This document shows positions 1-32,000 of a DNA stretch of 32,000 bases, piece after piece. The stretch spans positions 1,370,654 to 1,402,653 of the forward strand of contig NC_020449.1 of the NCBI RefSeq assembly GCF_000146065.2. The letters run 5' to 3'. A program made the position numbers and the translations under genes. The notes under the pieces are model-generated. The model saw only the letters and a list, made by a program, of their open reading frames with translations. It had not been told where the DNA came from and did not search any database. Source of the stretch: Candidatus Cloacimonas acidaminovorans str. Evry. GTDB taxonomy: Bacteria > Cloacimonadota > Cloacimonadia > Cloacimonadales > Cloacimonadaceae. Numbering within the stretch: the first letter of the stretch is position 1; each line of letters opens with the position of its first letter.

Positions 1-1
1 T

Positions 2-421
2 AATGTTGGTTCTCTTTTTCGGACTGCGGAATGCTTAGGGATAGGAAAAATTATTGTCTGCGGAATAACCCCTACTCCGGAACATAGTAATATGCCAAAA
101 ACGGCTATGGGAACGGAAAAACTCGTTGCCTGGCAATATTTTCCCAGCACTACTGAAGCAATTGCTTTTTGCCATCAAGAAGGTTTTTTTATTTATGCTC
201 TGGAAACGATAGATAACGCAAAAAGTGTATTTCAGACCGTTTATCAATTTCCTCTTGCGATTGTTATCGGAAATGAAGCTCTTGGCATAGAATCATCAAT
301 TTTAGAGCTTTGTGATGAATTTATCACTTTGCCCCAATTGGGTTGGAAAAATTCTTTAAATGTAGGCGTGGCAACAGGAATTGTCCTTTATCAAATTCTG
401 TTTGGAGGTTTTAATGGATAA
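2..421 (+). CDS. SpoU/TrmH-family RNA methyltransferase, C-terminal part (5' end lies outside the window)
   Basis: The frame is open from base 2 (NVGSLFRTAECLGIGKIIVCG...) and runs into track ORF 92..421. SPOUT-type motifs are present: GSLFRTAE, AIVIGNEALGI and NSLNVGVATGIVLY. Confidence 0.75.
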   Translation, partial: NVGSLFRTAECLGIGKIIVCGITPTPEHSNMPKTAMGTEKLVAWQYFPSTTEAIAFCHQEGFFIYALETIDNAKSVFQTVYQFPLAIVIGNEALGIESSILELCDEFITLPQLGWKNSLNVGVATGIVLYQILFGGFNG

Positions 422-1241
422 CCTTGCTTATTTTGAAAAACTGCTTATTTTACTGCAAGAACATAGCCCTGTCTGGCAGGCAAATATTATTGAAAGCGAT
501 GGTTCAACTCCGGCAAAAACGGGAATGAAATTAGCCATTCCGTTAAAGGAAGAACCATTTGGCAATTTGGGTGGAGGGGAATTGGAACATACGGTTATAG
601 AGAAAATTAGAAATGATAAACCCGGAAAAGCCACAATTTATATTTTTAATTTATCTGCAGATGGCTCTAAATCCGGAATTGAAACTTCTATGCTGTGCGG
701 AGGTTATGTAAAAGTATATGTTGAACCGTTATTTTCCCCCGATAAACTTTATATTATTGGAGCGGGACATTGCGGCAAAGCATTAGGAAAATTAGCTTGC
801 CTTTGCGGTTTTTATGTTGTCCTGATAGACAACCGAAAAGAAATTATTGATAATTTACCTGAGGATTGTTGTCATCGTGCTATATATCACGATTATGCAA
901 ACCTGGCTGAGATTATTGATTTTAATCCCAATACTTGGATTGTGATTATGACTCACGGTCACTTGCACGATAAAGAAGTTCTGGAACAATGCCTGAGAAA
1001 ACCCTTTCGCTATTTGGGAATGATTGGCAGTAAAACTAAAGCAGCCGCTACTTTTACTAAATTGAAAGAAAAGGGATTTACCCCGGAAGAGCTGGCTAAA
1101 TGCCATTCACCTGTAGGTTTACCTATCGGATCAAATACACCTTACGAAATTGCAGTGAGCATTATGGCAGAGCTTATCTCGTTGCGTAATCTTCAAGATA
1201 AAGAGGAAAAGAGTTTTGTTCACAAAGAGATAAAGAGATAA
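414..1241 (+). CDS. XdhC/CoxI-family accessory protein (Rossmann-like XdhC_C domain)
   Basis: Track ORF 381..1241. Motifs LYIIGAGHCGKALGKLA, IVIMTHGHLHDKEVL and YLGMIGSKTK are typical of XdhC. The in-frame ATG at 414 overlaps the upstream stop (419-421) and is the likelier start. The last ~45 nt and the stop codon lie in the first unit of a 40-bp tandem array. Confidence 0.75.
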   Translation: MDNLAYFEKLLILLQEHSPVWQANIIESDGSTPAKTGMKLAIPLKEEPFGNLGGGELEHTVIEKIRNDKPGKATIYIFNLSADGSKSGIETSMLCGGYVKVYVEPLFSPDKLYIIGAGHCGKALGKLACLCGFYVVLIDNRKEIIDNLPEDCCHRAIYHDYANLAEIIDFNPNTWIVIMTHGHLHDKEVLEQCLRKPFRYLGMIGSKTKAAATFTKLKEKGFTPEELAKCHSPVGLPIGSNTPYEIAVSIMAELISLRNLQDKEEKSFVHKEIKR

Positions 1242-1445
1242 AGAGAAAAAGAGTTTTATTCACAAAGAGAAAAAGAGATAAAGAGAAAAAGAGTTTTTTT
1301 CACAAAGAGATAAAGAGATAAAGAGGAAAAAAGTATTATTCACAAAGAGAAAAAGAGATAAAGAGTAAAAGAGTTTTTTTCACAAAGAGATAAAGAGATA
1401 AAGAGGATAAAAGTATTATTCACAAAGAGGAAAAGAGAAAATAAC
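1197..1445. repeat. 40-bp tandem repeat array, about 6 units (cacaaagagaWaaagagataaagagNaaaagagttttNtt)
   Basis: The word cacaaagag recurs at 1221, 1261, 1301, 1341, 1381 and 1421. Odd and even units alternate, giving an 80-bp higher-order period. There are no unique spacers. Confidence 0.9.
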
Positions 1446-1454
1446 GGGGGAAAA

Positions 1455-1520
1455 GTTTTGATTTACAATTTTCACTTGCCTTCCCGAATACAATACCCCA
1501 CAATATATTACTCTTACAAC
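1455..1520 (+). repeat. Interspersed ~66-bp intergenic module, copy 1 (gttttgatttacaattttcacttgcc...cttacaac)
   Basis: About 80 percent identical by hand alignment to 12214-12280 in the same orientation. The two copies bracket the hydrogenase operon. Confidence 0.7.
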
Positions 1521-1652
1521 TGGAACTATATTTCAGCATAAAATAAAGACATTTATTTCTCAGAGTTCTACAAACTCTTTGTCAAATAGGAACTTGCCAA
1601 CCCATTTTTAACCAATTGCATTGTTTGAGTTTACACTGTGTTTTTTATCATC

Positions 1653-1690
1653 TGAAAAAAAAATAAGGCGGAGAAAGAAATCTCCGCCTT
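1653..1690 (-). terminator. Rho-independent terminator downstream of hydA (possibly bidirectional)
   Basis: A 10-bp stem, aaggcggaga (1665-1674) with tctccgcctt (1681-1690), has a 6-nt loop. On the minus strand it is followed by a run of 9 T (plus-strand A run 1655-1663). It lies between the convergent XdhC and hydA genes. Confidence 0.8.
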
Positions 1691-1714
1691 TCTGTATCTT
1701 TTAGTAGTAGGAGT

Positions 1715-3499
1715 TTATCCGTGTTTATGAGTAATTTCTGCGGTAACTTGTCCGTTGAATACGGAGCGTTTAAAGTAATGTGTATGTAATAGCTTAAGGG
1801 CAAGTTTGGAATTTGGCTCACCGAGGAATTTTTCATAGACCTTTAGAACTTCCGGATTATGATGCGACATTCTAACAGGTAAATTACGGTCTTCTTCATA
1901 TAAAGCCAAACCTCTTCTCGCTCTGGAAGCAATATCATTGCCGTAAGGTTGGCCTCCTCCACCTACACAACCTCCCGGACAAGCCATAATTTCAATAAAA
2001 TGCCAGGGGGATTCACCTTTTGTGGCAAGACCTTCACGCACACGATCAAGAACCTTACGCGCGTTGGAAAGTCCATGAGCAACAGCTACATTCACTTTTC
2101 CAAAGCCGGGAACATCAACCGATGCTTCTTTAACTCCTTCCAGTCCACGCACTGCCGTAATATCCACATTCTGCAAATCAGTGCCAGTTACAAGGTAATA
2201 AGCACTACGAATTGCAGCTTCCATAACTCCGCCTGTGGCTCCAAAAATTGTTCCTGCACCGGTATAAAAACTCATTCCTTCGTCCGGTTCTTCATCCGGT
2301 ATGTTAGCAAAATCAATTCCCGCTTCTTTAATCATCCGAATAAATTCCCGCGTTGTTAAAACATAATCGGTATCCTGAAAACCGCTATCGCTTAATTCTG
2401 GACGTCGTGCTTCAAATTTCTTAGCGGTGCATGGCATAATGGCAACCGAGACAATTTTAGCAGGATCAATTCCTTTTTCCTGGGCATAATAGGTCTTGGA
2501 AAGAACTCCAAACATACTCATAGGTGATTTTGCCGTTGAAACACAATCCGCTAAATCGGGATAATAGGTCTCCATAAATTTAATCCAACCGGGAGAACAG
2601 GAAGTAATCAGCGGTCTCTTTTCTCCCGCTTTCAGTTTGGTTACGCATTCCGTGCCTTCTTCCATAATGGTTAAATCGGCAGTAAAATTGGTATCCATAA
2701 CCGAATCAAAACCGATTTTACGCAGAGCTGCATACATTTTTTTAGGAGTTACGCTACCTAAAGGCATTCCAAATTCTTCACCTAAAGAAACACGAATGGA
2801 AGGTGCTTCCTGAACTATCACATGTTTTTCAGGGTCTAAAATCGCTTCCCAAACAGCATCCAGTTCACTTCTTTCGTGCAATGCACCCGTAGGACAATAA
2901 ACAGTACACTGACCACAATTAACACATGGGCTATTTGCCATTCCCTGACTGAAGGCAGTATCAATATGGGTATCAATTCCTCTTTCGGCAAAAGTGAGAG
3001 CATAAACCGTTTGCACTTCGTTACATACGGTTATACAACGTCCGCATCCGATACATTTATTGGTATCTCTGATAATGGACAAACTGGATTCATCGGCAGG
3101 TGTTTTAACCAAAATGTTAGGTAACGCCTCAGAATCCACTCCCAGATTATTTGCCAGGGATTGTAATTCGCATTTATTGTTGGCAGGACAAGTAGGACAG
3201 GTTACATCATGATTGGAAAGAATCATTTCCACAACTGTCTTACGATAGGAACGAAGTTTCTTTGAATTAGTAACAATTTTCATTCCTTCCGCCACAGGAG
3301 TACAACAGGCACGTTTGGGAGTTGGATTTCCTGCAATTTCCACAACACAAACACCACAATTTCCTGTAGGAGGTAAATCGGGGTGATAACACAAACGGGG
3401 AATATAAATTCCAATTTTATCTGCGGCTTCTATAATAGTCATTGTCTCCGGAACTTCCAGATGATGACCGTCTATAAAGACATTTACTGTTTTAGCCAT
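1715..3499 (-). CDS. hydA: [FeFe] hydrogenase catalytic subunit, multi-cluster (M3-type) as in NADH/ferredoxin-dependent bifurcating enzymes
   Basis: The 594-aa protein has an N-terminal 2Fe-2S region (CYHPDLPPTGNCGVCVVE) and a His/Cys cluster (HDVTCPTCPANNKC). Two 4Fe-4S motifs follow (CIGCGRCITVC, CVNCGQCTVYCP). H-cluster motifs are TSCSPGW, MPCTAKKFE and EIMACPGGCVGGGGQP. An SD-like aagagga lies upstream. Confidence 0.95.
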   Translation of the reverse strand: MAKTVNVFIDGHHLEVPETMTIIEAADKIGIYIPRLCYHPDLPPTGNCGVCVVEIAGNPTPKRACCTPVAEGMKIVTNSKKLRSYRKTVVEMILSNHDVTCPTCPANNKCELQSLANNLGVDSEALPNILVKTPADESSLSIIRDTNKCIGCGRCITVCNEVQTVYALTFAERGIDTHIDTAFSQGMANSPCVNCGQCTVYCPTGALHERSELDAVWEAILDPEKHVIVQEAPSIRVSLGEEFGMPLGSVTPKKMYAALRKIGFDSVMDTNFTADLTIMEEGTECVTKLKAGEKRPLITSCSPGWIKFMETYYPDLADCVSTAKSPMSMFGVLSKTYYAQEKGIDPAKIVSVAIMPCTAKKFEARRPELSDSGFQDTDYVLTTREFIRMIKEAGIDFANIPDEEPDEGMSFYTGAGTIFGATGGVMEAAIRSAYYLVTGTDLQNVDITAVRGLEGVKEASVDVPGFGKVNVAVAHGLSNARKVLDRVREGLATKGESPWHFIEIMACPGGCVGGGGQPYGNDIASRARRGLALYEEDRNLPVRMSHHNPEVLKVYEKFLGEPNSKLALKLLHTHYFKRSVFNGQVTAEITHKHG

Positions 3500-3520
3500 A
3501 ATATCAATCCTCTTATTTTC

Positions 3521-5083
3521 TTACTTTTTGGTTATTTCAATGAATTCATCGGTAAAATTTTCAATCGCACTGCGAACAGCCATAATTGGCGATTGACCTA
3601 AAGCACAGAAAGATGTTTGCTGCATTGTTTCAGCTATTAAGAGCATTAAATTCACATCTTCCATAGTCCCATTTCCTTTGCGGATTTTGGAAATTAGCTG
3701 ATAAAGCTGTTGGGTTCCGTTTTTACAAGGAGAACATTTTCCGCAGGATTCATGGCGGAAGAAACGCAGAATACTCCAAAGCAAATCAACAATACTCTGG
3801 TGTTCATTCAAAACTAAAATGGCTCCGCTACCTAAAACAGCAGAATATTGATTCAAGCTGGTAAAATCCATTTTCACATCTAAAAGGCGATCGGGAAGAA
3901 TAACTCCGGCTGCTCCACCTACCAATGCTGCTTTGAAACGGAAACCTTTTTTCATTCCACCTGCATAATCGTTGATAATGGTTCTTAAAGTTGTTCCCAT
4001 ATCCACTTCGCAAAGTCCCGGATAAGCAACATCTCCAAGAATTGTATAGACCTTAGTTCCAGGACAATCAGGGGTTCCATATTGCAAAAATTCATCGGCA
4101 CCCTTGGCAATAATGAAAGGCACATTTGCTAAGGTCTCAACATTATTAACTATCGTAGGAGCTTTCCAAAGTCCTTCCACTCCGGGAAAAGGTGGTTTCC
4201 AACGCGGAGTTCCTCTGTTTCCTTCCAGGGATTCAATTAAAGCTGTTTCCTCTCCACAAACATAAGCTCCGGCTCCAATTTTGAGTTCAATATCCAAGTC
4301 AAATCCGCTATCAAAGATATTTTTGCCTAAAATGCCATAGTCATAAGCTTGTTTAATGGCTTTTTCCAAACGGGCAATACAGAGCTTATATTCACCGCGG
4401 ATATAAATATATGCCTTACTGGCACCTACCGCACGCGCACAAAGTATAATACCTTCCAGCAATTGATGCGGGTCTCCTTCCATAATTAAACGGTCTTTAA
4501 AAGTGCCGGGTTCTCCTTCATCAGCATTAACAACTACATATTTTTGGGGAACATCAAGAGCGGATGTAAAGCTCCATTTAAGACCTGCAGGAAATGCTGC
4601 TCCGCCTCTTCCTTTCAATCCCGATTTTTTCACTTCGGCAATAATATCATTTGGTTGCATATTAGTTAATGCCTTTTCCAATGCTACATAGCCGCCAGCA
4701 CCAATATAGTCATCAATATTTTCGGGGTCAATGATACCTGAATTGCGTAAAACAATGCGGTTTTCATAGTTGAACTTGGGACTAAATTTTTCTGTAACTC
4801 CAACCATTAAGCGTTTTACCGGGCGTCCTTTCAGGAAATGTTCCTGCACAAGTTCCGGAATATCTTCTATTTTAACGCCTTCATAATTGATGTTTTCGGG
4901 ATATACAGTCAAGCAAATCCCTCTGCCGAAAAAGCCCAAAGGTCCTGTTTCCAGAATATTGATTTCTTCCGCTAAATCATTTTTGGCTAATTCATTGCGG
5001 AGAGCAGTAATAAATTCCTGAACTCCAGCTGCGAGAGAGGTCTCATTAATTGAGACCAAAATATGACTGCGATAGAATTTCAT
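3521..5083 (-). CDS. NuoF-like flavoprotein paralog with FMN/NADH site and one 4Fe-4S, lacking the C-terminal ferredoxin domain and the N-terminal cluster cysteines
   Basis: The 520-aa protein carries GLKGRGGAAFPAGLKW, NADEGEPGTFKDR and ESCGKCSPCKNG...CALGQS. Its N-terminal thioredoxin-like region reads VSINETS...GPLGFFG where the 619-aa paralog has CCGSGC...GCMGPC. It ends directly after the N3-type cluster. The start overlaps the upstream stop by 1 nt. Confidence 0.85.
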   Translation of the reverse strand: MKFYRSHILVSINETSLAAGVQEFITALRNELAKNDLAEEINILETGPLGFFGRGICLTVYPENINYEGVKIEDIPELVQEHFLKGRPVKRLMVGVTEKFSPKFNYENRIVLRNSGIIDPENIDDYIGAGGYVALEKALTNMQPNDIIAEVKKSGLKGRGGAAFPAGLKWSFTSALDVPQKYVVVNADEGEPGTFKDRLIMEGDPHQLLEGIILCARAVGASKAYIYIRGEYKLCIARLEKAIKQAYDYGILGKNIFDSGFDLDIELKIGAGAYVCGEETALIESLEGNRGTPRWKPPFPGVEGLWKAPTIVNNVETLANVPFIIAKGADEFLQYGTPDCPGTKVYTILGDVAYPGLCEVDMGTTLRTIINDYAGGMKKGFRFKAALVGGAAGVILPDRLLDVKMDFTSLNQYSAVLGSGAILVLNEHQSIVDLLWSILRFFRHESCGKCSPCKNGTQQLYQLISKIRKGNGTMEDVNLMLLIAETMQQTSFCALGQSPIMAVRSAIENFTDEFIEITKK

Positions 5084-5538
5084 TATCTCCTCCCTCTGAT
5101 TCTTTCAATAATTTCTTCCACTTTCTCTTCCGTGAGGTCACCGTAAACATCATCATTAATCATCATCACAGGTGCATTTCCACAAACACCTAAACAGGAA
5201 GTAAATTCAAGTGTGAATAAGCCGTCTTTCGTTGTTTCGCCAATATTGATGCCAAGCAGAACTTTCAGTTTCCGCAGCATATTGTCCGAGCCCTTAATAT
5301 AACAGGGTGGTGATTCGCAAAGGCGGATAATATTTTTGCCTCTTGGTTTAGTGCTATACATAGTGTAAAATGTCAGCACTCCATAAATATGATTCACAGG
5401 AATATCAAGATATTCAGCAACAGTATCTACTGCTTCAGGAGAAATATAGTGCTGAGGGTCTTGATCCTGAATTTCATGGAGAATCTGAATCAGATTATCC
5501 TTACGGGGAGCATATTTTTGACAAATTTCTTTTATCAT
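5083..5538 (-). CDS. NuoE-like [2Fe-2S] thioredoxin-like ferredoxin subunit
   Basis: The 151-aa protein has the Cys pattern CESPPC...CLGVCGNAP and the FYTMYSTKPRGK motif typical of NuoE/HydC. Confidence 0.9.
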   Translation of the reverse strand: MIKEICQKYAPRKDNLIQILHEIQDQDPQHYISPEAVDTVAEYLDIPVNHIYGVLTFYTMYSTKPRGKNIIRLCESPPCYIKGSDNMLRKLKVLLGINIGETTKDGLFTLEFTSCLGVCGNAPVMMINDDVYGDLTEEKVEEIIERIRGRR

Positions 5539-5550
5539 AGCTCTTATCCT

Positions 5551-7410
5551 TTATTCTTCTTGATTTTGCTTTTGTAATTCCTCTGCTTCACGCATTGCTT
5601 TAACCTCAGGATGCATTCCCGGAATTTTGGAAATGGCTTTTACAGGGCATACATCCATACAGGTTCCGCACTTGATGCAGGATAGTTGATTGATCGTATA
5701 TTTTTCTTCCCGACTACCGGAAATGCAACTTACAGGACATTTGCGCGCGCATAAGGAACATCCTATGCATTTATCCTTGTCTATCTCAAAATGCATTAGA
5801 TCGGGACAAACCTTATTGGCGCAACTTTTATCCCGAATATGAGCTTCATATTCATCGCGGAAATAACGAATTGTGGAAAGAACAGGATTGGGAGCTGTTT
5901 GTCCTAATCCACAAAGGGAAATCTTGGAAATGGTTTCTCCCAGGTGTTGAAGTTCTTCAATATCTCCTTCTTTGCCATATCCGCTATCAATCCTTTTTAA
6001 TATTTCCAGCATTTGTTTCAAGCCAATCTTGCAGGGAGAACATTTTCCACAGGATTCATCCACGCAGAAATCCATAAAGAACTTGGCAACATTCACCATA
6101 CACTTTTCTTCATTCATTACAATCACTCCCCCCGAACCCATCATCGCTCCACGTTCTTTTAAGCTTTCATAATCAATAGGAACATCCAAATGCTGAGTAG
6201 TTAAACAGCCGCCACTGGGACCTCCTAATTGAACTGCTTTGAATTTGTGGTCGCCAATCATTCCTCCACCTACATCAAAAATCAGTTCCCGTAAAGTAAT
6301 TCCCATTGGAACTTCAACCAAACCGGTATTTCTTATATCTCCTGTTAAGGCAAAGACCTTTGTCCCTTTACTGGTTTCTGTTCCCATAGAAGCAAACCAA
6401 TCAGCTCCTTTTAGGATTATAGTTGCAATATTGCCTAAGGTCTCTACATTATTTACTACGGTTGGCTTTTTATAAAGACCTTGGACTGCAGGATAGGGTG
6501 GTTTGGGAGTTGGATTTCCTCTTTGACCTTCAATGGATTGAATTAAAGCTGTCTCTTCGCCACAAACAAAGGCACCTGCACCCGTTCTAACTTCGGCTTC
6601 AAAACTGAATTCACTGCCAAAGATGTTTTTACCTAACAAACCGGTTTCCTTAGCTTTTTCAATAGCCATTTTGATCCGCTTGATAGCTAAAGGATATTCT
6701 GCCCGGATATAAAAATATCCGTTTTGGGCTCCGGTAGCATAAGCAGCAATCATCATTCCTTCCAAAACACGATGCGGATCACCTTCCAGTAAACTTCTAT
6801 CCATAAAAGCACCGGGATCGCCTTCGTCTCCATTGCAAATAAAGTATTTTTCTTCTACAGGATTGTCGTGCACCATTTGCCATTTAAGGTAAGTAGGAAA
6901 ACCGCCTCCTCCCCTTCCCCGCAATCCTGATTTTTTAATAATATCTATGGTCTGCTGAGGAGTTAGAGTAGTTAAAACAGTTCCCAATGCTTCATAACCG
7001 CCGGTAGCAATGTATTCTTCAATGCTTTCTGGATCAATATAACCGCAATTGGCAAGGGCTACTTTCACCTGTTTTTGGTAAAAAGGGATTTCTTTCTGCG
7101 TAAGGAAGGTCTTATCTTCTTCATCCTGAAGCATCAAACGTTTTACAGGACGCCCCTTTAAAAAGTGTTCATTCACAATTTCTTCTACATCATCAGGGGT
7201 AACTTTTTTGTAGAAAACACCTTCCGGGTAAATTACAATTACCGGACCATAATCACAGGGTCCCATACAACCGGTTTCAATGATGTTGATTTCATTTGTC
7301 AGTCCTTTTGTTTTTAGGACATTATGAAACTGTTCTTTAACTTTTAAGGCACCGGCACTTACACATCCTGACCCACAGCAAATCAATAGGTCAATACGTT
7401 TTAATGACAT
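5551..7410 (-). CDS. hydB: NuoF-like hydrogenase beta subunit: N-terminal 2Fe-2S domain, FMN/NADH site, 4Fe-4S, C-terminal 2x[4Fe-4S]
   Basis: The 619-aa protein carries CCGSGC...GCMGPC, GLRGRGGGGFPTYLKW, NGDEGDPGAFMDR and ESCGKCSPCKIG...CGLGQT. C-terminal motifs are CIGCSLCARKCP and CIKCGTCMDVCP. Confidence 0.92.
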   Translation of the reverse strand: MSLKRIDLLICCGSGCVSAGALKVKEQFHNVLKTKGLTNEINIIETGCMGPCDYGPVIVIYPEGVFYKKVTPDDVEEIVNEHFLKGRPVKRLMLQDEEDKTFLTQKEIPFYQKQVKVALANCGYIDPESIEEYIATGGYEALGTVLTTLTPQQTIDIIKKSGLRGRGGGGFPTYLKWQMVHDNPVEEKYFICNGDEGDPGAFMDRSLLEGDPHRVLEGMMIAAYATGAQNGYFYIRAEYPLAIKRIKMAIEKAKETGLLGKNIFGSEFSFEAEVRTGAGAFVCGEETALIQSIEGQRGNPTPKPPYPAVQGLYKKPTVVNNVETLGNIATIILKGADWFASMGTETSKGTKVFALTGDIRNTGLVEVPMGITLRELIFDVGGGMIGDHKFKAVQLGGPSGGCLTTQHLDVPIDYESLKERGAMMGSGGVIVMNEEKCMVNVAKFFMDFCVDESCGKCSPCKIGLKQMLEILKRIDSGYGKEGDIEELQHLGETISKISLCGLGQTAPNPVLSTIRYFRDEYEAHIRDKSCANKVCPDLMHFEIDKDKCIGCSLCARKCPVSCISGSREEKYTINQLSCIKCGTCMDVCPVKAISKIPGMHPEVKAMREAEELQKQNQEE

Positions 7411-7425
7411 TCTTTTCCTCCAGAA

Positions 7426-7791
7426 TCAGTTGCCTGTAGCGACAACATAATCTGAAACGATTCTGCCATTTACTATGTGTTCTACAACTACCTTTTTAAC
7501 TTTTTCGGGAGTCATATTGCCGTAAGTGACTTTTGGCTTGCCTTCTTCAATAATATCCACAACGGGTTCCAGGGAAGAAAGCCCTTTTTCACCTGTTTGA
7601 GTAACTAAAACATCAGTTAAATTGCGGTTAGCAATTTCTTCCAGGAAGGTTTTCATAACTTCTCTTGCACCCATAGCGATTCCGGATGTGCCCATCCCGA
7701 CCACTATTTTGATGCGTGTGTTTCCACCGCGAAGTTTCATTTCTTCCTGAGCTTTTTCACGGATTTTTTTAAGGTCTGCGAGTGTTTTCAT
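7426..7791 (-). CDS. HndB/HydD-like thioredoxin-like ferredoxin-fold protein, cysteine-free
   Basis: The 121-aa protein shares layout with (2Fe-2S) ferredoxin-domain proteins of hydrogenase operons (IKIVVGMGTSGIAMGA...TQTGEKGLSSLEPVV). The translated sequence contains no Cys at all. Confidence 0.65.
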   Translation of the reverse strand: MKTLADLKKIREKAQEEMKLRGGNTRIKIVVGMGTSGIAMGAREVMKTFLEEIANRNLTDVLVTQTGEKGLSSLEPVVDIIEEGKPKVTYGNMTPEKVKKVVVEHIVNGRIVSDYVVATGN

Positions 7792-8360
7792 CAGACATCC
7801 TCCATATTTGTGTTTTGTATTCCTTCTAATAATGATTGATCAATGTATTCAATAACATCGGGATAAGTTAAAGGTATATTTCCCAATTCTTCTTTAATAG
7901 CCGCGGTATCAAAATAGAAGCTCTTTTCCACACCGCGTTCGTGGCTGATAAGTTTAATGGTAAAATCAACTTCGGGATGGCCTATAATAGCACCTAAAAG
8001 AGTATCTTTCAAGTTTCCCAGGGGCATTCTGTCTATATGGTCTAATTGAAAATCCACCGTTAAAACAGTGCCAAAACCAGGTTCACTGGTCATTTTAAAA
8101 CTGCCGTTTGTTGCTTCTGCATTTTGTTTAACCAGGGGTATTCCGAGCCCTACTTTTTTCTCCCGCTCTTCTTTAGATGTATAAAATGGACTTTGCGCCT
8201 TATCTAAGGTTTGAGAATCCATTCCTACTCCATCGTCTTCCACAATTAAACGCAGGATATTATCCTGCACATCGCGAATAATACGGATTTTAATGTTCTT
8301 TGCTTTGGCGCGAACGGAATTTTCTATAATATCCAGAAGGTGTAATGAAATATCTTGCAT
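7791..8360 (-). CDS. GHKL/HATPase_c ATP-binding protein (histidine-kinase-like ATPase without a sensor or DHp domain)
   Basis: The 189-aa protein has an N-box-like LLDIIENSVRA, G1 VEDDGVGMD and G2 GLGIPLV...GFGT. It overlaps the downstream start by 1 nt. This is a conserved position in Fe-only hydrogenase operons of thermoanaerobes. Confidence 0.75.
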   Translation of the reverse strand: MQDISLHLLDIIENSVRAKAKNIKIRIIRDVQDNILRLIVEDDGVGMDSQTLDKAQSPFYTSKEEREKKVGLGIPLVKQNAEATNGSFKMTSEPGFGTVLTVDFQLDHIDRMPLGNLKDTLLGAIIGHPEVDFTIKLISHERGVEKSFYFDTAAIKEELGNIPLTYPDVIEYIDQSLLEGIQNTNMEDV

Positions 8361-8373
8361 TTCAGAATCCGGA

Positions 8374-8856
8374 TTATTTGTAGCGTTTCAGGATTTCGGC
8401 TATTTTATCCTTACTATCAATTCTACCGTAGGTTTCTTCCCCGATTACAAATACCGGAGCTAAAGAACAGGCACCTACACAACGAACTGCACTCATTGTA
8501 AAAATGCCGTCTTTTGTGGTCTCCCCCATTTGGATTCCCAATTCTTCAGAAAGCATTTGGACTAAGCGAGGAGCTCCTTTAACGAAACAGGCAGTGCCTA
8601 AACAAACATTAAGATTATATTTTCCGCGAGGAGTCATCGTAAAAAAGTTGTAAAAAGTAACTACTCCATAAATCTGATTGACGGGAATATTTAATTCCTG
8701 AGCTATAAATTCTTGCACTTCCACAGGCAGGTAACCGAATATTTCCTGAGCTGAACGAAGAATTTCAATGAGGGGATTGCGGATTTTTTTCTTTTCTTCA
8801 ATCACTTTTTTCAGATGTGCATATTGGTCATTTTGCATCTGATCTGCGGGAATCAT
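8374..8856 (-). CDS. hydC: NuoE-like [2Fe-2S] subunit (hydrogenase gamma subunit type)
   Basis: The 160-aa protein has the Cys pattern CLGTAC...CVGACSLAP and the FYNFFTMTPRGK motif. Confidence 0.9.
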   Translation of the reverse strand: MIPADQMQNDQYAHLKKVIEEKKKIRNPLIEILRSAQEIFGYLPVEVQEFIAQELNIPVNQIYGVVTFYNFFTMTPRGKYNLNVCLGTACFVKGAPRLVQMLSEELGIQMGETTKDGIFTMSAVRCVGACSLAPVFVIGEETYGRIDSKDKIAEILKRYK

Positions 8857-8886
8857 AATTTCTCCTTATTTTATCTATATTTTTTC

Positions 8887-9624
8887 TTAAATTTCAATTT
8901 TACGCCTGCCACAACCCTTTGCAGCCAAAAACAATTCCTGCACCGCTGGCTTTTCTACAGTTATTATGCTGTAGCCCTTGCCAATATCATTTAAGTAATG
9001 AGCATCCGAGGCACGCAAAAAGACCTTATCCTTAAAATAAGGATTATCCTGCACCCAGCTTTTAACATCCAGACAAGCGCTTATCCCGAAAAGCTGAAAT
9101 TGAGGCACTTCTGGCATAAAACCCAGCTGACTTAAGATACTATTTACACTGGAATCAATATGAGCCGGAACAACCAGTCCATTATATGCCTGAACCTTTT
9201 CCACTACAGTGTTTAAGTTCCACTGTGAGGAATTTATTAGAGCGCGTGGTTCCACTCTTAAAATGTTCTCATTTTCGTCAATGATTACTTGATCCCCGAA
9301 AAAATCGGGATCGTTATCAAGGGGAAACAAGCTTTCATAGAGTTCTGTATTGAATTTTTCTGCGGAAGAAGAATCCTCAAAATAGGCAAGGAGATGAATT
9401 TCTTCCACACTTTGAATTTCTACTCCCCAAGTGAAAAAAAGTCCTTCTTTTTCCGCTACTTTTTGGTAGGCAGGACAATTTGCCATACTGTTATGATCAG
9501 TAATTGCCAACCATTGAATGCCAAATTGCTTTAATCTTTGCATAATTGAATTGGGAGACATCTCCAAACCCCCACAAGGAGATAAAACAGAATGAATATG
9601 TAAATCAGTGCGGAGCGATAGCAT
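8887..9624 (-). CDS. PHP-domain metal-dependent phosphoesterase
   Basis: The 245-aa protein has N-terminal DLHIHSVLSPCG and AITDHNS, later VPAHID, and SDAHY near the C-terminus. This is the PHP His/Asp pattern. Confidence 0.8.
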   Translation of the reverse strand: MLSLRTDLHIHSVLSPCGGLEMSPNSIMQRLKQFGIQWLAITDHNSMANCPAYQKVAEKEGLFFTWGVEIQSVEEIHLLAYFEDSSSAEKFNTELYESLFPLDNDPDFFGDQVIIDENENILRVEPRALINSSQWNLNTVVEKVQAYNGLVVPAHIDSSVNSILSQLGFMPEVPQFQLFGISACLDVKSWVQDNPYFKDKVFLRASDAHYLNDIGKGYSIITVEKPAVQELFLAAKGCGRRKIEI

Positions 9625-9635
9625 CCGAAAATAAC

Positions 9636-9977
9636 TTAGGAATAAAGTAATTGGTAAAGAATACCAGCAAGTTCAAAAGTAGGTAACTTGCTGGAAATAA
9701 GTAAAATGCCTTCCTCAATCGCTTTTTCTATAACTGCAGTTTCGGGTTCATTTCCTTTGGCAAAAATTATTGCCGGAATGCCAGTCATAGAAGCAACAGC
9801 AATAACATTCAGATGTTTCATAATTGTTATCCAAACCTGTCCTGATTTGGCAGAAGCCATAACATCGCTTAGCATATCACAAACATAAGCACCGTTTATT
9901 TCCACTCCTTCAAGGGCAAGAGAAGGAGTGCAGTTAATGCCATTAATAGCAGTAACATAATCACTTAGCTTAATCAT
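9636..9977 (-). CDS. DRTGG-domain protein
   Basis: The 113-aa protein contains DMLSDVMASAKSGQVWITIMKHLNVIAVASMTGIPAIIFAKG, which resembles small DRTGG proteins found beside FeFe-hydrogenase-like regulators. It overlaps the upstream gene by 8 nt. Confidence 0.6.
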   Translation of the reverse strand: MIKLSDYVTAINGINCTPSLALEGVEINGAYVCDMLSDVMASAKSGQVWITIMKHLNVIAVASMTGIPAIIFAKGNEPETAVIEKAIEEGILLISSKLPTFELAGILYQLLYS

Positions 9978-11277
9978 TTATCCTATCCTTATTTTGATTT
10001 TCTTCTTCCTCACTATCTTTACTGTGACGCTTTAACAGCACCACACAATCATCAATGGATGCCTTTCCTAAAACGATATCTTCTGCCAGAGCATAACAGG
10101 TAGGGCTTCCACAGGCACTGCAATCAAGTCCTGGAAGCATTGTGAGGATTTCATTTATTTGTTTCATTTTCTGAATTGCTTTTTTGATATCCTTATCCAG
10201 TTCCATAATTGGTCTGGGGGCAAGTGGAACTACGGCAAATTCGCCTTTTTGATAGAGTTCATAAAGTTCACTGGTATCAAAATCGCTTCCCTGACCTTCT
10301 TTAATCATTTTTTTAATTCTGCTCATAGCTACGAAAGGATTTTCCACATTTAAACAACCACCAACACAACCATTGGTACAAGTTCGCAATACTATATAGT
10401 CATATTGATCAAGGTAATGATCTTCCACCCGGGAAAGGATTTCCATCACATTTTCCACTCCGTTTACTGATAAAGTGCGGATATCTTCACAATCAACAAG
10501 TTCTGCCTGCACTCCGGAAAGAGCCCAAGTTAAACCTTGGGGATATGTTTCAATAGAAGGAGGATTATTTTGCAGTTCTTTTAAGGAGTCCCGTATTTTG
10601 CCATAAATCATTCCAATAGAAAAAGCTCCATCCTGAAGATGTTTATAAGCGCCTTCAGGTTGGTGAACTGCAGTCACATGAGCAATACAAGGGACAATTA
10701 AAAAAATGCCTATTTCTTTTTCTTCCAAACCGTATTCTTTGTTTATTTTATCTCTAAAATACCTGGTTAAAATGCTCATTGGAGCTTCCTGGTGAAAAAG
10801 ATTCGGCAGTAAAGAAGGATATTTTAGTTGAATTAAACGCACAACGGATGGACAATTACTACTTAAAATAGGCCTTTTATCCCGATTTTTTCTGATATAA
10901 TCACGAATAATGTTAATCATAAAATCCGTTACTGCCGCTTCTTCTGCCACTTGATCAAAACCGAGATTTAGAACTGCCTGTTTGGCAACTTGATAGCTAA
11001 TATCTTCCGTAAATTGGCCAAAAAAGGAAGAAGAAATAATAGCCAGCTTGTATTTGAACTTATGAATTATTTCCAGAGGATCGCTAAGCGGAATTATAGC
11101 ATGAAAACGACAAACATTTACACAATTGCCACAATCCACACAACGGTAAGGATCAATATTTGCCTTGTGGTCTCTAACCCTTATTGCTTCTGTAGGACAA
11201 ACTCTAACGCAAGCAGTGCAGCCGGTACAATTATCTGCCAAAATTTGCAGAGCATGAAAATATTTCGTTTCAGTCAT
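9970..11277 (-). CDS. [FeFe]-hydrogenase-like (HydS-type, putative sensory) protein: 2x[4Fe-4S], an H-domain-like core with altered motifs, and a C-terminal CxxCxxxxC Fe-S domain
   Basis: The 435-aa protein has CTGCTACVRVCP and CVDCGNCVNVC. H-cluster motif equivalents are SSNCPSVV (canonical TSCCP), VPCIAHVTA (canonical MPCxxKxxE) and TCTNGCVGG. The C-terminus reads CSACGSPTCYALAEDIVLGKASIDDC. Confidence 0.75.
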   Translation of the reverse strand: MTETKYFHALQILADNCTGCTACVRVCPTEAIRVRDHKANIDPYRCVDCGNCVNVCRFHAIIPLSDPLEIIHKFKYKLAIISSSFFGQFTEDISYQVAKQAVLNLGFDQVAEEAAVTDFMINIIRDYIRKNRDKRPILSSNCPSVVRLIQLKYPSLLPNLFHQEAPMSILTRYFRDKINKEYGLEEKEIGIFLIVPCIAHVTAVHQPEGAYKHLQDGAFSIGMIYGKIRDSLKELQNNPPSIETYPQGLTWALSGVQAELVDCEDIRTLSVNGVENVMEILSRVEDHYLDQYDYIVLRTCTNGCVGGCLNVENPFVAMSRIKKMIKEGQGSDFDTSELYELYQKGEFAVVPLAPRPIMELDKDIKKAIQKMKQINEILTMLPGLDCSACGSPTCYALAEDIVLGKASIDDCVVLLKRHSKDSEEEENQNKDRIND

Positions 11278-11289
11278 ATCGCTTTTATC

Positions 11290-11778
11290 TTAGAAAAATA
11301 TTATTATTTCTACTAAGGTGGGAGAATTTAATGCCGATGTTATGTGCAATGCATCACTGTTTTTTTGAATATTAGGCAAGCCCAAACCGGCTCCAAAACC
11401 TAATTCGCGCACTAAATCATCGGCTGTAGAAAAACCGGGGGTCATTGCTTGTTGAATATTACTAATTCCAGGTCCGTTATCCATAAACTGCATATAAATT
11501 AGATTATCAAACACATTGCTGATCATTTTTCCACCTTGAGAATGAGCAGCAACATTTATTTCTGCCTCATAACCCGCAACTGCAATGCGTCTTAAAATTT
11601 CCGAATCTACTCCTAAGCGTTTTAGCAAATTCTTTAATTCCGAGGAACCCTTTCCGGCAATATTAAAATCCTTTCCTGGAATATCAAGTTCCAAAACTAC
11701 TTCCGGTTCTCTTTTTTGAGCAAAAAAGTCCTGCACTTTTTCTTCAAAATCTGGTTTTATATACCAGTATTCGGACAT
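11290..11778 (-). CDS. HATPase_c-type ATP-binding protein (anti-sigma-factor / Ser-Thr kinase-like)
   Basis: Track ORF 11290..11823. The internal ATG at 11776-11778 (MSEYWYIKPDF...) removes a 44-nt overlap with the upstream gene and is the likelier start. Motifs are NVAAHS, DNGPGI and GFGAGLGLPNI. Confidence 0.65.
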   Translation of the reverse strand: MSEYWYIKPDFEEKVQDFFAQKREPEVVLELDIPGKDFNIAGKGSSELKNLLKRLGVDSEILRRIAVAGYEAEINVAAHSQGGKMISNVFDNLIYMQFMDNGPGISNIQQAMTPGFSTADDLVRELGFGAGLGLPNIQKNSDALHITSALNSPTLVEIIIFF

Positions 11779-11779
11779 T

Positions 11780-12127
11780 TCAAATTCGGCAACTGCGGAG
11801 TCCTGCATTATATAATATCCCACTTGAACGGTATAAAGTCATATTAGTCGCAACTAATGGAAGACCTCGTTCTTTTGCCATATCAATAACATCTTGCATT
11901 GGTTTTTTACCACGAACGAAAACAATGCCTATTAAATCTATCATATCGGCAAGACGGATTACCTGATTATTGGTAAGTCCGGTTAAAAGCAGGGTTGGCT
12001 CCTTGGTGCACATCAGAATATCGGAAATTAAATCCGAGGCAAAGGCACAGGGAACTTCCCGGTTCAAATCAGCTCCTTCGTAAAGAACTTCCGCTTCCAG
12101 AAGTTCTACAATATCTCGTAAGGTCAT
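11780..12127 (-). CDS. DRTGG-domain protein, first gene of the hydrogenase operon
   Basis: The 115-aa protein contains ASDLISDILMCTKEPTLLLTGLTNNQVIRLADMIDLIGIVFVRGKKP and is a paralog of 9636..9977. Confidence 0.6.
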   Translation of the reverse strand: MTLRDIVELLEAEVLYEGADLNREVPCAFASDLISDILMCTKEPTLLLTGLTNNQVIRLADMIDLIGIVFVRGKKPMQDVIDMAKERGLPLVATNMTLYRSSGILYNAGLRSCRI

Positions 12128-12161
12128 TCACTTTTTCCCTTAATCTTTTTTTTGTTATTTC

Positions 12162-12190
12162 ATTAAATATAGATATAGAAATTCAGTCAA
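12162..12190 (-). promoter_or_regulatory. Sigma70-like promoter of the hydrogenase operon
   Basis: The minus strand reads TTGACT (12185-12190), a 17-nt spacer, then TTTAAT (12162-12167), about 35 nt upstream of the ATG at 12127. The gdhA promoter candidate has the same -10 hexamer and spacing. Confidence 0.5.
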
Positions 12191-12212
12191 GGGAAAAGTA
12201 AGAGGGTAGAGA

Positions 12213-12324
12213 GGTTTTAACTTACAATTTTCACTTTCCCTCCCAATAATCATTACCCCACCAACTATTACACTTACAACCGAGCAATTACTGGTTCATA
12301 AATTAAAAAATTGTAAGTTAAAAC
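12213..12324. repeat. 18-bp perfect inverted repeat (gttttaacttacaatttt / aaaattgtaagttaaaac) enclosing copy 2 of the ~66-bp intergenic module (12214-12280)
   Basis: Arms at 12214-12231 and 12307-12324 are exact reverse complements. The enclosed sequence matches 1455-1520. Confidence 0.8.
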
Positions 12325-12417
12325 AAAATATATTGTCGCTTCCCCCTATATTTTAATGTTGTTTATTGTGCCCAAACGCATTATTATATCTTTAGCGCAA
12401 ACAAAAGGAGGAGAAAA

Positions 12418-13098
12418 ATGAAGCTTCAATATTTGGGACATTCGGCTTTTCTGTTTTCAGATAGCCAAAATCGTACAATCCTTATAGACCCTTTTTTAAC
12501 AGGTAATCCCCTGGCACCTGTAAAAGCCAGTCAAGTGAAAGCGGATTATATCATTCTTACTCATGCTCATTCCGATCATATAGGTGATGCATTAACCATA
12601 GCAGATAAGCGAAAAACTACAATTATCTGTGTTGTAGAGCTTGCTTCCATAATTTCCAAAAATGGCTATAATACTCATCCTCTACAAATAGGAGGTGCTT
12701 TTCAATTTCCTTTCGGTAAAGTAAAAATGGTTACCGCTTTTCATGGTTCTGCAACCTCTAACGGTCTTTATGCCGGTTTAGCTGCGGGAGTAGTTTTCAA
12801 ATTGGACCATAAAACCATTTATCATTGTGGTGATACAGGCATTTTTGGAGATATGAAATTGATTGGAGAGATTGATAAAATTGATGTTCTCCTGATTCCT
12901 ATAGGTGGCAATTATACAATGGATATTGATGATGCTGTGCGTGCCGTCAGTTTGATTCAGCCGGAATTGGCTATTCCTATGCACTATAATACTTTTGATT
13001 TAATTAGAGCTAATCCGCAGGAATTCGTGGATAAAATTACTGCTAACGGTTTTGCAGGAAAGGTGTTAAAGCCAGGAGAAGAACTCCAGTTTTCCTAA
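12418..13098 (+). CDS. UPF0173-type metal-dependent hydrolase (MBL fold)
   Basis: The 226-aa protein starts MKLQYLGHSAFLF and contains IDPFLTGNP and THAHSDHIGD. A strong SD (aaggagg) lies 8 nt upstream. Confidence 0.85.
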   Translation: MKLQYLGHSAFLFSDSQNRTILIDPFLTGNPLAPVKASQVKADYIILTHAHSDHIGDALTIADKRKTTIICVVELASIISKNGYNTHPLQIGGAFQFPFGKVKMVTAFHGSATSNGLYAGLAAGVVFKLDHKTIYHCGDTGIFGDMKLIGEIDKIDVLLIPIGGNYTMDIDDAVRAVSLIQPELAIPMHYNTFDLIRANPQEFVDKITANGFAGKVLKPGEELQFS

Positions 13099-13250
13099 TT
13101 GTTTTACTGCGTGAAGACAAAAACGGGATGACAAATTCCGAGGGGGTAAAAGAAATTGAGTTTTTTGTATAATAATCCGCCAACCCTTTTAGCAATGGGG
13201 AATTTATTTAATACATTTTAATTATATCTAACTAAAAACACTTCTTCCTT

Positions 13251-13327
13251 AATAGCATTGCTTACCCATTGCTTACCCATTACGGATGGCATTAGTAATG
13301 GGTAAGCAATGCTTCAGTAATGCTATT
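13251..13327. repeat. Compound hairpin: 17-bp stem (13267-13283 with 13296-13312) nested in a 9-bp outer stem (13251-13259 with 13319-13327), plus a direct 11-nt duplication attgcttaccc x2
   Basis: The reverse complement of gtaatgggtaagcaatg equals cattgcttacccattac, and aatagcatt pairs with aatgctatt. No adjacent T-run is present, so it is not a classical terminator. Confidence 0.75.
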
Positions 13328-13702
13328 GGATGAAAGAGAATAGAAATAATAGTAAACATTATTTCTCCTCTCTTTAATCATATATTGTAGTAAAAATTCT
13401 GGAGGCATTACAGTTAGATAACGACGGTTTGTTTTAGCCCAAATAATGCGGTTTGTTTGAAAGCCCGAAGGTAATTTCCCTTTCATTTTTTTCCAATACA
13501 TTATTGGAGTTTAACATTACAATTTTGGGCTTTGATAAATATGCTTTATCTTGATTGATGAGGACTTCAACCTTCCGAGTAGTTTTCCTTTTTTCCTTGA
13601 CAATTCTTTATCCTTGGTAAACAAAGAAAAAAAGTTAATAAGACCCTTTTTTATCAGACATAAGCTTTTGCTAAATGATGAATTAGATAAACGGAGTAAA
13701 CA

Positions 13703-14500
13703 ATGAAAAAAACGGTTTGGTTAATTATTGCCATCGTAATTTTGATGGGTCTGGTTGGTTGTAAAAAAAAGGAAGAAAAATTACCCAGCCAGGAAACAGC
13801 ATCCGCTATCACAACTTATGCTCCTCTGCCTTCATTTAAAGAGGTTTTTAGAGTTCTGGATCAACTTCAGGTAAAAGATATTTCAGCTGCCGTTCCTGCT
13901 GATCTTTATAAAACCAAGCAAGAAGAGGTTCGTAACGCTTTTTCCTTAGGTTTACTAACGGCAGATGCTACTTTAGCTGCTAAAGGTCATAATAAAAAGC
14001 GCCTGAGTCAGATTTCTTCCAGGATGATGGATTTAACCACTCTTCTGGGTTTGGAGGAAGAAGTAAATCAAATGAGTGCCGAACTGAAAAATTTGCTTGA
14101 AAAAGAACAATGGACTGAACTGGAAACCGCTTTGGATACTCACAAGAAAAAAGTGGAAGATAAGCTCTGGGAAATGGAAAGTTTTGATAACTACACTCTG
14201 CTGCTTCTCGGCGGTTGGATTGAAGCTACCAATCGCGTTGCCTGGCTTATAAAACAGGATTACTCTGCAGAAAAAACCAAGGCATTGAACCAAAAAGGCA
14301 CATTCAACAGCTTAATCGGTAATTTGAAAAATATCAAAGCAGAACATATTACCAGTCAACCTGAATTTCAAGAGGTTTTAGGTTTGATGGAACAGCTTAA
14401 AGCGGTTATTGATGCCGATAAAGAAAAGACATATACTCCGGAACAGCTGGATCAAATAATTTCGCTGACTAATCAGATTAAAGAGACCTTTAAAAAGTAA
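13703..14500 (+). CDS. Lipoprotein of unknown function, helical and Lys/Glu-rich
   Basis: The 265-aa protein has a signal peptide with a lipobox (LMGLVGC). No family was recognised. A TTGACA lies at 13597-13602 upstream. Confidence 0.6.
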   Translation: MKKTVWLIIAIVILMGLVGCKKKEEKLPSQETASAITTYAPLPSFKEVFRVLDQLQVKDISAAVPADLYKTKQEEVRNAFSLGLLTADATLAAKGHNKKRLSQISSRMMDLTTLLGLEEEVNQMSAELKNLLEKEQWTELETALDTHKKKVEDKLWEMESFDNYTLLLLGGWIEATNRVAWLIKQDYSAEKTKALNQKGTFNSLIGNLKNIKAEHITSQPEFQEVLGLMEQLKAVIDADKEKTYTPEQLDQIISLTNQIKETFKK

Positions 14501-14525
14501 TTTCTGCTATTATTATGTTACAATC

Positions 14526-14576
14526 AGGTTGGGAAAAAGCAAGATTTAAGGATTGCTGATATTACTTTCCCAACCT
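14526..14576 (+). promoter_or_regulatory. Intercistronic hairpin with an 11-bp perfect stem (aggttgggaaa / tttcccaacct) and a 29-nt loop
   Basis: Arms at 14526-14536 and 14566-14576 are exact complements, followed by ttattat. It could be a weak terminator or a processing site between the lipoprotein gene and the next four genes. Confidence 0.4.
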
Positions 14577-14691
14577 TATTATCTATGGCTGTTCTATTGA
14601 ATTCTGATGGAACAGATACAGAATAATGGATTTTTTTGAACTTTGTGGCAAATTGTGGTTTGCCATCCTGCAAAAAACTAAAAGGAAGATA

Positions 14692-15792
14692 ATGAAAAAA
14701 GTAATACTAATTTCGGGTATTCTATTCTTTTCCACCCTGTTATTTGCCCAATCCACCTTTTTTTGGATTGAAGATGTTCCCTGGGATGATGGAAAGGCGC
14801 TAAACATTAAAGCAAATGTTCCTGCCGATACTGTCTATCTGCAAAAAGCTTTGGAAGATGGAACCTGGGAAACAATTTACACCGGTAGAGGAAGGTCTCT
14901 TTCCTTTACGCAAAATGAACTCAATCCTGATATTAAATACAGATACCGTTTGCTGGTTCCGCGTCCTGCATTTAATGATACCATATTTTTTATGGCAGAA
15001 GCTCAACCAAAGGAACAATGGTTCTATCTGCACAAGCTTTCCTATCTTTTAATTCTGCTTGCTGTTTCCATTGCTATTATCTATTATGTACAAAATGCTC
15101 GCAAAGGAAAGGAATATTATATTCGCAGGATTAGCGGTCTGGATTGTATTGAGGATTCCATTGGCAGGGCTACGGAAAAAGGAAAACCCATTCTTTTTGT
15201 TCCCGGAATTATGGATTTGGATGATATTCAAACTATTTCCAGTTTAACCATCTTAAGCCATTTGGCTCATAAAGCGGCGGAATATGATACGGAAATAATT
15301 GTTCCCTGCAGGTTTTCTATGGTTTTATCCGCTGCCCGAGAAGTAGTAAAAGAAGCATATATCAAAGCTGAAAAGCCCGATGCTTACAATCAGGATAGGA
15401 TTTTTTACTTAACCGATGATCAATTTGGTTATGTAGCAGGAATTGATGGAATTATGGTACGCGAACAGCCAGCAGCCAATTTTTTCCTCGGAAGTTTTTA
15501 TGCCGAATCCTTAATTTTAGCTGAAACCGGTTTTAGTACAGGCGCAATTCAAACGGCTGGAACCGCTCAGGCAAGTCAATTACCCTTTTTTGTGGTCTCT
15601 TGTGATTACACTTTGATTGGAGAAGAACTTTTTGCCGCTTCCGCTTATCTTTCGCGTGATCCGCAACAGCTGGGTTCTTTAAAGGGTCATGATTTCGGTA
15701 AACTTTTAGTAATTCTATTAATTATAGCTGGAGTAATAACAGAAATGTCTGGCTGGCATTGGTTTAAAGCATTTTTTGAGGGGGCACAATGA
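14692..15792 (+). CDS. Uncharacterised envelope protein: signal peptide, beta-rich N-terminal domain, TM helix, soluble domain, C-terminal TM helix
   Basis: Track ORF 14626..15792. The in-frame ATG at 14692 follows aaaggaag and gives the signal peptide MKKVILISGILFFSTLLFAQ. The C-terminal half resembles the protein at 16484..17314. Confidence 0.6.
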   Translation: MKKVILISGILFFSTLLFAQSTFFWIEDVPWDDGKALNIKANVPADTVYLQKALEDGTWETIYTGRGRSLSFTQNELNPDIKYRYRLLVPRPAFNDTIFFMAEAQPKEQWFYLHKLSYLLILLAVSIAIIYYVQNARKGKEYYIRRISGLDCIEDSIGRATEKGKPILFVPGIMDLDDIQTISSLTILSHLAHKAAEYDTEIIVPCRFSMVLSAAREVVKEAYIKAEKPDAYNQDRIFYLTDDQFGYVAGIDGIMVREQPAANFFLGSFYAESLILAETGFSTGAIQTAGTAQASQLPFFVVSCDYTLIGEELFAASAYLSRDPQQLGSLKGHDFGKLLVILLIIAGVITEMSGWHWFKAFFEGAQ

Positions 15793-16487
15793 AGTATAAA
15801 ATCCCTCTTGTCTTTGCCTTTGTATGTGGAATTCTTGTAGTTATTTCCGAATTTATTCCCCACCGTCCTTTCAATATGCTGATTACCACTTTGCAGGATT
15901 GGTTTATGATTATTTCCGGTTTTGCCATTCTTTTAGGGCAAATCAGTTTGTTTCAGGCAAACATTAAAAAAATCAAAGAAAAAAACAAGGACTGGCCCTT
16001 TTACCTCGCGGGTCTGATTAGTTTTACTGTAATGTTAATTTTTGGCTTGCTGTGGGGAACTCAGGAATATAGAGGAATTTTTGGTCAAGGAGAAAAAATC
16101 CAGGCAACGGTAGGAATGAAACCCTTTGATTATCTGTTTGCCAATGCTTTTATGCCACTATCGTCAACAATGTTTTCCCTGCTGGCATTTTTTATTGCTT
16201 CAGCTGCTTATCGTGCTTTTATTATTCGTAGTTTTGAATCCAATCTATTAATGATTACGGCTGTAATAGTAATGTTAGGAAGAACCAGTTTTGGTGGAAT
16301 GCTTACTTCCTGGCTTCCAGAAGGGCTTAAATTTTTACATCTTCCCAATTTGAGCGATTTTATTATGGAATTTCCCAATTCTGCAGCTCAAAGGGCAATT
16401 CTGATTAGCGCTGCTTTAGGAATAATAGGAAGCAGTTTAAGGATTATTCTTGGTATTGAAAGATCCTATCTGGGAGGCGAAAAATGA
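15789..16487 (+). CDS. Polytopic membrane protein of unknown function
   Basis: The 232-aa protein has several hydrophobic helices. ATGA start/stop overlaps occur at both ends. Confidence 0.6.
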   Translation: MKYKIPLVFAFVCGILVVISEFIPHRPFNMLITTLQDWFMIISGFAILLGQISLFQANIKKIKEKNKDWPFYLAGLISFTVMLIFGLLWGTQEYRGIFGQGEKIQATVGMKPFDYLFANAFMPLSSTMFSLLAFFIASAAYRAFIIRSFESNLLMITAVIVMLGRTSFGGMLTSWLPEGLKFLHLPNLSDFIMEFPNSAAQRAILISAALGIIGSSLRIILGIERSYLGGEK

Positions 16488-17314
16488 GCGCTAATAAAAA
16501 TACCCAAACCGAACGCAGAATAATCTATTTAGTCCTTTTAGTTGCAGTTGCTCTGCCCCTTATTTTTCCTATCGGCTGGAAAACAGAGGTCTCCAGCTAC
16601 ACAAAAATGGCTTGGGAACTGATTCAAAATACCCCGGATTCTTCAGTTGTAGTTTTCTCCTTTGATTATGATCCTTCTACCCTAACAGAAATTCAACCAA
16701 TGGCAGAAGCAATGCTGGAACATTCTTTTTCCCGCAATCAAAAAATTATTGCTGTGGCTCTTTGGCCTCAAGGTGTGCAAATGGCAGACCAGGCATTTAC
16801 TGTAGCCCTTAAAAAATATCCTGAGAAAAAATATGGTGTGGATTATGTTAATTTGGGCTACAAAGTTGCAGGCATTGTTGCTATTCAAGCAATGGGAAAA
16901 TCAATGCAAGAGGTTTTTCCCTCCGATCAAAGCGGGACAAAATATGAAAATATTCCAATGCTGAAAAAGGTTAAAACCCTGAAAGATGTTGCCTATATTT
17001 GTTCCCTTTCCAGTGGAACTCCAGGAATTAAAGAATGGGTTATGGCTGCCCGCGATCCTTTAGGAACTCCTGTTACAGGCGGAACTACAGCAGTTAGCGC
17101 TCCTGGTTTATTACCTTATGTAAATAGCCAGAAACAACTTTACGGCTTGCTGGGTGGACTTAAAGCTGCCTCAGAATATGAAACCCTGATCAATAAAATT
17201 GGCAGCGCTACTATCAAAATGGATGCACAGTCCATTGCTCATCTGCTGATTTTAGTTTTCATCATTATCGGAAATATAAAAGCTTTCTATAGCAGAAAAA
17301 GGGGTGCACAATGA
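16484..17314 (+). CDS. Bitopic membrane protein of unknown function, paralogous to the C-terminal half of 14692..15792
   Basis: The 276-aa protein has N- and C-terminal TM helices. The segment GTPVTGGTTAVSAPGLLPYV...LYGLLGGLKAASEY parallels GAIQTAGTAQASQLPFFV...TLIGEELFAASAY in the earlier protein. Confidence 0.6.
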   Translation: MSANKNTQTERRIIYLVLLVAVALPLIFPIGWKTEVSSYTKMAWELIQNTPDSSVVVFSFDYDPSTLTEIQPMAEAMLEHSFSRNQKIIAVALWPQGVQMADQAFTVALKKYPEKKYGVDYVNLGYKVAGIVAIQAMGKSMQEVFPSDQSGTKYENIPMLKKVKTLKDVAYICSLSSGTPGIKEWVMAARDPLGTPVTGGTTAVSAPGLLPYVNSQKQLYGLLGGLKAASEYETLINKIGSATIKMDAQSIAHLLILVFIIIGNIKAFYSRKRGAQ

Positions 17315-17949
17315 GCGGATTTATGACTACCTTCGGACTTTGGCTATCAGTATTCTTCACTTTAAGCATCTTCAGCTTTCTCTATAAGGATAATCCTTTC
17401 TATAAACTCTCCGAACAAATTTTCGTAGGTCTTTCCGCTGCCTACTGGTTGGTCTATTTATATTATAGCGTTATGGTTCCCAATCTGTTCAATAAACTCT
17501 TTACCGATTTTAAGGGAAACCTGATTTTGCTTATTCCTACCGCTTTGGGTTTGATGATGCTGCTGCGCTTAATTCCAAAAGCGCAATGGCTTAGCCGTTA
17601 TCCCATTGCAATTATGATTGGCACTTCTGCCGGCATTAATATGGTACGCTATGCTAAGACAGACCTTTTGGGACAAATCAGCGCTACAATGATCAATCCC
17701 TTTGCTTCCGATAATGTTATAACTGTAATCGGTAATATACTTTTGATTGTAGGAACCATCTGCGGTGTTTATTTCTTCTATTTCAGCAAAAAACAGGAAG
17801 GCATCAGAGCTGTTCCTTCCAAACTGGGAATCTGGTTTTTGATGATTAGTTTTGGCGCTTCTTTTGGCTATACGGTTATGGCTCGTATCTCTTTATTGAT
17901 AGGACGGCTGGAATTTTTGCTGAAGGATTGGCTGCACATCATTAAGTGA
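17311..17949 (+). CDS. Polytopic membrane protein of unknown function
   Basis: The 212-aa protein has about 6 hydrophobic helices and an ATGA overlap with the upstream gene. Confidence 0.6.
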   Translation: MSGFMTTFGLWLSVFFTLSIFSFLYKDNPFYKLSEQIFVGLSAAYWLVYLYYSVMVPNLFNKLFTDFKGNLILLIPTALGLMMLLRLIPKAQWLSRYPIAIMIGTSAGINMVRYAKTDLLGQISATMINPFASDNVITVIGNILLIVGTICGVYFFYFSKKQEGIRAVPSKLGIWFLMISFGASFGYTVMARISLLIGRLEFLLKDWLHIIK

Positions 17950-17958
17950 AGCAGTGAA

Positions 17959-18699
17959 ATGACCAAAAATAAAGATTCAGCAATGCTATTTAATGATGTT
18001 TTTAACAATGTTCTACCCTTCAGAAATCTGATAATGCGTCTAAGCAAAATCGCTAAAGTTATCCATCAACAAGGTTGGGCTGAAGCTAATGCCGGAAATA
18101 TTTCTATCCGTATATCCAATTTGCTGCTACCCTTTATCAGGACAAACAGTTGGGAAAATTCCTATCCATATCAGGATTGGTTCCTTGTTTCCAGAACTGG
18201 CAGCCGTTTTCGGGATTTTAGTGATGAACCGGAGAACTGTTTAATGATAATCGGTATTGATAAAGAAGAACATTACTTTCCTGATACTGCCAAACCTACT
18301 TCCGAATGGCTCTGTCACCGTAAACTGCAAGAAATGAATAAAAATACTAATGTATCTTGTCTTCTGCACACTCATCCCACGGAAGTTATCGCTCTTTCCC
18401 ATACCTCCGTTTTTCAGAATAATAAGCAATATCCCCAACGCCTGAATGAATACTTATTTGAGGCACTTCCGGAAATACAATTATTCCTTCCCCAAGGAAT
18501 TGCTGTGGCTGATTATGCTCCTCCCGGAACTTTAGAATTAGCAGAAAAAAGCTGTGAATCCATCCAAGATAAACAGGCACTTATCTGGGAAAAACATGGT
18601 CTCCTCGTTCTGGCTGAAAACATAGATATTGCCTTAGACCTTACCGAAGTAATCAATAAAGCTGCAAAACTGTGGCTGCTAAAAGGTCTGAAGAACTGA
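17959..18699 (+). CDS. Class II aldolase/adducin-family protein (rhamnulose-1-phosphate-aldolase-like)
   Basis: The 246-aa protein contains QGWAEANAGNISIRI (the GN-S-R motif) and LLHTHPTEVIALS (metal-binding His). It starts 9 nt after the preceding stop. Confidence 0.7.
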   Translation: MTKNKDSAMLFNDVFNNVLPFRNLIMRLSKIAKVIHQQGWAEANAGNISIRISNLLLPFIRTNSWENSYPYQDWFLVSRTGSRFRDFSDEPENCLMIIGIDKEEHYFPDTAKPTSEWLCHRKLQEMNKNTNVSCLLHTHPTEVIALSHTSVFQNNKQYPQRLNEYLFEALPEIQLFLPQGIAVADYAPPGTLELAEKSCESIQDKQALIWEKHGLLVLAENIDIALDLTEVINKAAKLWLLKGLKN

Positions 18700-18717
18700 A
18701 GTTAATGAAAAAGGAGA

Positions 18718-18985
18718 AAAAAATAGAACGCAGATAACTGGATCAACAGGATCAGCTGGATTTTGAGAATGACTAATAGAACACAGATAACTGGATCAAC
18801 TGGATCATCAGGATTTTATGCTTGTTATAGTGTAAAACATCTTGAATTAAAATCCCTTAAATCATGATAATCCTGTTCATCCCAGACCTATTGTATCTGC
18901 GTAATCTGCGTAATCTGCGTTATCTGCGTGCTCTTTATTTTACTCAGTGTCCTCAGTGTCCTAAGTGTCTTCAGTGGTTATTTTT
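18718..18985. repeat. Mosaic intergenic repeat region A: aatagaacRcagataactggatca... x2, a unique ~50-bp core, (atctgcgtN)x4, (ctcagtgtN)x4
   Basis: Short 8-10-nt tandem words are visible. The core plus ctgcgt array (18852-18941) is nearly identical to 23752-23832. Confidence 0.85.
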
Positions 18986-19007
18986 CTCTTTTGAATCTAT
19001 GAGAGTT

Positions 19008-19055
19008 AAAAAAAGAGTTTACTGCTTTTTGATTTAACTACTCAGCAATAAACTC
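19008..19055 (-). terminator. Rho-independent terminator ending the RT-TR transcript
   Basis: The stem pairs gagtttactgc (19015-19025) with gcaataaactc (19045-19055), 10 of 11 bp. On the minus strand it is followed by T7 (plus-strand A run 19008-19014). Confidence 0.6.
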
Positions 19056-19159
19056 ACTTTCTTTTTGTCTCTTTTAGAGAACTGGATGAAGCTCTGGATT
19101 TCCCTTTTTTACATTTACTTTGCGTACAGAGTAAATTCTGATTATTATAATGGAAGATA

Positions 19160-19283
19160 CTACAAACACGGAAGCCAATGTTGTTATTGCTGTTAGTAGC
19201 ACTATTGTTGTTCCGATTCGAAACAGTGCAATTGCTGGCATTGTTGTTCCAGCTGCCGCCACGTTTCACACGGTTGGTTCCGC
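19160..19283 (-). other. DGR template repeat (TR), encoding ...SGTNRVKRGGSWNNNASNCTVSNRNNNSATNSNNNIGFRVC in the target frame
   Basis: It aligns without gaps to 21406-21529 (offset 2246). The sequence is rich in AAC/AAT codons. The upstream boundary may extend to about 19290. It overlaps the last 18 nt plus the stop codon of the RT gene. Confidence 0.9.
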
Positions 19284-20297
19284 TTTATGAACTCCACCCC
19301 AAATTAACTTTTGTAAATAATATGTATTGGCAAAACTAATAAAACCAAGGCGACTTCTTGTGCTTTGATAAAGTTTCTCTATTTCAATTTTACCTCTAAT
19401 ATATTCTTTTTCCCTTTTTTGCATATTTTGTAAACACCTTTTCAAATTTATATTACTAACTCTTATCAATTTTGGAAAAACACGGTAACCTAAAAAAGGA
19501 ATACCTTGGTTAACTTTATTCATTTGTATTGACTTGTCTTTTATTTTCAATTTTAGGATATTAGATAAAAAATATTTTATTAAAAGAAGATCACTTTTAA
19601 GCTTATCTTTGTTCTCCGAAAATAGAATAAAATCATCCATATATCTTACATATCCCTTATATCCAAGATTTTGCTTAATATAATGATCAAGCTGATTAAG
19701 GTAAATATTGGCAAAAAATTGGGAAGTTAAATTACCCACTGGTAATCCAATTTCCTCATTATGATTCATACTTAGGTTCTGATTTTTAAGGATAATAGAA
19801 CATAGATTAATTATCATAGGATCTTTAATTTTACTAGATATTAATTTCAATAAAATATTATGATCTATGTTGTTAAAGAACTTCTCAATATCCAGTTTCA
19901 AAAACCAAGGGTACTGCCGGGAATATTTTTGAACTGCTAATACAGCTAAATGCAAACCCTTACCTTTACGAGTGGCATAAGAATCCTTAATAAAAATGCT
20001 TTCAAAATAAGGTTCTATAACATTTATTAGAGAATGATGCACTAATCTGTCTCTAAAAACAGCAACGCTAATCAAACGTTCCTTAGGTTCCTTAATAGTA
20101 AAGTATCTATAGGGTTGAGGACGATAGTTTCCATTAATTAATTCCTTTTGTAATTCCCATAAATTTTTCTCACAATAAAACATCCATTCTGCTGTTTCAT
20201 ACTTACTCTTTTTATGCTTACAAGCATTTTTATAAGCTAAATACAGATTCTGCCAGGAGGTTAATTTTTCCCAAAGATATCCAACCCGTTTAGGCAC
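19266..20297 (-). CDS. DGR reverse transcriptase
   Basis: The 343-aa protein has ISVAVFRDRLVHHSLINVIEP, LDIEKFFNNIDH and the DGR-typical LPVGNLTSQFFANIYLN. The catalytic motif is YVRYMDDFILF. It has no maturase/X or endonuclease domain, and its size is typical of DGR RTs. Confidence 0.93.
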   Translation of the reverse strand: MPKRVGYLWEKLTSWQNLYLAYKNACKHKKSKYETAEWMFYCEKNLWELQKELINGNYRPQPYRYFTIKEPKERLISVAVFRDRLVHHSLINVIEPYFESIFIKDSYATRKGKGLHLAVLAVQKYSRQYPWFLKLDIEKFFNNIDHNILLKLISSKIKDPMIINLCSIILKNQNLSMNHNEEIGLPVGNLTSQFFANIYLNQLDHYIKQNLGYKGYVRYMDDFILFSENKDKLKSDLLLIKYFLSNILKLKIKDKSIQMNKVNQGIPFLGYRVFPKLIRVSNINLKRCLQNMQKREKEYIRGKIEIEKLYQSTRSRLGFISFANTYYLQKLIWGGVHKAEPTV

Positions 20298-20622
20298 TTT
20301 TTAACCAACCCCCCACCATTTTACCACTTTCCAGTAATTCCTTGCTAATGTATTGATATTGATTTTCAGCTAATAATTTCATCTTATAAGCCATCTGGAT
20401 TAATGTTCTTAATACATCCAACTTTATGTTTATCTTTATCAAATATTCCCTTTTTGACGAACTGTAAATCGTTTGAACAATTAATTCCAATATCTCTAAA
20501 CAAAGGTTGTCCATTTTTTGAGCTAATGAATATCTCAAATTTTTCGGAAATCTTTCCGTTCTCCCAAATATCCAGATAGATATATCCATCCATTTTATAT
20601 ATAAAGGATAGTCATTTTTCAA
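20290..20622 (-). CDS. avd: Avd (accessory variability determinant), four-helix-bundle protein
   Basis: The 110-aa protein contains YPLYIKWMDISIWIFGRTERFPKNLRYSLAQKMDNLCLEILELIV, matching the Avd / 23S-rRNA-IVS four-helix-bundle family pattern. It overlaps the RT start by 8 nt. Confidence 0.85.
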   Translation of the reverse strand: MKNDYPLYIKWMDISIWIFGRTERFPKNLRYSLAQKMDNLCLEILELIVQTIYSSSKREYLIKINIKLDVLRTLIQMAYKMKLLAENQYQYISKELLESGKMVGGWLKSA

Positions 20623-21052
20623 TTTCTAATACCGCCTCTTGTAATAATTTGATTATCTGTTCCCCATACTTTTCCGCTTTACTCTTCATCCCTTTTATAG
20701 AAGAAAAATCACTAATAGTTTTGGGTTGTTTTTTCACAATCTCATAAATCTGGGAATTATACATAATAATATAAGCAGGAAAGCCCTCATTGGCAGCTAA
20801 TTCATTACGCCAATCCCTTAATTTTTCATATTGAGCTTGTTCCAATTCACTTAAACTTTCCATATCAGGTATAAAATGACTCCCCTTTCTTGGTAAATAC
20901 TCTATAAAAAAAGAATAATAGATATTCCCTTCGTTATTGATAAATTCTTTTTCTACGCGAATTATATTATTATTCTGACAAAATTGATTGAATCCCTGAT
21001 CTTCAAAAACTCCTTTGTCTCTGTCAAATCTTACTAACATCAATTTAAACAT
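20612..21052 (-). CDS. HRDC-domain DGR accessory protein
   Basis: In the 146-aa protein, the C-terminal ~75 aa (QYEKLRDWRNELAANEGFPAYIIMYNSQIYEIVKKQPKTISDFSSIKGMKSKAEKYGEQII) fit the HRDC helical pattern. It overlaps the avd start by 11 nt. Confidence 0.7.
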   Translation of the reverse strand: MFKLMLVRFDRDKGVFEDQGFNQFCQNNNIIRVEKEFINNEGNIYYSFFIEYLPRKGSHFIPDMESLSELEQAQYEKLRDWRNELAANEGFPAYIIMYNSQIYEIVKKQPKTISDFSSIKGMKSKAEKYGEQIIKLLQEAVLEIEK

Positions 21053-21270
21053 TTATACTTAATCTCTTCTTTGCAACTTTCACCTACAAATTCTATTTTT
21101 TGGTTAAAGCTACTTCTAATATAGTTTCCATATTGAAACTGCAGTTATTTTAGTAAAACTATTATGGATTCCTGCTTTCTTATGAATGATAAAGTGCTTT
21201 TCAATCTTAAAATGATATAAATAAGCATCTTATTATTAACTTTTCTATGTTATCAGGATATGTTTTCATT

Positions 21271-21308
21271 TGAAAAAAAAATTTCAGCAGGGGGATATAT
21301 CCCCCTGC
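21271..21308 (-). terminator. Rho-independent terminator of the target-gene transcript, a GC-rich palindromic hairpin
   Basis: gcagggggatatatccccctgc (21287-21308) forms a 9-bp stem with a tata loop. On the minus strand it is followed by tgaaa and then T9 (plus-strand A run 21273-21281). It lies about 100 nt downstream of the VR. Confidence 0.75.
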
Positions 21309-21405
21309 ACCCCCTATCAATTCTTCTCTTCTTAATTCTTTCATTTTGGTTCTTACTTGGCAAAAGGCAAAAAGGTAAAAAAGCAAAAATCAATCAAGGG
21401 AAACC

Positions 21406-21529
21406 CTACAAACACGGAAGCCAAAGTCGTTACTGCTGTAAGTAGCACTATCGTAGTTGCGAACCGAAACAGTGCAATTGCTGGCATTGTAGTACCAGCT
21501 GCCGCCACGTCACACACGGCCGGCCCCGC
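21406..21529 (-). other. DGR variable repeat (VR), encoding ...SGAGRV*RGGSWYYNASNCTVSVRNYDSATYSSNDFGFRVC
   Basis: It differs from the TR at 17 of 124 positions. Sixteen are at TR coding-strand A and one is a synonymous CGG to CGC change. It contains an in-frame TGA at 21510-21512. Confidence 0.9.
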
Positions 21530-22478
21530 TTGTTGATCCGGTTGGATTGGTTTGAGGTCCTGAAGGATAACTTCCATAAATATCCCAACAACATTCCCAA
21601 ACATTTCCACTCATATCAAAAATTTGTAACTCATTAGCTTGTTTACCCCCTACAGGATGAGTAGTGCTACCGGAATTGCCGGTATACCAGGCAACATCTC
21701 CTACAGTATTACTCCCGCTATAGGTATAATTATGAGTTGAGTTTCCACCCCGGGCAGCAAACATCCATTCCATTTCAGTTGGTAAACGATAGCCATTAGC
21801 AGTCCAGTTACAACTGACATTAGTATGATTTTCACTATTTGTATTCCAGCCGGAGGGCCAGTTACTGGGATTGGTGCCATAATTTTGATAACTGTAACAG
21901 GGAGTAAGATTTTCCTGCATACTTCTCCGGTTACAATATTCAATGGCATTGAACCAAGTTACTCTCTCCACAGGCCTACTAAGATCACCGGTAAAATTAG
22001 AGGGATTTGTTCCCATTACTGCTTGATATTCACCTTGAGTAATTTCATTTTTATCAAGATAAAATGTGCTAATGGTTACATCTGAAGTGCCGTTATTAAA
22101 GGTTCCTCCTGTTACTGTAATAAACCCTACCGGTTGAGTGCTTGGAGAGGGATTATCGCGGGCAATTAATTTAATCTTGTAATTAGTGCCGGTACTCATT
22201 CCATCTTGTACTGGATACCAGGTTATCTGTTTTCCTGTTCCTGCACTAACACTATTACCAATAGCACCTGAGGTATGAGTTGGTGAAAATGTGTAGCTTA
22301 AGCCACCATTATTGGAAACCAACATAATCACTTGGCAGTTTTCATCAGCAGAAAGATCATAAGAAATAGTAACATATCCTGTATGAGTTGTTACGGATAC
22401 ATTACTAACAGTTGGAGCCGCGGAAAAAAGTATTCCCCAGAAAAATACGGCTAAAATAGTAATCAGAATTTGTTTCAT
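21510..22478 (-). CDS. DGR target: secreted FGE-sulfatase / C-type-lectin-fold protein, as sequenced truncated by a TGA inside the VR (the frame continues to a second stop at 21390-21392)
   Basis: The 322-aa protein has a signal peptide MKQILITILAVFFWGILFSA, an Ig-like domain and FGE-family motifs (VTGGTFNNG, PVERVTWFNAIEYCN, YRLPTEMEWMFAARGG). Past the TGA the same frame reads RGGSW...GFRVCRVSLD for 39 more codons. Confidence 0.85.
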   Translation of the reverse strand: MKQILITILAVFFWGILFSAAPTVSNVSVTTHTGYVTISYDLSADENCQVIMLVSNNGGLSYTFSPTHTSGAIGNSVSAGTGKQITWYPVQDGMSTGTNYKIKLIARDNPSPSTQPVGFITVTGGTFNNGTSDVTISTFYLDKNEITQGEYQAVMGTNPSNFTGDLSRPVERVTWFNAIEYCNRRSMQENLTPCYSYQNYGTNPSNWPSGWNTNSENHTNVSCNWTANGYRLPTEMEWMFAARGGNSTHNYTYSGSNTVGDVAWYTGNSGSTTHPVGGKQANELQIFDMSGNVWECCWDIYGSYPSGPQTNPTGSTSGAGRV

Positions 22479-22489
22479 TTTTGTTCTCC

Positions 22490-23323
22490 TTATTTCATTA
22501 GTATCATTTTGGCGATATAGTTTGTTTTGTTAGTTGTTAAGCGGAAAAAGTAAAGTCCACTGGTGCAAGTAATGCCATTTTGATTTTTCCCGTCCCAAAA
22601 GTATTTGTAACGACCTGCTGATTGGTTAGGGATTACTTTATTCCACACAATCTGACCTTTCAGATTAAATATTTCCAGTATCGCCTTACTTTCTTCGGCA
22701 AGAGAATAACTTAGCCAGGTGCCAGGATTAAAAGGATTAGGATAAATACTGTCAATCCCTGTTATCAGAGGAATTTCATCATTTCCTTCCGGTATAATAA
22801 CATTGACGCTAATGGGTCCCTTAAACTGAGAAACACTATTAATATCAATCATTTCCAGCCAGTAATAGTAAATACCGGGACTATAGATTTCTGCATCTAC
22901 ATAAACATAGACCTGCATTTGAGAGGTATTGGTAGCATTAATCAAGATATTTAACATCTGAGCTTGAGACAATTCTTCATTGGTTGACCTATAAATACGA
23001 TAACCATATAAATTGGTCTCGGATTGAGTAGCCCACATTAAACGGACACTACTCCCTCCACTTTGCTCAGCTATAAAACTGGATAGCTCTACCGGAAGTG
23101 TCTCATCTGTAATCGCAAATTCATTTGATTCCCCGCTTCCACTAAGATGTTGACAGGGTATCCCAGTAATTGAAACTACACTTGATTCGCCTAAACCGGA
23201 TAAATGCTGACAGGGTATTCCAGTAATTGAAACTACACTTGATTCACCATAGCCGGTAAGAGCAAAGATACTTCCGCTAATAAGCAAGATTATAAGGAAG
23301 ATACTTTCTTTTTTCATAGCCAT
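22490..23323 (-). CDS. Secreted protein with a T9SS-type (Por_Secre_tail / FlgD-Ig-like) C-terminal sorting domain
   Basis: The 277-aa protein has a signal peptide and the C-terminus IYPNPFNPGTWLSYSL...LEIFNLKGQIV...YFWDGKNQNG...SGLYFFRL. It ends 11 nt upstream of the DGR target gene, so the two are probably co-transcribed. Confidence 0.75.
   Translation of the reverse strand: MAMKKESIFLIILLISGSIFALTGYGESSVVSITGIPCQHLSGLGESSVVSITGIPCQHLSGSGESNEFAITDETLPVELSSFIAEQSGGSSVRLMWATQSETNLYGYRIYRSTNEELSQAQMLNILINATNTSQMQVYVYVDAEIYSPGIYYYWLEMIDINSVSQFKGPISVNVIIPEGNDEIPLITGIDSIYPNPFNPGTWLSYSLAEESKAILEIFNLKGQIVWNKVIPNQSAGRYKYFWDGKNQNGITCTSGLYFFRLTTNKTNYIAKMILMK
23151..23264. repeat. 57-bp in-frame tandem duplication inside the T9SS-domain gene (19-aa unit GESSVVSITGIPCQHLSGx)
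   Basis: tgacagggtatYccagtaattgaaactacacttgattc occurs at 23151 and at 23208. Confidence 0.85.
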
Positions 23324-23380
23324 CTCCTTTAAAGGTTTTTTTACATTCTTTTTTTATACTTCATCTAAGTATCAATGCAA

Positions 23381-23408
23381 AAAATAATCAATCCCTATTC
23401 TTTGTCAA
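23381..23408 (-). promoter_or_regulatory. Candidate sigma70-like promoter for the T9SS-protein / DGR-target transcript
   Basis: The minus strand reads TTGACA (23403-23408), a 16-nt spacer, then TATTTT (23381-23386), about 55 nt upstream of the ATG. Confidence 0.35.
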
Positions 23409-23440
23409 GTGCTAATATATTATTTTTATTATTGACCTCG

Positions 23441-23452
23441 CCCCCCCCCCCC
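23441..23452. repeat. Homopolymeric C12 (G12 on the minus strand) tract
   Basis: Twelve consecutive C were read directly, in an otherwise AT-rich intergenic region. It is flanked by TTGACC (23432-23437) and TATAAC (23458-23463). Confidence 0.95.
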
Positions 23453-23570
23453 GAAATTATAACAAATAGTTGTATATCTCATATTTATTCAAGAAGTTAC
23501 TAATGTTGATAAATTTCCACAATACCCTAAAAAATATTTTTTCTACCAAAGAGAAAAGCGGAAAAAGAGA

Positions 23571-23870
23571 AAAAATAGAACACAGATAACTGGATCAGCT
23601 GGATTTTATATTATATAAGAATAATTATAAGTAAAAATCTGCGTTATCTGCGTTATCTGCGTGCTCTTATTTTTCTCGGTGTTCTCGGTGTACTCAGTGT
23701 CTTCTGTGTTCTCGGTGTAAAAAATAAAATCTGGATGAACTAAAATCTTTTATCCCTTAAATCCTGATAATCCTGTTCATCCCAGACCTATTGTATCTGC
23801 GAAATCTGCGTTATCTGCGTGCTCTTATTTTTTATCCGTGTTCTTATTTAATCTGTGGAATCTGTGAGAG
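23571..23870. repeat. Mosaic intergenic repeat region B, with the same modules as region A
   Basis: aatagaacacagataactggatcagctggatttt is at 23574-23607. (atctgcgtt)n gctcttattttt occurs at 23637-23672 and again at 23795-23832. (ctcggtgtN)n is at 23674-23718. The core cccttaaatcctgataatcctgttcatcccagacctattgt is at 23754-23794. Confidence 0.85.
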
Positions 23871-23887
23871 GATAATCTTCATTGCAC

Positions 23888-23915
23888 TTGACAGAAAAGC
23901 ATACTATCATAATAT
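23888..23915 (+). promoter_or_regulatory. Candidate sigma70-like promoter of glnS
   Basis: TTGACA (23888-23893), a 16-nt spacer, then TAATAT (23910-23915), about 30 nt upstream of the ATG at 23946. Confidence 0.4.
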
Positions 23916-23945
23916 GACAAAATGATTATAAAGAAAGGATTGAAT

Positions 23946-25655
23946 ATGGATACAAAGGAAAATATCACTGAAAATAAAGAAGAAAAGGCAGTAACTTCCA
24001 ATTTTATCCGCTCTATAATAGAAAGGGATTTAGCAAGCGGAAAACATAAAAGTATTGTAACGCGTTTTCCTCCCGAGCCCAATGGTTATTTACATATTGG
24101 CCATGCCAAATCCATCTGTTTGAATTTCGGTTTGGCAAACGACTATAGGGGGCGTTGTCACTTACGTTTTGATGACAGCAATCCGGTGAAAGAGGATGTG
24201 GAATATGTTAATTCCATTATGGAAGATGTGCATTGGTTAGGTTTTGACTGGGGTGAACATTTATATTATGCATCGGACTATTTTGATAAACTGTATGAAT
24301 TTGCGGAATACTTAATCAAAGCCGGCAAGGCATTTGTTTGTGATCTCTCTTGGGAAGAACTGAAAGAATACAGAGGCACTTTAACGGTTCCGGGGAAAGA
24401 TAGTCCCTATAGAAATCGCAGTATAGAAGAAAACCTGGATTTATTCAGAAGAATGAAGGCAGGTGAATTTCCCGAAGGCAGCAGAACTTTACGAGCCAAA
24501 ATAGATATGGCTTCCCCAAATTTGAATATGCGTGATCCGGTTATTTACAGAATTAAAAAAACCCATCATCACAGAACCGGTAATGACTGGCAAATTTATC
24601 CTATGTATGATTATACCCATTGTGTTTCTGATGCCCTGGAAGGTATAACCCATTCTATCTGCACTCTGGAATTTGAAGACCATAGGCCTCTATATGATTG
24701 GTTTTTAGACCAGTTACCGGTTCCCTGTCATCCGCAACAAATAGAATTTGCCCGTTTGAATCTTGCTTATACAATAATGAGTAAACGGCTTTTACTGGAA
24801 TTGGTAAATAACCATTTAGTCAGCGGTTGGGACGATCCCAGGATGCCTACAATTGCAGGAATGCGCAGAAGAGGTTTTACTCCGGAAGCCATTAGAGATT
24901 TTTCCGAGCGGATTGGTGTCTCCAAAGCTAATTCTCTGGTTAATGACGAATTGCTGATGTTTTGTGTGCGCGAAGATTTGAATAAAAGAGCGGAGCGCAG
25001 AATGGTTGTTGTAAATCCCCTAAAATTAACTATTACTAATTACCCGGAAGGCAAAATAGAGGATTTTGCTGCAGAAAACAATCCGGAAGACCCTTCTGCG
25101 GGAAAGAGGAAAATAAAGTTCTCCCGCCATCTTTATATAGAAAAAGATGATTTCAGTGAAAATCCGGTAAAGGGTTGGTTTCGTCTTTCCTTGGGCAAAG
25201 AAGTTCGCTTAAAATACGCTTATTATATCACTTGTAATGAAGTAATCAAAAATGAGAAGGGCGAAATTATAGAATTGCTTTGCACTTACGATGAAAAATC
25301 ACGCGGGGGATGGACAGAAGATGGACGCAAAGTGAAAGGAACTTTACATTGGGTTTGTGCTGAGAGTGCTATTCCTGTAGAATTGCGTTTATATGATCGC
25401 CTTTTCACTTTAGCGGATATGAGTAATATGGAAGAAGGAAAGACCTATCAGGATTACTTGAATCCAAATTCGCTGATAGTTAAACAAAACTGTTTGGCAG
25501 AAGAAAATTTGCAAGAAGCAAAGATTGGAGAACATTATCAGTTTCTGCGAATTGGTTATTTCAATGTTGATTATAACAGTAAGCCAGGGGCATTGATTTT
25601 TAACCGTATTGTGGACTTAAAAGACAGCTGGGCAAAGCTCAGTAAGAAAATATAA
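23946..25655 (+). CDS. glnS: Glutamine--tRNA ligase
   Basis: Track ORF 23922..25655. The ATG at 23946 follows gaaagga. It is collinear with E. coli GlnS: [32 protein letters not shown] (HIGH), [14 protein letters not shown] and IMSKR (KMSKS). Confidence 0.95.
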
Positions 25656-25667
25656 GGGGAGGATATT

Positions 25668-25916
25668 ATGGTTTACAAGATTGTGCTTGTAAAAATTGAT
25701 CAACGTAGCACTGAAGCTACAAAAGTTCAGGGAATTTTAACCAAGTATGGATGCAATATTCGCGTCCGTTTAGGTTTGCATGAGGTCTCTAATGAATTCT
25801 GCGCCAATGATGGTTTATTAGTCCTGGAAGTGCAAGGAGAACAAAATATTCTGGAGAATATGATTTCAGAACTTAATGCTTTGGAATATGTGCAAGTTAG
25901 GTTAATTGAAATGTAA
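25668..25916 (+). CDS. Small ACT-like protein resembling the TM1266-type iron-only-hydrogenase-system regulator family
   Basis: The 82-aa protein has the pattern VLVKIDQRSTEATKVQGILTKYGCNIRVRLGLH...GLLVLEVQGEQNILENMISELNALEYVQV. A strong SD (ggggagg) is present. The family assignment is from memory of the motif pattern only. Confidence 0.45.
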   Translation: MVYKIVLVKIDQRSTEATKVQGILTKYGCNIRVRLGLHEVSNEFCANDGLLVLEVQGEQNILENMISELNALEYVQVRLIEM

Positions 25917-27020
25917 CTATTTCCAGGTATATTTTCCTAAAGTTCCCCGCAAGCCATAGAAAATGAAGTGAAGGGGAAATACAAATATCTGAAGAGGATA
26001 CAAAAAAGCGAGTTTGCTTCTTCCAATTTGCCTTAAATGGCTATAGGAAAAAGCAAATTCGGCTGCTGTTTTAAGCAGTAAAGAAAGTTTAATTGCTTTA
26101 CCGCTTTTCTTATGTATAGCTTGCCACAGAGCAATATAAAACAGACAAAAATAGATAAAAATAAAGGCACAAAGACCTTTCAGCCACCAGGGATAATATT
26201 TGAATTTGGAAGCTCTGCGGATATTTGTTTGATGATGCTTTTTTCTATTTGTGCCATCAATTGAGGTAACCTGCATTGCTGTATTGGGATTGTACGCTGC
26301 TTTTCTGATCTTAGGCATCATTTTGATTAAAAGTAAATCGTCATCACCTGATCTTAAATGTCCTATTCCTTCAAAACCACTACTTTCCAGAAAGGTCTTT
26401 TTCCTGTAAACCATATTACAGGCACTGCTGGTAAAAGGAATTTTGTAATATAAGCCCGCTGCAGCTAAAGCATAATTAACACTGCGTTCAAAATTTTTCA
26501 GACGAATGATGCTGTCATCGGGTTTTCTTTTTATAACTGAATAGGAAAGCAGGTAATCTGTTTCTTTAGTAAAAGACCGGTTTATTTCTTGTAACCAGGA
26601 AACGGGCACAATACAATCAGCATCAGTGAAAGCAAGAATTTCAAAGCGGGAGTTTTCTATGCCTTTTTGTAAAGCAGCTTTTTTTCCTGTTAAGGGTGGG
26701 GTCTCACTATAGAAATTAATAATTTTCAGATTAGGAATATTTTTCTGAGTAGCCAAATATTCTTTACTGCCATCGTTGCTATGGTCATTTACAATAATTA
26801 TTTCATATTTGTCCCGGGGATAATCCAAACAGGCAAGGGAGTTTAGTAAATTTGGCAGATTCTTTATTTCATTTCTGGCTGCAATTATGATGGAAATACT
26901 TTGAAAAATATCGGGAACTGATTTCTTTTTTTCTTCAGCAATTATCTTATCTACGCCTCGTTTTAGCCAAATTAGAAAAGTAGAATACAATATTGTAAAT
27001 AGAGGAAAGCATTTCTTCAT
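25917..27020 (-). CDS. Family 2 glycosyltransferase with C-terminal TM helices
   Basis: The 367-aa protein contains ISIIIAARNE, IIIVNDHSNDGS and AFTDADC (DxD) in the GT2 (GT-A) arrangement. Its start overlaps the dnaX stop by 1 nt. Confidence 0.8.
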   Translation of the reverse strand: MKKCFPLFTILYSTFLIWLKRGVDKIIAEEKKKSVPDIFQSISIIIAARNEIKNLPNLLNSLACLDYPRDKYEIIIVNDHSNDGSKEYLATQKNIPNLKIINFYSETPPLTGKKAALQKGIENSRFEILAFTDADCIVPVSWLQEINRSFTKETDYLLSYSVIKRKPDDSIIRLKNFERSVNYALAAAGLYYKIPFTSSACNMVYRKKTFLESSGFEGIGHLRSGDDDLLLIKMMPKIRKAAYNPNTAMQVTSIDGTNRKKHHQTNIRRASKFKYYPWWLKGLCAFIFIYFCLFYIALWQAIHKKSGKAIKLSLLLKTAAEFAFSYSHLRQIGRSKLAFLYPLQIFVFPLHFIFYGLRGTLGKYTWK

Positions 27021-28621
27021 TAGCTTTTAACCAGCACGGAATCTGTAAGGTCTATAAATTTTGCCAGCTCCGGATTTTCCTGTTTTATATCTTCCAGTGT
27101 TTTGTGTTGAATATTAACTTTGGTAGGGGGTTCCGTTTCCTGCAATTGCAAAGAGATAGAAATCGGTTTCTCAAAGAGTTCGGAAATAGATTCTTCCAGC
27201 TTTTCCTGATTGCTTTTCAAACAGCGGAAATTAGTATTGCTTTCTACTGTTAAACAAAGTTTTCGCCCTTCCACTTTTCTGTCTGTAGTTGCATCTAAAG
27301 CAAGAGCACACATTTGACTGATTTTTTTAGCGCGGGTAATAATTCTCTGCCAAAGCTGTTCCAGATTTTCCTGGTTAAATTCCATTTTAGCCACAATTGT
27401 TTCTTCGCGTAAAGGAACTTCTGCCGAACTGGCTACATAACTGCTTTGAATTGTCTTAGCGGTTGTTGGAGAAGCCATAGATACAGGTTGGGCAAAGGCA
27501 TTTATATTAATCTTGCCAATTAAAGAGGCAATATCTTCCATTTCATCAAGCTTGCAAAGTTTAATCATCAGAGCTTCTAAAATAAGGTAGGGATTGCTAC
27601 TTCCCCTTAAATCATTTCTACAGGCAATAAGATAGGAAAGAATATACAGCAATTTGTTCTGCCCGAATAATTCAGCTAATTCATCAAACAAAGAAAGTTC
27701 ATCGGGATTGATATCCTTAATTTGAACTTGCAGTTTACGCAATATAAGGATCCTCACAAATTCTTGCATATTGGCTATAAATTCTTGGAGGTCAATTCCC
27801 TGTTCAAAAATCAAATGCAATTCGTTAATAAGACCCTGGGTATCTTTATTGTAAATCAGAGTTAGAAATTTCTGATAGACCTGATTGGGAATCATACCAA
27901 ATATTTGACGGACTTTGTCAATAGTAATATTATTCAAACAATATGAAATTGCCTGATCCATCAACGATAGGGCATCGCGCATTCCTCCATCTGCCTTACG
28001 AGCTATTAAATAAAGGGATTCGGAATCAATTTTTATCCCTTCCAGAACGCTTATTTCCTGCAACCTCTGAACTATGGAAGCAATTGGAATACGTTTAAAA
28101 TCATAACGCTGACAACGAGAAATAATAGTTGGCAAAACCTTTTGGGGTTCTGTTGTGGCAAAAATGAAGATAACATTATCCGGCGGTTCTTCCAGGGTCT
28201 TAAGTAATGCATTGAAAGCATTTTTAGAGAGCATATGCACTTCGTCAATGATGTATATTTTATAATTGGAACTGCTGGCAGGATATAAAAGCTCGCGTTG
28301 CAATTCACGAATATCATCTACACTGGTATTGGAAGCACCATCAATTTCAATTACATCAGGAGAAGTTCCTGCCGTAATTTCCAAACAATTGGAACAGGCA
28401 TTACAAGGTGTAGTGGTCGGTCCGTTTACACAATTCAAACTCTTTGCTAAAATTCTTGCCAAAGAGGTTTTTCCTACACCCCGGGGTCCTGTAAATAAAT
28501 AAGCGTGAGCTATTCTATTTGTAGCAATGGCACTTTGCAGGATTTCCGTTATATGCTCCTGAGCGTAAACTTCTTTAAAGTTCTGGGGACGGTATTTTCT
28601 GGCTAAGACAATGTAACTCAT
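27020..28621 (-). CDS. dnaX: DNA polymerase III subunit gamma/tau
   Basis: The 533-aa protein contains LARKYRPQNFKEVYAQEHI, FTGPRGVGKTSLARILAKSLNC, a Zn module (CNACSNC), IYIIDEVHMLS and SRCQRYDFKRI. Confidence 0.95.
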   Translation of the reverse strand: MSYIVLARKYRPQNFKEVYAQEHITEILQSAIATNRIAHAYLFTGPRGVGKTSLARILAKSLNCVNGPTTTPCNACSNCLEITAGTSPDVIEIDGASNTSVDDIRELQRELLYPASSSNYKIYIIDEVHMLSKNAFNALLKTLEEPPDNVIFIFATTEPQKVLPTIISRCQRYDFKRIPIASIVQRLQEISVLEGIKIDSESLYLIARKADGGMRDALSLMDQAISYCLNNITIDKVRQIFGMIPNQVYQKFLTLIYNKDTQGLINELHLIFEQGIDLQEFIANMQEFVRILILRKLQVQIKDINPDELSLFDELAELFGQNKLLYILSYLIACRNDLRGSSNPYLILEALMIKLCKLDEMEDIASLIGKININAFAQPVSMASPTTAKTIQSSYVASSAEVPLREETIVAKMEFNQENLEQLWQRIITRAKKISQMCALALDATTDRKVEGRKLCLTVESNTNFRCLKSNQEKLEESISELFEKPISISLQLQETEPPTKVNIQHKTLEDIKQENPELAKFIDLTDSVLVKS

Positions 28622-28764
28622 TTATCCTCACGAAATATAATACAATACATTTATATTACCATATTTCTACAGACACTGTTTTAAGCAAGTATTTTCTGCT
28701 GGACAGATTATCAGCACTTTGTTTTAAGTGTTTTCAGAAGTTTAATCAGAATGGAGGATTTAAA

Positions 28765-29985
28765 ATGAAACTGGAAGGAAAAGTTGTTATAGCACAAGGC
28801 GGAGGTCCTACTGCTGTAATCAATCAGTCCTTAGTAGGAGTAACCCTGGAAGCAAGAAAATTTCCCCAAGTTACACGTGTTTATGGAGCCCTATATGGAG
28901 TTCAGGGAATTGTGAATGAGGAATTTGTAGATTTAACCCAGGAGACAACTCACAATTTGGAACAGGTGGCTAATACACCATCTTCAGCTTTACTTTCTAC
29001 GCGGGATAAACCGGACGAAAAGTATTGTATGGAAATTTTTAAAGTGCTTAAAGCACACGATGTCAGATATTTTTTCTATATTGGAGGCAACGATTCTGCC
29101 GATACAGTTCGCATTGTAAATGAACAGGCAACCAAAGCGGATTATGAATTTCGGGCTATTCATATTCCTAAAACCATTGATAACGATTTGGTTTTGAATG
29201 ATCATACACCCGGTTTTGGCTCTGCAGCAAGATTTGTAGCTTCTGCCTTTACAGGAGTCAATTTAGATAATCGTGCTTTACCCGGGGTTTATATTGGAGT
29301 GGTTATGGGTCGGAATGCCGGTTTTTTAACTGCCTCTTCAGTTATGGCACAAAAATATCCTGATGACGGACCTCATCTTGTATATTTACCTGAACATCCT
29401 TTTCACCGGGAAAATTTCTTAGATGATGTAAAACGCATTTATGATCTTTACGGTAGATGTGTAGTAGCCGTTTCCGAAGGTATTGTTGATGAAAATGGAG
29501 TGCCCATTGTTACAAAACTTTCAGGAAATCAGGAAAAAGATGCTCATGGCAATGTTCAGCTTTCCGGAACCGGAGTTTTGGGTGATTTACTTAGTGAACT
29601 TGTTCGCACTAAACTGAAAATTAAAAGAGTGCGTAGTGATACTTTTGGTTATTTACAGCGTTCTTTTATCGGCTGTGTAAGTGATGTTGATCAAAGGGAA
29701 GCACGCGAAGTTGGAGAAAGAGCAGCTCATTATGCTATCTGGTATAATTTGGATGGCTCAATTTCTATTCAAAGAACGGGATTTTATTCCGTAAATTACC
29801 AGCTGGAAAATTTAAGCGATATTGCCGGAAAAACAAGAACTATGCCCGATGAATATATTAATGCTGAAGGAAATGGAATTACCGATGAATTCAAGTATTA
29901 TGTAAGACCTCTTTTGGGTTCAGGTTTTCCTGTAGCTCATCGTTTAAGAGCTCCCAAAGTAGCAAAAATTCTCACCGAGAAATAG
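28765..29985 (+). CDS. pfp: 6-phosphofructokinase, probably pyrophosphate-dependent
   Basis: The 406-aa protein contains GGGPTAVINQS, IGGNDSA and IPKTIDNDL. It has Asp where E. coli PfkA has Gly104 and Lys where it has Gly124, which are the residues associated with PPi use. Confidence 0.75.
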   Translation: MKLEGKVVIAQGGGPTAVINQSLVGVTLEARKFPQVTRVYGALYGVQGIVNEEFVDLTQETTHNLEQVANTPSSALLSTRDKPDEKYCMEIFKVLKAHDVRYFFYIGGNDSADTVRIVNEQATKADYEFRAIHIPKTIDNDLVLNDHTPGFGSAARFVASAFTGVNLDNRALPGVYIGVVMGRNAGFLTASSVMAQKYPDDGPHLVYLPEHPFHRENFLDDVKRIYDLYGRCVVAVSEGIVDENGVPIVTKLSGNQEKDAHGNVQLSGTGVLGDLLSELVRTKLKIKRVRSDTFGYLQRSFIGCVSDVDQREAREVGERAAHYAIWYNLDGSISIQRTGFYSVNYQLENLSDIAGKTRTMPDEYINAEGNGITDEFKYYVRPLLGSGFPVAHRLRAPKVAKILTEK

Positions 29986-30033
29986 CTTTAGAATTTAATG
30001 TTTGTAGTCGGAGGACACTGTTCCTCCGCAAAA

Positions 30034-30091
30034 AGGTGGAAAGGTGGAAAGAGTGAAAAGGTGAAAGAGTGAAAGAGTGAAAAGGTGAAAC
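30034..30091 (+). repeat. Array of 7-9-nt words (ggtggaaa / gagtgaaa / ggtgaaa)
   Basis: Read directly. It ends in ggtgaaaca, whose reverse complement opens the arrays at 30177 and 30283. Confidence 0.85.
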
Positions 30092-30282
30092 AAGGAGAAA
30101 ATTTTCGTTGCAAACTTTGAAATGTGTAGCCGGAGTTCGCTGAAGCTCCGCATCCTTTTTTACAAATTCTATTCCGTGTTTCACTTTTTCACCTTTCCAC
30201 TTAATCGTCACGCGTCCTCACTGCCAAATGAATTTGTAGGAAGTTATAATTTTTGCAGGCAGTGACGACTCCTGACTTAAAT

Positions 30283-30370
30283 GTTTCACCTTTCCACCTT
30301 TCCACCTTTTCACTCTTTCACCATTTCACCTTTCCACTTTTTCACCATCTCGTCATTTCACTACCTCACC
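30283..30370 (-). repeat. Inverted copy of the ggtgaaa-type word array (plus strand reads tgtttcacctttccacctttccaccttttcactctttcacc...)
   Basis: The reverse complement is composed of the same words as 30034-30091. A shorter inverted block lies at 30177-30210. Confidence 0.85.
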
Positions 30371-30387
30371 AATTCCTCTTTTCGTAC

Positions 30388-30416
30388 TTGACATAAAATG
30401 AAAGAAATATTTTAAT
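30388..30416 (+). promoter_or_regulatory. Sigma70-like promoter of gdhA
   Basis: TTGACA (30388-30393), a 17-nt spacer, then TTTAAT (30411-30416), about 30 nt upstream of the start codon. Confidence 0.55.
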
Positions 30417-30449
30417 GTAATAAAAACAAAAATATATATGGAGGAACCA

Positions 30450-31787
30450 ATGACCATCAATGAGTTTATGGCAAAAGTGGAAGCCAAGAATCCGGGTGAA
30501 CCTGAATTCTTACAGGCAGTTAAAGAAGTAGTAGAAACAATCTGGGATGTTTATATTAATAATCCCCGTTTCGTAAAAGCCAATATCCTGGAGCGTATTG
30601 TAGAGCCCGAACGCGTAATCATTTTCCGTGTTCCTTGGGTTGACGACAAAGGCGAAGTTCAAGTAAATCGTGGCTATCGTGTTCAATTTAACAGTGCAAT
30701 CGGACCTTATAAAGGTGGATTGCGTTTTCATCCCAGTGTAAATTTATCCATTTTGAAGTTTTTGGGCTTTGAACAAACCTTCAAAAACAGCTTAACGACT
30801 CTTCCTATGGGTGGAGGCAAAGGTGGCAGTGATTTTGATGCCAGAGGAAAAAGTGATGGCGAAATTATGCGTTTTTGCCAGTCCTTTATGACAGAACTAT
30901 TTCGTCATATTGGTCCCAACACGGATGTTCCGGCTGGTGACATAGGTGTTGGAGCTCGTGAAATTGGCTATATGTTTGGAATGTATAAAAAGCTGATGAA
31001 TGAATTTACCGGAGTTTTTACAGGTAAAGGTTTAACTTGGGGAGGAAGTTTAGTTCGTCCTGAAGCCACAGGTTTTGGAGTTGTCTATTTCACCGAAGAA
31101 ATGCTGAAAACCAAAGGTGAAACCATTAAGGGTAAAAGAGTTGCCATTTCCGGATTTGGAAATGTTGCCTGGGGTGCAGTTCAAAAAGTGAATCACTTAG
31201 GTGGCAAAGTTGTAACTATTTCTGGTCCTGATGGTTATGTTTTAGACGAGGAAGGCATAAGTGGTGAAAAGATTAATTATATGGTTGAACTACGTGCTTC
31301 CAATAATGATCGCGTAAAGGATTATGCCGATAAGTATCCTAATGCCAAATTTTTCCCGGGAAAGCGTCCCTGGGAAGTGAAAGTTGATGTTGCTATTCCT
31401 TGTGCTACGCAAAATGAGCTCAATGGAGATGATGCCAGGGCACTTATTAATAACGGTGTATTTTGTGTAACCGAAGCTGCCAATATGCCTTGTACACCTG
31501 AAGCAGTGGAAATTTTTCAAAAAGCGAAAATTCTTTATGCTCCAGGAAAAGCGGCAAATGCAGGTGGAGTAGCCACCAGCGGATTGGAAATGACGCAAAA
31601 CTCCATCCGTATGAATTGGAGCAGAGAAGAAGTAGATGAAAAACTCCACGGAATTATGAAAAACATTCATCAGGCATGCGTTGATAGTGGCAAAGAACCC
31701 GATGGCTATATTAATTATGTGAAAGGTGCTAATATTGCTGGCTTTTTGAAAGTTGCCAATGCAATGTGTGACCAGGGAATTGTGTAA
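30450..31787 (+). CDS. gdhA: NADP-specific glutamate dehydrogenase
   Basis: Track ORF 30438..31787. The ATG at 30450 is preceded by tggagga with a 4-nt spacer. It is near-collinear with E. coli GdhA: RVQFNSAIGPYKGGLRFHPSVNLSILKFLGFEQTFKNSLTTLPMGGGKGGSDFD and KAANAGGVATSGLEM. Confidence 0.95.
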   Translation: MTINEFMAKVEAKNPGEPEFLQAVKEVVETIWDVYINNPRFVKANILERIVEPERVIIFRVPWVDDKGEVQVNRGYRVQFNSAIGPYKGGLRFHPSVNLSILKFLGFEQTFKNSLTTLPMGGGKGGSDFDARGKSDGEIMRFCQSFMTELFRHIGPNTDVPAGDIGVGAREIGYMFGMYKKLMNEFTGVFTGKGLTWGGSLVRPEATGFGVVYFTEEMLKTKGETIKGKRVAISGFGNVAWGAVQKVNHLGGKVVTISGPDGYVLDEEGISGEKINYMVELRASNNDRVKDYADKYPNAKFFPGKRPWEVKVDVAIPCATQNELNGDDARALINNGVFCVTEAANMPCTPEAVEIFQKAKILYAPGKAANAGGVATSGLEMTQNSIRMNWSREEVDEKLHGIMKNIHQACVDSGKEPDGYINYVKGANIAGFLKVANAMCDQGIV

Positions 31788-31812
31788 ACCCTTAATCTCT
31801 CTGATAAACATA

Positions 31813-31848
31813 AAGCCCGTTACAATTCTTGCGTAACGGGCTTTTTTA
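31813..31848 (+). terminator. Rho-independent terminator of gdhA
   Basis: An 11-bp stem pairs aagcccgttac (31813-31823) with gtaacgggctt (31833-31843) around a 9-nt loop, running into a T tract. Confidence 0.85.
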
Positions 31849-31861
31849 GTGAACAGATTAA

Positions 31862-31942
31862 CAAGTTAACTGGTGAACAAGTGAAGTGAAATGGTGGAAA
31901 AGTGGAGAGGTGAAACAAAAGGATAATTTTTGCTGAAAAACC
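31862..31942 (+). repeat. Further copy of the gtgaa-word array plus its conserved tail
   Basis: ggtgaacaagtgaagtgaaatggtggaaaagtggagaggtgaaacaaaaggataatttttgctgaaaaacc parallels 30060-30115 (ggtgaaacaaggagaaaattttcgttgcaaac). Confidence 0.7.
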
Positions 31943-32000
31943 TATAATACTATATCCATATTCATTAATCATAAATGGCAGAAAAATTCCTTAGGAATGG

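Follow-up and report, generated by a model that had tools for sequence, protein, structure and literature searches.

Genes and features of the locus

The 32,000-nt stretch of the Candidatus Cloacimonas acidaminovorans chromosome analysed here (the window) carries a cassette in the order target gene, HRDC gene, avd, reverse transcriptase (RT) gene, template repeat (TR) and RT-14 RNA, all on the minus strand, and the gene neighbourhood in the window is a non-phage setting. The target gene (21510-22478), delimited by the ORF list, its translation and an FGE-sulfatase profile, encodes 322 amino acids and is truncated by a TGA codon. Its product has a signal-peptide-like N-terminus and an N-terminal region without a family match, followed by an FGE-sulfatase/CLec domain. 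In a profile search with the stop replaced by K, residues 121-357 matched FGE-sulfatase with 121 bits, and with the stop bridged in this way positions 7-254 of the 255 profile positions were covered, including the variable repeat (VR). The best solved relative found in a PDB search was the DGR variable protein TvpA (2y3c, 145 bits).

The accessory HRDC protein (146 aa; 20612-21052) scored 63 bits against Pfam HRDC (PF00570). Its AF2 model (pLDDT 89.8) consists of a small N-terminal beta-alpha-beta-beta domain and a C-terminal HRDC domain, and Foldseek matched it solely to HRDC domains of RecQ, RNase D and Rrp6. Beside avd-RT, this protein is conserved over its full length in some 21 related DGR loci. 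The avd gene (20290-20622) begins with TTG and overlaps the HRDC gene by 11 nt (20612-20622) and the RT gene by 8 nt (20290-20297). Its 110-aa product exceeded the cutoffs of both the NCBIfam equivalog NF033474 DivGenRetAVD (94.6 bits, cutoff 80) and Pfam bAvd (PF22296; 66.7 bits, cutoff 40).

The RT (343 aa; 19266-20297; CAO81061.1 / WP_015424919.1) matched RVT_1 with 93 bits and contains a YMDD motif as well as VGNLTSQ, which fits the DGR RT signature [I/V/L]GxxxSQ (PMC7826257, PMC3521204). The top PDB match was the 328-aa RT of 8ub7 (8ub7_A), with 177 bits, as compared with 93 bits for group II RTs and about 30 bits for retron RTs. The two proteins align at R74, I/V181 and Q187; the numbering of 8ub7_A fits that of BPP-1 bRT, and the roles of R74 and I181 have been described (PMC7826257). 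Read together, the motif and the profile and PDB scores confirm, at the level of sequence comparison, an RT of DGR type. An earlier note, made from the letters of this DNA, had described a DGR with an FGE/CLec-fold target, an HRDC protein, Avd and a DGR-type RT, and every one of these components was upheld by an independent test.

A three-helix structured RNA, RT-14 (Rfam RF02921), was located by cmscan at 19014-19155 on the minus strand, starting 5 nt past the TR. The match covers the full model (positions 1-144) with 59.4 bits, above the gathering score of 48.1. The same RNA was found at the 3' end of the TR in the related DGR loci L011 and L017 and, with models built for the present analysis, in L012-L014, L018, L037, L056, L078 and L084. 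Compensatory changes were present in 17 of 26 pairs among six sequences, a level reached by none of 500 shuffles. Pairing amounted to 92.7%, as against about 40% in slid controls, in an alignment that was fitted to the model and is biased towards structure. By analogy with the Sp region of BPP-1, which is the Avd-binding and priming region of that system (PMC7826257), RT-14 is probably the part of the template RNA that binds RT/Avd and provides for priming, in the position that Sp occupies.

The last helix of RT-14 is followed by seven T residues, and this stretch (19007-19056, minus strand; cmscan alignment, RNA fold z = -2.7) likely serves as the intrinsic terminator of the HRDC-avd-RT-TR transcript. 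The terminator previously proposed at 19008-19055 is, accordingly, a true hairpin with a T-run, but its helix belongs to the larger RT-14 RNA. A second likely intrinsic terminator, that of the target transcription unit, is the GC-rich hairpin GCAGGGGGATATATCCCCCTGC with a T-run (21271-21308, minus strand; terminator scan, DNA fold). It had also been proposed before, and a terminator-like hairpin with a T-run was indeed recovered at 21287-21308. A promoter scan was uninformative, with 22 sites as compared with 23.9 expected.

The ORF situated 11 nt upstream of the target gene (277 aa; 22490-23323, minus strand) carries a T9SS C-terminal sorting domain, as indicated by matches to Por_Secre_tail, TIGR04183 and FlgD_ig. 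A homologue with 81% identity lies upstream of the target in L011. This gene is probably an operon partner of the target, co-transcription being suggested by the spacing; it is not a component of the DGR. The DGR block is flanked on the aldolase side by a composite intergenic repeat with 9-nt tandem arrays (18717-18980, plus strand) and on the GlnRS side by a second copy, or copies, of the same repeat (23565-23850, plus strand). The repeat is present at both flanks in L001-L010.

The repeat pair and its variation within the species

The TR (19160-19283) and the VR (21406-21529) were realigned on the coding strand over 124 nt without gaps, at an offset of 2246. Of the 17 mismatches, 16 fall on TR adenines (A>N), and the remaining one is a synonymous G>C change (CGG>CGC). 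This agrees exactly with the alignment reported earlier, and the translations given for both repeats were correct on retranslation. Of the 124 TR bases, 39 are adenine, and the binomial probability of at least 16 of 17 mismatches on A is approximately 1e-7. The 17-mer GGCTTCCGTGTTTGTAG is common to both repeats and occurs at no other site in the window, with 0.03 occurrences expected by chance. The TR overlaps the final 18 nt of the RT ORF, stop codon included.

Identity between the repeats stops at 21406/19160, beyond which the sequence is GGTTTCCCTTGATTGA after the VR (21390-21405, minus strand) as against TATCTTCCATTATAAT after the TR. The flank of the VR is invariant among strains of the species, and by analogy with IMH/IMH* of BPP-1 we regard it as a candidate IMH-like homing boundary. 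The stem at the VR boundary is limited to the 4-bp AGGG/CCCT, and some 98 nt separate the VR from the GC-rich hairpin that the terminator scan and DNA fold detected downstream.

We found that the identical RT (100%) occurs on at least 22 contigs and that the engine-bearing assemblies checked all share one and the same TR sequence. The VR is represented by 15 distinct alleles in the species, whose changes number 265 at TR-A positions and 10 elsewhere. Among the first eight alleles, 36 of the 39 TR adenines vary, with 67 A>G, 61 A>T and 11 A>C changes. Because the TR is constant across assemblies while the 15 VR alleles show this imbalance, we consider the element to be currently active. A search of related genomes for polymorphism confined to TR adenines was among the checks that the earlier note had proposed, and its interpretation is strengthened, since the VR alleles differ almost solely at TR-A positions beside an invariant TR. 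The three observations that would have spoken against that interpretation, namely a lack of adenine bias, an RT grouping with group II introns or retrons, and an Avd without a profile match, were not made.

Some strains keep the target without the 2.4-kb HRDC-avd-RT-TR module. The segment missing from these engine-less haplotypes includes the hairpin at 21271-21308. Diversified VRs without an engine were found on four contigs of the same species, and a simple model of action in cis alone does not explain them.

By analogy with BPP-1, the transcript of the HRDC-avd-RT operon would take in the TR and RT-14 and end at the terminator made by the last helix of RT-14. An RT-Avd complex, possibly together with the HRDC protein, would bind the RT-14 region, which would supply the priming site. 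Synthesis of cDNA may then start at the 3' end of the TR (around 19160) and extend to about 19283, with misincorporation opposite adenines, and the cDNA would replace the VR at 21406-21529, the homing boundary being marked by the VR-specific flank after 21406.

The stop codon within the variable repeat

The codon that truncates the target is an in-frame TGA inside the VR (21510-21512), related to the TR codon AAA (19264-19266) by A>T and A>G changes. Judged from the paired sequences, it was written into the VR from this AAA, which encodes the K of the RV[K]RGGSW motif and is the sole TR codon in the target frame convertible to a stop by adenine mutagenesis. Its first A doubles as the final base of the TGA that ends the RT ORF (19266-19268). 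Because AAA became TGA in the VR, the target ends at residue 322 without the whole variable ligand-binding C-terminus. The frame continues beyond the TGA as RGGSWYYNASNCTVSVRNYDSATYSSNDFGFRVCRVSLD and a stop (21389-21509, minus strand), untranslated in the present allele, and other strains with 362-aa alleles share both this frame and the natural stop (21389-21391). The variable C-terminus that the earlier note had read from the VR was, therefore, translated correctly but follows an in-frame stop, and the DGR that it had called complete has all of its components, with a DGR-made TGA ending the target ahead of the variable residues.

We found TGA in only one of the 15 VR alleles, that of the present assembly. 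The same codon is ATA, CTA, TTA, AGG, ACT, GGA or GTA in the 14 others, the target product is 362 or 363 aa long in all other assemblies, and no other record of a 322-aa product was found. It is commonly stated as a design rule of DGRs that TR adenines are placed so as to avoid nonsense codons (bioRxiv 10.1101/2023.09.22.558884; PMC12875486). The present TR breaks this rule, its in-frame AAA reading TGA in the VR. AAA is kept at the RV[K]RGGSW position in the related TRs of L011, L012, L014, L017, L018 and L032, and an AAA or AAG codon is present in about 20 of the roughly 55 related TR/VR pairs, so that the rule appears to be soft rather than a strict requirement.

Taken together, we assign a probability of roughly 0.93 to the reading that the locus is a chromosomal, currently active DGR of the order given above, whose own VR has been mutated to a stop in the present sequence. 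As compared with the earlier note, the TGA inside the VR and the strains that lack the module are added, and the hairpin at 19008-19055 is corrected to the 3' helix of RT-14.

One possible explanation for the stop that would leave the DGR itself real is an artefact of assembly or consensus, in which co-existing VR variants were mixed column by column and no cell carried a truncated target. VR alleles are highly heterogeneous in the species, and a mixture of TTA (L003, L006 and L096) with GGA (L010, L106 and L108) would yield TGA. The window VR equals that of L010 over the first 20 nt save the T of the TGA, and the shortened product is peculiar to this record. The Evry genome, which we take to have been reconstructed from digester metagenome clones, would lend itself to such mixing. 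However, the window VR otherwise forms a coherent allele, with changes at A sites and the one synonymous change. From the codon base frequencies in the other 14 alleles we estimated about 5% stops, so that one in 15 is close to what unselected mutagenesis would give, and for bRT in E. coli the conversion of AAA/AAG to stops runs at about 1% (PMC12875486). We consider an artefact to be a rather unlikely source of the stop.

An inactive relic, in which the stop would represent pseudogenisation of the target, is very improbable. The target ORF is interrupted and some strains have lost the engine altogether, but RT, Avd and HRDC are intact, the RT is fully conserved across many samples, and the contrast between the invariant TR and the largely adenine-confined variation of the VR described above persists between strains. 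The stop itself is a product of A>T and A>G changes in a TR codon, and past it the VR differs from the TR at A sites alone apart from one synonymous change, so that there is no sign of random decay. Because the TR, the engine and the VR flanks are intact, another homing event could reopen the target frame.

It is extremely unlikely that the TGA is read through or recoded to give a full-length target, a proposal favoured by the open frame beyond it and nothing more. Within the same operon, TGA serves as the stop of the RT gene (19266-19268) and of the HRDC gene (20612-20614), translation under table 11 leaves the long housekeeping ORFs of the window without interruption, a search of the window for tRNA genes and recoding RNAs gave no match, and the hypervariability of this codon in other strains argues against a dedicated recoding site. 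Finally, the notion of a group II intron or retron RT beside a coincidental repeat is practically untenable: the nearest NCBIfam model is indeed a group II intron RT/maturase, and public annotations name homologues 'retron-type' or 'maturase', but that match (TIGR04416, 163 bits) is far under the cutoff of 300, the retron model NF038233 gave 51.6 bits against a cutoff of 235, the Rfam search of the window yielded neither group II intron nor retron RNA families, the motif is VGNLTSQ and not the QGxxxSP with which the DGR signature has been contrasted (PMC7826257), and the PDB ranking, Avd and the A-biased repeat all point to a DGR.

Comparison with known systems

The DGR of this organism was already catalogued in 2012: DiGReF lists the DGR RT of 'Candidatus Cloacamonas acidaminovorans' under GI 218961492 (Schillinger et al. 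2012, PMC3521204). The entry carries no comment, and that source has nothing on the VR stop, RT-14, variation within the population or haplotypes that lack the engine. In the same scheme, group 2 comprises DGRs with the TR downstream of the RT and group 3 those in which the TR and the end of the RT ORF overlap (PMC3521204); the present TR does both. The layout, with an HRDC gene in the cassette ("Architecture C") and a TR overlapping the RT end, is already known.

The type example of the HRDC-containing 'Architecture C' is the Treponema denticola DGR, and HRDC and avd occur together in about half of such cassettes (Wu et al. 2018, PMC5758913). The present locus likewise has an HRDC-domain gene within the cassette. 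Both systems are cellular and chromosomal, and both have an FGE-sulfatase-type CLec target with a C-terminal VR, TvpA (PDB 2Y3C) being the best solved relative. The present DGR differs in having both HRDC and avd, in a TR that follows and overlaps the RT, in its host phylum, Cloacimonadota, and in the nonsense codon in its VR.

With the DGR of Bordetella phage BPP-1 (mtd-avd-TR-Sp-brt), the locus shares Avd, an RT with [I/V/L]GxxxSQ and R74, and adenine-specific transfer from TR to VR. It is chromosomal whereas that of BPP-1 is phage-borne, it has an additional HRDC protein, its target is of the FGE type rather than the Mtd type of CLec, and its order is avd-RT-TR-RNA as compared with avd-TR-RNA-RT. 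No (G/C)14 element like that of BPP-1 was evident at the VR end, and the GC hairpin stands at a distance from the VR, in contrast to its position directly after the IMH in BPP-1. In both systems, a structured RNA of about 140 nt lies directly 3' of the TR, namely Sp (Rfam RT-10) in BPP-1 and RT-14 here, where 19014-19155 matches the full RF02921 model above its gathering score. Weinberg et al. (2017, PMC5737381) located RT-10, a sister motif, in the TR-RT spacer of BPP-1. It is the only RT motif that they tied to a DGR, a service to DGRs by the others being offered as speculation. In the present analysis, RT-14 lies directly at the 3' end of the TR, both in a DGR that is demonstrably active and in several of its relatives.

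Repeat pair and protein components

All genes of the diversity-generating retroelement (DGR) lie on the minus strand and are accompanied by a single pair of repeats. The template repeat (TR, 19160-19283, minus strand) aligned without gaps over 124 nt with the variable repeat (VR, 21406-21529, minus strand) at an offset of 2246, with 17 mismatches, 16 of which fell on TR adenines; the remaining one was a synonymous G-to-C change (CGG to CGC). The recomputed alignment kept the adenine bias and reproduced exactly the values of an earlier note made from the sequence alone. Since adenine accounts for only 39 of the 124 TR bases, the probability that at least 16 of 17 mismatches would fall on A was calculated to be ~1e-7. 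The 3' 17-mer common to the TR and VR occurred nowhere else in the window (chance expectation, 0.03), and no second VR was detected in the 32 kb by a self-BLAST with an A-bias filter or by a 17-mer search allowing three mismatches. The final 18 nt of the reverse transcriptase (RT) ORF lie within the TR. On the 5' side, mutagenesis reaches to ~19283; upstream of this point, the sites of difference between the TR and VR copies are constant in all strains and not restricted to A.

The target protein, with an in-frame stop bridged (see below), matched Pfam FGE-sulfatase at residues 121-357 (121 bits), and its best solved relative was the Treponema denticola DGR variable protein TvpA (2y3c; 145 bits, residues 132-357 including the VR), in agreement with the FGE/CLec fold proposed for it. 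The HRDC protein (CAO81064.1), a 146-aa ORF, carries a C-terminal HRDC domain (63 bits), and its AlphaFold model (pLDDT 89.8) comprises a small N-terminal beta-alpha-beta-beta domain and an HRDC fold that superposes on the HRDC domains of RecQ; Foldseek found no match in the PDB for the N-terminal 55-residue domain. Avd (110 aa) scored above the cutoffs of NCBIfam's equivalog model for Avd proteins of DGRs (94.6, cutoff 80) and of Pfam bAvd (66.7, cutoff 40), and a sequence search of the PDB gave no match for it. The RT (CAO81061.1) carries VGNLTSQ and YMDD motifs; the signature of DGR RTs is [I/V/L]GxxxSQ, and that of group II and retroviral RTs is QGxxxSP (PMC7826257). In the PDB, it scored 177 bits against the 328-aa RT of 8ub7-8ube, as compared with 93 bits against group II RTs and ~30 bits against retron RTs. 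The numbering of R74, I181 and Q187 in the 8ub7 RT fits that of bRT, the RT of BPP-1; from this numbering and the bRT N-terminus, we take 8ub7 to be bRT, and a literature search on 8UB7 found nothing. A group II intron or retron RT was rejected, as the NCBIfam scores were far under the cutoffs and the window held no intron or retron RNA family. The HRDC, Avd and DGR-type RT assignments of the earlier note were each upheld; its observation is confirmed and the DGR interpretation is supported.

Diversification of the VR and a stop codon within it

Independent digester metagenomes and single-cell genomes contained at least 22 contigs that encode an identical RT protein. The TR and VR were compared among the RT-bearing contigs, three metagenome contigs found by DNA pattern and contigs found via the neighbouring aldolase gene. 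A 20-mer scan of metagenomes returned 10 loci, three of which were usable (L095, L096 and L100); the other seven (L091-L094 and L097-L099) were unrelated or chance matches. The TR was identical wherever present, and the VR formed 15 distinct alleles that together showed 265 changes from the TR at A positions and 10 at non-A positions. Among the first eight alleles, 36 of the 39 TR adenines varied (A>G, 67; A>T, 61; A>C, 11). The DGR is active in nature, and a search for polymorphism at TR adenines, as previously proposed, was positive. Some changes fell elsewhere: the VR allele of two comparison contigs, L001 and L009, contains a cluster (GCACTG>GCGAAG, equivalent to window ~21468-21472) that includes two non-A changes, C>A and T>A, and the TR G at 19213, in the codon CGG, was altered to C and to T in two independent alleles. 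These sites suggest low-level misincorporation at specific non-adenine positions.

The target ORF (21510-22478, minus strand; 322 aa by ORF finder) ends at a TGA (21510-21512) within the VR, beyond which the frame stays open for 40 further codons before it meets its natural stop (21389-21391; ...GAGRV*RGGSWYYNASNCTVSVRNYDSATYSSNDFGFRVCRVSLD*). This TGA had been overlooked, and the description of the element as a complete DGR needs qualifying with regard to the target. The matching TR codon is AAA (19264-19266), so the TGA is the product of A>T and A>G changes; this AAA is the sole codon of the TR able to reach a stop by A-mutagenesis and, because the TR overlaps the end of the RT gene, its first A doubles as the final base of the RT stop codon TGA (19266-19268). 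TGA is a genuine stop codon in this organism: it terminates the genes for the RT and the HRDC protein, and table 11 leaves long housekeeping ORFs unbroken. An exact look-up of the 322-aa truncated product returned no record.

The codon reads ATA, CTA, TTA, AGG, ACT, GGA or GTA in the 14 other alleles, and TGA in the window only. From the base frequencies at its three positions in the other alleles, we estimated that ~5% of the codons would be stops if unselected, and one stop in 15 alleles is thus unremarkable for mutagenesis. One alternative explanation, to which we give a minor though real chance, is that the TGA is a column-wise consensus of co-existing VR alleles; TTA and GGA alleles both exist, mixing them column by column would yield TGA, and the Evry genome was presumably rebuilt from digester metagenome clones. 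Whether or not the TGA is such an artefact, the deposited sequence encodes a truncated target, and annotation will show the truncation.

It is very improbable, in our view, that the AAA bordering the mutagenised region on its 5' side is a built-in stochastic OFF switch rather than a tolerated flaw. If it were, homing would cut the surface protein off ahead of its variable face in a few percent of events, and the event that follows would make it whole again; the DGR would then combine phase variation with diversification, and the allele in the window would be a natural OFF state. The AAA at the RV[K]RGGSW position is kept in seven related TRs from several phyla, including that of the related locus L017, which does not overlap the RT gene. 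Stop-capable AAA or AAG codons were present in ~20 of ~55 related TR/VR pairs, indicating that the 'no nonsense' rule of TR codon design (bioRxiv 10.1101/2023.09.22.558884; PMC12875486) is a tendency and not a law. The window offers a natural case in which a DGR has put a nonsense codon into the gene that it targets, which bears on an oft-repeated claim about TR design and is a warning for annotation pipelines, in which such a target gets called truncated or a pseudogene.

RT-14 RNA, genomic context and strains without the engine

The only Rfam family found in the window was RT-14 (RF02921) at 19014-19155 on the minus strand, which matched the full model with 59.4 bits (gathering score, 48.1) and starts 5 nt past the TR. 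A terminator had been placed at 19008-19055; its hairpin and T-run are present, but they are the last RT-14 helix plus T7. Among 80 loci encoding related RTs, two carried RT-14 at the Rfam threshold, in both cases after the TR: L011, with the TR downstream of the RT gene, and L017, with the TR upstream. With covariance models built from the RT-14 hits, this RNA was also recovered at the 3' end of the TR in L012, L013 and L014, and more weakly in L018, L037, L056, L078 and L084. In the six best sequences, 92.7% of cells were paired, as compared with ~40% in slid controls, and compensatory changes occurred in 17 of 26 pairs, a number reached by no shuffle, in an alignment that is model-fitted and somewhat favours structure. 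Weinberg et al. located the sister motif RT-10 in the TR-RT spacer of BPP-1 and offered a role of other RT motifs in DGRs as speculation only (PMC5737381); in BPP-1, this spacer is bound by Avd and provides the adenosine used for priming (PMC7826257). By analogy with RT-10, we infer that RT-14 may be the equivalent of the BPP-1 spacer in this DGR clade. A literature search for RT-14 together with DGRs found nothing. The position of RT-14 ties an orphan Rfam motif to a DGR of demonstrated activity, at the 3' end of its TR, and provides a testable candidate for the priming and Avd-binding RNA of the HRDC-containing clade. A Clostridiales-2 hit at the target terminator (23 bits; gathering score, 58.6) and sub-threshold hits to the LcrF thermometer, mir-7, mir-509 and DUF805b in the region were judged to be chance, and a promoter scan showed no enrichment (22 sites, 23.9 expected).

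The cassette lies amid housekeeping genes and is not part of a prophage; genes for a class II aldolase and for membrane proteins are found on one side, and those for GlnRS (CAO81068.1), a glycosyltransferase and DnaX on the other. A gene for a T9SS-sorted 277-aa protein (22490-23323, minus strand) precedes the target by 11 nt and is kept with the DGR in L011. It contains a 57-nt (19-aa) tandem duplication at 23109-23222 (..GESSVVSITGIPCQHLSG..), and the protein measures 256, 275, 277 or 278 aa among strains. The block of T9SS gene, target and engine, the latter being the 2.4-kb HRDC-avd-RT-TR module, spans ~18990-23570 and is bracketed by same-orientation copies of a composite intergenic repeat (18717-18980 and 23565-23850) that was found nowhere else in the 32-kb window. 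The copies contain the motif ATAGAACRCAGATAACTGGATCA and tandem arrays of 9-nt units, (ATCTGCGTA)n and (CTCAGTGTC)n; they also flank the block in L001-L010, with additional downstream copies in L008 and L009. Adjoining the DGR on the plus strand, at 14626-17949, is an uncharacterised operon of four or five overlapping or abutting ORFs, kept in all strains, which encodes a DUF6754 protein followed by 232-, 276- and 212-aa proteins that lack a Pfam match and are apparently membrane proteins.

Four same-species contigs from four samples (L095, L100, L108 and L110) carry the T9SS gene and an intact target without the 2.4-kb engine segment. The absent segment starts immediately ahead of the target terminator, ends shortly past RT-14 (window 21344 to ~18950) and contains the terminator hairpin, HRDC, avd, RT, TR and RT-14. 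Its junction lies at 2685-2718 in L095, and the junctions of L095, L100 and L110 share the same 32-nt unique sequence, GTAAGAAAAGGTTAAAGCTGAATTTTTTGAGCC. These contigs have four different VR alleles, with nearly all differences from the TR at TR adenines. Recombination between strains, repeated loss, a copy acting in trans or mixing during assembly could account for diversified VRs without an engine, and such strains, set beside those with the engine, provide a system for asking whether diversification goes on in trans or alleles spread by recombination. In L095, a ~100-nt tandem repeat array (..CGAGGGGCTTACGC.ACCATCGCTATAACTGT..CGGGCTTTTTTGAAACCCGGAATGTGAAAAG..), absent from the window, lies at 2900-3740, with the flank repeat on one side and the aldolase gene on the other.

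Comparison with known DGRs

In a scan of genome contigs, the best match to the RT was 76% identical, the species' own genome not being among the matches; the RT, the HRDC protein and GlnRS of the window are identical to proteins on record for Candidatus Cloacimonas acidaminovorans str. Evry. A TR immediately after the RT gene was the commonest layout among the RT relatives, and in the closest ones the TR overlaps the RT end. DiGReF had defined these layouts as groups 2 and 3 (PMC3521204), and the present DGR shares that of its closest relatives. HRDC-containing cassettes, typified by the Treponema DGR, form 'Architecture C' in the scheme of Wu et al., and roughly half of them have avd as well (PMC5758913); the cassette described here has both, and HRDC, avd and RT occurred together in ~21 of the closest loci, from several phyla. 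A literature search for Cloacimonas together with DGRs found nothing; the DiGReF supplementary table lists, without comment, a DGR RT of 'Candidatus Cloacamonas acidaminovorans' (GI 218961492; PMC3521204). The element was therefore already known, as was its architecture, and since the RT was listed in 2012, the main finding adds no new biology. Taken together, the element is an ordinary, already catalogued, active DGR, and what goes beyond the catalogue is its self-inflicted nonsense codon, RT-14 at the TR 3' end and the presence/absence polymorphism of the engine.

Follow-up and report, generated by a model that had tools for sequence, protein, structure and literature searches.

In the DGR of Bordetella phage BPP-1 (Mtd/bRT/Avd), adenine-specific retrohoming carries an invariant TR into a 3′-terminal VR with an Avd partner, and the natural TR employs AAC/AAY codons, from which no stop can arise. 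More generally, the DGR literature describes natural TR adenines as positioned so that mutagenesis creates no nonsense codons. AAA codons engineered into TRs often yield stops, and in BPP-1 the biases of bRT cut the rate of AAA-to-stop conversion to ~1%. In the TvpA-type DGRs of Treponema denticola, Lys codons in the TR are hypervaried, and their authors noted that the stop-avoidance argument is inapplicable there. The DGR of Ca. Cloacimonas acidaminovorans str. Evry resembles that of BPP-1 in its adenine-specific transfer from an invariant TR to a 3′-terminal VR and in its Avd partner, and its AAA codon, like those engineered into BPP-1, yields a stop. The two differ in that the natural Cloacimonas TR keeps AAA, and in that the stop stands in a natural genome, whereas the stops of BPP-1 were seen in a reporter. 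The Cloacimonas element has already been catalogued (RT GI 218961492 in the DiGReF 2012 supplement), where it passed without remark, and a literature search found no natural case described in which a DGR had written a nonsense codon into the VR of an element that is otherwise active. The Cloacimonas stop is probably of this kind, a genuine nonsense allele written by an ordinary, active TvpA-type DGR. Such an outcome follows directly from the known DGR mechanism, and the mechanism itself is not new.

The element is complete and lies on the minus strand of the window, the 32,000-nucleotide stretch of DNA that we analysed. Read along that strand, a T9SS-tailed protein is followed by the FGE-sulfatase/C-type-lectin target, HRDC, bAvd, RT, TR and RT-14 RNA. 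The T9SS-tailed secreted protein (22490-23323), which has a C-terminal sorting domain (Por_Secre_tail/FlgD_ig), is encoded upstream of the target in every lineage compared. As called, the target ORF (21510-22478) encodes 322 aa, with a signal peptide, an N-terminal beta-sandwich and an FGE-sulfatase/C-type-lectin domain that is missing its last ~35 residues. TR/VR comparison places the VR at 21406-21536. The VR and TR part directly after the common GGCTTCCGTGTTTGTAG, and ~100 nt downstream stands a GC-rich 9-bp hairpin followed by a T-run (21287-21308), which is probably the terminator of the target gene. The anchor GGCTTCCGTGTTTGTAG is present only in the TR and VR (0.03 chance matches expected), and no second VR was found in the window. 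The HRDC accessory gene (20612-21052; PF00570, E=2e-17) is kept in all related loci and is followed by the bAvd accessory gene (20290-20622; PF22296, E=3e-18) and by the gene for a 343-aa RT (19266-20297; RVT_1 PF00078, E=2.6e-26). The RT carries the motifs VGNLTSQFF (GNLTSQ) and YMDDF (YMDD), and the SQ dipeptide of the former is a DGR hallmark. The TR (19160-19290) overlaps the 3′ end of the RT gene, with the last RT codons and the RT TGA stop inside it and with its AAA at 19264-19266. Directly 3′ of the TR is an RT-14 RNA motif (Rfam RF02921; 19014-19155; 59.4 bits against a gathering score of 48.1), which is kept in four related loci (L004, L015, L027 and L028) and, by analogy with the priming spacer, probably belongs to the DGR RNA. 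The locus thus combines RT clade motifs, an adenine-biased TR/VR pair, a 3′ VR in a lectin-fold target, Avd and HRDC, and ongoing diversification. A phage origin was ruled out, as PHROGs and Pfam pointed to cellular genes (hydrogenase, GlnRS, DnaX, PFK, GDH); viral contigs scanned with the RT gave no match.

The stop lies in the VR opposite a templated Lys codon. The minus-strand sequence of the VR is GGC CGT GTG TGA CGT GGC GGC AGC TGG TAC TAC, with TGA at 21512-21510, and that of the TR is AAC CGT GTG AAA CGT GGC GGC AGC TGG AAC AAC, with AAA at 19266-19264; the conversion of AAA to TGA takes two changes, A to T and A to G. Across the 126-nt homology block the TR and VR differ at 17 sites, 16 of which are TR adenines, and the sole remaining difference is at a TR G (CGG to CGC). 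Adenine-site differences flank the stop codon on its 5′ side (AA to GG twice) and on its 3′ side, which places the codon within the mutagenised stretch. As read from the translation, AAA is the only target-frame TR codon that adenine changes can convert to a stop. The called ORF has the C-terminus ...SGAGRV, and the frame past the TGA remains open for exactly 39 codons (RGGSWYYNASNCTVSVRNYDSATYSSNDFGFRVCRVSLD; RGGSW...GFRVCRVSLD) up to the natural TGA stop at 21390-21392, so that the orphaned codons and their stop occupy 21390-21509. The first-pass annotation had set this AAA opposite an in-frame TGA, with both codon changes at TR adenines and 39 further open codons beyond ...SGAGRV. On re-reading, its coordinates were all correct, and the ORF end, the open codons and the adenine siting were each borne out.

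The truncation takes the end off the lectin-fold domain of the target protein. The family profile PF03781 (FGE-sulfatase, E=4.4e-35) matches residues 121-357 of the read-through protein, and a match over positions 7-254 of the 255-position profile is reached only when the stop is read through. The nearest solved structure is that of T. denticola TvpA (2Y3C, E=1.5e-43). The stop coincides with the Leu of GRVLRGGSW in TvpA, and beyond it the 39 orphaned residues match the C-terminal end of TvpA (~258-292), which is its variable region. On this alignment, the truncation removes the whole variable ligand-binding surface together with the last conserved GFR strand, and by analogy with TvpA the truncated allele would be a loss of function. 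AlphaFold did not yield a usable model of the full-length target (pLDDT 54 overall and <50 in the lectin domain, from a 48-sequence alignment). CAO81066.1 / WP_015424924.1 (UniProt B0VEV3) has the very sequence of the 322-aa product, so that the RefSeq/UniProt entry, labelled "transcriptional regulator", is in fact a truncated and misnamed DGR target. In public assemblies this exact product was found only in the reference genome. The TGA allele is likewise known from the reference genome alone, which was assembled from a heterogeneous population.

Comparison with related strains sets the stop within a hypervariable codon. The comparison took in 30-odd loci, ~99% identical to the window, that came from digester metagenomes, MAGs and single-cell genomes, together with 19 of the 117 members of the target cluster; pattern scans found one locus in genome contigs and three in metagenome contigs. 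The index of public assemblies has the identical RT protein in 128 blocks, and a second cluster listing and an Avd look-up gave no further haplotypes. All 21 loci in which the TR is present have it in identical form, with AAA. Among the VRs there are 17 distinct haplotypes at the DNA level and, once the cluster members are added, 27 at the protein level; across the 17 the changes number 295 at adenine sites and 9 elsewhere. Relative to the window, the loci diverge by 107-180 per kb in the VR and by 0-8 per kb elsewhere; one locus (L018) has 26 differences inside the VR and a single one in 6.4 kb outside, and another (L012) has 20 inside and none outside. Judged by this pattern of variation, the Cloacimonas DGR is active in nature. 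At the codon itself, the DNA haplotypes carry TTA (four), CTA (three), GGA and GTA (two each) and ATA, AGG, AGA, ACT, TTT and TGA (one each), and the protein haplotypes carry Leu (nine), Gly and Val (four each), Ile (three), Arg (two) and Ala, Glu, Phe, Thr and the stop (one each). TGA is thus confined to the window among the haplotypes compared, and in the loci and cluster members inspected all other target copies are full length, at 362-363 aa. The templated Lys occurs in none of the 27 haplotypes. The second adenine of AAA is kept in none of the 17 DNA haplotypes, and a single Glu appears among the 27 protein haplotypes, against an overall adenine retention of 58%, so the templated Lys is itself disfavoured at the structural position of this codon. 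The first-pass annotation had attributed the TGA, and with it the loss of the variable end of the target, to DGR adenine mutagenesis and had proposed a comparison with the VRs of related genomes. With a constant TR, a codon that is hypervariable in related strains and a sense codon in every other haplotype, that comparison supports the attribution.

Among these haplotypes a stop at this codon is also no more frequent than mutation alone would make it. With the pooled adenine spectrum (A.58, G.21, T.18, C.03), a neutral estimate puts stops at ~10.5% of all rewrites of AAA, which makes one stop in 17-27 haplotypes unremarkable. That single stop speaks neither for nor against purging. By analogy with BPP-1 and its bRT biases, an estimate of 10% may be too high.

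Three readings would do without a nonsense allele written by the DGR, the first being that TGA is read as sense, by selenocysteine insertion or by Trp/Gly recoding, and that the protein is full length. UGA is the leakiest of the stop codons, and in E. coli a C after it makes for a weak context. Both properties would favour some read-through, and since one family member has Trp at the codon (RVWRGGSW), a trace Trp product would be tolerable; trace UGA-C read-through by tRNA-Trp is conceivable. Efficient recoding is another matter. The stops of 30 well-packed ORFs in the window comprise 17 TAA, 11 TGA and 2 TAG. TGA is found 202 and 347 times in the two off-frames and not once among the 8,926 in-frame codons. 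The TGA-ended genes include the RT and the ATGA-overlapped genes at 15789, 16484 and 17311, and the ends of the 11 TGA-terminated ORFs match full Pfam profiles; under code 11, housekeeping genes for [FeFe] hydrogenase, NuoF-like proteins, GlnRS, DnaX, PFK and GDH match their profiles end to end. The window contains no tRNA and no Rfam match to a SECIS-like RNA, and the hairpin 11 nt 3′ of the UGA is not SECIS-like, with a G-less CUACAA loop and a stability no better than that of shuffled sequence (z = -1.1). Codon statistics, the missing tRNA and SECIS match and the nature of the hairpin together largely refute efficient recoding, in agreement with the first-pass annotation that TGA is a true stop, and we regard a full-length product through sense reading as having next to no probability. 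An assembly or consensus artefact deserves somewhat more weight, in the form of a base-call error or of a VR pieced together from different reads (e.g. T from TTA and GA from GGA/AGA). The reference genome goes back to a large-insert Sanger metagenome library, made from a mixed natural population, and its VR therefore represents one or a few clones. TTA, GGA and AGA alleles do occur in related strains, and the exact haplotype of the window is found nowhere else. Such a mosaic would, however, need its chimeric junction inside one codon of ~126 nt, and the rest of the VR is cleanly adenine-only (16 of the 17 differences). Moreover, true DGR stops are expected at a few percent to ~10%, far above consensus error rates. 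We therefore infer that the TGA allele is a real molecule, and we hold an artefact to be improbable. It is less probable still that the stop arose in a decaying pseudogene by a spontaneous G-to-T mutation of a GGA (Gly) allele, with no part played by the DGR. This idea draws on L010/P0121 and P0136, which share with the window its rare 5′ VR state (GGCCGG, "SGAGRV") and W296C, and on the codon of L010, where GGA is a single G/T difference from TGA. The remainder of the VR, however, differs from that of L010 at many adenine sites, which indicates homing since the two diverged, and the differences amount to ~2 per kb outside the VR and 107 per kb inside it. P0136, whose 5′ state is the same, reads Leu at this codon, which argues that the codon was rewritten independently while the 5′ edge was retained; as far as their sequences go, the states of L010/P0121 and P0136 fit partial homing of this kind. 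Non-adenine changes stand at 1 in 85 sites, with none of the excess that decay would give.

A further alternative accepts that the DGR wrote the stop and asks whether it was meant to. On this reading, a programmed stochastic ON/OFF switch, selection keeps AAA in the TR so that a fixed fraction of homings silences the surface protein, a phase variation by DGR that might permit, for example, escape from phage or predators that use the protein, with expression restored by later homing. The conservation of AAA gives this idea its appeal. Two diverged sister lineages, L027 (target 77% identical) and L028/L029 (67%), have this codon at the corresponding place in their TRs; they share the cassette architecture of the window, and their own VRs carry AGA and GTA at the codon. 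In the sister TRs neighbouring synonymous sites have drifted (GTG/GTT, CGT/CGC, GGC/GGT) and AAA has been kept, so the AAA is no accident of the TR of the window. One third-position change from A to C or T would end the risk of a stop and yet has not happened, and since Lys is absent from the 27 haplotypes, AAA is not retained for its own coding value. The machinery is intact, so that the silenced state should be reversible. Against this, the test of AAA conservation extends to three related lineages of recent common ancestry (six more distant target homologues, orphan targets that lack a neighbouring RT or TR, were set aside), and in two of the three the first A of AAA is shared with the RT, as the final base of its stop codon. 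One stop in 27 haplotypes is no more than mutation predicts, all other assemblies are ON, and the Lys codons of TvpA-type TRs were published with no such function proposed. We consider a programmed switch unlikely, though less so than an artefact. We are similarly doubtful of the related proposition that AAA is retained as a gate at the x of RVxRGGSW and that the DGR serves a second purpose besides diversification, the stochastic phase variation of a surface receptor. If it were true, an unmutated cDNA would give the disfavoured Lys, a fixed fraction of homings would give a stop and a reversible OFF state, and functional protein would come only from cDNAs mutated at the second adenine. The earlier view of an AAA within the mutagenised stretch as unusual is correct for DGRs in general, but it does not carry over to the TvpA type, in which TR Lys codons are documented, or to these sister lineages, in which the AAA is kept.

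We thus return to a nonsense allele written in the ordinary course of DGR activity, which would come about as follows. The TR holds one codon capable of giving a stop, AAA, which stands at the x of the conserved motif RVxRGGSW. In mutagenic retrohoming the RT would misincorporate opposite TR adenines, and in the molecule captured in the reference genome the codon would have been rewritten from AAA to TGA. The secreted C-type-lectin-fold target would then end at residue 322, without its variable binding surface, and a later homing event could overwrite the stop. The last step is plausible because the element retains an intact RT, bAvd, HRDC, TR and RT-14 RNA and an intact VR 3′ end; strains with other VRs have the very same RT as the window. 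The knockout should therefore be reversible in principle. The first-pass annotation had suggested either a DGR-generated OFF variant or a minority haplotype caught in the assembly. The two are mutually compatible and both likely true, in view of the Sanger large-insert metagenome library behind the reference. A programmed or selected OFF state finds no support. Most simply, the stop is a by-product of the TR codon and not a regulated switch.

The locus has value both as a counter-example and as an occasion for correcting an annotation. It is a clean natural counter-example to stop-avoiding TRs, in a widely used reference genome: an active system with a conserved TR contains one stop-capable codon, and one captured allele drew the stop. 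In addition, public digester metagenomes of near-clonal strains, which are abundant, offer a test bed for the frequency of DGR self-knockout and for the speed of its removal by selection or re-homing.

Among the described systems, the TvpA DGR of T. denticola (2Y3C) shares most with that of Cloacimonas, namely an FGE-sulfatase/C-type-lectin target, a VR at the extreme C-terminus with GRVxRGGSW...GFR, and a TR in which Lys codons are hypervaried besides Asn codons. An HRDC accessory gene is likewise common to Cloacimonas, T. denticola and the HRDC-containing "Architecture C" (Wu et al. 2018). Unlike the T. denticola DGR, the Cloacimonas cassette also has bAvd, is ordered target-HRDC-avd-RT-TR and has a TR that overlaps the 3′ end of the RT ORF; it has a single target beside a T9SS-tailed protein, its host belongs to Cloacimonadota, and its reference copy bears the DGR-written stop. 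Classical phase variation by reversible frameshift or nonsense, as with slipped-strand repeats or invertible elements, is similar in that a surface gene is turned off by a local, reversible change from a dedicated hypermutation process, but in Cloacimonas "reversion" would give a new variant and not the previous allele, and the OFF state would be a minority by-product. Premature stops and truncated targets are also known from inactivated or "suspicious" DGR components (DiGReF 2012; Wu 2018; Nimkulrat 2016), and DGR surveys usually filter out loci with premature stops. The stops recorded in those surveys sit in the RT or come from decay or frameshift, whereas the Cloacimonas stop falls at a TR-adenine codon of an intact and active element.

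The second adenine of the template repeat (TR) codon AAA that corresponds to the premature TGA of the target (window 21511, TR 19265) was retained in 0 of 17 distinct variable region (VR) DNA haplotypes, whereas adenine retention overall was 58%. On this basis, every fit allele needs mutation at this position, and the lysine templated by the TR was never seen among the haplotypes. A non-adenine change is also recurrent, having occurred in two independent haplotypes at a single guanine of the TR that immediately precedes an AAC codon: the TR has CGG, the VR in the window has CGC (~21463), and the related locus L002 carries CGT. In addition, a VR haplotype with CTA (...RVLRGGSWYNVASYC...) recurs unchanged in L002, L005, L007, L021, L023, L036, L037, and L045, which derive from single-cell genomes and several independent metagenomes, indicating that some haplotypes are stable over samples despite an active DGR.

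Outside the VR, residue 296 of the target (window 21591-21593, minus strand) is encoded by TGT, generating GNVWEC in place of the conserved GNVWEW. The GNVWEC allele is also present in L010/P0121, P0127, P0132, P0133, and P0136, and represents genuine polymorphism within a sub-lineage, at a Trp that does not normally vary. The RefSeq entry for the target is the truncated form, and its public name (UniRef100_B0VEV3, window 21510-22478), ‘Transcriptional regulator (Enhancement of xylanase A production) (Modular protein)’, is incorrect, as the product is a secreted variable protein of the DGR. Several more distant target homologues (L025 135-1235; L030-L035) have no HRDC, Avd, RT, or TR nearby and are orphan or remote targets, with the T9SS-tailed secreted-protein gene still preceding the target in some of these loci. 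The homologue P0005 carries the motif RVCCGGSW.

The whole cassette and the T9SS-tailed gene are bracketed by two direct-repeat blocks of ~250 nt (window 18722-18985 and 23565-23841), which are built of 9-nt periodic arrays (AACTGGATC, ATCTGCGTA, and CTCAGTGTC/TTCTCGGTG). These blocks could represent an insertion footprint or, alternatively, a dispersed intergenic repeat family. The spacer between the RT and the aldolase gene differs in length among relatives, as in L008 and L009 compared to L001.

Approximately the last eight codons of the RT ORF lie inside the TR (window 19266-19290, minus strand), and a single A is common to the RT stop TGA (19266-19268) and the stop-capable AAA (19264-19266). 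The same overlap is found in the diverged sister lineage L028, and the RT of L027 terminates further upstream, at a TAA stop. Shortened RT ORFs were observed in two related assemblies, L024 (3756-4661), through a 1-nt deletion near codon 301, and L044 (2432-3349), as a 305-aa call; either the DGR has been inactivated in these cases or the assembly is in error. All lineages examined carry a full-length RT-14 RNA motif (Rfam RF02921; window 19014-19155, minus strand) immediately 3′ of the TR, including L004 (4305-4446), L015 (4898-5039), L027 (7297-7437), and L028 (6719-6864). In RT-then-TR architectures, RT-14 may be the portion of the DGR RNA that acts as spacer or in priming.
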